This document shows positions 1 through 64,000 of a stretch of DNA of 64,000 bases, in pieces (positions within the stretch are counted from its first letter, which is position 1; every line of letters begins with the position of its first letter). The notes under the pieces were generated by a model. The model did no database searches. It was not told the DNA's origin and saw nothing but the letters and a program-made list of their open reading frames with translations. The stretch comes from Legionella sp. (GTDB lineage: Bacteria > Pseudomonadota > Gammaproteobacteria > Legionellales > Legionellaceae): contig JBAZRP010000002.1 in the NCBI GenBank assembly GCA_041662885.1, positions 14,118 to 78,117 on the forward strand, in the 5' to 3' direction. The position numbers were made by a program, and so were the translations under genes.

Positions 1-181
1 GATAATAGGTATGCTCCTGATAGTGCTCCGGATAGTCCAGTATTTCATGATATTCAGGATGGGCTAATATAACCGCAACAATTTGCTGCTCTAGTGGCTG
101 CAAAGCTTGTTTTTGTCGGTATTTACGCCAGCTAGAAAAATAAAATTGTCTGGTTTCTTGTAGGGTATCGCCGTAAAACAT
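1..181 (-). CDS. DUF1841-family protein, N-terminal part (gene continues beyond the window start)
   Basis: Absent from the ORF track because it sits at the window edge. A reverse-strand ATG at 181-179 opens a stop-free frame to position 2: MFYGDTLQETRQFYFSSWRKYRQKQALQPLEQQIVAVILAHPEYHEILDYPEHYQEHTYY. The pattern F..W.K...Q.L.PLE..I..VI..HPEYH matches my recollection of DUF1841 proteins. Confidence 0.5.
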   Translation of the reverse strand, partial: MFYGDTLQETRQFYFSSWRKYRQKQALQPLEQQIVAVILAHPEYHEILDYPEHYQEHTYY

Positions 182-327
182 AAATTAATGAGCTCATAAT
201 AAAGTACTGAGTGTAACCGAAGGATTTTATTAGAACAACAGTTTTAAAAAGAATGCTTGACTACTTTGGATTATTTGTGAGATAGTAGCCTCGCGAGGTT
301 GGACTTGCTATGTGTCATTCCACTGGG

Positions 328-1383
328 TCAATTGGCGACACACTGATTGGCCCTTTCTATTTTATATTCCCTACAGACTTTTTCTAAAGCGCCATGCAAG
401 ATTGATCCTACTTGTTGATAAGAATAATTTTGCACTCTAGCGAAGGCATTTTTGCCTAAATTTTTAGCTAATTGTTTATCCTTAATAAGAATTTCTAAGG
501 CATCAGCCATTTTTACTGGATTAACCGGTGGAACTAATAAGGCGCTTTGAGAGTCGTTAATTATGGCTCTTGGTCCCGACAGATCAACAAGCACCATAGG
601 TAAGGAATGGATCATGGCTTCTAAGACAACTAATCCAAAGGCTTCTTCACGGGATGGTAAGCAAAAAATATCAATGCCGTCGTAAAATCCGGGTCTGTCT
701 TCCACCCAGCCTAACATAAGTATATCATCTTGCAGACCAAGCCGCTGAATTAAATCCACATACTTTTCTTTTTCTGGGCCATCTCCGGCAATTTTAGCTT
801 TAAAAATAACGGAGCGTTTTTTTAGCTCGGCTAAAGCCTCAATAAAAACATCCACGCCTTTAATTTCAGCAAAACGAGCGCAGACACCTATTATGGGTAT
901 ATCCGATTCCTTAGGTTTACTAAGGCAGAGGCTTTCTGGGATATGAATCATGTTTGGTACTGTATGGACCGTGTGTGCAGGCTGACCTGCTTTAATAATA
1001 TCTTGGCGCATGGCTTCAGTTATAGCAATGATGGCATCTGTACCAAAATCATAATGGGAACGCACATGGCAAACAGCGATTTTAGGGACTTTCGTTTTCG
1101 TTTTTTGGAATAAATATGCTGCGCGGTAACTGTGAGTGATGATACAGTCGGGTTTTTTGGCTTCAATTAGTTTTCTAAGCTTGCGAATTGCAAAAATATC
1201 GTGCTGATTGTAGTTGTGTACTAGTACTAAGTTCTCTTGTGGACAACTGTGTCTAATTTCGGCATCTGGGTGAATAATTGAAATAACTTGATTTCCCATT
1301 TCGGTTAAGGCAGGAATGTAATTTAAAAATACTTGTTCTAGTCCGCCATTTACTTTTGAAAACATTGCATTGAAGATTTTCAT
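328..1383 (-). CDS. Glycosyltransferase family 4 (GT-B fold), LPS/polysaccharide type
   Basis: 351-aa ORF. The C-terminal half carries the GT4-type 'PSREEAFGLVVLEAM' (E-x7-E) motif, and the overall length and layout fit the family. Confidence 0.85.
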   Translation of the reverse strand: MKIFNAMFSKVNGGLEQVFLNYIPALTEMGNQVISIIHPDAEIRHSCPQENLVLVHNYNQHDIFAIRKLRKLIEAKKPDCIITHSYRAAYLFQKTKTKVPKIAVCHVRSHYDFGTDAIIAITEAMRQDIIKAGQPAHTVHTVPNMIHIPESLCLSKPKESDIPIIGVCARFAEIKGVDVFIEALAELKKRSVIFKAKIAGDGPEKEKYVDLIQRLGLQDDILMLGWVEDRPGFYDGIDIFCLPSREEAFGLVVLEAMIHSLPMVLVDLSGPRAIINDSQSALLVPPVNPVKMADALEILIKDKQLAKNLGKNAFARVQNYSYQQVGSILHGALEKVCREYKIERANQCVAN

Positions 1384-1489
1384 CTAAACCCTAAATTTAA
1401 TTGCAACTTATGTGAAGAGGGGTATAAAATACGTCAATTCTTTATTCTCCTCAAGAGATAGCAAAAAATAAGAACAATTAGGAGGGAGC

Positions 1490-3049
1490 GTGGGCTCTTT
1501 GTTTATTAGAAAATTCATTATTAGTAGTGTGTTAGTTTTTGTAGGGACACTAGGTCAAGCTCTGGCTGCTGAGGTGGTTCCTTTTGAACACATAGATCAC
1601 CCGGCAGATCCCTTGGTCAGTGGTTTTTATCCAACTTATCCAGAAACTGCCAAGGCTTCAGGTGCACAAGAAGAACTAATCAAGCGTGGTGAATATTTAG
1701 CAAAAATGGGTGACTGTATTTCCTGTCATACCAATGTTAAAGGTGGCACAGCGCCTTATGCGGGTGGCCTTCCCCTAGCAACTCCTTTTGGTACTTTTTA
1801 TAGCCCTAATATTACTCCAGATAAAGAAACTGGAATCGGTGCTTGGACTGAAGAGGACTTTATTCGGGCAGTAAAGCGTGGACGCGATCCTAAAGGTAGA
1901 AATTATTTCCCTGTTTTCCCCTATGTCTATTTTTCTAAAATAACTGATGATGATGCCCGTGCCTTATACGCGTATCTTATGAGTATTCCTCCAGTTCATT
2001 TAGAAAATAAACCTTTACCTTTCCCCTTTGGCATCCCGGGTGTTAGAAGTACGCTTTGGGGTTGGAATTTACTATTTTTCTTCCCTGATGATAGTCCTAT
2101 AGAAAATAATAAAGACAAATCACCGCAGTGGAATAGAGGTAAATACTTGGTCGATGGCTTGGGCCATTGCAGCATGTGTCATACCCCGCTGAATGTATTT
2201 GGCGCAGCAAAAACGCGCTATTATTTAACTGGTGGCTTTATTGATGGCTATTGGGCACCCAATATTACTAAAAAGGGTTTGGAATCTGCCAGTGTAGATG
2301 AAGTAGTAAATGTATTTAAAAAAGGTCAGTTGATTAATAATGCTGGTCCTGTTGCGGGTCCCATGGCGGAAGTAAATCATAACAGCTTACGCTATTTAAC
2401 GGACGAAGACTTGCAATCTATTGCTATGTATTTAAAAGATGTAGAGAGTGAAGATCCATTAGGCGTGGACATGCCTTCTAATGAAAAACCTTCTTTAGCT
2501 CGAGGCAAGGTAGTTTATGCCGCTGCTTGTGATATTTGCCATCAAGACAATGAAATGAGCGCGCCAGTTATTGGTGATTCTGCTAATTGGTATTTACGAC
2601 TTAAGGACAGTGGTTTAACTGGCTTATACAGACACGTAATTAATGGATTTAATTCCATGCCTGTCAAAGGTGCCTGTTTGACGTGTTCGGACAATGATAT
2701 CATTTCTTCTGTGGATTATATTTTAAATGCTTCCTTAACCCATGCTCAATGGATGGATCTGAAAGCTGGCGGCGCTAAAAAATATCATGCTAATGGCAAG
2801 ACTATTTATAATGAAAATTGTGCTGCTTGCCATAACGAAGGCAAGTTAGGAGCCCCTAAAATTGGTGATAAAGAAGTTTGGAAGCCAATAATCGCTAAAA
2901 ATATGGATGTACTCATTAAAGAAGTAGTAAATGGTGAACACCATAAGAAAAGCGACAGTTGTGATAAATGCACTACTGAAGAGGTAATTGAAGCGATTAA
3001 GTATATGGTGAGTCAGTCAAAAACCGAAGGTAATTACACCTTGTGGTAA
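1490..3049 (+). CDS. Multi-haem c-type cytochrome (four CxxCH sites: a dihaem N-terminal part plus two cytochrome c5-like C-terminal domains)
   Basis: 519 aa with an N-terminal signal peptide (…LGQALAAEV). Haem sites are CISCH, CSMCH, CDICH and CAACH. An AGGAGG box lies just upstream of the GTG start. The gene sits directly upstream of coxB. Confidence 0.85.
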   Translation: MGSLFIRKFIISSVLVFVGTLGQALAAEVVPFEHIDHPADPLVSGFYPTYPETAKASGAQEELIKRGEYLAKMGDCISCHTNVKGGTAPYAGGLPLATPFGTFYSPNITPDKETGIGAWTEEDFIRAVKRGRDPKGRNYFPVFPYVYFSKITDDDARALYAYLMSIPPVHLENKPLPFPFGIPGVRSTLWGWNLLFFFPDDSPIENNKDKSPQWNRGKYLVDGLGHCSMCHTPLNVFGAAKTRYYLTGGFIDGYWAPNITKKGLESASVDEVVNVFKKGQLINNAGPVAGPMAEVNHNSLRYLTDEDLQSIAMYLKDVESEDPLGVDMPSNEKPSLARGKVVYAAACDICHQDNEMSAPVIGDSANWYLRLKDSGLTGLYRHVINGFNSMPVKGACLTCSDNDIISSVDYILNASLTHAQWMDLKAGGAKKYHANGKTIYNENCAACHNEGKLGAPKIGDKEVWKPIIAKNMDVLIKEVVNGEHHKKSDSCDKCTTEEVIEAIKYMVSQSKTEGNYTLW

Positions 3050-3092
3050 TAGTAGATGTATTCAAAATTTGAAAAAAAGATGAGGGATTGGG

Positions 3093-4298
3093 ATGTTTAA
3101 CAGGTTAAAGATCTGTAGATTGATAATGGCGCTCTGCGCCTTGTTGCCACTGCAATCAGTTTTTGCTGCTGCAGATAAGTGGCAATTAAATATGTTTCGT
3201 GGTGTGACACCTATTAGTAAGGATATTTATTACCTGCATATGGTTGCCATTGTAGTTTGTGTCATTATCGGCGTAGTGGTTTTCGGGGTGATGATTTATT
3301 CTTTAATACACCACAGAAAATCTAAAGGCTATAAGCCCGCACAATTCCACGATAATTTCCATCTGGAAGTGCTGTGGTCCATTATTCCATTTTTAATCTT
3401 AGTTGGATTAGCAGTGCCCGCAACTAAGGTTTTAATTCGTATGAATGATACAGCCGCATCAGAAGTAACTATTAAAATAGTTGGTTATCAATGGCGTTGG
3501 CAGTATCAATATTTAAACGAAGGGATTAGTTTTTTTAGTACTTTGTCGACACCCTATGATCAAATTCATGGTAAAGCTAAAAAAAATGAATGGTATTTAT
3601 TGGAAGTTGATAAGCCTTTAGTAGTGCCTATTCATAAAAAAATTCGCTTCTTAGTTACATCGAATGATGTTATTCATTCTTGGTGGGTACCTGAGTTAGG
3701 CATTAAACGTGATGCTATCCCTGGATTTATGTATGAAGCCTGGGCAAAAATAGAAAAGCCTGGAACTTACAGAGGTCAGTGCGCCGAACTTTGCGGTATA
3801 AATCATGGCTTCATGCCAATTGTTGTTGAAGCAGTCAGTGAAGAAGATTATGCAAAATGGGTGGCTAAGCAAACCAAAGTTGAAGATTCATATGCGACAC
3901 CTATTTTAAGTACTGCAGAACCTAAAACTATGACACGGGCAGAGTTAATGCACTTGGGTAAGCACAAATACCAACAATTGTGTTCCGCTTGTCATAGAAT
4001 TGATGGTAGAGGATTACCACCTATGTACCCGGCGCTAAGAGGAAGCTCTGTTGCAATGGGTGCGCCAATTTCACGACACATAGAAATGATTTTAGACGGT
4101 ATACCTGGTTCGGCTATGCAACCGTATAAAGATCAGTTAACAGATAGTGAAATTGCAGCCATCACAACTTACGAACGTAATGCTTGGGATAATAATACTA
4201 ATGATTTAGTGCAACCCGCAGATGTTGCAACACTGCGACATGGTATGGAACAAAAACCAACCATGGTTTCTAAAGCTAAAGCTGGAGGTTTTCAATGA
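3093..4298 (+). CDS. coxB: Cytochrome c oxidase subunit II with fused C-terminal cytochrome c domain
   Basis: CuA region 'HSWWVPELG…CAELCGINHGFMP', two N-terminal TM helices and a C-terminal CSACH haem-binding domain. Confidence 0.95.
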   Translation: MFNRLKICRLIMALCALLPLQSVFAAADKWQLNMFRGVTPISKDIYYLHMVAIVVCVIIGVVVFGVMIYSLIHHRKSKGYKPAQFHDNFHLEVLWSIIPFLILVGLAVPATKVLIRMNDTAASEVTIKIVGYQWRWQYQYLNEGISFFSTLSTPYDQIHGKAKKNEWYLLEVDKPLVVPIHKKIRFLVTSNDVIHSWWVPELGIKRDAIPGFMYEAWAKIEKPGTYRGQCAELCGINHGFMPIVVEAVSEEDYAKWVAKQTKVEDSYATPILSTAEPKTMTRAELMHLGKHKYQQLCSACHRIDGRGLPPMYPALRGSSVAMGAPISRHIEMILDGIPGSAMQPYKDQLTDSEIAAITTYERNAWDNNTNDLVQPADVATLRHGMEQKPTMVSKAKAGGFQ

Positions 4299-5914
4299 GT
4301 GATGCTTTGACGCATGATGTAGGCCACGACGATCACGATCATGGTCCCTATCGAGGTAAGGGTTTAATTGGATTTGCAAAGCGTTGGGTGTTTACAACCA
4401 ACCATAAAGATATTGGTACGCTTTATTTGTGGATAGCCTTATTCAGTTTCTTTTTAGCAGGTGCAATGGCTTTAGTTATTAGAGCTGAATTATATGAGCC
4501 TGGTCATAGATTTGTTGATCCTAACTTCTTTAATCAAATGACAACTCTGCATGGTTTGATCATGTTGTTTGGTGTGGTAATGCCTGCATTTACCGGTATG
4601 GCTAACTGGCAAATCCCTATGATGATAGGTGCTCCTGATATGGCTTTACCGCGGTTAAATAACTGGAGTTTTTGGATATTGCCTTTTGCCTTTTGTTTGC
4701 TGTTATCTACATTGTTCCATGCTGGTGGAGGTCCTAATTTCGGTTGGACTATGTATGCTCCTTTATCTACTAAATACGCACCACCCAGTACGGATTTTAT
4801 GATATTTGCAATTCATATGTTGGGATTATCATCCATTATGGGTTCGATAAATATTATTGCAACTATTCTGAATTTAAGAGCGCCAGGCATGACTTTAATG
4901 AAAATGCCAATGTTCGTTTGGACTTGGTTAATCACGGCGTTTTTGTTAATTGCAATTATGCCAGTTCTGGCAGGCGCAGTTACTATGATGTTAGCAGACA
5001 GACATTTTGGTACTAGCTTCTTTAGTGCGGCCGGTGGTGGAGATCCGATTTTATTCCAGCATATTTTCTGGTTCTTTGGTCATCCTGAAGTGTATGTTTT
5101 GATTTTACCTGCTTTCGGTGTGATTTCAGAAATCATCCCAACCTTTAGTCGTAAACCATTGTTTGGTTATGTCTTTATGGTTTATGCAGTAGTAATTATT
5201 GCTTTGTTGTCATTTATAGTTTGGGTGCATCATATGTTTACGACAGGAGTACCTTTGGGTGCTGAGTTGTTTTTCATGTATACAACTATGTTGATCGCAG
5301 TGCCTACCGGTATTAAGGTATTTAACTGGGTAAGTACGATGTTCAGAGGTTCTATGACTTTTGAAACACCAATGTTGTTTGCTCTGGCCTTTGTGTTTTT
5401 ATTTACTATCGGTGGTTTTACCGGCTTAATGTTGGCTTTAGTACCAGCTGATTTCCAATACCAAGATAGTTATTTTGTGGTAGCGCATTTTCATTACGTC
5501 TTAGTTCCTGGTGCAATATTTTCATTAATGGCCGCTACATATTATTGGTTGCCGAAATGGACTGGGCATATGTATAACGAAACTATGGGTAAATGGCATT
5601 TTTGGTTATCCGTAATTTCAGTAAATATTACTTTTTTCCCTATGCATTTCTTAGGCTTGGCGGGTATGCCAAGACGTATTCCCGATTATGCTTTGCAATT
5701 TACTAATTTTAATATAATCGCAACCATAGGCGCTTTTATATTTGGTTTTTCGCAACTGTTGTTTTTGTATAACATCATTGCCACTGTTAGAAAGAAAGGG
5801 ACTAAAAAAGATTTGGTGACGAGCAGAGTTTGGGAAGGCTCACATGGTTTAGAGTGGACTTTACCTTCTCCACCTCCTTATCATACGTTTACAACGCCAC
5901 CTGAAGTTAAATAA
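4295..5914 (+). CDS. coxA: Cytochrome c oxidase subunit I
   Basis: 539 aa with haem-copper oxidase signatures ('GHPEVYVLILPAFG', 'WVHHMFTTG', 'VVAHFHYVL'). Its ATGA start overlaps the coxB stop. Confidence 0.97.
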   Translation: MSDALTHDVGHDDHDHGPYRGKGLIGFAKRWVFTTNHKDIGTLYLWIALFSFFLAGAMALVIRAELYEPGHRFVDPNFFNQMTTLHGLIMLFGVVMPAFTGMANWQIPMMIGAPDMALPRLNNWSFWILPFAFCLLLSTLFHAGGGPNFGWTMYAPLSTKYAPPSTDFMIFAIHMLGLSSIMGSINIIATILNLRAPGMTLMKMPMFVWTWLITAFLLIAIMPVLAGAVTMMLADRHFGTSFFSAAGGGDPILFQHIFWFFGHPEVYVLILPAFGVISEIIPTFSRKPLFGYVFMVYAVVIIALLSFIVWVHHMFTTGVPLGAELFFMYTTMLIAVPTGIKVFNWVSTMFRGSMTFETPMLFALAFVFLFTIGGFTGLMLALVPADFQYQDSYFVVAHFHYVLVPGAIFSLMAATYYWLPKWTGHMYNETMGKWHFWLSVISVNITFFPMHFLGLAGMPRRIPDYALQFTNFNIIATIGAFIFGFSQLLFLYNIIATVRKKGTKKDLVTSRVWEGSHGLEWTLPSPPPYHTFTTPPEVK

Positions 5915-5925
5915 AGTGGGCATGT

Positions 5926-6477
5926 ATGAATAAGAAGAAAAACCAAAAGTTATTAGTTTTGTTAACAATTGCTGTTTTGGGTATGTTTGGTTTTGCCTTT
6001 GCTTTGGTGCCAATTTACAATAGTTTGTGTAAGACATTGGGCATTAATGGTAAAACTAATCCCCAAGCCTTAGCTTATGATGTGACTAAAGCTAAAATAG
6101 ATACTGATAGGGAAATTACAATTGAGTTTGTTGCAACTAATAATAGTGGCGTGCCTTGGAAATTTTATCCTAAAGTGAATAAAATTAAGGTGCATCCTGG
6201 CGAAGTTGCTAAATTAGCTTTTTATGCGGAAAACAAGACCGATCACATGATGACAGTACAAGCAATTCCAAGTGTTACACCAGGAATTGCTGCTAAATAT
6301 TTAAAAAAGACTGAATGTTTTTGTTTTACTCAGCAAACATTGAAGGGGCATGAGGCTATGAATATGCCTTTGCTGTTTCATATAGATACTGATTTGCCTA
6401 AGGAAATAAATACAGTAACTTTGTCTTATACTTTGTTCGATGTCAGTGATAGAGCATCGATTAACACAGGAGATTGA
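5926..6477 (+). CDS. ctaG: Cytochrome c oxidase assembly protein CtaG/Cox11 (copper insertion)
   Basis: 183 aa with one N-terminal TM helix and the Cox11-type 'ECFCFTQQ' copper-binding motif. It sits between coxA and coxC. Confidence 0.9.
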   Translation: MNKKKNQKLLVLLTIAVLGMFGFAFALVPIYNSLCKTLGINGKTNPQALAYDVTKAKIDTDREITIEFVATNNSGVPWKFYPKVNKIKVHPGEVAKLAFYAENKTDHMMTVQAIPSVTPGIAAKYLKKTECFCFTQQTLKGHEAMNMPLLFHIDTDLPKEINTVTLSYTLFDVSDRASINTGD

Positions 6478-6483
6478 TACACA

Positions 6484-7353
6484 ATGGGAGATCACGGTAC
6501 CTATTACATCCCTAAGCCCAGTCATTGGCCATTGGTTGGATCTATTGGATTAACCACAACTTTAGTGGGCGCAGCATCCTGGATGCATCACGATTGGTAT
6601 GGTCCTTACGTCTTTTTCTTAGGCCTTGGTATTATTATTTTAATGATGTTTGGCTGGTTCGGTCAGGTCATTTATGAAAATAATAAGGGACTTTATGATC
6701 TTCAAGTTGATAAATCATTCCGCTGGGGTATGTGTTGGTTTATTTTTTCTGAAGTTTGTTTTTTCGGCGGATTTTTCGGCGCCTTATTTTTTGCTCGCTA
6801 TTGGGTAGTGCCTTTGTTAGGCGGAGAAATCCATCCGATCACGCATTTCACTCTTTGGTCTGATTTTAAAGCAGCTTGGCCTTTAATACATAATCCAGAT
6901 AACCAAATTTTCTCTGGCGCACATGAAGCTATGGGTGCTTGGGGATTAGCAGCGCTGAATACTGTTATCCTTCTTACCTCGGGTATCACGATTACCTGGG
7001 CACATTGGGCTTTAAAATTAAAGAAGCGCAATCAATTACTAATCGGCATGGGTTTAACTATTGCCTTGGGTATTTTGTTTTTGGTCTGCCAAGCGTATGA
7101 GTATCATGAAGCTTACACAGACATGAATTTAACTTTAGCCGCTGGTATTTACGGAACTACCTTTTTTATGCTGACCGGGTTTCACGGACTACACGTAACA
7201 CTCGGAACCATTATGCTAATAGTGATTATGATCCGCTGCAAACGAGGACACTTCACTCCCGAACGCCATTTTGCTTTTGAGGGCGTTGCCTGGTATTGGC
7301 ACTTTGTGGACGTGGTCTGGTTGTTCTTATTTATATTTGTGTACTGGTTGTAA
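6484..7353 (+). CDS. coxC: Cytochrome c oxidase subunit III
   Basis: 289 aa, polytopic. The C-terminal 'FEGVAWYWHFVDVVWLFLF' motif is typical of subunit III. Confidence 0.95.
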   Translation: MGDHGTYYIPKPSHWPLVGSIGLTTTLVGAASWMHHDWYGPYVFFLGLGIIILMMFGWFGQVIYENNKGLYDLQVDKSFRWGMCWFIFSEVCFFGGFFGALFFARYWVVPLLGGEIHPITHFTLWSDFKAAWPLIHNPDNQIFSGAHEAMGAWGLAALNTVILLTSGITITWAHWALKLKKRNQLLIGMGLTIALGILFLVCQAYEYHEAYTDMNLTLAAGIYGTTFFMLTGFHGLHVTLGTIMLIVIMIRCKRGHFTPERHFAFEGVAWYWHFVDVVWLFLFIFVYWL

Positions 7354-7355
7354 GT

Positions 7356-7437
7356 TCAATGTCCTTGCGAGCGTAGCGAAGCAATCTAGTGACCTTAGGG
7401 AGCTCTCTAAGGTTACTGGAGCTCGCAAGGACATCGA
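7356..7437. repeat. REP-like long imperfect hairpin ('cattgcgagc' family) between convergent genes; probable bidirectional terminator
   Basis: Arm 'tcaatgtccttgcgagc' (7356-7372) pairs with 'gctcgcaaggacatcga' (7421-7437) with 1 mismatch. An inner stem 'gtgaccttaggg/ctctaaggttac' is also present. Related to the elements at 43129-43165 and 34000-34041. Confidence 0.7.
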
Positions 7438-7445
7438 ACAGAATA

Positions 7446-9329
7446 TTAAAGATACACAACATACTGCAACTCATAATCATCAACCCACTGCCAACCACCC
7501 AAGGTACTAATAGAAAACGAGATCACCCTTTTAGAACTCAAAGATGTTTCATGAAACAAAAGCGCAAAGTCTTGCGTATTTTCGACCAAGGGCGACAGTA
7601 AAAATTTGGAGCGCGCCATACTGGGAATTAATTTATAGCTTGTCTTTGTTCCATTGCTTAATTCAAGGTTAATAGCTAATGTTGCAGGGGCAAGAAGTAT
7701 ACTTGCGATCGTGCCAAAGACGTTTGGTGTAATATCCATGCTCACAAACACTAAGGAATTGTTTACTGGTAATTGGACTATTTCGCCTAATACGTGATGC
7801 TCTTTTATCAATTTTTTCTGACGTACCCTTGCAGAATTATTTTTTTGCAGCAATAAAAATTGATCGTAGATTTTAGCAATATGATAATGATTTAATAAAA
7901 TCGGCCAACTGGCACCATCTTCTAAACTGGGAAATCTATTATCAATTGCCTGTAGATTAAAAAAAATCGAATCAGGACCTTGTTTGGTTTCTAGATGGCG
8001 TCTATTTGCTTGAGCAAATGCTGCTGTAAATACCGAATAACTTTGAAATATCGGACGGGGAGACCATGCATTTCCTGATGCAATTAAATGAGTTTGATTT
8101 GCAGAGTAAATATCCGTTGTTCCTGGGAGCAAAGGTATATTCGCTTGATTTTTTAAATAACCTAAAGCCAATTGGTAATCGCGTTGCATCCAAAGGGGGT
8201 CTTTAAACCAATGAGTCATGCCATGCCAAAAAGAAGAGTAATTGGCAGGCGCATTTACTAAAAATGAAATACTGTTTTGCGATTCAATAAAATACGAAGT
8301 ACCTAAGGTATAAATCATCAAGGGTAGTATCAAGCGTGACTTGATACAAAATGGCAGTATAAGCGCTGCAAAAAGTAATGAAGTTGCAGCAATAACCGCA
8401 TGACCATAATGTCGAGTAAAACCGGATTTGAAAGAAATAAATAAAAATACAGCATAAAGAATCAGAAAGGCATACCGTAATAAGCTATTGGGCACAGTCA
8501 TTTTTCGACATTGTGCAAGACTTAGTGATTGCAAAGAGGAATGGCCAACGCCCCCAACTACCAATAAAAGCAACAAGGAATTAAACCCATATAAAGCCAT
8601 CTCCAGATAACTAAAATCATCCGACATTGCCTGCGAAAATGAAGCAGCCATAGTTATAGTAACGCTCAAATAACTAGGTAGATCAATCAAAGATTGGCCG
8701 CAGGCCAACCAAAAGATACAAGTCGAAATGAGGACGAAAGTCCAGGATAAAAATGCCGCAAAATATTTTTTATCAGCGATAAAAAACAGGCTGCAAATGA
8801 GCATGGTACTAAAACATTCAATCAAAAAAGTACCCTTGATTAATGCTAACAATCCAAAAGGTGCAAAAAATAATACCAATCGCAGATAGTTTTTATTAGT
8901 AAAGGATTCATCAAAAACTATTTTACAACTAGCTAATCCTGCAATAAGAGCATAAGAAAAAAATAAAGAATCACTAGAACAGACCATGGCAACAAGAACC
9001 AGGATATAGCCCAGACCCCATATCCAACTGACATTCTTTAGTAAATATCTAAGACAAAACCAATAACTGCAGGCAAGATACAAACTCCCTGCTAACATCA
9101 TTAATTCAGTGGCGGGGTGATAGCATTTAGTATAAATAGCAGCATATGGACCCAAAGTGAAAATAATATCTCTACCAAAGGCCAAACCCTGAGCTACAGC
9201 TTGATTAAGTCCAAAGGCCCAAGAACCATCCAGGCTGGTTGTTGGTAGCTTGGGGGATACGGGAACAAAGGCTACTAGTGCACTGATAAATAGTGCCAGC
9301 TTAATAAAAGGTATCTGTTTCGGTTGCAC
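7446..9329 (-). CDS. Large polytopic inner-membrane protein with C-terminal soluble domain; function unknown (possibly GT-C-like glycosyltransferase/polymerase)
   Basis: 627-aa ORF. About 370 N-terminal residues hold many predicted TM helices, followed by a ~250-aa hydrophilic domain. The N-terminal 'LDGSWAFGLNQAVAQGLAFGRDIIFTLGPYA' loop resembles uncharacterised membrane proteins from polysaccharide loci, from memory only. Confidence 0.7.
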   Translation of the reverse strand: MQPKQIPFIKLALFISALVAFVPVSPKLPTTSLDGSWAFGLNQAVAQGLAFGRDIIFTLGPYAAIYTKCYHPATELMMLAGSLYLACSYWFCLRYLLKNVSWIWGLGYILVLVAMVCSSDSLFFSYALIAGLASCKIVFDESFTNKNYLRLVLFFAPFGLLALIKGTFLIECFSTMLICSLFFIADKKYFAAFLSWTFVLISTCIFWLACGQSLIDLPSYLSVTITMAASFSQAMSDDFSYLEMALYGFNSLLLLLVVGGVGHSSLQSLSLAQCRKMTVPNSLLRYAFLILYAVFLFISFKSGFTRHYGHAVIAATSLLFAALILPFCIKSRLILPLMIYTLGTSYFIESQNSISFLVNAPANYSSFWHGMTHWFKDPLWMQRDYQLALGYLKNQANIPLLPGTTDIYSANQTHLIASGNAWSPRPIFQSYSVFTAAFAQANRRHLETKQGPDSIFFNLQAIDNRFPSLEDGASWPILLNHYHIAKIYDQFLLLQKNNSARVRQKKLIKEHHVLGEIVQLPVNNSLVFVSMDITPNVFGTIASILLAPATLAINLELSNGTKTSYKLIPSMARSKFLLSPLVENTQDFALLFHETSLSSKRVISFSISTLGGWQWVDDYELQYVVYL

Positions 9330-9646
9330 TGGTCGGCTTCATTTCAAATGCGGATGATTCTATTGTAAGAGCGATAAAGAAAACTGGCAATTAAGTAAGT
9401 CTGATTTGATGAATAGATATTGGCACTGCCCTGTATATAGGGTAAATTAGCCTGACTTTTAATAAAATTAGATACGCCCAATGATACACGTATTACTGGA
9501 ATGATGCTTCTGGATTTACTGCCATAGGGAGTTAGCTGGGGTACTATTAATTAAAGCACTGAGTAGCACATTTTTTGAATTAGCAGATAACGTGTGTTAT
9601 TATTGGCTGGATTGATATATTACGGCGCATCACAAGAGGAATATAA

Positions 9647-10183
9647 ATGATAAGTTACACAGCCCTTACAGATATAGCTGCAATGGATTTTCAACAAATG
9701 CGAGTTCTAGAAGCACCTGGCGGTACGCGAGCATCTGATGAGGCAATTACTTTTTTTGTAGTTAAACTGAATGAATTTTTTAAACAATTTCAAGATCATC
9801 CTACATCACAAGAATTAACTTTATTTCAACAGTATATGAATCAAATTGTTGAAAGCATTAATAAATCCGAGCTGCAGTATTATAAAAGTAAATATACAGC
9901 AGAAGGGATCGAAGAGGCGCAAGCGCAGTCTATGGCTGAAATGAACCAGGTTGGGCATTTTAAAGACATACCTAAGAGGATGCAATATTGGGCTGCTTCT
10001 AGTGAATTAGGTGGTGCAATACGTAACCCCAAAGAGCACAATGCAGCACAAAAGAAAATAAGTGAATGGTATAATATGATTTTGCAGATGCCATCGCCTC
10101 TGTTCTTTCAAAACGAAAATGTGAATGTGAATGTCCAGCAACAACCGACTCAATACAACAACTTTGACAATAGCTTTTCTTAG
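9647..10183 (+). CDS. Hypothetical protein (orphan; effector-like)
   Basis: 178-aa ORF with an 'agaggaatataaATG' ribosome-binding context. No family recognised. It has a Gln/Asn-rich C-terminus (…NVNVNVQQQPTQYNNFDNSFS). Confidence 0.6.
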   Translation: MISYTALTDIAAMDFQQMRVLEAPGGTRASDEAITFFVVKLNEFFKQFQDHPTSQELTLFQQYMNQIVESINKSELQYYKSKYTAEGIEEAQAQSMAEMNQVGHFKDIPKRMQYWAASSELGGAIRNPKEHNAAQKKISEWYNMILQMPSPLFFQNENVNVNVQQQPTQYNNFDNSFS

Positions 10184-10273
10184 TACATAATTCATTTTTT
10201 AAGCCAGCGCCTGCGACTCTCAACGACATAAAGGAATCTCAGGCGATAAACAGTATTGTGTAAGAAGCACTTT

Positions 10274-11137
10274 TTAATGCATCAATTGGCTTAAAATAGT
10301 TTCTAATTCATTAGCACTTTCATAATGAATTACTAAACTTCCCTTGCCGGTCTTGCCTGATTTTACTAATACTTTGGTGCGTAAGTGGTGCGCCAACGCT
10401 TTAATTTCATCTTTATAAAGCGGTGTTTTTTCTTCGGGGATAGTTTTTTCAGGTATGCCCGCTTTTACTCGTTCCACTAATTTTTCCGTTTCACGAACGG
10501 ATAAGTTTTTTGCAATAATAATTTGTGCGACTTGCAGTTGTTGGTCTTCATCCAACATTAATAAAGCGCGAGCATGTCCCATATCTAAATCGCCATGTTC
10601 TAATAGTTTTTTTACTGAATGCGATAGGGACATCAAACGTAAAAAATTACTCACAGCAGTTCTTGATTTGCTGACTACTTCTGCCACTTGTTGGTGCGTT
10701 AAATTAAATTCAGTGGTTAAGCGATGCATCGCGCGTGCTTGGTCCATAGCATTTAAATCTTCGCGTTGTAAATTTTCAATCAAGGCCATGGCCATAGCCG
10801 TTTCATCATCTACTTGTTTGACAACTACTGGGACTTCGGTGAGGCCTGCGATTTGACTGGCGCGCCAACGTCTTTCACCGGCAATGATTTCATAACGCCC
10901 ATCAGCTAACTCGCGTACTATTAAAGCTTGCAAAACGCCTTGTTGTTTAATTGATTGTGCTAATTCATTTAAAGCATTTTCTTCCATTTCACCACGGGGC
11001 TGGTATTTTCCTGGCTGAAGACAAGTAACCGCAAGTTTTAAATTGTGTACCGCTGGCTTATCATTTAATACCGCATTGCCGCTTTGACTTAATAAGGCGG
11101 ATAAATTACGTCCCAAACCACTACGTTTCACTGTCAT
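10274..11137 (-). CDS. parB: Chromosome partitioning protein ParB
   Basis: ParB motifs 'GLGRNLSALL', 'IIAGERRWRAS' and an HTH region. The track starts at a TTG (11149). I prefer the in-frame ATG at 11137 (MTVKRSGLGRNL…), as in ParB homologues. Confidence 0.93.
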   Translation of the reverse strand: MTVKRSGLGRNLSALLSQSGNAVLNDKPAVHNLKLAVTCLQPGKYQPRGEMEENALNELAQSIKQQGVLQALIVRELADGRYEIIAGERRWRASQIAGLTEVPVVVKQVDDETAMAMALIENLQREDLNAMDQARAMHRLTTEFNLTHQQVAEVVSKSRTAVSNFLRLMSLSHSVKKLLEHGDLDMGHARALLMLDEDQQLQVAQIIIAKNLSVRETEKLVERVKAGIPEKTIPEEKTPLYKDEIKALAHHLRTKVLVKSGKTGKGSLVIHYESANELETILSQLMH

Positions 11138-11150
11138 AAATGTCCCCAAA

Positions 11151-11921
11151 TTAGCTTGCTACAGTTTGCTTACTCAATATTTCTGAAGCCAGTACCATAT
11201 AGGCAGCGGCACCTGGTGATGTTTTGTCATAAAATAAGGCAGGTAAACCATGACTTGGTGCTTCTGCAAGCCTTACATTTCGCGGAATAACAGTACGATA
11301 TACTTTAGAAGGAAAGTGTTCTAATAATTGTTTTGATACATCCGAGCATAAGCGGTTACGCGAATCGTACATGGTGCGCAAGACACCTTCAAGTTGTAGG
11401 CGTGGATTAACCGAAGCCTGCACTTGTTCAATAGTTGATAATAAAGCAGCCAAACCTTCCAAGGCATAATATTCACACTGCATGGGAATTAATACTGAAT
11501 CAGCAGCAACAAAGGCATTGATGGTCAAAGTATTTAAGGCCGGTGGAGAATCAATAAAAATATAATCGTATGTACTCTGCAGAGATTGTAAGGATTTAAA
11601 CAAAAAAGTTTCACGATGGTCTCTATCCATCAGACTTACTTCGGCAACAGTTAAATCACCATTTCCTGGAATTAAATCATAACCACAGGCAGTCACCAAA
11701 ACGGCTTGTTCAGCCAGACAATCATGCAAGAGTACATCATTGGTAGTATGCACTAATTGATTTTTATCCACACCACTACCCATGGTAGCATTTCCCTGCG
11801 GATCTAAATCGATTAATAATACTCGCTGCTGATTGGCGGCAAGTGAGGCAGCTAGATTAATGGCGGTAGTGGTTTTGCCCACTCCTCCTTTTTGATTGGC
11901 AATGGCTATAACTTTCGCCAT
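11151..11921 (-). CDS. parA: Chromosome partitioning ATPase ParA/Soj
   Basis: Deviant Walker A 'NQKGGVGKTTT'. 256 aa, immediately upstream of parB. Confidence 0.95.
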   Translation of the reverse strand: MAKVIAIANQKGGVGKTTTAINLAASLAANQQRVLLIDLDPQGNATMGSGVDKNQLVHTTNDVLLHDCLAEQAVLVTACGYDLIPGNGDLTVAEVSLMDRDHRETFLFKSLQSLQSTYDYIFIDSPPALNTLTINAFVAADSVLIPMQCEYYALEGLAALLSTIEQVQASVNPRLQLEGVLRTMYDSRNRLCSDVSKQLLEHFPSKVYRTVIPRNVRLAEAPSHGLPALFYDKTSPGAAAYMVLASEILSKQTVAS

Positions 11922-11923
11922 GT

Positions 11924-12550
11924 TTATTCCTTGGTTGTATTTTCAATTAATACACAGCACCGTTCGCCTGTTACACCTTCAACGGTGTAAGATTTGACTT
12001 GGTAGTTTTGATTTATGGAAGGTAATTCCGTATCAGGATAACGTCCTTTCATGGCCAACCAAATACCTTTTTCAGCAATGAGGTGTTTGGTCCAATAAAT
12101 CATTTGCTCAAGACTACTAAATGCTCGGCTTACTACTGTATCAAAACCTTGGTCCGGGTGGTAGTTTTCGACTCTAATTTGTACGATTTCAATATTGTTT
12201 ATTTTTAGTTGGCGTTTAACTTCATTCAAAAAGCGAATTTTTTTACCATTTGCATCCAATAATACAAACTGTAGTTCGGGTTTTGCTAGTGCAAGTGGAA
12301 TTCCGGGTAATCCGGGTCCGGTACCAACATCGATTATTTTATTGCCATGTAACCAGGGAATAATTGCTAAACTGTCTAATAAATGTTTGGCTATCATATC
12401 TTCTGGTTCGCGAATGGCGGTCAGATTATACGCTTGATTCCATTTATTGAGTAATAGCAAATACTGAAACAAGGGTTGACTTAGATGCGTACGATTAAAT
12501 TGCTCTAATCCTTGATTCAATAAACTTTGTAGTGCGTTTTCATCCATCAT
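11924..12550 (-). CDS. rsmG: 16S rRNA (guanine527-N7)-methyltransferase RsmG (GidB)
   Basis: 208 aa with the SAM motif '[16 protein letters not shown]'. The mnmG-rsmG-parA-parB order is conserved. Confidence 0.93.
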
Positions 12551-14421
12551 GCATTAAGCCGATTTTTTTTCAAATGAACCAGTAACAAGGACAAGGCTGC
12601 AGGAGTAATGCCTGAAATACGACCCGCTTGAGCCAAGGTTTTTGGTTTAATTTTGTTTAGCTTTTGGATTACTTCAGCAGACAAACCACTTACCTGGCTG
12701 TACTCTATCGATTCAGGTAGCAAGATATTTTCATTTTTGCGTAGTTGCGCTATGTCTTGTTGTTGTCTTTCTATATAGCCGGCATATTTAGTTTGAATTT
12801 CTACTTGCTCTGCTATTTCAAGAGGAAGTTCGGGCAAATTTAAATCGCTTAATTTTAATAAGTGCTGGTAATTAATTTCGGGTCGCTTTAAAAATTCAGA
12901 AGCCTTATTATCATGAGCAATAGGTTTATCAAGGATATCTTTCAACGCTTCGCTGTGGCTTACGCGCACCCAAGTAGTATGTAATAGATTTTGTGTGGCT
13001 TCAATGTGTTCGCGCTTTTTGGAAAAAGCTTCCCAGCGTTGGTCTGTAACCAAGCCTAATTCACGACCTTTTTCAGTTAAACGTAAATCAGCATTATCTT
13101 CACGTAACAGTAAGCGATATTCTGCGCGTGAAGTAAACATGCGGTAGGGTTCTTGAGTGCCGCAAGTGATTAAATCATCTATGAGCACGCCTATATACGC
13201 TTCATCGCGACGCGGACACCAAAGTTCTTTTCCTTGAACTTGTAAAGCGGCATTCATTCCAGCAATAATTCCTTGTGCTGCAGCTTCTTCATAACCGGTG
13301 GTACCGTTAATTTGTCCTGCAAAAAATAAATTGGGAATGGCTTTAGTTTGTAAAAAAGCAGTCAGTCCACGTGGATCAAAATAATCGTATTCTATTGCAT
13401 AGCCAGGCCGGGTTATGTGGGCGTTTTCAAAGCCTTTAATAGTGCGCACAAATTGGATTTGTACATCAAAAGGCAGGCTGGTGGAAATGCCATTGGGATA
13501 AATTTCTTCAGTGGTTAAACCTTCTGGCTCCACAAAAATCTGATGGGATAATTTATCCGCAAAACGCACTACTTTGTCCTCAATGGAAGGACAATAACGT
13601 GGGCCAATGCCTTCAATAACGCCAGCATACATCGGTGATTGGTGCAAATTAGCGCGAATTACTTCGTGGGTTTTTTCTGTGGTATGCGTAATATGGCAGG
13701 CGATTTGTTGTGGATGATCGTCAATACTGCCTAAATATGAAAATACTGGCAAAGGAGTATCTCCTGGTTGCACAGTCATTTGTGAATAATCTAAAGAACG
13801 TCTGTCAATTCGTGGTGGGGTGCCCGTTTTTAAGCGACCTACGGGAAGATCTAAATCACGCAAGCTATTGGCCAAGGCTATAGATGGCGGATCACCTGCC
13901 CGTCCACCGGCATATTGGCTCATGCCCACATGGATTTTACCGCCAAGAAAGGTTCCAACAGTAAGAACTACTGCTTGTGCGCGTAGCGTGTAACCCATTT
14001 GGGTAACGACACCAGTAACGCGGCCGTTTTCAATAATGAGATCATCAACAGCTTGTTGAAATAAAATCAGATTTTCTTGGTTTTGTAATTGTTCTCTTAT
14101 GGCTTGTCGATAAAGCACTCGGTCAGCTTGAGCACGAGTGGCACGAACTGCTGGTCCTTTAGAGGCATTTAGTATGCGAAATTGAATACCTGCTTTATCC
14201 GCGGCTTTAGCCATGGCACCATCCAGGGCATCGATTTCTTTGACCAAATGGCCCTTGCCAATCCCACCGATAGCAGGATTGCAGGACATTTGTCCTAATA
14301 AATCCATATTATGGGTAAGCAACAGAGTTTGCATGCCCATACGCGCTGCGGCTAGGGCCGCCTCAGTCCCAGCATGTCCGCCACCGACCACAATGACGTC
14401 GTAAAGTAGTTCAAGATTCAT
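12547..14421 (-). CDS. mnmG: tRNA uridine 5-carboxymethylaminomethyl modification enzyme MnmG (GidA)
   Basis: 624 aa with the FAD motif '[15 protein letters not shown]' and MnmG similarity along the full length. Confidence 0.97.
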
Positions 14422-14454
14422 AAGTGCTTAATAAGATGTGTAGCAAAAAGTGTA

Positions 14455-14462
14455 ATTATACA
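14455..14462 (-). promoter_or_regulatory. Candidate extended -10 element (TGTATAAT on the minus strand) upstream of mnmG, inside a 10-bp-stem palindrome
   Basis: The minus strand reads 'aaaaagTGTATAATtacacttttt', about 35 nt upstream of the mnmG ATG. Sequence pattern only. Confidence 0.3.
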
Positions 14463-14522
14463 CTTTTTTGGCAATTTTCCCAAGGGGAAATAAAATAGAA
14501 TACCCCAGGTCAATGACCCAAC

Positions 14523-16361
14523 CTACATGTCACTAGCTGGCTTAGGAACAGGACCCACTTCATTTACCTCTGTAAGATTATCAAAGAAGCTATTTTTGGC
14601 AGCTGCTGGTTTTTTATCTAGCATAGTTGGGGTGATGAGTACCTGTTGATATTCAGCTTCAGGAAAATCAGGGTTCATTTTTTTAGTTTTATAAAGATCT
14701 TCTATCATCCTATTGGTAGCAATGGCTATAACTAAAGCCATGCCGATTATAGGTAATCCAATACCAAAAGGTAAAAATACCAAACTAACTAAAATAAGCG
14801 CCGGCATTACCGCTTGCATTATTACTTTTCGGTAGAAATGCATGGTTTGATAAACCACTTTTTGTTCTTGAAAATGTGTTTCTGCTTGCGCTTGCTTAAT
14901 TTCCAGGAATAAAAAGCGCAATTTGGTGTCCTCTTCGGGATGTTCTCTCAACAGATCCTGGAATGCTTTAATTTTAATAGAATAATTTCTTTCGGAGTCT
15001 TTAACGAAGTCTTTGGTTTTACTTATTTCAAGGCCAGCAGTCACGGCATTATAAATAACAGAAAAGACGAAACATAATATGGCACCGGTAATGCTGACGG
15101 CTAAAATAGCCGGTCCGGTATAAGGTAAGAGAGGTAAAATTAATAAGGCAAAGGCTATTAATAACCCTAGTGCATAGGCAGAATCATTTTTTAAAGTAAG
15201 TACTTTATAATGCCACTCTTTATCTAATTGGTTTTTAGCTTGTTGTAAATCGTATATTTGTAACCTGTATTCTTTAATTCGTAGCGATTTCAACTCTTCT
15301 GCTAAATCTGGGTTGTGGTACATCACGTCGATTATTTTAGCTTCTAAAATGCGAATTTGTTTTTTATAGTGTTCTGTTTGCGCATTATATTCAGTCTGCT
15401 GTTCTCTAAACGACCAAAGTGAGGCACCCAAATCAAAACATAATAAACCAAGAGTCAATACATCGCCCCAGGGACCTAAACCAGTTTTAGCAGTGAGCCA
15501 GAAGAAACAAGCCAAGTTGCAGGTAGCCCATAAAGAATCGTTAAGAAGGGCAAATTTTCGCAAGTCCCATTGGGTCCAAAAGCGTTTTCTCCAGGGAATT
15601 TTCCTTTCTTCAGCCGACATCCAAGGACCGGCAACAGTATGTTTTAAAAATAAATTTAAATGGACTGCAAATCGAAAATAATACAAAGACCAACTTAAAA
15701 TTCCGGTGTAGGGATCGGGGGTATGCAATAAATTGGAAGTTTTATTTACATTAAAAAAATCAGGCGGCAAGACATCTAAAATAGTTTTAATAAAACTAGA
15801 ACCCCATACCCAATAAAGTCGTCTTTCATTGATCCAGTTCATTTTGTCAATGAGCTCGCCGGATTGTTTGTCCAATTCGGAGGTTTTGCCGCCTATCCAA
15901 TCCACCATTTTTTGCGCTACTTCTTTTCCCACACCTAAACCCAGGTATTTCATGATTTGTTCTGGGGATAAATTTTTTTGTGCTGCAGATTGACTGGCTT
16001 TTTTCGGATCTAATAGGTCTAAAAACCGTATGCATTGGTTGATTTTTTTATAATATTTGTTTTGTTTTCTTGAGTCTTTCATCTCAAATTCGTGCTTCTT
16101 TTGAACCAGCAAGAGTAAGTAGGTAATTTGCAGATGACGTCTTAGTTTGTTTTTATCTTCTTCAGACATGTATTTGATTAGAAAGGCATTTGTATTCTTT
16201 AAAATATCCAAATAGTAGCTCAATGGAGTGAAAAACCCACCATTGTTTACTAATTGCTCTTGTAAAGGAGCTATGAAGTCCTCTTCCAGTGACTTTGTGC
16301 TGGGTTTGGGACCGGAAATTTCCTCTATAAAATGTGCAATTATTTTGCTATCTACTGCCAT
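14523..16361 (-). CDS. Hypothetical membrane/coiled-coil protein (orphan; effector-like)
   Basis: 612-aa ORF with three paired-helix hydrophobic blocks (e.g. 'YALGLLIAFALLILPLLPYTGPAILAVSITGAILCFVFSVIY') separated by coiled-coil-like stretches. No family recognised. Confidence 0.75.
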   Translation of the reverse strand: MAVDSKIIAHFIEEISGPKPSTKSLEEDFIAPLQEQLVNNGGFFTPLSYYLDILKNTNAFLIKYMSEEDKNKLRRHLQITYLLLLVQKKHEFEMKDSRKQNKYYKKINQCIRFLDLLDPKKASQSAAQKNLSPEQIMKYLGLGVGKEVAQKMVDWIGGKTSELDKQSGELIDKMNWINERRLYWVWGSSFIKTILDVLPPDFFNVNKTSNLLHTPDPYTGILSWSLYYFRFAVHLNLFLKHTVAGPWMSAEERKIPWRKRFWTQWDLRKFALLNDSLWATCNLACFFWLTAKTGLGPWGDVLTLGLLCFDLGASLWSFREQQTEYNAQTEHYKKQIRILEAKIIDVMYHNPDLAEELKSLRIKEYRLQIYDLQQAKNQLDKEWHYKVLTLKNDSAYALGLLIAFALLILPLLPYTGPAILAVSITGAILCFVFSVIYNAVTAGLEISKTKDFVKDSERNYSIKIKAFQDLLREHPEEDTKLRFLFLEIKQAQAETHFQEQKVVYQTMHFYRKVIMQAVMPALILVSLVFLPFGIGLPIIGMALVIAIATNRMIEDLYKTKKMNPDFPEAEYQQVLITPTMLDKKPAAAKNSFFDNLTEVNEVGPVPKPASDM

Positions 16362-16567
16362 AAAAAAAGCCTTTGTTGGTACTGGTTATTGATTTTAAGG
16401 GCGCTAATTGTAAACCTGTTCTTTTTTATAGCATAGCACTAATTTTGAGAACCAGTGGTTAAGGGCTTGTTTTACATTATTGATACTTTTCTTGGTACTT
16501 GCTTTGCAGTCTTATTAGTTACTTATCAATTAATATGGCATAATTGGTTCCTTTTAAGAGGTATTAA

Positions 16568-17245
16568 ATGAAAAAGGCGGTAATTTTAGTCTCAGGAGGC
16601 CTTGATTCGGCAACGTGCTTGGCTTTGGCTAAATCCAAAGGCTTTCAATGCTATGCCTTAAGCTTTTCCTACGGCCAAAGACATTCAGCTGAATTAGTTG
16701 CTGCACAACGTGTTGCACAGGCAGTTGGTGTTGTAGATCATAAAATAATTACACTTGATGTAAGCCTTTTCGCCAATTCAGCTTTAACTAATACAGACCT
16801 GGACGTTCCTGAATACCAAGAGAGTAGTGACATCCCAGTAACTTATGTGCCTGCACGAAATACTATTTTTCTCGCACTTGCTTTAGGCTTTGCAGAATCC
16901 ATTGGGGCCCAGGCGATTTTTATAGGTGCCAGCTCTATTGATTATTCTCATTACCCAGATTGTCGCCCTGAGTTTATAGAAGCATTTCAAAATGTAGCCA
17001 ATTTGGGAACCAAGGCTGCTGTAGAAGGCTCACCAATTAAAATAGTTGCACCTTTACAGTATTTAAGTAAGATTGAAACAATTCAATTAGGTATTCAATT
17101 AGGTGTTGATTACAGTCTGACTGTATCGTGTTATCAGGCTAATGCGGCAGGTCAGGCTTGTGGTACTTGTGATAGTTGTACGTTTAGAAAAAAAGGATTT
17201 ATTGGAGCTGGGGTCGCGGATCCTACCGTTTATCAGGAGTTCTAA
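16568..17245 (+). CDS. queC: 7-cyano-7-deazaguanine synthase QueC
   Basis: 225 aa with PP-loop '[10 protein letters not shown]' and the C-terminal Zn cluster 'CGTCDSC'. Confidence 0.95.
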
Positions 17246-17246
17246 C

Positions 17247-17774
17247 ATGTGGCTTAAGATCAAGAGCTGGATAATTCATCATAAATTTTTTCTGATTGCA
17301 TTACTTAGCGTTTTTTTGATTGCAGGCCTTAGTATTCCCTTATTTTGTTTGTGTTATCCTGCCGTATTAACTACTATCATTAACTTCACATTTTTTGGTT
17401 GGCCACCATTGGCTTTTTTAGGCAGTATTAGTTTGCCGGCAGCATTATCAGCTCTTGCTTTTATTGCTGGTTCCATTGCATCAACGGCATTGACCGGTGT
17501 TCTGTTTTTAGCAGTACAGATTAAAACTATAGTGCAGCATAGTATTTTATTATTTGCTAAGGAAGAGCCGCTTGTGACTGCCTCTCCTTATATTAATAAA
17601 CATTTAAACACAGAAATAGCTTATGTATATGATAATGAGTTTATGGATGAATTTGTTGCTGAAGAAAAAAGTGAGGAAAATAAAAACACTTCTGAACCAG
17701 AGATAGATAGAGATGAAAAAGAAAATTTGGAGGATTCAGATATAGATAGTAAATCTTTTTCACCTAACATATAA
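17247..17774 (+). CDS. Small membrane protein with hydrophobic hairpin and acidic C-terminus (orphan)
   Basis: Track ORF 17142..17774 overlaps queC. The in-frame ATG at 17247 (MWLKIKSW…), 2 nt after the queC stop, is the plausible start. Paired TM helices are followed by an 'EEKSEENKNTSEPEIDRDEKENLEDSDIDSKSFSPNI' tail. Confidence 0.65.
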   Translation: MWLKIKSWIIHHKFFLIALLSVFLIAGLSIPLFCLCYPAVLTTIINFTFFGWPPLAFLGSISLPAALSALAFIAGSIASTALTGVLFLAVQIKTIVQHSILLFAKEEPLVTASPYINKHLNTEIAYVYDNEFMDEFVAEEKSEENKNTSEPEIDRDEKENLEDSDIDSKSFSPNI

Positions 17775-17950
17775 GCTGTGTTTAATCTAATGTTTTTACA
17801 AAATGATTTAGCAAAAATCTCATGGATAATAAAAAAACCACGGACAATCTAATTTACAATTTTGTTACAAAATACTGCGCATTTTTGGTTCATTTACAGC
17901 AATCTCATTGCTATACTGCGTTTGGAATTATAACCTTGGAGTAATAAATA

Positions 17951-18631
17951 ATGTCTATATTGAAAACTGTTTACGGTTTGCCAGGAGATTTTGCTGAAGC
18001 TATTAGTCACATCTTTTTTGGTAATGAAAAAGCTGAGTTTGCTGAAGAAACCCCTAAAATCATTAAGGATTTAGTTAAAGGCGGTATAGTTGGTTCTGTA
18101 TTAAAGTTTGCTTATTTCATTTCACAATCTGTTTCAGACGCTGTTGCAAAGCACAAATCTGCAATCAGTCTTGCATTTTGGATAGGAATTGGCGTTGCTG
18201 CTGCTGTTGCAATTGCTGGCGCAGTTATTGCTGGATTCTACCCAGCTCTTTTAGCTACTATCACTGGCTTTAGCTTGTACGGAATTTCTATCGCTGGCTT
18301 AGCAGGTGCTAATGTTATCGCACAAATTGCTGTAGCTGCTGGTTTAGCCGCTGCTGCTGCTAACGTTGCCACTTGGGTTGGTGCTGCGATTGTTAACGCT
18401 ATCACTTGGACAATTTCTTTAGTTGTACCATCTAAAGATGCTAAAGTAGATCAAAAAGATGATGCTGACTTTGTTGTTACGAACCAAATGAGCCAGTTAA
18501 CTGCTGTAAATAGCAAAGTAAATGCTAACACAAATAACGTAGCTCCATTGCACACAAACATGTATGCTAAGAAAGCTGAAGAACAAACTCAAGAACTTGA
18601 GAAGTCTTCTGCAAATAGCTTCAGTGCTTAA
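17951..18631 (+). CDS. Ala/Gly-rich membrane protein (orphan), distant paralogue of 17247..17774
   Basis: 226 aa with 'ggagtaataaataATG' context. The central Ala/Gly/Ile-rich hydrophobic block contains 'FYPALLATITGF', compared with 'CYPAVLTTIINF' in the upstream gene. A strong terminator follows. Confidence 0.7.
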   Translation: MSILKTVYGLPGDFAEAISHIFFGNEKAEFAEETPKIIKDLVKGGIVGSVLKFAYFISQSVSDAVAKHKSAISLAFWIGIGVAAAVAIAGAVIAGFYPALLATITGFSLYGISIAGLAGANVIAQIAVAAGLAAAAANVATWVGAAIVNAITWTISLVVPSKDAKVDQKDDADFVVTNQMSQLTAVNSKVNANTNNVAPLHTNMYAKKAEEQTQELEKSSANSFSA

Positions 18632-18642
18632 TTGTATTGTGG

Positions 18643-18676
18643 AAAAAAACGCGGCTTAGGCCGCGTTTTTTGTTTT
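18643..18676. terminator. Rho-independent (bidirectional) terminator between 17951..18631 (+) and ubiX (-)
   Basis: 'aaaaaaaCGCGGCttagGCCGCGttttttgttttt': a GC-rich 6-bp stem with a 4-nt loop, flanked by an A-run and a T-run. Confidence 0.85.
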
Positions 18677-19248
18677 TATTCCCAGCGTTTCACTAATCCA
18701 CTATCTAAATCAAAAAGATCCAACACTCTACCTACAGTATCGTCTACTAAATCAGCTATAGTTTGGGGTTTGGTATAAAAAGCAGGTACTGGTGGAAAAA
18801 TGATACCGCCCATTTGCGTAATCGCTACCATATTATTTAGATGGCCTAAATGTAAAGGCGTTTCACGGGGCAACAGTACCAGTTTGCGTCGTTCTTTAAG
18901 AACCACATCTGCAGCTCTAGTTAATAAACTACTACATACACCACTAGCAATTTCACCTAAGGTTTTCATAGAACAAGGAGCAATGATCATGCCCATGGTT
19001 TTAAATGAGCCACTGGCAATCGATGCCGTAATGTCGGCACATGGGTGATACACATCAGCTAAAGCTTTAAGTTCAGCTACAGATAAATCCGTTTCATAGG
19101 CGCGGGTTAATTGGCCGGCCTTGCTTACAACTAAATGAGTTTCAATAGCCAGCTTCTTTAATTCTTCTAAAAGGCGAATGCCATAAACAATCCCTGAAGA
19201 ACCGCTGATGCCTATAATAAGTCGAGGTTTAGTGCTCATTGGTGTCAC
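18676..19248 (-). CDS. ubiX: Flavin prenyltransferase UbiX
   Basis: 190 aa. 'RLIIGISGSSGIVYGIRLLE' and the overall sequence are typical of the UbiX/Pad1 family. Confidence 0.93.
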   Translation of the reverse strand: MTPMSTKPRLIIGISGSSGIVYGIRLLEELKKLAIETHLVVSKAGQLTRAYETDLSVAELKALADVYHPCADITASIASGSFKTMGMIIAPCSMKTLGEIASGVCSSLLTRAADVVLKERRKLVLLPRETPLHLGHLNNMVAITQMGGIIFPPVPAFYTKPQTIADLVDDTVGRVLDLFDLDSGLVKRWE

Positions 19249-19324
19249 TTATAATGGTATTTGTTTATATAATAGCAAATTAGTGAGTATAGGACAAAAA
19301 TAGCATCTCACCGAAGAAATTAGT

Positions 19325-19344
19325 GTAGGTTGGGTCTTGGCCCA
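19325..19344. repeat. Half copy of the 'gtaggttgggc' REP family
   Basis: 'gtaggttgggtcttggccca' in the ubiX/metG divergent intergenic region. The right arm is decayed. Confidence 0.5.
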
Positions 19345-19493
19345 TTGCCCAGTTTCCATTTGGTACGTTAGCCTGAGCAAAGCGAAGGATGACGTGTAGA
19401 GAGAAAGCTCGATGCTGGTATTGTTTTGTCCCTATTTTTGTTTTTGGTTTTAGGCTATAATTCCTGAATTTTAAGCAAAGAGCCCATTATTTT

Positions 19494-21143
19494 ATGATTA
19501 ATGAACGAAAAATGCTGGTAACCAGCGCCCTGCCTTATGCCAATGGCCATTTGCATCTGGGTCATATGGTGGAGCACATTCAAACAGATATTTGGGTGCG
19601 CACACATAAAATGTTGGGCATTAATTGTATTAGCGTATGTGGTGATGATGCTCATGGTACGCCAATAATGCTAAAAGCAGAGCAAATGGGTATTACCCCA
19701 GAAGCGTTGACTGCAGAAATAAAAAAGAGTCATGAAGCTGATTTTAAGGCTTTTTCTATCGAATACGATAGTTACCACACCACTCATTCTACCGAGAATC
19801 AAGAACTAGCAAACCTGATTTATCAGCGTTTACAAGCTGGTGGAGATATTGTTAAAAGAACCGTACGCCAAGCCTACGATCCTGTGAAAAATATGTTTTT
19901 ACCCGATAGGTATGTTAAAGGTACTTGTCCAAAATGTAATACTCCGGATCAATACGGCGATAACTGTGAAGCTTGTGGTGCAACTTATTCTCCGACTGAT
20001 TTACTTAATGCGGTTTCGGCTATTTCAGGTGCTACCCCGATAGAAAAAGATTCAGAGCATTATTTTTTTGATTTACCGCGTTATGAAGATTTATTAAAAG
20101 ACTGGACGCGTAAGGGTCATTTACAAACCGAAGTTGCAAATAAATTAGATGAATGGTTTGATGCAGGATTAAAGCAATGGGATATTTCACGCGATGCTCC
20201 CTATTTTGGATTTCCTATACCTGGAACTACAGATAAATATTTTTACGTTTGGTTGGATGCTCCTATAGGCTACATGGCAAGTTTTAAAAAATATTGCAAT
20301 GAAAATGCAATTGAGTTTGCTGAGTATTGGGATGAGGGTAGTAAAACCGAGCTGTATCATTTTGTTGGCAAAGACATTATGTATTTTCATGCTTTATTTT
20401 GGCCTGCCTTATTAGCAGCAAGTGGGCATAGAACGCCAACAGCAGTCTATACGCATGGATTTTTAACAATAGACGGCCAGAAGATGTCTAAGTCGCGTGG
20501 CACATTTGTGGAGGCACGTACTTATTTGGATCATTTGCATCCCGAATATTTGCGATATTATTTTGCAGCTAAATTAAATGGTCGCGTTGATGATTTGGAT
20601 TTAAATTTTGAAGATTTTACCAATAGAGTTAATGCAGACTTAGTTGGAAAAGTAGTAAATATTGCGAGTAGATGTGCCGGTTTTATTAATAAACGATTTG
20701 ATAATACTTTAAGTGCTACTTTATCTGAGCCAAAATTATATGCAGAAATAATTAGTGCGCGCGAAGCAGTTATTGAAGCATATAGTACCCGTGATTATGC
20801 ACGTGCGATTCGTTTGATTATGGAATGTGCAGATAAAGTAAATCAATACATAGATTTAAATAAGCCTTGGGTATTAGCGAAAGAAGAAGCAAGTTTAAAT
20901 GACGTTCAAGCTATTTGTACCATGGGAATTAATTTGTTTAGAGCTTTAATAACTTATTTAAAACCAGTACTACCAATGATGGCACAAGCTTCAGAGCAAT
21001 TTTTGAATTGCCCACCATTAACTTGGGATGCCTTGGATACACCACTTTTAAATCATACTATTAATCAATTTCAGCCTTTAATAGTGCGTGTAGATAAAGA
21101 TAAAATTACCGCCATGATGAATCAAAATCGAGAAAATAAGTAA
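19494..21143 (+). CDS. metG: Methionine--tRNA ligase (short form, no C-terminal tRNA-binding appendix)
   Basis: 549 aa with the '[13 protein letters not shown]' (HIGH) and 'KMSKSRG' (KMSKS) motifs and Zn-knuckle cysteines 'CPKC…CEAC'. Confidence 0.97.
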
Positions 21144-21757
21144 TGGTTTCAGTTAGCGAAATAGATGCATTATTACCGCAAACTCAATGCGAGGAATGCA
21201 GTTATCCGGGCTGTCTTCCTTATGCGGAAGCCTTGGCTCAAGGTAGTGCTGCTATAAATAAATGTCCTCCTGGCGGGGTTGCTTTAGTTAAAGCCTTGGG
21301 CAAATTACTAAACATAGATGCAACACCTTATTTGCCAGAAGCAGAAAAAAATACACGTGAACCTTCAGTTGCCTTTATTCGCGAAGAAGAATGTATTGGT
21401 TGTACTAAATGCATTAAAGCCTGTCCTGTGGATGCCATAATTGGCAGCGGTAAATTAATGCATGCAATCATTGCGCATGAATGTACTGGCTGTGGTTTAT
21501 GTGTTGCTCCTTGTCCTGTTGATTGCATTGAAATGCATACTTTGCCTGAGCCTGATTATGATCCCGATTTAGCACGCAAACGTTTTAATGCAAAACAAAC
21601 ACGAATTCTGCGGGATGAGCATCAACAACAGCAAGCATATAGAGAAAAGCGTCATTTAGCAGCTCAATCACAGGATAAAACTCAAGATATTAAAGCGAAA
21701 CAAGATTATATCCAACAAGCTTTGGCTCGAGTTAAGGCGAAAAAAACGAATGAATAA
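21143..21757 (+). CDS. RnfB/RsxB-family Fe-S protein (N-terminal Cys cluster plus 2x[4Fe-4S] ferredoxin domain)
   Basis: 204 aa with '[20 protein letters not shown]…KCPPGG' and two 'CxxCxxCxxxCP' motifs. Its TAATG start overlaps the metG stop. It precedes nth, as in many gammaproteobacteria. Confidence 0.85.
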
Positions 21758-22379
21758 ACTCAAACGCAATGAAATTTTTAGACGATTGCGCGAGTTAAAT
21801 CCACACCCTACTACTGAATTACATTATTCCTCCCCATTTGAATTATTAATCGCTGTAATACTTTCTGCTCAAGCAACTGATGTCAGCGTTAATAAAGTCA
21901 CAGACAAATTATTCCCGGTAGCAAATACACCGCAAGCAATTTTAGATTTGGGTTTAGAAGAGTTTAAAAAATATATCAAATCGATAGGCTTATATAATAC
22001 CAAGGCGGAAAATATTTTTAAAACCTGCGCTTTACTTTTAGAGTGTCATCAAGGTACAGTGCCAAATAATAGAGAAGCTTTAGAAACTTTACCCGGTGTA
22101 GGACGTAAAACCGCTAATGTAGTTCTTAATACCGCTTTTGGTCAGGCAACTATGGCAGTGGATACGCATATTTTTCGAGTGGCTAATCGTACTGGTATAG
22201 CACGGGGTAAAACGCCTTTAGAGGTGGAACATAAATTAGTAAAAAATATCGATCCAGAATTTTTAAAAGATGCACATCATTGGTTAATTTTGCATGGACG
22301 TTATATTTGCACCGCACGTAAACCGCATTGTGAATCCTGTCCGATAAATGATTTATGTGATTTTTGGAGCGCTAAATGA
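21750..22379 (+). CDS. nth: Endonuclease III
   Basis: 209 aa with the HhH-GPD motif '[13 protein letters not shown]' and the C-terminal [4Fe-4S] loop 'C…[10 protein letters not shown]'. Confidence 0.96.
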
Positions 22380-24115
22380 AATGGATATCATCTCTAGGTA
22401 AAAATTTCTCAACCTTCAGCGATAATGTAACTTGGATATGGAATAAAGCTTCGCTCACTCAAGCAACTATTAGTCTGGCAACATATTCAGCTAATACTTT
22501 TTTTGAAATGGTCGATCAAGTTAGGGCTTTACGTCAAGCAGTTCCAGTCTTGTTTACCAAAGAGCACTCTAAGAAAATTGCTAATTCCATGGTCTATATA
22601 ACCATTCAAGATGTTTTATTTCCGGTATTAGCAGTACATTTTATAAATAATGGCGTGCAAAACTTTTATCGCAGACAAGAAGATCCTGAGTCGTCTTGGC
22701 ATGTCCCATATACTGCAGGTTTATGTGTATTAACTATTGTTGATTATAGTGTAAAAGCTTATACCTACAGGCAGGCAGTACAATCACTTATTAGAATCAC
22801 GGTATTGGATGCGGCTGCTCCATCAGCATTTAATGCAGATAGAACCAATCCACCTTTGCATGCATGTTCTAAAGAATGTAATTTAAAACGTAGAATTACA
22901 GGAGTATTTAGAGAGCCTATCATCCTGTTAACTAATGATGCTTTGGTTTATATGACAAGACAATTCCCTTATGGGGGTGAAACTATTTCGGAAGTTGTGC
23001 GTATATTTTTTAATGGTCGTTATATTACTCGTTTGGCAACTCCAGAATTATGTGAGCGGCATAAATTTCAATTAATGATGCAAGAATCAGTCTTAGGCTT
23101 AGGACTAGGTTATTGGTTAACTTCTAAATTGATGGATTATGCTTTAGAACAAACAATAGGTTTGCCGCCCTATATATTCCACCGCACCTTAAAACATGTA
23201 TTATTATTATTTCATGCCAATATGGCAACGCATATGGTTTTACCCTTGGTCGAAGCTAAAGATGCTACTTTGCCTTATGATCCTTTTAATATCTATGAAG
23301 CAGTTTGTCGATTTATAGCGGATGTAGTATTTACTGGACTTAAGATAAGAATTGGAATGGATTTTAAGCCTGAAGAAGGAAAGCCGCCAATTGTTACTTT
23401 ATCTTTTGTATTGCAAACCCTTACAACTATGTTGAATCAGGATTTTACTACTAAGAAATCCTTTTTACCGGTGTTTATGCAAAAATCCTATCAGAAGGCT
23501 AGACCTTATCTTTTGCCGACTATTTTGCAATCAACTGATAACTTTGTTAATGATCCCTTGGTTGGGGTGTATTGGGAAGTAATACAAGATGGCACTGCCG
23601 AATTTGTTGATAGAATTACAGCTATTTGTAAGGATAAAAAAACTCAGATGCTCTCACAAGCACCAAGAGACCAAGTTGTTTTAGCTTTATATTATTTTCT
23701 AGGTTTGCCACAAGGTATTACAAAAATAATATTGATGCTAAGTCGTGATGAGGATTTTTGGGAATTTGTTGAGGCATTAAATAGCTGGCTGCAACGTCAT
23801 CCTGTAAAAGGCCGACTTCAGTTGGCTGCTACTGGTACTGTAGAAAAGCTATTGCAGCAGGATAGACCACATGAGACGGTTGTTGAAAAAATAGAGGATA
23901 GTTCTTCGCATATTGCCGCTCAGGAATTATTACCGATGCCTGCAGTGAGACAACTTATTGATGTTGAGGTAAGTAAGGATGAGGTAAAAAAAGAAGAGAC
24001 AACTTCTGATTCGCTTGCTTTAAATCCACATAGTTTGTTCGGTCAGGATGTACGTAAGCGTCCAACATCAGAAGTCGTATTTACCGTAAACGATCTAAAT
24101 TCTGGTTTTTTTTGA
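22376..24115 (+). CDS. Hypothetical 579-aa protein (orphan; effector-like), translationally coupled to nth
   Basis: Long uninterrupted ORF whose ATG overlaps the nth stop (ATGA at 22376-22379). No family recognised. Confidence 0.75.
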   Translation: MKWISSLGKNFSTFSDNVTWIWNKASLTQATISLATYSANTFFEMVDQVRALRQAVPVLFTKEHSKKIANSMVYITIQDVLFPVLAVHFINNGVQNFYRRQEDPESSWHVPYTAGLCVLTIVDYSVKAYTYRQAVQSLIRITVLDAAAPSAFNADRTNPPLHACSKECNLKRRITGVFREPIILLTNDALVYMTRQFPYGGETISEVVRIFFNGRYITRLATPELCERHKFQLMMQESVLGLGLGYWLTSKLMDYALEQTIGLPPYIFHRTLKHVLLLFHANMATHMVLPLVEAKDATLPYDPFNIYEAVCRFIADVVFTGLKIRIGMDFKPEEGKPPIVTLSFVLQTLTTMLNQDFTTKKSFLPVFMQKSYQKARPYLLPTILQSTDNFVNDPLVGVYWEVIQDGTAEFVDRITAICKDKKTQMLSQAPRDQVVLALYYFLGLPQGITKIILMLSRDEDFWEFVEALNSWLQRHPVKGRLQLAATGTVEKLLQQDRPHETVVEKIEDSSSHIAAQELLPMPAVRQLIDVEVSKDEVKKEETTSDSLALNPHSLFGQDVRKRPTSEVVFTVNDLNSGFF

Positions 24116-24129
24116 TCTATTTGTAACTC

Positions 24130-24215
24130 ACCTGGAGATCCCTTGCTGTGCTCGGGATGATTTGGGAGTGGTTAGGGATGACGTTGCGATTAAAACGTCA
24201 TCCAGAACGAAGTGA
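24130..24215. repeat. REP-like element with a 10-bp-stem hairpin between convergent genes
   Basis: 'gagatcccttgctgtgctcgggatga' is followed by the hairpin 'ggatgacgtt-gcgattaa-aacgtcatcc' (24176-24203) and 'gtcatccagaacgaagtgaatctc'. This resembles short repeats seen in Legionellales genomes, from memory. Confidence 0.55.
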
Positions 24216-24252
24216 ATCTCCTCATAATGGTGCAATGCCAATTTGAGGGGTG

Positions 24253-25617
24253 TTATATTTTTTTAACGGGCCTTTTCCATCCATACACAGTTTTTTGGCG
24301 TGATTCAGTTAATGTCAATTCATCTGCAGGCACGTCTTTACGAATGGTACTACCAGCACCCACGGTTGCATGTGCACCGATTGTTACCGGTGCTACCAAT
24401 TGCGAATCAGAACCAATAAAGGCACCGTCTTCAATAATAGTTTGGTATTTATTCGCACCATCATAATTACAGGTAATAGTGCCAGCACCAATATTTACTT
24501 TTTTACCAACAGTAACATCACCTAAATACGATAAATGATTGGCTTTAGAGCCAGTATCAAATACGGCTTTTTTGGTTTCAACAAAATTGCCGATTTTACA
24601 ATGCGCTGCCAATTGCGTGCCTGGTCTTAAGCGTGCGAAAGGACCAATTTCACAATTATTTTCAATCACACAATTTTCAAGGACACTGTTAGCACGAATG
24701 ATACAAGCGGGGCCTAAGCGTACATTTTCTAAAGTACAATTGGGTTCTATATGGCAGTCATCACCAAGCTCTACGACTCCAGTAAAGACACAATTTACAT
24801 CAATGAATACATCTTTGCCGCAATTTAAGGATCCACGTACATCAAATCTATGCGCATCAGCCAGACTGACACCGCTTTCCAGTGCTTTCTGGGCTTGCCT
24901 AAATTGCCACTCACGTTCCAGCATTTGCAATTGCAGTCTATCATTAACGCCTTGTACTTGCGCCCAATCGGTACAACTTAAAGATTCAATCGGCAGCTTA
25001 TCCTGCACGGCCATAGCAATAATTTCAGTTAAATAATATTCACCTTGTGCGTTGTTTTTCTTTAACTGAGGCAACCATTTTGCTAAATCTGCTGCTTTTG
25101 CACAACAAATGCCGGTATAAATTTCTTTTATATTCTTTTCTTGCTCACTTGCATCTTTTTCTTCTACAATGGAAGTGATTTCACCTTGTGTGTTTCTGAT
25201 AATACGACCAAGCCCTTGTGGTTTATCGAGCTCAGCGACTAAGAGTGCTAGAGAGGATTGGTTACTGGATTCTATTAAAGCACGCAGTGTTTCTGATTGA
25301 ATTAAAGGAACATCTGCATAAAGTACCAAAACTTGGGAATCAGGTGCAATATGCGGTAATGCTTGCATGACTGCATGCCCTGTTCCTAATTGTTCTGCTT
25401 GATGAACCCAGTGAATACTTGTGTCGGGCAGTGCGGTTTTAATTTCTTCGCCGCCATGGCCATAAATTACGTGAATTGCTTTAGGATTTAATTGCTTGGC
25501 AGTATCAATCACCCAGGACAGCATCGGTTTTCCTGCTAATTGGTGTAGTACTTTAGGTAGCTTGGAATGCATCCTTTTACCTTGACCCGCTGCTAAAATT
25601 ATAATTTGTAAATTCAT
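24253..25617 (-). CDS. glmU: Bifunctional UDP-N-acetylglucosamine pyrophosphorylase / GlcN-1-P acetyltransferase GlmU
   Basis: 454 aa with N-terminal 'ILAAGQGKRMHS' and C-terminal left-handed beta-helix hexapeptide repeats. Confidence 0.97.
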   Translation of the reverse strand: MNLQIIILAAGQGKRMHSKLPKVLHQLAGKPMLSWVIDTAKQLNPKAIHVIYGHGGEEIKTALPDTSIHWVHQAEQLGTGHAVMQALPHIAPDSQVLVLYADVPLIQSETLRALIESSNQSSLALLVAELDKPQGLGRIIRNTQGEITSIVEEKDASEQEKNIKEIYTGICCAKAADLAKWLPQLKKNNAQGEYYLTEIIAMAVQDKLPIESLSCTDWAQVQGVNDRLQLQMLEREWQFRQAQKALESGVSLADAHRFDVRGSLNCGKDVFIDVNCVFTGVVELGDDCHIEPNCTLENVRLGPACIIRANSVLENCVIENNCEIGPFARLRPGTQLAAHCKIGNFVETKKAVFDTGSKANHLSYLGDVTVGKKVNIGAGTITCNYDGANKYQTIIEDGAFIGSDSQLVAPVTIGAHATVGAGSTIRKDVPADELTLTESRQKTVYGWKRPVKKI

Positions 25618-25711
25618 AAGATTTATGTTTTCCTAAGTGGAATAAGTTAAGAAGACTATCCTGATATAATAAACGAAGTCTAGGTAAAATTGCAGTCTAA
25701 GGAGTAGCGCA

Positions 25712-26626
25712 ATGACAACAATATTTTTATCAGCCGTACAAGCCTTGCTAAGAGCCCAATTAAATAAGCGCAGTGCTATATTGGAACATGAGTCTACAGC
25801 TTTAGGGCACAATCATGATTTAGCTAGTGAGCAAAAAGATGTTATCGATAAATTAATTGATGATGATCTGATGCGATTTAAGAGTAGCGATAGATCAAAT
25901 GATAAAGCGGATCTAGAAAAGATAATAGCCTTTATTGAGGCTGCCAGAGAAAAAATAAAGCAAGTCAGAGCAGATAATGATTATGGCTCAAAGATTGGTA
26001 AAACAATCCCTCATTTAAATGATTTAATTATTCAGACCAAAGATTTTTATACAAAAGTGGAAGGGATAAAAAGTTTCAACTTTTTAAATAGATCCTTTAC
26101 CGCTACTCCTGAAAATTATGTATATTATCGAGGCGTTTATTATCTAGGCGATGATATCTATAGCCCTCAGAGTAGAAGTCAATCCGTAAGAACACAAAAA
26201 GAAGCTGCGATAGAAAAGAGACTTAGAATTTTAAATAGCCAGGTACTTGCATCAACTAAATTTGAAGACCGTAAACGTGATGCCCTACAAGCAATAGCTG
26301 ATTTAAATACCGATAATTCTGGAATCGTAGATGCAAAAAAAGCACCCAGAAGAGCTATTCCACAAATAACATTTTTAGGTTTTGGGCTCAAAACCCCAAA
26401 AGGTATGACTGGGCCAGGTAAGGGGCGTTTTAAAAAGCAATTTGGCTTAGCTGAAGGAGTAATTAAGGCTATGACGATTGTTCAATTTAAGCCGGATGAG
26501 TTAGCACAGGTAAAACCTGAGGAAGTGGTAGAAGATCAGGTAGAAGATCAGGTAGATGATGATGACGATGATGATAATAATAATAATTCAACAAGGAGAA
26601 ATAGTTCATCCGCATCGGTGGTTTAG
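25712..26626 (+). CDS. Hypothetical protein with poly-Asp/Asn tail (orphan; effector-like)
   Basis: 304 aa with 'aaggagtagcgcaATG' context. The C-terminus reads 'EDQVEDQVDDDDDDDNNNNSTRRNSSSASVV'. No family recognised. Confidence 0.65.
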   Translation: MTTIFLSAVQALLRAQLNKRSAILEHESTALGHNHDLASEQKDVIDKLIDDDLMRFKSSDRSNDKADLEKIIAFIEAAREKIKQVRADNDYGSKIGKTIPHLNDLIIQTKDFYTKVEGIKSFNFLNRSFTATPENYVYYRGVYYLGDDIYSPQSRSQSVRTQKEAAIEKRLRILNSQVLASTKFEDRKRDALQAIADLNTDNSGIVDAKKAPRRAIPQITFLGFGLKTPKGMTGPGKGRFKKQFGLAEGVIKAMTIVQFKPDELAQVKPEEVVEDQVEDQVDDDDDDDNNNNSTRRNSSSASVV

Positions 26627-27684
26627 CGTGTTTTGTTAGGAGAAACATACATGTCCGTCGCTGCGCTCGCAACGACGGTATCCAGCTCCCCACACAAATC
26701 TGTTTCCATCAAACGCTTAACTTCACTAATCGGCAAATTCTTACTCAATAAATACAGTAATTTGCAATGCGCTGCTTCCGGAGTCATATCATGCCCACTA
26801 ATAACCCCTGCCTGTTTTAACGAATGCCCAGTGGCGTATTGATCCATTTCAACGCGACCTTGTTGACACTGCGTGCAATTGACAATAACCACGCCCCTAT
26901 CAGCTGCATCTTTTAATAATTGTAAAAATACCGGATCATTATTTTGCGCATTGCCTGCACCATAAGTTTCTAAAATCAAACCACGCAAGGGTTGGTTTAA
27001 AATAAAGGCCAATACATCCGAGGCAAAGCCCGGAAATAAGCGGAAATTGGCAATAAATTGCGGCATGATGGTTTGTAATTGAAAGGCTTGCTGCGGTGCT
27101 TGTTGTAAAAGCTGGTGATGAATATCAATATCAATGCCAATAGACGCTAAATGAGGATAATTTGGTGAATCAAAGGCATTAAATTTCTGCGCACTTATTT
27201 TTTGAGTACGATTACCGCGTAATAAACGCTGATTAAACAACACGCAAACCTCATTAATGGGTTGATGTGCGCAGAGCCATAATGAGGTGATGACATTATC
27301 AATCGCATCATTACGAACCTTTGATAAAGGAATTTGAGAACCGGTGACGATCACTGGTTTGCCCAAATGCTCTAGCATAAAAGATAAGGCAGAAGCGGTG
27401 TACGCCATGGTATCGGTGCCATGAAATACTATAAAACCATCAAAATGTTGGTAGGCATGGGTAATATCTTCCCCAATTTGGTTCCAGTCATTGACGGTCA
27501 TATTGGAAGAATCAAGCAGCGGACAATATTCCTTAATGATATATTCCGGCATATCCGCATGTTTTAACGAGGGGATTTGCGCTAAAGCCCGCTCGACATA
27601 ACCCTCAGCAGGTTCATAGCCGTATTCTGTTGTAACACTACTTATAGTGCCACCAGTGTTAAGAATTAAAATACGTTTATCCAT
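26623..27684 (-). CDS. ansA: L-asparaginase, type I (cytoplasmic)
   Basis: 353 aa with 'ILILNTGGTISS' and 'HGTDTMAYTASALSF', the asparaginase signatures. Confidence 0.92.
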   Translation of the reverse strand: MDKRILILNTGGTISSVTTEYGYEPAEGYVERALAQIPSLKHADMPEYIIKEYCPLLDSSNMTVNDWNQIGEDITHAYQHFDGFIVFHGTDTMAYTASALSFMLEHLGKPVIVTGSQIPLSKVRNDAIDNVITSLWLCAHQPINEVCVLFNQRLLRGNRTQKISAQKFNAFDSPNYPHLASIGIDIDIHHQLLQQAPQQAFQLQTIMPQFIANFRLFPGFASDVLAFILNQPLRGLILETYGAGNAQNNDPVFLQLLKDAADRGVVIVNCTQCQQGRVEMDQYATGHSLKQAGVISGHDMTPEAAHCKLLYLLSKNLPISEVKRLMETDLCGELDTVVASAATDMYVSPNKTR

Positions 27685-27875
27685 GTTGACGACCGCCTAA
27701 TGCAAATTTTGCCAATTATAAAATTATACTGATTAAAAATTTAATCTCAATCAATTTAAAAGTGCATAACTGCTAATCATTTGGACAATTTAAATTATAT
27801 TTTCAGTTTTAATTGCCAAGGTCTTGTACTTTGTGGAAAAATCAAGTTATTAACGTTTTTAAAAAGCTTTTTATC

Positions 27876-28400
27876 ATGGTAATTGATCGAGCAGGATATC
27901 GTTTGAACGTAGGAATTATCCTAGTCAACGAATCAGATAGAGTATTTTGGGGTAGAAGAAGCGGACATGATGCCTGGCAATTCCCACAAGGTGGCTTAGC
28001 CACAGGCGAAAGTGCACAGCAGGCTATGTTTCGGGAATTATATGAAGAAGTAGGTTTGGAGCGGGCTGATGTCGAAGTATTAGGCTCAACCAAGCGCTGG
28101 CTTAAATACCGATTGCCCAAACAATATCTGCGTCATGGAAGTGAACCCTTAGTTATTGGTCAAAAACAAAAATGGTTTTTGTTGCGCCTGGTTTCTAGTG
28201 AACAAAAAGTACGTTTGGATTTAAGTGACTCTCCAGAGTTTGATAGTTGGCGCTGGATTGATTTTCATGAGCCAGAACAACAGGTAATTTTTTTCAAGCG
28301 CCAAGTATATGGTCAAGCTTTGAAAGAATTAGAAAGTTTATTAAAAACCCGCCGAACTAATTGCGGCCAAAAACGAAAAAAGAGGTCAGATAAATCCTAG
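27876..28400 (+). CDS. rppH: RNA pyrophosphohydrolase RppH (NudH)
   Basis: Nudix box 'GGLATGESAQQAMFRELYEEVGL'. The track starts at a TTG (27813). Homologues start near 'MVIDRAGYRLNVGIIL', so the ATG at 27876 is preferred. Confidence 0.92.
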   Translation: MVIDRAGYRLNVGIILVNESDRVFWGRRSGHDAWQFPQGGLATGESAQQAMFRELYEEVGLERADVEVLGSTKRWLKYRLPKQYLRHGSEPLVIGQKQKWFLLRLVSSEQKVRLDLSDSPEFDSWRWIDFHEPEQQVIFFKRQVYGQALKELESLLKTRRTNCGQKRKKRSDKS

Positions 28401-30692
28401 ATGCTAAAAGTACTGAAACGAATAGTTCAAGACGTCACCGCTGCCAATGATTTAACAGAGGCGCTTGGGATTTTAGTGCAGCGAATTAGTAAAGCCATTA
28501 ATGTTGAGGCCGTTTCCGTATACCTTATAGATAATAAAAATGCAGAATATGTTTTATTCGCTACAGAAGGATTAAATAAACAAGCAGAATTTAGGGTCCG
28601 TGTCGGACTTGATAATGGACTAATTGGTTTAATTGGCCGCCGAGAAGAGCCAATTAACCTGGAAGACGCTCCTTCTCATCCCGATTTTTTTCATCATAGT
28701 TTATTAGGCGAAGAACATTTAAGCGCTTTTTTAGGCGTGCCGATTTTACAACATAGAAAACTGTATGGTGTATTAATTGTCCAGCAAACCGAACAACGGT
28801 GTTTTGATGACGCGGAAGAATCGTTTTTAATTACCTTGGCAGCGCAACTTGGCGGCATGCTAGCTCATGCTGAAGCTACCGGCGAACTTGCTGAATTAAC
28901 CCAACCTAAACCCGTGGGTGCCAAAAAAGTCGAAACCGTTCAGACTGCCTTATCAGGAATAGGCAGTGTTCCAGGTATTGGTATCGGTAGCGCCGTAGTA
29001 GTTTATCCACAATCCGATATTGATGCAGTACCACGAACGCATGTTGAAGATATTGCTGATGAAATCAAACAATTTTATGAGGCTTTAGAGACTGCTCGAG
29101 ATGATATGCGGCGTTTAAGCAAGCGTATGCAAGCAACAGTAGCTGAAGAAGAACATGCATTATTTGATGTGTATTTACGCATTTTGGATAATGATAGTTT
29201 GGGTAGTGAAGTTGAGGCAGTGATTCGTGAAGAAAAAATCAGTGCTCAAGCCGCTTTGGCAACGGTAATCAAAAAACATGTCGCCACTTTTGAAAATATG
29301 GAAGACGATTACTTGCGCGAGCGTGCAAGTGATTTTCGAGATTTGGGAAGACGTGTTCTTGCTGAATTGCAATGGTCCCAGCGTGAAGAAATTGCCTATC
29401 CCAAACGTACTATTTTAATGGGTGAAGAAGTAACGGCCGCAGCTTTAGCGGAAGTTCCCGAAGGTCAGCTAGCAGGTGTGGTATCTGCCAATGGTTCGAA
29501 TAACTCTCATGTAGCGATTTTAGCCAGAGCCTTAGGCGTGCCAACGGTTATGGGTGTTCGTGGCTTAAAGGTGGAAGATTTAGCGCGACGGGCGGTTATT
29601 GTTGATGGTTATTATGGCCATGTTCACATTTCACCTTCTAAAGCGATTCTTGCCGAATTTAAACAATTAGAACAAGAAGAAAATGAATTAAATCAAAGTT
29701 TGGTAAGTTTACGTGATAAACCAGCAGAAACAACCGACAGCTATCGCGTATCTTTGCAAGTAAATACAGGTCTGGCAATGGATGCAGGCTTATCATTAAG
29801 CGTGGGCGCCGAAGGAGTTGGTTTATACCGCTCTGAAGTCCCTTTCATGAGTCGCGATCGTTTTCCTTCTGAGGATGAACAAACGATTATTTACCGTCAA
29901 ACTTTAAAAGCCTTCGCCCCACGCTTGGTTACTATGCGTACTCTCGATATAGGTGGTGATAAAGTTTTGGCGTACTTTCCAGTGGAAGAAGAAAATCCCT
30001 TTCTAGGTTGGCGTGGTATCCGCATTACTTTGGATCATCCCGATGTATTTTTGATGCAGGTGCGAGCGATGATGCGCGCCAGTGAAGAATTAAATAATCT
30101 GCGCATAATGTTGCCAATGATTACTAATTTGAGTGAAATTGATGAGGCAAGTTATTTAATTGATCAGGCTTTTGATGAATTAATCGAAGAAGGTTGTGTC
30201 ATTGAAAAACCTAAAGTAGGTGTAATGATAGAGGTGCCTGCTGCAGCTTATTTGGCACGAGAAATGGCACGCAGAGTTGATTTTATTTCTGTTGGCAGCA
30301 ATGACTTAACGCAATATTTGCTAGCTGTAGATAGAAATAATGCGCGAGTTGCTGGTTTGTACGATTCTTTGCACCCCGCTATGTTGCGTGTGTTACTGAA
30401 AATAGTTGAAGGCGGCCATGCAGCAGGCGTTGAAGTAAGTATTTGCGGCGAAATGGCCGGTGATCCCCTAGCGGTTATTCTATTGATAGCCATGGGTTTT
30501 GATACCTTGAGTATGAACTCCGCCAGCTTGCCGCGTATTAAATGGATAGTACGTAATTTTGCTATCGCCCAAGCACGTAAAATTCTAGCTGAAGTTCTAG
30601 AATATGAACATCCGGCAGAAACCCGGTTTCACCTGCAAAAGGCTTTGGAACAAGAAGGTTTAGGAGGATTAATCAGAGCTGGAACATCATGA
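28401..30692 (+). CDS. ptsP: Phosphoenolpyruvate-protein phosphotransferase PtsP (EI-Ntr, GAF-domain form)
   Basis: 763 aa: an N-terminal GAF domain, then the EI core with 'GSNNSHVAILARALGVP' (active His) and the PEP-utilising domain 'SVGSNDLTQY'. It starts directly after the rppH stop. Confidence 0.96.
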   Translation: MLKVLKRIVQDVTAANDLTEALGILVQRISKAINVEAVSVYLIDNKNAEYVLFATEGLNKQAEFRVRVGLDNGLIGLIGRREEPINLEDAPSHPDFFHHSLLGEEHLSAFLGVPILQHRKLYGVLIVQQTEQRCFDDAEESFLITLAAQLGGMLAHAEATGELAELTQPKPVGAKKVETVQTALSGIGSVPGIGIGSAVVVYPQSDIDAVPRTHVEDIADEIKQFYEALETARDDMRRLSKRMQATVAEEEHALFDVYLRILDNDSLGSEVEAVIREEKISAQAALATVIKKHVATFENMEDDYLRERASDFRDLGRRVLAELQWSQREEIAYPKRTILMGEEVTAAALAEVPEGQLAGVVSANGSNNSHVAILARALGVPTVMGVRGLKVEDLARRAVIVDGYYGHVHISPSKAILAEFKQLEQEENELNQSLVSLRDKPAETTDSYRVSLQVNTGLAMDAGLSLSVGAEGVGLYRSEVPFMSRDRFPSEDEQTIIYRQTLKAFAPRLVTMRTLDIGGDKVLAYFPVEEENPFLGWRGIRITLDHPDVFLMQVRAMMRASEELNNLRIMLPMITNLSEIDEASYLIDQAFDELIEEGCVIEKPKVGVMIEVPAAAYLAREMARRVDFISVGSNDLTQYLLAVDRNNARVAGLYDSLHPAMLRVLLKIVEGGHAAGVEVSICGEMAGDPLAVILLIAMGFDTLSMNSASLPRIKWIVRNFAIAQARKILAEVLEYEHPAETRFHLQKALEQEGLGGLIRAGTS

Positions 30693-31495
30693 TAGCAGGA
30701 AATTTGCTTCTCTATGGTGCTGTTTATGCCCTACTTGGAACTTTTGCCGGAATAATGGCAGGAGTTTTAGGAATTGGTGGCGGAGTGGTAGTGGTACCTG
30801 GTTTATTATTCGTATTTAAGCACAGTGGAATAATTCCGGACGATATCAGTATGCGTGTAGCCACGGCCTGTTCTTTAGCCGTGATGATAATAACCTCTCA
30901 ATCCTCTCTACGCGCTCATCTTAAATACGGACAAGTATTATTTTCTTTATTTAAAAAAATGGTTTTGGGTATTTTTCTAGGGACTATCTTAGGGGCGGCA
31001 GTTGCAACCATTACCCCGACATATTTGTTACAAATACTCTTTGCCTTATTTTTGTTCTTAGTCGCTTTTAAAATGATAACCGATTTACATGTAACCCATC
31101 CTCAAAGACTTCCTTCTGATTGGGTGAATCGCTTGGTAAGTTTTGCGATTGGTTTTAAATCCGGTTTGTTAGGTGTTGGCGGTGGTGTTTTAGTGGTCCC
31201 CTATTTAACGTATTGCGGTGTATCCGTGCGTCAAATAGCAGCAGTTTCGAATTTATGCACCTTAACAGTTGCAGTAGCTGGCAGCTTTGTGTTTATGATA
31301 TCAGGTGCACCGGAAATGGCAGGGATTGCTTATTCAACGGGTTATATTTATTGGCCCGCAGTATTAGGCATCGCTATTCCAAGTAGCTTGGCAGCACCCT
31401 TGGGTGCCAAATTAAATTATAGTGTGCCAGTGAAACAGCTCAAATATTGTTTTATAGTAATTTTGATAATAACAGCAATTAGTTTGTTATTTTAA
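30689..31495 (+). CDS. TauE/SafE-family anion exporter membrane protein
   Basis: 268 aa, polytopic, with a duplicated 'G(I/V)GGGV(V/L)VVP' motif typical of TauE/SafE. Its ATGA start overlaps the ptsP stop. Confidence 0.8.
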
Positions 31496-31509
31496 AGGAT
31501 TGTTTAAAA

Positions 31510-32292
31510 ATGTTTACATACCCAAATATAAATCCGGTAGCTTTTAGCTTGGGCCCATTACAAGTGCATTGGTATGGTTTGATGTATTTAATTGGCTTTA
31601 TGGCGGCCTGGCTTTTAGGTTGCTGGCGCGCAAAGCATTATAAGCTTGATTGGACTACCGACCAAATCAGTGATCTTATTTTTTACGGCGCACTAGGTAC
31701 GATTCTTGGTGGTCGTATTGGTTACATGTTGTTTTATAATTTTCAGGATTTGATGCACCATCCCTTAGATTTGTTTAAAATTTGGGAAGGAGGAATGTCT
31801 TTTCACGGTGGTTTGCTGGGTGTTATTGTCGCTTTGCTTTTATTCAAACGCAAAGTGCATAAATCATTTTGGGAAATTGGTGATTTCCTAGCACCTTTAG
31901 TGCCTTTAGGTTTAGGCGCTGGTCGATTGGGTAATTTTATTAATGGTGAATTATGGGGACGAGTGACTGATGTGCCTTGGGCTATGGTATTTCCTCAGGT
32001 CGATACCAGTCCACGTCATCCTTCGCAATTATATGAATTTGGTTTGGAAGGGATTGTTTTATTTATTGTAGTTTGGTGGTATGCCGCAAAGCCCAGACCA
32101 ACTGGTTGTGTGTGTGGAGTGTTTTTGATAACGTACGCCTTATGCCGTTTACTGGCCGAGTGTTTTCGTGAGCCTGATATGCAAATGGGTTATTTAGCTT
32201 TTGGTTGGTTGACTATGGGGCAGTTATTATCGTTGCCTATGTTATTAATTGGATTATATTTATGGTGGACTAGAAGATGCAAACCTATTTGA
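31510..32292 (+). CDS. lgt: Prolipoprotein diacylglyceryl transferase
   Basis: 260 aa. '[11 protein letters not shown]' and 'GGRIGY…FHGGLLG…[14 protein letters not shown]' are Lgt signatures. Confidence 0.96.
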
Positions 32293-33071
32293 ATTTATTA
32301 GAACACATACTGCAACAGGGTGCAAAAAAAACTGATAGAACAGGCACAGGAACTTTATCAGTCTTTGGTTATCAAATGCGTTTTGATTTAAGCAAAGGTT
32401 TTCCTTTAGTTACTACCAAAAAATTACACACACGCAGTATTATTCATGAATTATTGTGGTTTTTACAAGGCGACACCAATATTGCTTATTTAAATGAAAA
32501 TGGCGTGCGTATTTGGAATGAATGGGCCGATAAAAACGGTAATTTAGGCCCCGTATACGGCAAGCAATGGCGTAATTGGCCCACCGCAGACGGTCGCATT
32601 GTCGATCAAATTAGCGAATTGGTGTATCAAATTAAAACCAACCCTGATTCCAGACGTTTAATTGTTAGTGCTTGGAATGTAGGTGAGTTAGATCAAATGG
32701 CCTTAATGCCTTGTCATGCGCTATTCCAAATGTACGTAGCTAATAATAAGCTGTCCTGCCAATTATATCAGCGCTCAGCTGATGTCTTTTTAGGCGTACC
32801 TTTTAATATTGCCTCTTATTCTTTATTGACCCACATGATAGCGCAACAATGCAATTTAGAAGTAGGTGACTTTATATGGACCGGTGGTGATTGTCATTTA
32901 TACCTCAATCATTTAGAACAAGCCAAAACGCAATTAGAAAGAACCCCTCTACCTTTGCCAAGCTTAAAAATCAAACGCAAACCCGAGTCGATTTTTGACT
33001 ATGTTTACGATGATTTTGAATTTTTGGAATATCAATCCCATCCGGCGATTAAGGCTTCAATAGCGGTATAG
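32277..33071 (+). CDS. thyA: Thymidylate synthase (ThyA type)
   Basis: 264 aa with 'DRTGTGT', 'LPPCH'-equivalent 'LMPCHALFQ' and '[12 protein letters not shown]'. lgt-thyA synteny is conserved. Confidence 0.97.
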
Positions 33072-33096
33072 ACGATTCCGATTCAATCTCATCCAA

Positions 33097-33167
33097 ACGT
33101 AGGTTGGGCCGCGGCCCAACAAATGATGTATAATGGCACAACTGTTGAGCCTTGGCCCAACCTACGT
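33097..33167. repeat. Composite 'gtaggttgggc' REP element (two inverted copies) with an embedded extended -10-like box
   Basis: Left arm 'acgtaggttgggc' (33097-33109) is the reverse complement of right arm 'gcccaacctacgt' (33155-33167). Internal palindromes are 'gttgggccgcggcccaac' and 'ttgagccttggcccaac'. 'TGTATAAT' lies at 33127-33134. Confidence 0.75.
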
Positions 33168-33209
33168 TCGAAATTACACCTTATAAATTAACCTTGAGAA
33201 AAAACAAAA

Positions 33210-33773
33210 ATGCATCATAATAAAAGCAGGATAGTATTTCTAATAGGATTATTACTAATGACCGCAACCAGCCTTCAAGCAAAAACCGCCTATGACTTTA
33301 GTTTTCGTGTCTTACATAGTGATAAACCACTGCCGCTTGCCGAATATAAGGGCAAAGTCATCCTTGTGGTTAATACCGCATCAAAATGTGGCTTTACTCC
33401 GCAATTTGCGGGTTTGGAAAAATTATATAAAGAATATAAAGATCAAGGTTTGGTAATTATTGGTGTTCCAAGCAATGATTTTGGTCAGCAAGAGCCTGGC
33501 GATAGTAAAGAAATTGCCAGTTTCTGCCAAATAAACTATGGCGTTAGTTTTCCTATGACGGATAAAGAGGTAGTCGCAGGCAAAGATGCGCATCCATTTT
33601 ACGTCTGGGCTCGCAAAGAATTAGGCTTTGGCAGTGCGCCTAAATGGAATTTTCATAAATATTTGATTGGTCGTGACGGTCATTTAATAACTTATTTTTA
33701 TTCAATCACAGCGCCTGATGCCCCACGCTTGGTTAATGCAGTGAAACAAGCTTTGGATGAAAAAAATGAATAG
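33210..33773 (+). CDS. Glutathione peroxidase (Cys type, exported)
   Basis: 187 aa with a signal peptide. 'VNTASKCGFTPQ' (catalytic Cys) and 'PSNDFGQQEPG' are the GPx signatures. Confidence 0.93.
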   Translation: MHHNKSRIVFLIGLLLMTATSLQAKTAYDFSFRVLHSDKPLPLAEYKGKVILVVNTASKCGFTPQFAGLEKLYKEYKDQGLVIIGVPSNDFGQQEPGDSKEIASFCQINYGVSFPMTDKEVVAGKDAHPFYVWARKELGFGSAPKWNFHKYLIGRDGHLITYFYSITAPDAPRLVNAVKQALDEKNE

Positions 33774-33969
33774 AGAGAATCAAGTTCTAGCCATATATCG
33801 CAGCTCTTTAAGCAAGGACGAAAAAATTCGTCAATTGCAGGATATTATTTTGGATTTGAATAATGAATTAGCAGCGGTAGACCAAAATATGCATCCAGAT
33901 GTTTACGATAAAATGGCTGAAGGCTTACGATTAGCAACTAATTTTTTGAGGGAACTGACTGGTTCTTGA
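33757..33969 (+). CDS. Small hypothetical protein (70 aa, helical)
   Basis: This ORF overlaps the gpx 3' end by 17 nt. No family recognised and its coding status is uncertain. Confidence 0.4.
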   Translation: MKKMNRENQVLAIYRSSLSKDEKIRQLQDIILDLNNELAAVDQNMHPDVYDKMAEGLRLATNFLRELTGS

Positions 33970-33999
33970 TAATGTATGTTGCGCCCAGGTTAAAAACCT

Positions 34000-34041
34000 G
34001 TCATTGCTGTGCTACGTGCGCAATGACTTGCACGTAGCACA
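34000..34041. repeat. REP-like element with two interleaved, mutually exclusive stems
   Basis: A 'gtcattgc' (34000-07), B 'tgtgctacgtgc' (34008-19), A' 'gcaatgac' (34020-27), B' 'gcacgtagcaca' (34030-41). It lies between convergent genes. Confidence 0.6.
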
Positions 34042-34049
34042 TTCTAAAT

Positions 34050-34187
34050 TTATCGTGAAGCTTGTTGTATATCTCTACCTGCCTTAGACACATCTTGACC
34101 AAAACCATGAACAGTTCCACAGGCAGTTAATAATACTAGGGTTGACACAGCAAATGCAGCCATAATTATTCTTTTTGTTGTGCTCAT
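34050..34187 (-). CDS. Entericidin A/B-family small lipoprotein (45 aa)
   Basis: Absent from the ORF track (shorter than 60 aa). The minus strand reads 'AGGAGatataaagtcATG' and then MSTTKRIIMAAFAVSTLVLLTACGTVHGFGQDVSKAGRDIQQASR*. The lipobox 'LLTAC' and the 'G.G.D….AG…..' tail are typical of entericidins. Confidence 0.7.
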   Translation of the reverse strand: MSTTKRIIMAAFAVSTLVLLTACGTVHGFGQDVSKAGRDIQQASR

Positions 34188-34257
34188 GACTTTATATCTC
34201 CTAAATTGAATTTTAAAATGGCCATAATAGTATAGTCTAAATATAAAAGTCCAGTTC

Positions 34258-35001
34258 TTAAGGCATCAAACGTTCTTCTTCAAAAAACTGTACTTCGCCA
34301 GTTTTTATATCATGCATGCCAGCTACTAGACCTACTTTTTTACTTTCGATTAATTCTTTGATTATAGGACTTTGATCGCTAATTGCGCGAGCAACTAATA
34401 AGGCATTTTGCTTGGCAATGGCATTAACCAACTCTGGTTTACTGCATTGTTTCGTATCTGTATCCTTCATTGCAGGCTCTACAGCAGGTTTCATCTTATC
34501 TAACAGACCAGTTAGATGACCCAGTTTCACATCATCACAAGCTCCAGCTGCAGCACCGCATGAAGTATGGGCTAAAACAACGATAAGCGGGGTGCCAACT
34601 ACTTTAGTTGCAAATTCCATGCTGCCCAAAATATCATCGTTTAATACATTGCCTGCAACTCTTAAGGTAAATAAATCAGCTAAGCCTTGATCAAAAAATA
34701 ATTCGGGAACACTGCGTGAATCCATGCAATTAAGTACTACTGCAAAAGGAAATTGACCATAGGAGGCAATTTTTGCTTGTTTGCGATAGTCCCTGGCAAT
34801 CATAGTATTCGTTAAAAAACGTTTGTTACCTTCTTTTAAACGCAACAAAGCTTGCTTGGGCGTCATGTTTTGTTGTTTTTCTTGCGTCATAGTTCTACCA
34901 GTACTAGGTTGAACTTTGTCTGTGCTTGATTGAGCAAGTACATCAGCTCCCCAAACACAGGATAAAGATAGAATTAAGGCTTTTATAGTATTTATTTTCA
35001 C
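34258..35001 (-). CDS. Beta-class carbonic anhydrase, exported
   Basis: 247 aa with a signal peptide and Zn ligand motifs 'NCMDSR' and 'HTSCGA'. Confidence 0.9.
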   Translation of the reverse strand: MKINTIKALILSLSCVWGADVLAQSSTDKVQPSTGRTMTQEKQQNMTPKQALLRLKEGNKRFLTNTMIARDYRKQAKIASYGQFPFAVVLNCMDSRSVPELFFDQGLADLFTLRVAGNVLNDDILGSMEFATKVVGTPLIVVLAHTSCGAAAGACDDVKLGHLTGLLDKMKPAVEPAMKDTDTKQCSKPELVNAIAKQNALLVARAISDQSPIIKELIESKKVGLVAGMHDIKTGEVQFFEEERLMP

Positions 35002-35025
35002 AAACGACCTCCTGTCTCATTGAGT

Positions 35026-35952
35026 TTAATTTACTAAGTTCATACTATCATCAGATTCATATTCTTGCACTTTGTTTGCTGTATCTGGTATTCGTCTGAA
35101 GGTGCCAAGCGTATTTAATAAAGAATTGGTGCTTAAATTATAGCGGGATGCGTAGTTTTTAATCAAATAGCCGTACGTTTCATCATCAGTTAAATTAAAT
35201 AATTGTTCATTAATTTTAAGGTATTGTTTGTGTACCTCTAGAAGCTTTTTATTGCCGCACTTATTATCAATTAGCGCAAATGCTTCTCGATTATAATCAG
35301 CAGCGCTTTTAAGGAAACCGATAAGATAATAAGTATCAAGCTTGCAATCTTTATCATTTACAATGCTTATACAGGCTTTACTTAATCCCAGATTAATATC
35401 TGCTTCAAAATCATCGAATAAGTTACTATCTCTTTGTTTATCATTTAACTTATTTAATTGATTAGCGTATTCACGTGCTTTTTGTAAATGAGTGAGCGCA
35501 TTCTCAAGCACTTCATGTTGTTCTGTTGCTTCTTCTTTTCGAATTCTAGAAAGATAATCAGCCCGATTCCAATATAAAGTCGTCATATGATCTAAATAGA
35601 CCACCTGACTTAATTTTAATCGGGTAGAAATTAAGTCTTTTTCTTCTCCAGTTAAAGTGTGCGTATAAATCGTTTTTGCTTCGGAGAAATTAGATTTAAA
35701 TTCACGCTCCATTATTTTCACGGATTCGGAAATAGGATTCTGTGGATTAATTGTACCTATGCGTACCGAATAAGTAATAGCTATCTCTAATAATACGTAG
35801 GCAAGAGGATAATAAATGGTTGTCGATCGATTATTTATGTTGCGACGAAGTGTGTCTAAGGCCGCATTATAATATTCAAGTGCTTTTACATAATCGCCAC
35901 GGTCATACCAATAATCCCCTTTTCGGTGATTGTCTGTTCCAAAGTAGTACAT
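35026..35952 (-). CDS. Hypothetical protein with TPR-like helical repeats (orphan; effector-like)
   Basis: 308 aa. The N-terminal 'GDYWYDRGDYVKALEYYNAALDTL' is TPR-like and the rest is helical. C-terminus is 'VQEYESDDSMNLVN'. Confidence 0.65.
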   Translation of the reverse strand: MYYFGTDNHRKGDYWYDRGDYVKALEYYNAALDTLRRNINNRSTTIYYPLAYVLLEIAITYSVRIGTINPQNPISESVKIMEREFKSNFSEAKTIYTHTLTGEEKDLISTRLKLSQVVYLDHMTTLYWNRADYLSRIRKEEATEQHEVLENALTHLQKAREYANQLNKLNDKQRDSNLFDDFEADINLGLSKACISIVNDKDCKLDTYYLIGFLKSAADYNREAFALIDNKCGNKKLLEVHKQYLKINEQLFNLTDDETYGYLIKNYASRYNLSTNSLLNTLGTFRRIPDTANKVQEYESDDSMNLVN

Positions 35953-36061
35953 GTTGTCTCTCTATGTCTTGTTTGATTTAAATTTGTTGTATGGTAATTA
36001 AAAAAAGATAGTTGGTCAAATTTATCGTCATTTGTTTGAAATATTCAACTATTTAAGAGCC

Positions 36062-36091
36062 TTGACCTTTATCTAAAAACCTAGCTATTAT
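36062..36091 (+). promoter_or_regulatory. Candidate sigma70 promoter for the 36123-43115(-44214) cluster
   Basis: TTGACC (36062-67), an 18-nt spacer, then TATTAT (36086-91), about 32 nt upstream of the ATG at 36123. Pattern match only. Confidence 0.35.
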
Positions 36092-36122
36092 CAAATTTCA
36101 CTTTAATTAAATAGAAGTTTTT

Positions 36123-37187
36123 ATGACCGCGAGTGCCTTAATTCTGACTGATGGTTTACTTGCCGAGATAGCCTGTAAAACGGCTCATGGTTTAATTTTT
36201 GGAAGTAGTCGTTATGCTATTGTTGGTTTAATAGACAGTAAGTATGCGGGCATGGATCCAGGCATGGTTTTTTCTAATCAAAAAACGAATATTGTTATTT
36301 TTGCATCCATTCAAGAGGCCTTAGAACAAATTCCTCAGAAACCTGATTACTGTGTCATTGGTGTTGCGCCTATGGGTGGTAAATTATCAGGCAGCTTAGA
36401 GGCTACTATTCAAGAAGCGATTAAAGCAGGAATTAATATTGTAAGTGGATTACATAATTTGCTATGCGACAACCCAGTTCTTGTAGCTTTAGCAAAAAAA
36501 CATGGTGTGGAGTTAATTGATATTCGTAAACCTAAGCCTTATAAAGAATTATCTACTTGGACGGGTGCAATTAGTTCCATTACGACACCACGAATAGCTG
36601 TGATTGGAACCGATTGCTCGGTCGGCAAACGCACTACTTCTGGTTTATTATTAGATTTGTGCCGCAGCCATAATATTCGAGCAGAAATGATCTATACCGG
36701 ACAAACGGGTTGGTTGCAAAATATGAATTATGGTTTTATTTTAGATGCTACTTTGAATGATTTTGTAGCTGGCGAATTTGAAAAGGCTATTTTAAAGTGT
36801 GATGAAGAAGCAAAACCCGACTTAATGATTTTAGAGGGTCAGTCCGGACTTAGAAATCCAGCAGGTCCTTGCGGTGCGGAATATTTGTGCTCAGCTGGAG
36901 CGCGTTATGTAATTTTACAACACGCGCCCAGCAGAACACATTATCTTTTTGATTCCTCCAAGCAGCATAAAATTCCTGACGTACGCGATGAAATTGCCTT
37001 GATTGCTTATTATGGAGCTAAAGTAATAGCCATTACCCTAAATGCTTCTGGTTTGAGTCAAGAAGCGGCACATGCAATCAAAATACAGTTACAGGAGCAA
37101 ACACATCTTCCAGTACTTTATCCTAAAGAAGAAGGACTTGAGGCCTTATTACCTGTAGTAACAGAGATTCTTAATGAACATAGTTGA
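36123..37187 (+). CDS. DUF1611-family protein (DgcN-like; putative D-glutamate N-acetyltransferase family)
   Basis: 354 aa with the P-loop-like 'VIGTDCSVGKRTTS' and 'ILEGQSGL' motifs characteristic of DUF1611. It is paired with an enolase-superfamily epimerase, as is typical for this family. Confidence 0.8.
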   Translation: MTASALILTDGLLAEIACKTAHGLIFGSSRYAIVGLIDSKYAGMDPGMVFSNQKTNIVIFASIQEALEQIPQKPDYCVIGVAPMGGKLSGSLEATIQEAIKAGINIVSGLHNLLCDNPVLVALAKKHGVELIDIRKPKPYKELSTWTGAISSITTPRIAVIGTDCSVGKRTTSGLLLDLCRSHNIRAEMIYTGQTGWLQNMNYGFILDATLNDFVAGEFEKAILKCDEEAKPDLMILEGQSGLRNPAGPCGAEYLCSAGARYVILQHAPSRTHYLFDSSKQHKIPDVRDEIALIAYYGAKVIAITLNASGLSQEAAHAIKIQLQEQTHLPVLYPKEEGLEALLPVVTEILNEHS

Positions 37188-38235
37188 TATAGAAGTAACA
37201 CGCCAACCCTTAAGTTTGCTTAAACCCTATAGAATAGCCAACAAAACTTTTGATAGCGTTACAAACTGTATAGTACGCATAAAATTGGCTAACAATATTG
37301 TGGGTATAGGCGCTGGCGCACCAATTGACTATGTGACTGGTGAAACTTTAGATTCCTGTATGCATGCTTTGGCTCCTGAGCATTTAACCTGGTTGCAAGG
37401 CCAGTCAATCGATACCCTTCCGGCTCTTACCAGACAAATACATGCTCGATTGAAACATAGTCCAGCAGCTGCTGCTGCCTTAGACATTGCCTTATACGAT
37501 GCCTACGGAAAATTATGCAAGCTGCCAATAGTAGACATTTTAGGGCGTGTGCATCATGCCTTGCCAACGTCAATTACTATTGGTATTCAAGAAACGCAGG
37601 CGGCAGTTCTTGAGGCAAAAGATTATGTGGCACGTGGTTTTAAAAACCTTAAAATTAAATTAGGCGAGGATGTGCAGCGGGATATTGAGACAGTTCGCGT
37701 TATTCGCGAACACTTTCCCAAAGAGATTAAAATTCGCGTGGATATGAACGAAGGTTATAGTTTGGAAGACTTGCAAAGTTTTATACACCATACCAATGGA
37801 TTTGATATTGAATTAATTGAACAACCATTTTCTAGAGAAAATTTTCATCTTCTGACTCAATTTCCCAAAGAAGTCCAAAAAAAGATTGCCGCTGATGAAA
37901 GTATGATTTCAATAGCGGATGCGTTCCATCTTGTTTCAGAACAACAGCTGTGTGGAATTTTTAATATTAAATTGATGAAATGCGGTGGTATTACCCCTGC
38001 TTTACAAATTGCACGTCTGGCAAATTTGGGCGGTATTGATTTGATGTGGGGGTGCATGGATGAAAGCATTATCAGTATTACGGCGGCCTTACATGCAGCA
38101 TTTGCTTCCGCTAAAACCAAATACTTAGATTTAGATGGTAGTTTTGATCTTGCCCAAGATATAGTGAGTGGCGGATTTATTCTGGAGAACGGTTGTTTGC
38201 GACCCACAAATTTGCCCGGACTGGGTGTTGCCTAA
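37174..38235 (+). CDS. Enolase-superfamily dipeptide / N-acyl-amino-acid epimerase (L-Ala-D/L-Glu epimerase or DgcA-like racemase)
   Basis: 353 aa with KxK 'NLKIKLG', metal ligands 'RVDMNEGY', 'IEQP' and 'AADES', and a second catalytic Lys in 'NIKLMKCGG'. It overlaps the upstream gene by 14 nt. Confidence 0.85.
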   Translation: MNIVDIEVTRQPLSLLKPYRIANKTFDSVTNCIVRIKLANNIVGIGAGAPIDYVTGETLDSCMHALAPEHLTWLQGQSIDTLPALTRQIHARLKHSPAAAAALDIALYDAYGKLCKLPIVDILGRVHHALPTSITIGIQETQAAVLEAKDYVARGFKNLKIKLGEDVQRDIETVRVIREHFPKEIKIRVDMNEGYSLEDLQSFIHHTNGFDIELIEQPFSRENFHLLTQFPKEVQKKIAADESMISIADAFHLVSEQQLCGIFNIKLMKCGGITPALQIARLANLGGIDLMWGCMDESIISITAALHAAFASAKTKYLDLDGSFDLAQDIVSGGFILENGCLRPTNLPGLGVA

Positions 38236-38300
38236 GAAGATTTGCTCTTAAAGATATTAACCTGATTCTTAATTGACCCTACAGTTTTTTTTATGGTAGG

Positions 38301-41300
38301 ATGCAAATTTTTACACAAGAGAAACTTAAAATGCCCAATATTCTTTTTTCCTCGATTAACTCTACTACTTATGATTTTGCAGTTAATTTTGATCGTGTGG
38401 TACAGGCTATGAAATTAGCTCAAGAAAAAGCACAAGAAGAGGAAATCAGATTACATGTGTTCTCTGCCTTTCCGCTCACGGGTCCCACAGCGCAAGCTTA
38501 TAATGCCTTTTTAAATACCCCACAAGATGAAAAAGAAATTATTGACTTGATCAAAAAGATTGCAGAAGAGGGCTCTGTTAAAGATTCCAACCTGACTACT
38601 ATGATTTCATTTCCTTGGTATCATCGTGATCCAACTGTATCTGTTGACCATCCTTTTTATTATGATGTTACCAACAAAATGAATAACCGCCCTTTTTACG
38701 CCACAGCCGTTATTCACAAAGGTAAGATTACGGGTATTAATTTGGAATCGAACTTAGGCTATGCTGAAGGTGGCCCATATGATGCTCGTTATTTTGCCAA
38801 ATGGCCATTAAATACAACTGAAATGCTTAGGTTAGGTGAAGATGAGATTTTAGTAGGGACCTTGGATGTAAATCCTGGACTGGTAAATTGCCCCGGTTTT
38901 TACCATCAAGAAGATATTCAAGCTTTAAGCCAAACAACTGAATATAAAGACAGCATCTTGATTATTGGTAATCCTTTAGGATCTGATTCTGGAGATAAAA
39001 TTGGTTCCGGGGAAGTTTTTGTTTACAAAAACGGTGTGAAAATATACGTCACTCCCAGCGAATATGCATATTCATTTGCGCCGTCTACAACTCAAGTAGT
39101 TGAATTGAGCACAGCACACTATTCTAATTATACTCCAAACCGCGCAACTGATCTTATTAAAGCATCTTCTTTATGGATGCGCGATTACGTGCTAAAAACC
39201 AAGCAGCAAGGTTTTGTGATATCTATGTCTGATAGCATTAATTCAGTTTATACCTTGATGATTGCTAATAAGGCTATTGATTCAAGCATTGCTGCTTGTA
39301 ATGGTTTAGAAGGATTTTTTGAAGCTAAAAACTTTGGTCATTTAGCATGTAAAAAAGAGGTGTTGCTGTGCCTGAAAACAAAGGGTACAAAAGAGGCTAT
39401 TAAGTTACTAAAAGGAAAAATGTTGACTTGTGTCTATATGCCTTATTCAGCTAAAGAGTCAAAGCTAGAACAAGCTCAGATACAAAACTTAGTTGATGCG
39501 GTCGGCGGAACCTTGCAAATTTCAGAAATAGGTAAAGTTTTGACCTCTAATTTTGAGGCTTTGAAAAGCGGTATCGCAACTTCGGATAATCAAAAAGCGC
39601 TGTATCTATTAGAGAATAATGAAGATGTAGTGCAAGCAGCTTTAGAGCGTGCGCAGACTACTGAAGCAGGTATCGTTGGTAATATGGATAATAAGATCTG
39701 TGTTTCTAATACCAGCGCTAACTCAGTTGCTTATGGACGTTTGCATGCAGGTGGTGCCGGTCAAGAAGGGCCTATTTCAGTTACCTTATCCTTGTTTCAA
39801 ACGCAAATTATAGAAAATTTGCAGCAACTCGCATTAGAAGCACCAACCAACGTTGCAGAAACAATCAATGCGTTAATTAACCATAAATTAGAAAAATACC
39901 AAGTAAAAGATTTTCAAAAAGAAGAATTAATTATTCAGCAGATGATTATTAATAAGTCTTCACCTGCAGAAACTTTTGAGCATCTAAAGGCAAAGCATTT
40001 GCAATTATGGGGCGATGCAAATGAATTACTGCAACAAGTTGATGAGGCATGCCGTCTTTGGTCTATTGCACAACCCAGCCGTGTAGCTTTATCCATTGCT
40101 CCGAATTTTGGTTCTTACGGTGCAAGTTTGGACAGATACCGCTCGGTTCGAAACACGCGTGATAATGAATATTTCAATAATGGCCGTGTGGAATTAAGAT
40201 TGCAGTTTCTAGGTAATACAGATGCGGAATTAGCAATGTTAGTGAACTCTAATCCTACATTGAGAGCTTATGTTCTGAATACAGATTTTGCGAATTTGAA
40301 TCTTATTTATATCCAAGAACAGAGTAAGCCTACCCAAGTGCACGTTCGTGAAGTTCAGGAAAAAGCACAGGATGAAAGTAAAAAAACCTTTGCCTTTAAT
40401 GTGAGTGTGGCAAGTTTGCATCAAACCATGTTTGATTATGCAAGAAATACTTCCAATATCAGGCAGGCAATTCAAGAGGCAGAAACTCAGGGACAGGATT
40501 TATTACTACTTCCAGAACTAAGTTTAACCGGTTATTTTGGTGATGGTGACTTTGATTGGATTAAAAACAAAGTAGAGGGCGATAAAATAATGCAACAAGC
40601 ATTAAATATTGCCAAATTTGCCGCTGGTTCTCAGCTAATTATTTCTATGGGGCTGCCGGTATTTATTGAAGGATACAACAAGCCATTTGTGGGTCAGGCT
40701 TTAATGCATCAAGGAAAAATAATCTCTATTTCTTTGAAAACCATGCAACCCGACGGTGAGGCTGAATATGAGGCGATGCATTTCACAGCCTATGATGTGA
40801 AGACTATGGGTCAGGTCATGAAAATTCAAATTCCAGGCCAAGATGAACCAGTCCCAGTGGGTAAGCCAGTAGTAGTTGTTAAAGACAAACACGGCAATGC
40901 AGTGCCAATTTATCAAGAACAATGCGCTGAAGCGTGGCCAGGTGTTAACAACGATGATTCAGTAAATAAAAACATACAAAAAGAACAACGTTACTTAAAT
41001 AAAATAGCTAAAAATCATCCTGGACTATTAGTTTTAAATCCAAGTGGCAGTAAAAATGAAGTGGTTTTCCCAAAGACGAAGATTCGTCAAAGTCTTGCGC
41101 GTTTAGCTTTGGAACAAAATTCTAATATTGCTGGATATGTTTATGCCAACGTTGCTGGTGATGATAATGGTACTGTCGGCGCTGATTCGGATGTATTTAT
41201 TGCAGGTAGAAATGAAGATGGTACATTGAATTTCCATCATGGCATGCGCCATTCTTTAGCCGAACATACTAGCACTTCTATGGTACTGTCTATTCCAAAA

Positions 41301-50700: not shown

Positions 50701-50907
50701 ACGCTCAAAAACACTGGTAATGCGATTACCCATTTCATCAGGTGGTAAACCAGTATAAGACCAAACGATACTGACAACAGGGATATTAATATCAGGGAAA
50801 ATATCAGTTGGGGTGCGAGAAATAGTCAAAGGCCCAATGATGAGTAGCATTAAAGCTAACACAATAAATGTATAAGGTCGCGAAAGGGCAAGCGCTACAA
50901 TCCACAT
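47731..50907 (-). CDS. RND-superfamily efflux permease (AcrB/HAE family)
   Basis: About 1058 aa with 12 TM helices and two large periplasmic loops. The track starts at a GTG (50922). Homologues begin 'MWIV…RPYTF', so the ATG at 50907 is preferred. Confidence 0.93.
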   Translation of the reverse strand: MWIVALALSRPYTFIVLALMLLIIGPLTISRTPTDIFPDINIPVVSIVWSYTGLPPDEMGNRITSVFERAVTTTVNDIEHIESESLLGVSVTKLFFHSGTDIALALSQVTAVAQTMLRNLPPGTLPPLVLSYKASTVPILQLVLSSTTIPEQELNDWANNFMRSQLATVQGASIPYPYGGKTRQIQVDLNPKAMQTYGVSAQQINDALDAQNLIIPAGTEKIGLYEYIVKLNSSPLTIEELNYLPVKSTPGRILYMRDVAHVRDGFAPQTNIVRVDGKRAVMMSIEKSGNASTLSIISRIKELLPKVQEMLPEAISLTKFADQSLFVTAAIRGVIVEGIIAAALTGLMILLFLGSLRSTFIITLSIPLSIIASITILSALGETINIMTLGGLALAVGILVDDATVAIENINWNLEQGKEVEQAILDGAKQIAIPALVSTLCICIVFVPMFFLGGVAQYLFVPLAEAVIFAMLTSYLLSRTLVPTLAKYLLHKHDPFEKQIQTAKGLMRIHGLFEEKFAALRDFYLRHLTTALKHAKIFILCFLSFVLSSIFLLWPWLGDDFFPNVDAGQIKLHIRAPTGTRVEETARLVDTIDTTIRRIIPATELDSIVDNIGLPVSGINLSYSNSATVGPEDADILISLKENHKPSARYVHTIRAELTNQFPEISLAFLPADIVNQIINFGLPSPINIQVIGLNKKANTHYAHQLIKRLKKVSGLTDIRTRQASNYPELFVDVDRSLAQELGFTQLDIASDMLIALSGSFQTRPTFWLDPKNHVSYPIVTQAPQYVMTSLNDLNNLTIGTQSTPKQAQILGAFSKIRRTMTDVVESHYNVQPAIDIFASIQDRDLGSIAKDIQKIIDDTKKDVPKASTVAVRGQIETQQYAFSGLYWGLAFSILLVYLLIVINFQSWTDPFIIICALPGALAGIAWMLFITHTTLSVPALTGAIMCMGVATANSILIISFAKDHLLENHDPFLATIEAGKARIRPVIMTALAMIIGMLPMSLGLGDGGEQNAPLGRAVIGGLSFATMATLFFVPVVFYTIHDWKLKAKERKNNAQKP

Positions 50908-51003
50908 AACAATCCATGTCACTTACTAAAGGAACTAGTATACTAAAAAAAGCCATAAGTTAGAACCGCATTGAATCCCCTATTTCCATAGGAAGAAGCT
51001 GAA

Positions 51004-51029
51004 GTATGTTGGGCCAAGGCCTAACCTAC
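51004..51029. repeat. 'gtaggttgggc' REP family copy overlapping the PEBP gene stop codon
   Basis: 'gtatgttgggccaaggcctaacctac', an imperfect palindrome. Confidence 0.6.
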
Positions 51030-51532
51030 TTCTGATACAAGGCCTCAAGTTTGGCAGTCCCAATCACATGGCTAGTCATAGCATCCAAAGCAGTATTTGT
51101 ATCCGCATTATCTTCTAGGATCAATAACTTATCTAAAGCATAAAGGGTAAACACATATTGATGCATACCAATCGATGGACAAGGGCCACGATACTCAGCA
51201 GTTTTCCAGCTGTTCTTAGCCAGCGAAGCTCCTTGAGGAACCGGATTAGCTGGATCTAACTGAAATACAGTTGGTGGAATATTATATAAAATCCAATGGG
51301 TCCATACTCCACCAGGAGCATCTGGATCTTGTAATACTAAAGCAAAAGCCTGTGTATTCGCCGGTGCATTGCTCCAAGTAAATGGCGGTACCTTATTACT
51401 ACCATCACAGGTAAATTCCACAGGAATTAAGGAATTTGCTTTAAAAGCAGGACTTTCAAGGGTAAACTCAGCTGCAAAAGTATTAGTAATTAAACTACTC
51501 AGCAATAATACCAAGCAAAAAATTTTTTTCAT
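51026..51532 (-). CDS. YbhB/YbcL-family (PEBP / Raf-kinase-inhibitor-like) periplasmic protein
   Basis: 168 aa with a signal peptide. 'LVLQDPDAPGG.W.HW' and 'GPCPP'-like 'YRGPCPSIGMHQYVFTLYALD' are present. Confidence 0.9.
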   Translation of the reverse strand: MKKIFCLVLLLSSLITNTFAAEFTLESPAFKANSLIPVEFTCDGSNKVPPFTWSNAPANTQAFALVLQDPDAPGGVWTHWILYNIPPTVFQLDPANPVPQGASLAKNSWKTAEYRGPCPSIGMHQYVFTLYALDKLLILEDNADTNTALDAMTSHVIGTAKLEALYQK

Positions 51533-51599
51533 TTTATACTCCCAAACGATCCATTATTTAGGCATATTATAGCATTAAAACATTGAACAAGGAGAGGCT

Positions 51600-52631
51600 A
51601 TGAAACTAATCGACCTAAGAAGTGATACGGTAACGAAACCTTGTAAGCCTATGCTTGCGGCTATGATGCAGGCTGAGGTCGGCGATGATGTTTATGGTGA
51701 AGATCCTACGGTTAATAAGTTGGAAGCGATGTTGGCAGACATGTCGGGCATGGAAGCGGCAGTATTTGCTCCTACTGGGACGCAATCAAATTTATTAGGA
51801 ATTATGTCGCATTGTCAACGAGGCGATGAATACATAGTAGGACAAAAAGCACACACTTATCTTTCAGAAGGCGGGGGTGCCGCTGTTTTAGGATCGGTGC
51901 AGCCACAACCAATTGATTTTGAAGAAGACGGTTGTTTATCTTTAGAAAAGGTATTTTTGGCAATTAAACCCAATAACTTTCATTATGCGCGCACGCGCTT
52001 GTTGTGTCTGGAAAATACGCAACTGGGTAAAGTCCTTCCTTTAAATTATTTAAACGAGGTAAAAGCCTTTTGTCACACGCATAATTTGGCAAGTCATCTT
52101 GATGGTGCCAGAGTATTTAATGCAACGGTACAACAAAAAGTAGCTTTAGCTGATATTAGTAAAAATTTTGATTCGATTTCCATCTGTTTATCAAAAGGTT
52201 TAGGGACTCCAGCGGGTTCTGTTTTATGTGGTAGCAAGGATTTAATAAGTACCGCAAGAAGATGGCGCAAAGTATTGGGTGGTGGCATGAGACAGGTCGG
52301 TTATTTAGCTGCAGCAGGAATTTATGCTTTAGAAAATAATATTAATCGATTAGAAGAAGATCATTATCATGCACGTTTATTGGCCGAAGGTTTAGAAAAA
52401 ATTGAGGAACTAACGGTTGATAGTGAATCGCTACAAACCAATATATTATTTATCAAAGTAAGCAAAGATTATCCGCAATTACAGACATACTTATCCCAAA
52501 AGGGCATCATTCTGCCACCACAAGCAAACAAAATGAATAAAATACGTTTGGTTACACATTTGGATATAGTCAAAGAAGATATAGGAACGGTTATAAATAC
52601 TATTAAAAATTATTATCGAAACCGCTTATAA
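51600..52631 (+). CDS. ltaE: Low-specificity L-threonine aldolase
   Basis: 343 aa with 'IDLRSDTVTKP', 'GDDVYGEDPTVN' and the PLP lysine region 'SICLSKGLG'. Confidence 0.92.
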   Translation: MKLIDLRSDTVTKPCKPMLAAMMQAEVGDDVYGEDPTVNKLEAMLADMSGMEAAVFAPTGTQSNLLGIMSHCQRGDEYIVGQKAHTYLSEGGGAAVLGSVQPQPIDFEEDGCLSLEKVFLAIKPNNFHYARTRLLCLENTQLGKVLPLNYLNEVKAFCHTHNLASHLDGARVFNATVQQKVALADISKNFDSISICLSKGLGTPAGSVLCGSKDLISTARRWRKVLGGGMRQVGYLAAAGIYALENNINRLEEDHYHARLLAEGLEKIEELTVDSESLQTNILFIKVSKDYPQLQTYLSQKGIILPPQANKMNKIRLVTHLDIVKEDIGTVINTIKNYYRNRL

Positions 52632-52659
52632 AACTCTGCCATTCGCGTTATAAATAATT

Positions 52660-52688
52660 GTCATTCCGGCGAAGGCGGTAAACCATTC
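52660..52688. repeat. 'gtcattcc(c)gcgaaggc' REP family copy, upstream of the SDR gene
   Basis: 'gtcattccggcgaaggcggtaaaccattc'. It has the same orientation as the copy at 53481-53509. Confidence 0.65.
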
Positions 52689-52701
52689 AGAGGAAGCTCA
52701 C

Positions 52702-53469
52702 ATGCTATCAGTAAAAAATCAAATTGCTTTAATAACCGGTGCATCAAGCGGAATCGGCCAAGCGTGCGCACGTATTCTTGCCGCTTCTGGTGCAAAACTT
52801 ATTTTAAGTGCTAGAAGAGTTGATAGACTGGAGGAATTGGTTTTGGAATTGAAAGAATATTCTGATACGGAACACTTAATTTTACCTTTAGATGTTCGCG
52901 ATAGAAACCAGGTTCATACTCAATTAAGTTCTTTACCAGAACAATGGCAAGCAATTGATATCTTAATTAATAATGCCGGTTTGGCTTTGGATACCTTACC
53001 TATCGATCAAGGCATAATTGATAATTGGGATACGATGATTGACACCAATATAAAAGGTTTTTTGTACGTGAGTCGGGAAATTATCCCTGGTTTATTAGAA
53101 CGAAATCGTGGTCATATTATTAATCTTGGTTCTATAGCGGGACACGAATGTTATCCAAATGGCAATGTATATGTAGCCACCAAACATGCGGTACACGCAT
53201 TATCAAAATCAATGCGTTTGGATTTGTTGGGCACACCTATCCGCGTAACTGAAATTGCACCAGGTGCAGTAAAAACAGAGTTTAGTGAGGTTCGCTGGAA
53301 TGATAAACAACGTGCTAAAGATTTTTATAAAGGTTTTCAAGCATTACTAGCTGAAGATATTGCCGATGCGGTTTTATATTGTCTAACACGTCCCCTGCGT
53401 ATGGATGTAGAGCTGATGATCCTCATGCCAACAGCCCAAGCATCCGCCAACCATTTGCACAGAAAATAA
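52702..53469 (+). CDS. Short-chain dehydrogenase/reductase (YdfG-like NADP-dependent 3-hydroxy acid dehydrogenase)
   Basis: 255 aa with 'ITGASSGIG', 'NNAG' and the catalytic 'Y…K' in 'YVATKHAV'. Confidence 0.9.
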   Translation: MLSVKNQIALITGASSGIGQACARILAASGAKLILSARRVDRLEELVLELKEYSDTEHLILPLDVRDRNQVHTQLSSLPEQWQAIDILINNAGLALDTLPIDQGIIDNWDTMIDTNIKGFLYVSREIIPGLLERNRGHIINLGSIAGHECYPNGNVYVATKHAVHALSKSMRLDLLGTPIRVTEIAPGAVKTEFSEVRWNDKQRAKDFYKGFQALLAEDIADAVLYCLTRPLRMDVELMILMPTAQASANHLHRK

Positions 53470-53480
53470 TCCAGGCCCAT

Positions 53481-53509
53481 GTCATTCCCGCGAAGGCAAG
53501 GAATCATTC
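53481..53509. repeat. 'gtcattcccgcgaaggc' REP family copy, downstream of the SDR gene
   Basis: 'gtcattcccgcgaaggcaaggaatcattc'. Confidence 0.65.
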
Positions 53510-53710
53510 GTTACACCATTTTTTATCCTGCAAACCGCATATATTTTATGCCTATTTTATTGGCACAAAGTGTATTTATAGTCTACTCTTAACATATAGG
53601 TAATGGCGTACCCTGGCTGAACCAGTAAATAATGAACTGATATGGAGGTTGTTTTGCAGGGTGGTGTGTAAGCCTATACAGAGTAGGAAACCTTAAGCAC
53701 TGCATAGACC

Positions 53711-53727
53711 TTTGAAGTGACTTCAAA
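53711..53727. promoter_or_regulatory. Perfect 17-bp palindrome, candidate operator upstream of the small-protein pair
   Basis: 'TTTGAAGTgACTTCAAA' lies about 95 nt upstream of the ATG at 53821. A single-nucleotide centre argues for a dimeric DNA-binding site rather than an RNA hairpin. Confidence 0.3.
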
Positions 53728-53820
53728 TTCCGGCTCAGTATCCTGGGGGTCATTGCCTGTACTAAAAGTAATAAGGACGAAACATACAATGAAATGATAC
53801 ATATTTAATAGGAAGTGAAT

Positions 53821-54090
53821 ATGAAAAAATTAATTATTTCTTTGGTTGTTAGTGCCCCTCTGTTTTTGACCTCTGTATCCTCTGTTGCTGCTTCCACAGC
53901 CGGTTCTGTTGCTTTTGATCGAGCTGACAGTTCTAATTTTGTCTACACTGTTGGAAATTATAGTGGAAAGTCCGTTGTGGGGACCCAATATGCGTATTGG
54001 CATCGTTACCATAGATGGCATCGTTATCATCCATACCGATACCACCGATACCATCCCTACCACCGCTATCATCGTTGGCACAGATGGTAA
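53821..54090 (+). CDS. Small exported protein with extreme His/Arg/Tyr/Trp C-terminal repeat
   Basis: 'AGGAAGtgaatATG' context and signal peptide MKKLIISLVVSAPLFLTSVSSVAAS. The last 33 residues are YAYWHRYHRWHRYHPYRYHRYHPYHRYHRWHRW. The track start at GTG 53815 is less likely. Confidence 0.65.
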   Translation: MKKLIISLVVSAPLFLTSVSSVAASTAGSVAFDRADSSNFVYTVGNYSGKSVVGTQYAYWHRYHRWHRYHPYRYHRYHPYHRYHRWHRW

Positions 54091-54105
54091 TAAGGAGGAA
54101 AGATC

Positions 54106-54330
54106 ATGAAAAAAGTAATGATTGCTCTGATGTTAAGTGCGCCAATTTTATTATTAAATGGTTGCGCCGTTGGAACAGTAGCCTATGATCCTGGATACAG
54201 TAATGATTATGTGTACTCAGTAGGTTACTACAATAACCGACCTTATTGGGGAAATAATTACTACCATTATGGTTATGGTATAGGTAATTATGGTTATTGG
54301 GGTGGTATGGGTATTTATGATAGTTATTAA
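54106..54330 (+). CDS. Small lipoprotein with Gly/Tyr/Asn-rich tail; paralogue of 53821..54090
   Basis: 'aaGGAGGaaagatcATG' context and lipobox 'LLLNGC'. 'GTVAYDPGYSNDYVYSVGYY' aligns with 'GSVAFDRADSSNFVYTVGNY' in the upstream gene. The tail reads 'NNRPYWGNNYYHYGYGIGNYGYWGGMGIYDSY'. Confidence 0.7.
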   Translation: MKKVMIALMLSAPILLLNGCAVGTVAYDPGYSNDYVYSVGYYNNRPYWGNNYYHYGYGIGNYGYWGGMGIYDSY

Positions 54331-54332
54331 GC

Positions 54333-54360
54333 CGTAGGTTGGGCCCAGGCCCAACCTACG
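54333..54360. repeat. Perfect 'gtaggttgggc' REP palindrome between convergent genes (terminator-like)
   Basis: 'cgtaggttgggc-ccag-gcccaacctacg': a 12-bp stem with a 4-nt loop, followed by 'cttttac'. Confidence 0.8.
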
Positions 54361-54373
54361 CTTTTACAACTAA

Positions 54374-54943
54374 CTATTCCTTCGCCCGCGAAACATACTC
54401 ACCCTTACGCGTATCCACCTTAATCAATTCACCTGTCTGAACAAATAAAGGTACACGCACAACAGCTCCAGTTTCCAATTTCGCTGGTTTTCCACCGCCA
54501 CCAGAAGTATCCCCTTTCAAACCAGGATCCGTTTCGACAATTTCTAAAATCACAAAATTAGGTGGCATTACTAATATGGGCTCATTATTCCATAAAGTAA
54601 GAATACAAATATCCTGCTCTTTTAACCATTGCGCAGCATCAGCAACATTGGTTTCTGTTAGGGCATATTGTTCAAAAGTTTCCGGAACCATAAAATGCCA
54701 GTGTTCGCCGTCATTATATAAATAGTGCATTTCTACATCAGCAACATCTGCGGAATTTAAAGATTCATTGGCTTTCATGGTCCGCTCAACCACTCGACCA
54801 GTTTTTAAGTTACGAATTTTAATACGCGTAAAGGCTTGTCCTTTACCTGGTTTTATAAATTCACATTCAAGAATAGTACAAGGTGCATCATCTACCATTA
54901 CTTTTAAGCCATTTTTTACATCATTCATACCGTAGGTTGCCAT
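54374..54943 (-). CDS. efp: Elongation factor P
   Basis: 189 aa. The 'KPGKGQAF' loop carries the modifiable Lys. It is divergent from epmB, as in enterobacteria. Confidence 0.97.
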
Positions 54944-55015
54944 TACTGCTCCAATAGTTGAGATTTTTCTCTAATTTCGATAAAGTTCGCACAGTTTATC
55001 AAGTCCGTACAATTA

Positions 55016-55999
55016 ATGCGAGATTCCTCTTTGAATTGGCAAAAAATTTTATCACAGGGTTTTACATCGGCAACTGAATTATTAAAATTCTTAGAATTAC
55101 CGGTTGAAAGTGCAAATATCCTGGCAGAACAGCAGTTTTCAAGTCGTATTCCTTTAGGCTTTGCTCAACGCATGCGCAAAGGAAACCCATTTGATCCACT
55201 TTTACTACAAGTCTTGGCCGTAGATCAGGAGCTTGATGTAGTGGCCGGATACACGACAGATCCCGTTCACGAGTCACAAACCAATGTGATGCGTGGATTA
55301 ATTCATAAATACCATGGCCGTGTCTTATTAACGCTAACCGGTGCTTGCGCTATTAATTGTCGTTATTGTTTTAGAAGACATTTTCCCTATCAAGAAAATA
55401 ATCCTGGGCGTAATGGTTGGAAAGAAGTGGCGGATTATATTGCAAAAGACAGCAGTATTAGCGAAGTTATTTTAAGCGGCGGTGACCCTTTATTAGCCGC
55501 GGATGCAGTCTTATCAGAAGTATTGCAACTCATAGAAGCGATACCTCATGTGCATACAGTGCGTATTCATACACGATTCCCAGTAGTTTTACCTGAACGG
55601 ATTAACGCAACTTTGATAGAACTCCTAAAAGCATCTCGTTTACATAAAGTAATTGTTTTGCACTGCAATCATGCTCAGGAATTAGATCAACAAGTACAAA
55701 CAGCATGCATCGATCTGAAAGAAGCTGGCTGTCATTTGCTCAACCAGTCGGTATTATTGTCAGGCGTAAATGATAATGCACAAACTTTGGCCGAATTAAG
55801 CCAGGCTTTATTCAGCTTTGGCGTTTTACCATATTATTTACATGTGATGGACAAGGTGCGTGGAGCAGCACATTTTGATATGGCCTTTACCAAAACCCAG
55901 CAGATATACCAAGAATTACAAACTTTATTACCCGGTTATTTAGTCCCGCGTTTGGTGCGTGAGGAGCCAGGAAAATTAAGTAAAACGCAGTTATTTTGA
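55016..55999 (+). CDS. epmB: EF-P beta-lysylation protein EpmB (lysine 2,3-aminomutase-like radical SAM enzyme)
   Basis: 327 aa with the radical-SAM motif 'CAINCRYCFRR' and similarity to the YjeK/KamA family. Confidence 0.92.
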   Translation: MRDSSLNWQKILSQGFTSATELLKFLELPVESANILAEQQFSSRIPLGFAQRMRKGNPFDPLLLQVLAVDQELDVVAGYTTDPVHESQTNVMRGLIHKYHGRVLLTLTGACAINCRYCFRRHFPYQENNPGRNGWKEVADYIAKDSSISEVILSGGDPLLAADAVLSEVLQLIEAIPHVHTVRIHTRFPVVLPERINATLIELLKASRLHKVIVLHCNHAQELDQQVQTACIDLKEAGCHLLNQSVLLSGVNDNAQTLAELSQALFSFGVLPYYLHVMDKVRGAAHFDMAFTKTQQIYQELQTLLPGYLVPRLVREEPGKLSKTQLF

Positions 56000-56001
56000 A
56001 T

Positions 56002-58068
56002 CTATTCTTCCCCATAAAGCTTCAATAACCTCATTTGAGCGCTGTTATCTGCATGCCCACAAGGTTTATAACTGCCATCATTTTGCATTTCCCAAGTATT
56101 ACTAGTGTCTTTCAGATAGTTTTTGATAATTTCACTTTTAATGCGTTTTTGACAGTCTTCATCAAGTATTGGAAACATAACTTCGATTCTATGATATAAA
56201 TTTCTATCCATTAAATCGGCACTGGCACAAAAGTAATGTTCTTTATCCTGGATTCTAAAATAAAATACGCGATGGTGTTCTAAGAAGCGGCCAATATAAG
56301 AAAGTACTCTTATATTTTCTGATACTCCAGCAAGTCCTGGTTTTAAACAACACACCCCTCGGATTAATAAATTAATTTTTACGCCAGCTTGGGAAGCTTT
56401 GTATAAGGCTTGAATCATAACCACGTCGGTTAGACCATTAGCTTTAAACATTATTTCCGTATCGCCTCCTTTTTGCGCGGCACAGGCACATTGTTCGATC
56501 AAATTTAATAAGGATTTTTGTAGGGTAAATGGAGCATGGCTTAAAGCTTTTAATTTTACTACTTTTCCTAGACCAGTTAATTGTTGGAAAATGATTTGCA
56601 CATCCGACGCAATAGTCGGTTCGCTGGTTAGTAAGCCTAAGTCGGTATATGTTCTGGCGGTTTTTTCGTGGTAGTTGCCCGTACTCAAATGCACATAGCG
56701 TTTGAGTTTCCCGTGTGTTCTTCTGACCACTAAAGTCATTTTGGCATGGGTTTTAAATCCTACGACCCCATAAAGAACTAAAATTCCTGCGGTATGTAAT
56801 CGATTGGCTAATTTTAAATTGGATTCTTCGTCAAAGCGTGCGCGTAATTCAATAACTGCGGTTACTTCTTTACCAGAATGGGCGGCATCGACTAAGGCAT
56901 CAACCATTACCGATTCAGAATGGGTTCTATATAAAGTTTGGTTGATGGCCAATACATTAGGATCGGCTGCAGCTTGTCGCACAAAGTCTATTACTGGAGC
57001 AAAACTTTGATAGGGGTGATGTAATAGAATATCTTGTTGATCAAGAACATTGAATAAGTTGTGCTCCGATTTTGGAAATTGTGGGTATTGAGCTATGAAG
57101 GGTGGATAGTTCAAATCCGGTCTATCAATACTATTAATAGCACTCATATATCGTTGTATGTTGACAGGACCATCACAAAAATAAGTATCTTCATAATGCA
57201 GCCGGTATTTTTGTAAGAGAAAATCAACAATTTTTTCAGGACATTTATTTTCAATCTCTAAACGTACTACATGACCATAATGTCTGGAAAAAATTTCACG
57301 TTGCACGGCTTTTGCTAGGTCATCAATTTCTTCTTCGCGTAAAAATAAATCGCTATTACGGGTTAATCGAAACGAATAACAACCACTGATTTCCATTCCT
57401 GGAAATAAACTGTTTACATGAGTTTTTATAATTGAGGATAAATAAACAAAATAATGCGCATCACCACATAATTCAGAAGGTAAATGAATCATACGAGGAA
57501 TGGATCGTGGCGCATGTACCACCGCATAATTGATATTCCGATCGAATGCATCCTTACCACTTAAAGAAATTATAAAATTGAGACTCTTATTAATTAAACG
57601 TGGTAAGGGATGCGCTAAATCCAAAGCTATGGGACTAACAACAGGTAAAATTTCGTGTTTAAAATAATGTTTTGCCCATAAATGAATGTCTTCAGTCCAT
57701 TCGTCGGAATCCAGAAAATAAATATTTTGTTTGCGTAAGGCTGGCAGTAATTGTTTGTTAAAAATGCTATAGATTTGTTCTATTAATGTGTGTGCTCTTT
57801 TGCTAATTTCACTATAGGCTTCATCAACACGCAAACCGTCTAAGGTTAATTTACTTGAGGACATGGCAATTTTTTCTTTAAGTCCGGCAACACGGATTTC
57901 AAAAAATTCATCCAGATTGCTGCTGCAAATACTTAAAAAACGCATCCGTTCTAATAAAGGTACGCGATCATCATTAGCCAGCATTAGTACTCGGCGATTA
58001 AATTCTATCGCTGAGAATTCGCGGTTAATGTAATAATCCGGGTTATCCAGTACCTCGTCCAAGAGCAA
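56002..58068 (-). CDS. ppk: Polyphosphate kinase 1
   Basis: 688 aa with 'INREFSAIEFNRRVL', the phospho-His region 'GFKTHAKMTLVVR' and two PLD-like C-terminal domains. It has a non-ATG (TTG) start, and the exact start (58068 or 58062) is uncertain. Confidence 0.95.
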   Translation of the reverse strand: MLLDEVLDNPDYYINREFSAIEFNRRVLMLANDDRVPLLERMRFLSICSSNLDEFFEIRVAGLKEKIAMSSSKLTLDGLRVDEAYSEISKRAHTLIEQIYSIFNKQLLPALRKQNIYFLDSDEWTEDIHLWAKHYFKHEILPVVSPIALDLAHPLPRLINKSLNFIISLSGKDAFDRNINYAVVHAPRSIPRMIHLPSELCGDAHYFVYLSSIIKTHVNSLFPGMEISGCYSFRLTRNSDLFLREEEIDDLAKAVQREIFSRHYGHVVRLEIENKCPEKIVDFLLQKYRLHYEDTYFCDGPVNIQRYMSAINSIDRPDLNYPPFIAQYPQFPKSEHNLFNVLDQQDILLHHPYQSFAPVIDFVRQAAADPNVLAINQTLYRTHSESVMVDALVDAAHSGKEVTAVIELRARFDEESNLKLANRLHTAGILVLYGVVGFKTHAKMTLVVRRTHGKLKRYVHLSTGNYHEKTARTYTDLGLLTSEPTIASDVQIIFQQLTGLGKVVKLKALSHAPFTLQKSLLNLIEQCACAAQKGGDTEIMFKANGLTDVVMIQALYKASQAGVKINLLIRGVCCLKPGLAGVSENIRVLSYIGRFLEHHRVFYFRIQDKEHYFCASADLMDRNLYHRIEVMFPILDEDCQKRIKSEIIKNYLKDTSNTWEMQNDGSYKPCGHADNSAQMRLLKLYGEE

Positions 58069-58072
58069 CTCC

Positions 58073-58606
58073 TTAATGAACTAGAAAAAAAGTCAGTGCA
58101 ATAAAAGCCACAAATCCCCAAAAAGGCGATAAATTTAGAAAGGCTAAGGCCAAAAAGAAGAGAAGACAGGCAAGCCCAATCGCTATTGAAAAATGCATTT
58201 CAACCACACCTTGGGCAACAGAAAAAGTAGCTGCGGCCAATAAAGCTAAAGCGCCATATTGCACTGCAATCATAATTTTTCGAGTATTAGGACCATTATT
58301 ATGCGTTAACCATTGATAGCCTAATAATACCATGAGTAATCCAGGTAGGTTTAAACACAAAACCGCCAAAATCATACCGGTAATGCCGGCAGCTTTATAA
58401 CCAATTAAGGCCGATAATTTAACAGCTGTTAAACCGGGAAATAAAAAACTTGAGCCAAGCATACTAATGAATTCTTCTTTGCCCACCCAATGCCTGTACG
58501 TAACCGCCTCGTATTCGAGCAATTTCAACATGGAATTACCGCCACCTAGAGAAATAATTCCAATTTTGCTAAAACTGTAGATTATATTTAATAAACTGGT
58601 AATCAT
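58073..58606 (-). CDS. Chromate-transporter (CHR) family protein, half-size (single domain)
   Basis: 'LGGGNSMLKLLEYEAVTYRHWVGKEEFISMLGSSFLFPGLTAVKLSALIGY' fits the CHR domain. The track ORF extends to 58660 through a REP element, so the ATG at 58606 (MITSLL…) is preferred. Its stop lies 4 nt before the ppk start. Confidence 0.8.
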   Translation of the reverse strand: MITSLLNIIYSFSKIGIISLGGGNSMLKLLEYEAVTYRHWVGKEEFISMLGSSFLFPGLTAVKLSALIGYKAAGITGMILAVLCLNLPGLLMVLLGYQWLTHNNGPNTRKIMIAVQYGALALLAAATFSVAQGVVEMHFSIAIGLACLLFFLALAFLNLSPFWGFVAFIALTFFLVH

Positions 58607-58620
58607 TGTATTCTCTATTG

Positions 58621-58666
58621 CTCCCTTCTCCCTCCGGGAGAAGGTGCCCGAAGGGCGCATGAGTGG
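58621..58666. repeat. 'cccttctccctc…gggagaagg…gcgc' double-hairpin REP family copy
   Basis: 'ctcccttctccctccgggagaaggtgcccgaagggcgcatgagtgg'. It has the same orientation and consensus as the two copies at 61836-61980. Confidence 0.7.
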
Positions 58667-58682
58667 ATTAAAACACCAACCC

Positions 58683-59321
58683 TCAAACCACCGTATTCAA
58701 AAACCCCACATAATCATAACTTTTTTGTTTTCCGAATAAAGCCAAGCTAATACTCTCAACCAAACTTTGCGATTTTCCCTCAATACAAGCGCTATAATAA
58801 ATTTTATGTTCCACCTCAAGTCTAGCTAGTTCCAATTTAATACGTGGTTCTGTATCGAATTTATAAGTATAGGATTCCTTAGTTACATGAACAATTTTCG
58901 CGCTCATCGCCTGTTTTAGTAAGCCACATAAAAATTCAGGATTATAATCTTTGGGATAATCTTCCGATTGCTCCAAATCAATCTTACGTCCAAATCCATT
59001 AGCGATGGAAGATTGATGTAACAGCGGTTTATACAAAATCCGTTCATGACGGCGTTTAATATTGAAATTACTTTTCGGTATTAAATAATAGTCATCTTGC
59101 TTTTGCTTTTTCTTGTATAGATTTAAATCGAGCAGCCCAGGATCAATAATATTCAAACAAATTACTTCATTATGTGGCCAAAAAAAACGTGCTTCCCATT
59201 TGAGCGTATCTTTCTGATCTTGCGCAAAATTCAAGGGTTTTTCTGTGGGTTTGGAATAAGCAAAATTCCAAATAAGTTGTTGAGTCATGTTATTCCAAGG
59301 GACACTCGCAAAATGCACCAT
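58683..59321 (-). CDS. Hypothetical protein (212 aa)
   Basis: Uninterrupted ORF upstream of and co-directional with the CHR gene and ppk. No family confidently recognised. The start could also be M12 (59288). Confidence 0.6.
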   Translation of the reverse strand: MVHFASVPWNNMTQQLIWNFAYSKPTEKPLNFAQDQKDTLKWEARFFWPHNEVICLNIIDPGLLDLNLYKKKQKQDDYYLIPKSNFNIKRRHERILYKPLLHQSSIANGFGRKIDLEQSEDYPKDYNPEFLCGLLKQAMSAKIVHVTKESYTYKFDTEPRIKLELARLEVEHKIYYSACIEGKSQSLVESISLALFGKQKSYDYVGFLNTVV

Positions 59322-59381
59322 AAAGGGTATATACTAACAATCTAACCTGCATTTAAAAAAAAAGCAAAGGAAGGTGTTTTA

Positions 59382-61820
59382 ATGGCTATCACTTTATTTC
59401 TAATCTATTTAATATTTACTTTAATGTCCTTATATCGAGCAGACAACCCTATTATTTGGGAAGTCGGATCGGCGATTTATTTAATCATCGCTACTTTTTA
59501 TTTGGGTATGCCCTGGTTTTTTGGACTCTTGCTATGGACTACTGTTATCGTGGCGTTATTAATCTTACAAGTGGAACCAGTTCGTGCGTTCATTGCAGAT
59601 TATTTGTTTAAAGTAGCCGGGAAATCCATTCCTAAATTATCTAAAACCGAAGAACAAGCTTTAAATGCAGGTGATACTTGGTTGGAACAAGATATATTTG
59701 TGGGCAAACCGGATTGGGATCGATTAGCAAGTATTGCTACAGAGCTTTCCGCTGAAGAACAATCATTTTTGGATAATGAAACGTGTACCTTATGCAGTAT
59801 GTTGGATGATTGGGAAATCAATCAAGATTTGGATCTGCCGCCTAAGGTATGGACTTATATTAAAGAAAAAGGTTTTTTTGGTTTGGTAATTCCGAAAGAG
59901 TATGGTGGAAAAGGTTTTTCTGCACGCGCTCATTCTGATGTAGTTATGAAAATTGCCAGCCGCTCGGGTTCTGCAGCGGTAACTGTTATGGTGCCAAATT
60001 CTCTAGGCCCAGGTGAATTAATTAATTATTACGGAACCCCTGAACAAAAATCTTATTATTTGCCTAGATTAGCCAAAGGAATAGACATTCCTTGTTTTGC
60101 ATTAACTGAACCAGGAGCAGGTAGTGACGCTACTTCTATTCAATCTGATGCAGTTGTTGTAAACAAGAAAATTGATGGAAAAACAGTGCTTGGTTTACAG
60201 CTCAATTTGGATAAACGCTGGATTACTTTAGCACCTGTTGCCACCTTAATCGGCTTGGCAGTTAATTTAAAAGATCCTGATGGTTTATTAAATGGTGAGG
60301 GTAGCGAAGGAATTACTTGTTTATTAATTCCGCGTGATACACCAAATCTTGAAATTGGTAATCGTCATTTACCTGCTAATCAGGCCTTTATGAATGGAAC
60401 GGTGCGTGGTAAAGATATTTTTGTACCAATTGACACCATTATTGGTGGTCAGAAAAATGCTGGCGGTGGTTGGCAAATGTTAGTCGAGTGTTTGTCTATA
60501 GGTCGTTCTATTTCCTTACCAGCTTTGGGCGCTGCATCCTCGTCGATTTCTTATCTCACAGCCGGAGCCTTTGCACGTATTCGCCGACAGTTTAATGTGG
60601 AAATTGCCCTATTCGAGGGTATTGCTGAAAAACTAGCTGAAATTGCTGGTTTGAATTATTTAGTGAATGCTACTCGCTTATTAACCGTTGCGGCGGTGAA
60701 TGAACATAAAAAACCTTCTGTAGCTTCAGCGATTACGAAATATTTTAATACCGAATTAGCCCGTATAGCAGTTGGAAATGCTATGGATGTACATGCTGGA
60801 CGCGCAGTAGTTTTGGGTCCTCGTAATTATTTGGCAGCCGCCTATCAATCAGTACCAATCTCCATTACGGTTGAGGGTGCCAATGTTATGTCGCGCAATC
60901 TGCTAATTTTTGGACAAGGGTCTATGGCCTGCCATCCTTTTATTCGTGACGAGTTTTATGCCGTTTCCAATAATGAGAAAGAAGTTTTCAAAACCCTAAT
61001 TTGGAAGCATATTTATTATTTTATGCAAAATTTAGCAAAAACAATTTGTTCTGCCTGGACCGGTGGCCATTTTATTAGTACACCCGATAATTCCATGCGT
61101 CGTAATTATCAAAAGTTAGCTCGTTTAAGTTATGCCTATTCTTGGTTAGCAGACTTATCATTAATTGTCTTAGGTGGTGATTTAAAACGTAAAGAACGTC
61201 TCTCTGCCCGCTTGGCTGATGGTATGTCTTATTTATACATGGCTATGGCCGCTTTGCGTGCAGTGCAAGTGAATGGCGATGATAAGGACGAGCAAGTTCA
61301 TGCTCAATGGGCGGTAACTTATTGTTTTTATCAAGCTCAAAAAGCCATGATAGGGTTGTGCCAAAATTTCCCATCCAGAGTTTTAGGCCTTATTGCCCGA
61401 TTAGTAGCGTTTCCTTTTGGTCAAACCATGCACCAGCCTTCAGATAAATTAGATCATAAATTGGCGCGTTTGATGACTGAGAATAATCATTACCGTAATC
61501 GCATTAAAGACTTAATTTATTTAAGTAAAGATCCTACCCAACCAGTGGATCGTATGGAACATGCTTTGCAATCAATCATTAAAACAGATGCCTTAAATTC
61601 TAAGATCAGTGATTTAAAACGATTTAAATACACGCAACTTAATGAAAAATTACAAGAAAAAGTAGCTAAGGGCGAGCTTAGCCAGGAAGAAATGCAGGAG
61701 TTGGTGGCGATGGAAGAGGCGCGTTGGGATGCAATCCTGGTCGATGAATTTACTTTTGATTCAATGAAAAAGAAAAATTTTGACTCAGTGATTGGCAATA
61801 TAAAATCACCATTAAAATAA
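59382..61820 (+). CDS. fadE: Acyl-CoA dehydrogenase FadE (long, membrane-anchored type)
   Basis: 812 aa with N-terminal TM helices, an acyl-CoA dehydrogenase core ('CFALTEPGAGSD', 'EGANVMSRNL') and the FadE C-terminal domain. Confidence 0.95.
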   Translation: MAITLFLIYLIFTLMSLYRADNPIIWEVGSAIYLIIATFYLGMPWFFGLLLWTTVIVALLILQVEPVRAFIADYLFKVAGKSIPKLSKTEEQALNAGDTWLEQDIFVGKPDWDRLASIATELSAEEQSFLDNETCTLCSMLDDWEINQDLDLPPKVWTYIKEKGFFGLVIPKEYGGKGFSARAHSDVVMKIASRSGSAAVTVMVPNSLGPGELINYYGTPEQKSYYLPRLAKGIDIPCFALTEPGAGSDATSIQSDAVVVNKKIDGKTVLGLQLNLDKRWITLAPVATLIGLAVNLKDPDGLLNGEGSEGITCLLIPRDTPNLEIGNRHLPANQAFMNGTVRGKDIFVPIDTIIGGQKNAGGGWQMLVECLSIGRSISLPALGAASSSISYLTAGAFARIRRQFNVEIALFEGIAEKLAEIAGLNYLVNATRLLTVAAVNEHKKPSVASAITKYFNTELARIAVGNAMDVHAGRAVVLGPRNYLAAAYQSVPISITVEGANVMSRNLLIFGQGSMACHPFIRDEFYAVSNNEKEVFKTLIWKHIYYFMQNLAKTICSAWTGGHFISTPDNSMRRNYQKLARLSYAYSWLADLSLIVLGGDLKRKERLSARLADGMSYLYMAMAALRAVQVNGDDKDEQVHAQWAVTYCFYQAQKAMIGLCQNFPSRVLGLIARLVAFPFGQTMHQPSDKLDHKLARLMTENNHYRNRIKDLIYLSKDPTQPVDRMEHALQSIIKTDALNSKISDLKRFKYTQLNEKLQEKVAKGELSQEEMQELVAMEEARWDAILVDEFTFDSMKKKNFDSVIGNIKSPLK

Positions 61821-61990
61821 ACTACATGGCCCAATTTTCCCTTCTCCCTCAGGTAGAAGGCGCCCGTCAGGGCGGATGAGGGGAGCTTTGGTTAAAATCA
61901 TTAAAATAAACTACGTGGCCCAATTTTCCCTTCTCCCTCAGGGAGAAGGTGCCCGTCAGGGCGGATGAGGGGACCTTTGGTTAAAATCAT
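61801..61990. repeat. Tandem direct repeat (2 units of ~90 bp plus a 9-bp start of a third), each unit containing the 'cccttctccctc' double-hairpin REP
   Basis: Unit 1 is 61801-61892 and unit 2 is 61893-61981, followed by 'taaaatcat'. Unit 1 begins inside the last codons and stop of fadE ('taaaatcaccattaaaataaactacatggcccaatttt'), which recurs as 'taaaatca-ttaaaataaactacgtggcccaatttt'. Confidence 0.85.
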
Positions 61991-62106
61991 TTGTATGTTT
62001 TTCGTAAAGAAAAGATAGCTAAAAAGCCAAGTGTGCATTCTTTGCTATAATTATACTAAATAGTGTTAGCAGTTGCCCCTATAAATAATTGTAAGAGAGT
62101 TAAAAA

Positions 62107-63000
62107 ATGTATGAAAAGAGAATTCCGGATGGTCCAGCAATTAATGCTGCAGTTGAGGTAGCTAAGTCAGGTAGCAATCCTTTAACTTTAGCGATGTTCT
62201 ATTTGCGTAGAAGATTTGATAAGGCATTAGCCGCTCATAAAGATGCGCAAAAGGAAACTGGCGAGAGTTTGAAAAATTTACATCTTAAAATTAATAACGA
62301 GATGAATAATCCAGTTTCTCCTGAAATGATAGAGAATCCACCAAAAGATGATGATTGGATCCTAACCTCCAGTAGACAGCTGAGAAGTTCTTGGGACGCA
62401 CAAGCTCCTCTTAGTCCAACTGAGAATCTGATTGTTAATACTGTATACGATGCTAAAGAAATCATATCCAATAATGAAAATGAGGTATCAGATGTCCAAT
62501 TTGACTTTGCTGCCACGAATGAGGGCGAGTTGGTTCGTGCCTGGACTGAAAATAATCAACCCTTATCGGATAAAAATATTCTGGCAATGGACAACTTATT
62601 TACCTCCTGGTTGAAAGCCAATGGTGCAGAGATGAATGCTGAACAAAGATTGCAAGCAATCCAACATGGCGCTCAGGATCCAATTATTATTACCAAAGAA
62701 TGGCCAGAATGGCTTGGTACTAAAATCAACGATTTATCCGATGGTTTTGAAAAATTTCTAGATGATCATGATATAAATGTGAATCTTACTATTGTACAGA
62801 ATGAATTCCCCGGTCAAGAACTAGAAGCTGCAGTAACTGAAGATGAAGCCAGTACACCTCAGCAAACAGCAGCAGAAGAAAAGAGAAACCAAGATCTCAT
62901 TGAGCAATATCTACAACAAGCGCTTAGTCAGCAAGAAACCGATGACGAGTTTACTCGTTTAGCAGACATGGCTGAGAACGTGAGTCAAGGAAGGAAATAA
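62107..63000 (+). CDS. Hypothetical acidic protein (orphan; effector-like)
   Basis: 297 aa with 'agagagttaaaaaATG' context. No family recognised. It is Glu/Asp/Gln-rich and its 3' end overlaps convergent murU by 50 nt. Confidence 0.65.
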   Translation: MYEKRIPDGPAINAAVEVAKSGSNPLTLAMFYLRRRFDKALAAHKDAQKETGESLKNLHLKINNEMNNPVSPEMIENPPKDDDWILTSSRQLRSSWDAQAPLSPTENLIVNTVYDAKEIISNNENEVSDVQFDFAATNEGELVRAWTENNQPLSDKNILAMDNLFTSWLKANGAEMNAEQRLQAIQHGAQDPIIITKEWPEWLGTKINDLSDGFEKFLDDHDINVNLTIVQNEFPGQELEAAVTEDEASTPQQTAAEEKRNQDLIEQYLQQALSQQETDDEFTRLADMAENVSQGRK

Positions 63001-63646
63001 GTTCATTTAATCTATCTAAAGAGCCTATATCATGCCAAATGCCGTGAAATAGGCTTCCAGTTACCTGTTTATCCTCAACATACGATCTAAGCAAGGGAGG
63101 TAAACCATAGCGCCCTTGTTTTAAGTCCGCAAATACTTGTGGATGGTAACAAGCTATGCCGGGGAAAGTATATTCACGATTCGTATTAGTTAGCATTCCA
63201 TTATCCACTAATCCAAAATCACCATGATGATTCAAAGCTGGATTTTTATTAACTAAAACTAAATGAATGCAATCAAAGGATTGCTTACGCAAACTGGCAA
63301 AGTCAAAATCAGTATAAATATCAGCATTAACAGTTACAAAAGGATCTTTACCTAATAGAGGCAGCGCCTTCACAATCCCACCAGCAGTTTCAAGACCGCC
63401 TGGAGGCTCTGGTGAATAAACAATTTCAACGCCCCATTTACTGCCATCACCTAAATAATTACGAATTTTACCGCCTAAATAGGCATGATTAACAACCAAG
63501 CGTTCAAAACCGGATTTAGCTAAATTAATCACATGATGCTCTATTAGCGGCTTATTATTTACCACACATAAAGCTTTAGGAATGGCATCGGTAATTGGTT
63601 TCAAGCGTTCACCGCGGCCTGCAGATAGAATCATTGCAACTTTCAT
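62951..63646 (-). CDS. murU: N-acetylmuramate alpha-1-phosphate uridylyltransferase MurU (nucleotidyltransferase family)
   Basis: 231 aa with 'AMILSAGRGERLKPITDAIPKAL' (the sugar-nucleotidyltransferase G-x-G-x-R motif). It is coupled to an upstream AmgK-like kinase gene. Confidence 0.85.
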   Translation of the reverse strand: MKVAMILSAGRGERLKPITDAIPKALCVVNNKPLIEHHVINLAKSGFERLVVNHAYLGGKIRNYLGDGSKWGVEIVYSPEPPGGLETAGGIVKALPLLGKDPFVTVNADIYTDFDFASLRKQSFDCIHLVLVNKNPALNHHGDFGLVDNGMLTNTNREYTFPGIACYHPQVFADLKQGRYGLPPLLRSYVEDKQVTGSLFHGIWHDIGSLDRLNELISFLDSRSQPCLLNE

Positions 63647-64000
63647 GGTAAATAGACTCGTTTTTGTATTAATTCGAATAAGGGACGTAATTCAGTATAA
63701 CTTTCAGCACAATCAAGCACATACTTTAAAGTTAAGGGTAAGTCTTTAATATAGCCGTTTTTATTATCGCGTAATTTTAACCGACCAAAAACTCCTAAAA
63801 CCTTTAAATGTCTTTGGATGCCACACAAGTCGAAAGCGCGAATAAATTCGGACAAAGATTGGGTTTGTGCCAGGGGATTGTTATTATAAAAAAACTCAAT
63901 CCACGCTAAAACTTTCGCTCTTGGCCAGGAGATGTAACAATCCTTTAATAAAGACACTAAATCATAAGTTATTGGCCCGCGCATGGCGTCCTGAAAATCA
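63643..64000 (-). CDS. amgK: Anomeric MurNAc/GlcNAc kinase AmgK-like (aminoglycoside phosphotransferase fold), C-terminal part; gene continues beyond the window end
   Basis: The frame is open to the window edge ('…DFQDAMRGPITYDLVSLLKDCYISWP…'). The 'DFQDA…GP..YDL.SLL.D' motif is typical of this kinase family. It overlaps the murU start by 4 nt. Confidence 0.75.
   Translation of the reverse strand, partial: DFQDAMRGPITYDLVSLLKDCYISWPRAKVLAWIEFFYNNNPLAQTQSLSEFIRAFDLCGIQRHLKVLGVFGRLKLRDNKNGYIKDLPLTLKYVLDCAESYTELRPLFELIQKRVYLP

Follow-up and report, generated by a model that had tools for sequence, protein, structure and literature searches.

Glutamine-dependent NAD+ synthetase, NadE(Gln) (EC 6.3.5.1), is an essential enzyme, a drug target in Mycobacterium tuberculosis and a textbook case of active-site coupling, in which an ammonia tunnel operates in homo-oligomers. 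In the Cytophaga hutchinsonii enzyme (3ILV), a nitrilase-type glutaminase is followed by a PP-loop synthetase, and its relatives are 620-690 aa proteins of Cytophagales, Verrucomicrobia and Deltaproteobacteria. The position of the ammonia tunnel differs between family members, being intrasubunit in human NadE and intersubunit in the M. tuberculosis enzyme (PMC6946656). NadE(Gln) enzymes are also known to be allosterically coupled and regulated by PII (PMC7196632; PMC6946656).

The gene described here lies in a 64-kb window, the whole stretch of DNA analysed, which corresponds to positions 14,118-78,117 of contig JBAZRP010000002.1 in a Legionella sp. MAG (assembly GCA_041662885.1). It occupies 38301..43115 on the + strand as one uninterrupted ORF of 1604 aa plus stop, as an earlier note on this DNA had stated; the peptides and coordinates quoted there, among them those of Glu739 and of two PP-loop sequences, are all correct. 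The protein is identical to IMG protein P0159 and to NCBI MFA6301630.1, “hypothetical protein [Legionella sp.]” (MAG). The NCBI model starts at a second ATG, at 38331, and has 1594 aa; judging by the sequences this is probably the true start, because homologues start there. A promoter and terminator scan gave counts not above those of shuffled sequence, and no other NadE was found in the 64-kb window.

The chain is made up of two collinear NadE-type modules, each comprising a glutaminase (CN-hydrolase) domain and then an ATP-pyrophosphatase/synthetase domain, so that each module has the same domain order as 3ILV. The protein differs from NadE(Gln) in carrying two modules per chain (1604 aa vs ~540-700 aa), one of them apparently dead, and in having insertions that lengthen its modules by ~200 aa. 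That a whole NadE(Gln) module had undergone internal tandem duplication, as first proposed from reading the halves side by side, is borne out by their comparison. BLASTP of aa 1-690 against aa 691-1604 returns three HSPs in order, with E-values of 1e-14 (37% identity), 3e-9 and 2e-4, and hhalign of the N-module alignment against the C-module/NadE alignment gives a probability of 100% and an E-value of 1.9e-59 over 626 columns, spanning N-module residues 13-691; a repeat of this strength lies far outside chance expectation. Standard HMMs had been predicted to return four domain matches. The prediction holds for the C half, in which Pfam/NCBIfam detect clear CN_hydrolase and NAD_synthase domains, but not for the N half, which yields a weak NCBIfam match to PRK13981 alone (E 2.8e-7, aa 17-328 to profile 10-311). 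The NadE nature of the N half, missed by standard HMMs, is visible only by profile and fold methods. Between the modules, the alignment places a linker (aa ~678-695; 40332..40385, + strand) that is poorly conserved and variable in length among homologues (alignment columns ~790-855), with low pLDDT at aa 679-690. No Met lies close to this linker, so the C-module cannot arise separately through internal initiation.

The C-module glutaminase (CN-hydrolase) domain extends over aa ~696-1011 (40386..41333, + strand), as judged from Pfam PF00795 (24 bits vs a cut-off of 23.2), alignment with 3ILV and AF2/Foldseek. Its catalytic set is intact and consists of Glu739 (40515-40517), Lys813 (40737-40739), Glu824 (40770-40772) and Cys875 (40923-40925), all of which are invariant across C-modules and align with canonical NadE and 3ILV. 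The synthetase domain, an N-type ATP pyrophosphatase (aa ~1040-1530; 41418..42890, + strand), is delimited by PF02540 (79 bits), TIGR00552 nadE (71.4 bits vs a cut-off of 63.65), alignment and AF2. It holds the intact PP-loop SLSGGADS (aa 1071-1078; 41511..41534, + strand), assigned from the alignment, and the invariant motifs QNLQPRLR, TSNLSEAAVGYSTWAGD, K1373, PSAELRP, QTDEADLMPY and QFKR. Relative to canonical NadE there is a ~45-aa C-terminal extension, and a ~130-aa insertion (aa ~1175-1305) is typical of the “long” subtype. The C-terminal tail (aa 1531-1604; 42891..43112, + strand), recognized from the alignment and the AF2 model, has low pLDDT over its final 20 residues and is unconserved: P0005-P0008 lack it, and the tails of P0002 and P0009 differ.

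The AF2 model of the C-module (pLDDT 80, pTM 0.81) matches 3ILV in Foldseek with an E-value of 1.8e-33 and a TMt of 0.85, human NadE (6OFB) with a TMt of 0.73 and M. tuberculosis NadE with ~0.37; sequence matches in the PDB are to Gln-NadE only (3ILV, E 1.7e-37). An alignment of 58 modules upholds the earlier claim that this module retains the nitrilase-type residues, the PP-loop and the synthetase motifs. E-K-E-C and SGGxDS are kept in all C-modules, single-module relatives and canonical NadE, and the same three groups also keep QxxxxRxR, NxSE, GY, GD, K, AEL, DE and KR. The window C-module, which shares all catalytic and substrate motifs with NadE(Gln), has lost none of the residues that either half-reaction is known to require and looks fully active.

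The whole protein falls short of the NCBIfam equivalog cut-offs for PRK13981/PRK02628 (117 bits vs 479 and 99 vs 473). By these scores it is a divergent long NadE subtype, and its substrate identity is not guaranteed, since the scores lie so far under the cut-offs. They would also fit a C-module that acts as an ATP-dependent amidotransferase on a substrate other than NaAD (e.g., NaMN or another carboxylate) rather than as a strict NAD+ synthetase, as would the insertion and C-terminal extension and the peptide-modifying character of the neighbouring window genes (DUF1611, an enolase-superfamily epimerase and a TTL-type ATP-grasp). Such a change of substrate is quite unlikely, however, given that the NadE-specific motifs are all invariant in the C-module, that it is most closely related to 3ILV and to proteins annotated as NAD(+) synthases, that one relative (P0013) is fused to NAD kinase and that the neighbouring genes are unconserved in other lineages.

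The N-module consists of a pseudo-glutaminase with a CN-hydrolase-like fold (aa ~13-270; 38337..39110, + strand) and a pseudo-synthetase (aa ~281-677; 39141..40331, + strand), the former identified by alignment, AF2, Foldseek to 3ILV and hhalign, and the latter by alignment, AF2, Foldseek and hhalign. In the pseudo-glutaminase, the position of the catalytic Glu is taken by Ala56 (E->A; nt 38466-38468) and that of the catalytic Lys by Glu149 (K->E; nt 38745-38747), and the segment expected to hold the nucleophile Cys is deleted. The alignment reveals a degenerate PP-loop, SMSDSINS (aa 308-315; 39222..39245, + strand), and the consensus of the N-module family is S-M-S/T-D/E-G/S-x-N/R/H-S where SGGxDS is expected, with an acidic residue for the first Gly and Asn, Arg or His for the Asp. 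The pseudo-synthetase is without the NadE motifs SE, GD, K, AEL and QTDE and has its own invariant motifs, LWxRDYxLK, GGxGQEGPxSxTL and DRYxxVRxxRxxYFxNGRxEL; GSDSGD is a further invariant motif of the N-module. Across the 58-module alignment the motif set is lost in N-modules, those of a second tandem group, described below, still having Glu and Lys. Since it has neither the Glu/Lys/Cys triad nor a working PP-loop, and the motifs for Mg, ATP and NaAD are missing too, the N-module is predicted to be unable to catalyse either half-reaction, which agrees with the original suggestion that it has probably lost both activities.

The fold, by contrast with the catalytic residues, appears complete. 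The AF2 model of the N-module (pLDDT 75, pTM 0.77) displays the two-domain NadE fold in full, its best PDB match in Foldseek is 3ILV (E 7.5e-24, TMt 0.72, 616 columns), and its profile matches hundreds of 600-700-aa NadE proteins end to end. As far as sequence can tell, the N-module is a NadE homologue and not an enzyme of that family.

The earlier note had called this module “decayed,” a description that does not fit its conservation. In one comparison, between the window gene and a 93%-identical orthologue, the N-module has a dN/dS of 0.167 and the C-module one of 0.12, with neighbouring genes at 0.01-0.19. Mean pairwise identity among 10 homologues is 48% for the N-module and 59% for the C-module, with r = 0.97 between them, and the topology of the N-module tree mirrors that of the C-module tree (both neighbour-joining). 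These values indicate that the N-module is under purifying selection and co-evolving with the C-module. In its homologous fold, its loss of catalytic residues and its purifying selection, it is a pseudoenzyme.

The N-module also has 114 invariant positions, many of them charged and not common to the C-module. Together with an omega of 0.17, the allosteric coupling and PII regulation mentioned above, and a TGY->TGP change reached convergently in both N-module lineages, they could point to a ligand-sensing or regulatory unit (e.g., for NAD+, NaAD, ATP or PII) or to a new activity that uses the module's own invariant residues. The replacement of the PP-loop Gly by Asp/Glu and the loss of the Mg-binding Asp nevertheless argue against nucleotide binding at the old site, and no family besides NadE matched the N-module in Pfam, NCBIfam, representative proteins or PDB folds, which makes a sensor or a new activity unlikely. 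The regulatory or substrate-docking function that the earlier note had suggested for the dead module is speculative.

The closest relatives of both modules are single-module “long” NadE-like proteins of 862-923 aa from Rickettsiales/Alphaproteobacteria MAGs (L004, L005, P0011, P0014, P0017, P0160-P0171). These proteins share with the window modules TGY..DD..W, HEQCAEAW, the synthetase insertion and the C-terminal extension, but consist of a single module in which no catalytic residue is missing. Identity between them and the C-module is ~31%, and they provide the best scores of the N-modules outside their own group (148-215 bits). Some relatives of this kind are fused to NAD kinase, as in P0013, or to an unknown ~300-aa N-terminal region.

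A second tandem group, only distantly related to the first, comprises P0010, P0016 (= MBP9726078.1, from a Gammaproteobacteria MAG), P0019, P0021 and P0025, with lengths of 1429-1932 aa. Like the window protein, its members have a seemingly dead N-module followed by a seemingly live C-module; their N-modules keep Glu and Lys, have Cys->Gly and carry the PP-loop ASGG(N/L)S. By contrast with this shared layout, the duplication is a separate one, within another NadE sub-clade. The two tandem groups are separated by a split with 98% bootstrap (neighbour-joining), the second-group N-modules score 157-400 bits against their own sub-clade and 67-118 against group-1 N-modules, and the indel signatures agree with separate duplications; on these three grounds a single ancient duplication common to both groups was rejected. 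The independent second origin of the dead-N/live-C layout argues that the arrangement is selected.

The same two-module layout as in the window protein is present in 9 homologues with 41-93% identity, all from independent assemblies. The tandem architecture is nonetheless rare. Only ~8 clusters at 50% identity contain it among 1.84 billion representative proteins, and when each GTDB species was scanned through one genome, the group-1 architecture, that of the window protein, turned up in two MAGs only, so Legionella as a whole does not share it. This rarity, along with the 58-module alignment, substantiates the view that a covalent active/pseudo-enzyme pair is an unusual architecture. The tandem proteins are currently annotated as “hypothetical protein” or “NH3-dependent NAD+ synthetase/predicted amidohydrolase.” Literature on NadE with Legionella, tandem or pseudoenzyme did not contain such an architecture, and a survey of the NADS family does not mention duplication or tandem forms (PMC3376133); the tandem live/dead layout has not been described before for NAD synthetase.

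An assembly error, which the earlier note had named among the findings that could overturn its reading, would mean that two adjacent nadE paralogues had been wrongly joined in assembly or gene calling, or that a region had been collapsed or duplicated. The homologous locus L002, which displays the gene as two overlapping ORFs, is compatible with this, but it is a stretch of masked N that shifts the frame there, and a natural split into two genes was rejected for that reason. The window ORF is without interruption, the gene contains no DNA-level direct repeat >24 nt, and single ORFs of 1415-1776 aa occur in at least 10 independent assemblies (NCBI, JGI, ENA, Logan). Moreover, the two halves are only ~25-37% identical and so cannot be a collapsed repeat. 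An artefact is therefore ruled out for practical purposes.

The surroundings of the gene vary. In the window and at locus L009, DUF1611 and the enolase-superfamily epimerase lie upstream and the TTL-type ATP-grasp downstream. The order in P0005 and P0006 is iscS-iscA, the tandem gene, fis, coaX and then mraW-ftsL-ftsI-murE, and in P0009 the gene is found inside the ruvCAB cluster, among hypothetical genes. In the second tandem group, P0016 adjoins hypothetical and MFS genes. No conserved operon partners were found across these neighbourhoods (window/L009, P0005/P0006, P0009, P0016), and with three differing neighbourhoods for the tandem gene, context supports a housekeeping role weakly. A role in anti-phage defence was rejected, as there was no PADLOC match.

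This varying location, which includes the copy within ruvCAB, might also be expected of a Dot/Icm (type IVB) effector that acts on host NAD metabolism and uses the dead module for host targeting. The restricted, patchy distribution in uncultured Legionellales-like MAGs, the large size of the protein, the eukaryote-like TTL gene adjoining the window gene and the single-module relatives in Rickettsiales-like MAGs would be in keeping with this. However, the C-terminal tail, where a secretion signal would be expected, is the unconserved segment that P0005-P0008 lack, effector-type domains are absent, core housekeeping genes surround the gene in P0005 and P0006, and both modules are under strong purifying selection, as metabolic enzymes typically are. 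An effector is thus very improbable. A housekeeping enzyme of the cytoplasm is the most likely identity of the protein.

The gene probably encodes a tandem-duplicated, fused Gln-dependent NAD+ synthetase of the long, 3ILV-related subtype, in which the dead N-module would be a built-in pseudo-subunit. In such an enzyme, the C-module would hydrolyse glutamine at Cys875, and the NH3 would travel through an intramodule tunnel, which is proposed because the predicted domain arrangement of the C-module fits human NadE and 3ILV and not M. tuberculosis NadE. The C-module would then convert ATP-adenylated NaAD to NAD+ by amidation. The dead N-module may take the place that a second protomer had in the ancestral NadE homo-oligomer. 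The single chain would form an obligatory live/dead pseudo-heterodimer at a 1:1 ratio, with the N-module giving interface, stability or allosteric elements.

A partial parallel is offered by large PurL (FGAR amidotransferase), which has pseudo-symmetric PurM-like halves that arose by internal duplication, with one half inactive. By analogy, in both proteins a catalytic unit may have been duplicated and one copy kept as a structural or auxiliary half. Fold and pathway are unrelated, however, and the window protein duplicates a whole two-domain amidotransferase and not a single domain.

As a single chain with one live and one dead protomer, this NadE would be a ready-made asymmetric enzyme, which could reveal the functions needed from a partner protomer (interface, tunnel wall, allosteric signalling) apart from catalysis. 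The two independent dead-N/live-C origins suggest a real selective advantage and add a clear bacterial case to the pseudoenzyme literature. A more far-reaching and tentative reading, possible but less likely than not, is that the live/dead NadE pair evolved at least twice in uncultured, probably host-associated Gammaproteobacteria, with the dead module as an allosteric or regulatory pseudo-subunit gating NAD+ synthesis. Gating might be achieved by sensing of NAD+/NaAD or nitrogen status, or by the dead module contributing to the ammonia tunnel or the interface of its live partner. If true, a gating pseudo-subunit would amount to a new kind of regulation in an enzyme that is universally essential.

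The NadE-like tandem gene is an uninterrupted ORF of 1604 aa on the forward strand (nt 38301-43115), present as the earlier note described it, and all the peptides and coordinates quoted there are correct. The IMG protein (P0159) is 100% the same as the window protein, as is NCBI MFA6301630.1 ("MAG: hypothetical protein WC627_00660 [Legionella sp.]," from an 85-kb contig) except for a start ten codons downstream. The two start calls are thus ATG 38301 (IMG, 1604 aa) and ATG 38331 (NCBI, 1594 aa); because the N-termini of homologues align with the second Met of the window protein, ATG 38331 may be the real start.

The protein is composed of two NadE-like modules, the N-module (residues ~13-677) and the C-module (residues ~696-1530), which share only ~25-37% identity. 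Their proposed origin by internal tandem duplication is well supported. When residues 1-690 are compared with 691-1604 by BLASTP, three HSPs appear in collinear order (E 1e-14, 3e-9, and 2e-4), and profile-profile comparison of the N-module alignment with a C-module/NadE alignment aligns 626 columns with a probability of 100% (E 1.9e-59). Standard HMMs do not show the four domain hits expected in the earlier note: Pfam and NCBIfam detect CN_hydrolase and NAD_synthase in the C half only, and the N half yields just a weak PRK13981 match (E 2.8e-7). AlphaFold2 models, built from shallow alignments of 9 (N-module) and 28 (C-module) sequences, reached pLDDT 75 and pTM 0.77 for the N-module and pLDDT 80 and pTM 0.81 for the C-module. 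The best full-length PDB match of the N-module model is 3ILV, the glutamine-dependent NAD+ synthetase of Cytophaga hutchinsonii (E 7.5e-24, TMt 0.72, 616 columns), followed by the human, Acinetobacter, Burkholderia, and M. tuberculosis (Mtb) enzymes. The C-module model matches 3ILV (TMt 0.85) and human NadE (0.73), and Mtb NadE chains at only ~0.37, a low value attributable to a predicted relative domain orientation that differs from that of Mtb NadE. A search of the PDB with the C-module sequence returns glutamine-dependent NadE structures only, headed by 3ILV (E 1.7e-37).

The nitrilase triad and the PP-loop of ATP pyrophosphatases are needed for catalysis. In an alignment of 58 modules (the two modules of each of 15 tandem proteins, together with those of 15 long single-module relatives and 13 canonical NadE), the residues of both active sites are retained in all C-modules and single-module proteins and in nearly all canonical NadE, confirming the catalytic contexts claimed for the C-module. 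They comprise glutaminase E739 (nt 40515-40517, forward strand, checked against the translation), K813, E824, and C875; the PP-loop S1071-x-S-G-G-x-D-S1078 (SLSGGADS, nt 41511-41534, forward strand, also checked); and synthetase residues Q1318, R1323, R1325, N1345, S1347, E1348, G1352, Y1353, D1359, K1373, E1408, D1422, E1423, K1488, and R1489. In the window N-module the glutaminase Glu is replaced by Ala56 and the Lys by Glu149, and the Cys-bearing segment, which reads ASNxTQ in other family members, is deleted. This loss belongs to a further deletion, of ~20-35 pseudo-glutaminase residues (aa ~186-196, nt ~38856-38890), that sets the window protein and its closest relative, the tandem homologue P0001, apart from the other members of the family and takes out the entire segment aligned with the Cys-containing strand. 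The PP-loop position reads S-M-S-D-S-I-N-S (nt 39222-39245, forward strand, checked), and the module lacks the SE, GD, K, and AEL motifs. With these residues gone, the N-module is predicted to be capable of neither half-reaction, and the suspected loss of both activities is borne out at residue level.

That the tandem protein is an artefact, with an assembly error or duplicated region explaining the repeat, has a practically negligible likelihood judged on the sequences: no direct DNA repeat longer than 24 nt occurs within the gene, the halves are too divergent, and independent assemblies from NCBI, JGI, ENA, and Logan contain nine homologues (1415-1776 aa, 41-93% identity) that align over the full length. 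An apparent gene split at one homologous locus (L002) proved to be a masked run of N.

The interpretation in the earlier note is largely right, with one main correction: the term "decayed," applied there to the N-module, fits its lost catalytic residues but not its evolution. Against the 93%-identical orthologue at the syntenic locus L009, dN/dS (Nei-Gojobori) is 0.167 for the N-module (0.20 in the CN-hydrolase-like and 0.135 in the synthetase-like part), 0.12 for the C-module, and 0.01-0.19 for four neighboring genes. Among ten family members, 114 of 585 ungapped N-module columns and 221 of 692 C-module columns are invariant, with mean pairwise identities of 48 and 59%, respectively. The N-module tree mirrors that of the C-module, and the pairwise identities of the two are correlated (r = 0.97). 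Invariant motifs peculiar to the N-module include SFPW, NRPFYATA, GSDSGD, LWxRDYxLK, GGxGQEGPxSxTL, and DRYxxVRxxRxxYFxNGRxEL. By these sequence measures, the dead N-module appears to be a maintained, conserved pseudoenzyme module.

When 1.84 billion representative proteins were searched exhaustively with an HMM of the N-module, the window family (group 1) had only three strong representatives, P0003, P0008, and P0009. Next ranked a second set of tandem proteins (group 2: P0010, P0016, P0019, P0021, and P0025; 1429-1932 aa), then long single-module proteins and hundreds of ordinary 600-700-aa NadE. In group 2, Pfam CN_hydrolase and NAD_synthase are likewise visible in the C half only, the N half matching weakly; its N-modules keep the Glu and Lys, carry Gly for Cys and ASGG(N/L)S as PP-loop, and lack the SE and GD motifs. 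A neighbor-joining tree of modules (593 columns, 100 bootstraps) places the N- and C-modules of group 2 with a second single-module set, apart from all other modules, with 98% support, and keeps the two long-branched N-module groups separate. Group-1 N-modules score highest against type-1 single-module proteins (148-215 bits), and those of group 2 against type-2 single-module proteins and their own C-modules (142-400 bits, vs. 67-118 against group-1 N-modules); indel signatures agree. Because of these three lines of evidence, the sequences point to two independent duplications with the same outcome, a dead N-module followed by a live C-module. Both dead lineages changed the TGY that follows the former catalytic Glu to TGP or TSP (TGP at residues 60-62 of the window protein, TGY at 743-745), an apparently convergent substitution.

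The single-module proteins closest to the window modules (862-923 aa) come from Alphaproteobacteria/Rickettsiales-type MAGs, followed by 3ILV-like NAD(+) synthases of Cytophagales, Verrucomicrobia, and Deltaproteobacteria. The window modules are members of a rare, long subtype of NadE, which in Rickettsiales-like bacteria also occurs singly. Seven long single-module proteins of 1137-1186 aa (P0012, P0015, P0026, P0161, P0166, from a Rickettsiales MAG, P0168, and P0169) bear an N-terminal extension of ~280-315 aa, with no Pfam match in the three scanned (P0012, P0015, and P0026). In a pattern scan covering one genome of each GTDB species, only two MAGs (one Legionellaceae, one Gammaproteobacteria) showed the group-1 architecture, which is therefore not general in cultured Legionella.

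Gene context varies between lineages. Directly upstream on the same strand (nt 36123-38235) lie two genes that overlap each other by 14 nt, one for a 354-aa DUF1611 protein and the other for a 353-aa MR_MLE/dipeptide-epimerase-like protein of the enolase superfamily; the pair is kept at L009, is absent beside other family members, and may resemble DgcN/DgcA-type D-glutamate metabolism genes. Directly downstream (nt 43237-44214, forward strand) is a tubulin-tyrosine-ligase family ATP-grasp gene (PF03133, E 4.9e-28; dN/dS 0.19), found next to the NadE-like gene elsewhere in L009 only; it encodes a eukaryote-like domain in a Legionella-like genome. An ordinary-looking RND-type efflux operon (outer-membrane factor, membrane-fusion protein, and 1063-aa transporter) follows on the opposite strand (nt 45175-50922). 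Three ORFs of 579-627 aa (nt 7446-9329 and 14523-16361, reverse; 22376-24115, forward), without Pfam match at E <= 1e-5, sit among ordinary housekeeping genes (mnmG, metG, and a cytochrome oxidase cluster), and could encode lineage-specific or effector-like proteins. The gene of P0009 (1776 aa), the most divergent group-1 member, lies at 8001-13331 of another locus (L010/L001), where it and three ~410-445-aa genes without Pfam match are interspersed in a tolQRAB-ruvB ... ruvA ... ruvC region. In P0005 and P0006 the order is iscS-iscA, NadE-like gene, fis, coaX, then mraW-ftsL-ftsI-murE, a core-gene region. Patchy distribution and variable context are all that suggest a Dot/Icm effector, which is very improbable given such housekeeping neighborhoods and a C-terminal tail that is not conserved. 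Defense-system models gave no match.

The live C-module is probably a NAD+ synthetase: its set of NadE motifs is complete, its TIGR00552 score exceeds the cut-off, its nearest neighbors are annotated and solved NadE, and the core-gene setting in P0005 and P0006 points the same way, although whole-protein scores fall far below NCBIfam equivalog cut-offs. No second NadE was found within the 64-kb window. Amidation of a different substrate is unlikely, being disfavored by the NadE motifs and by a single-module relative (P0013, 1133 aa) in which a long NadE module is fused to a C-terminal NAD kinase. In NadE the active sites are coupled across protomers, and the ammonia tunnel is intrasubunit in the human enzyme and intersubunit in that of Mtb (PMC6946656). 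The domain arrangement predicted for the C-module is similar to that of human NadE and 3ILV, which makes a tunnel contained within one live module plausible. In the preferred reading, the dead N-module would replace the partner protomer of an ancestral homo-oligomer, as a built-in pseudo-subunit; that it is instead a sensor, regulatory, or neo-functional unit rather than a scaffold is a lesser possibility, with perhaps one chance in several. No description of a tandem or pseudo-NadE was found in the literature searched. The tandem live/dead protein adds a new architecture to a well-known enzyme family and is of moderate relevance to NadE enzymology and pseudoenzyme evolution.
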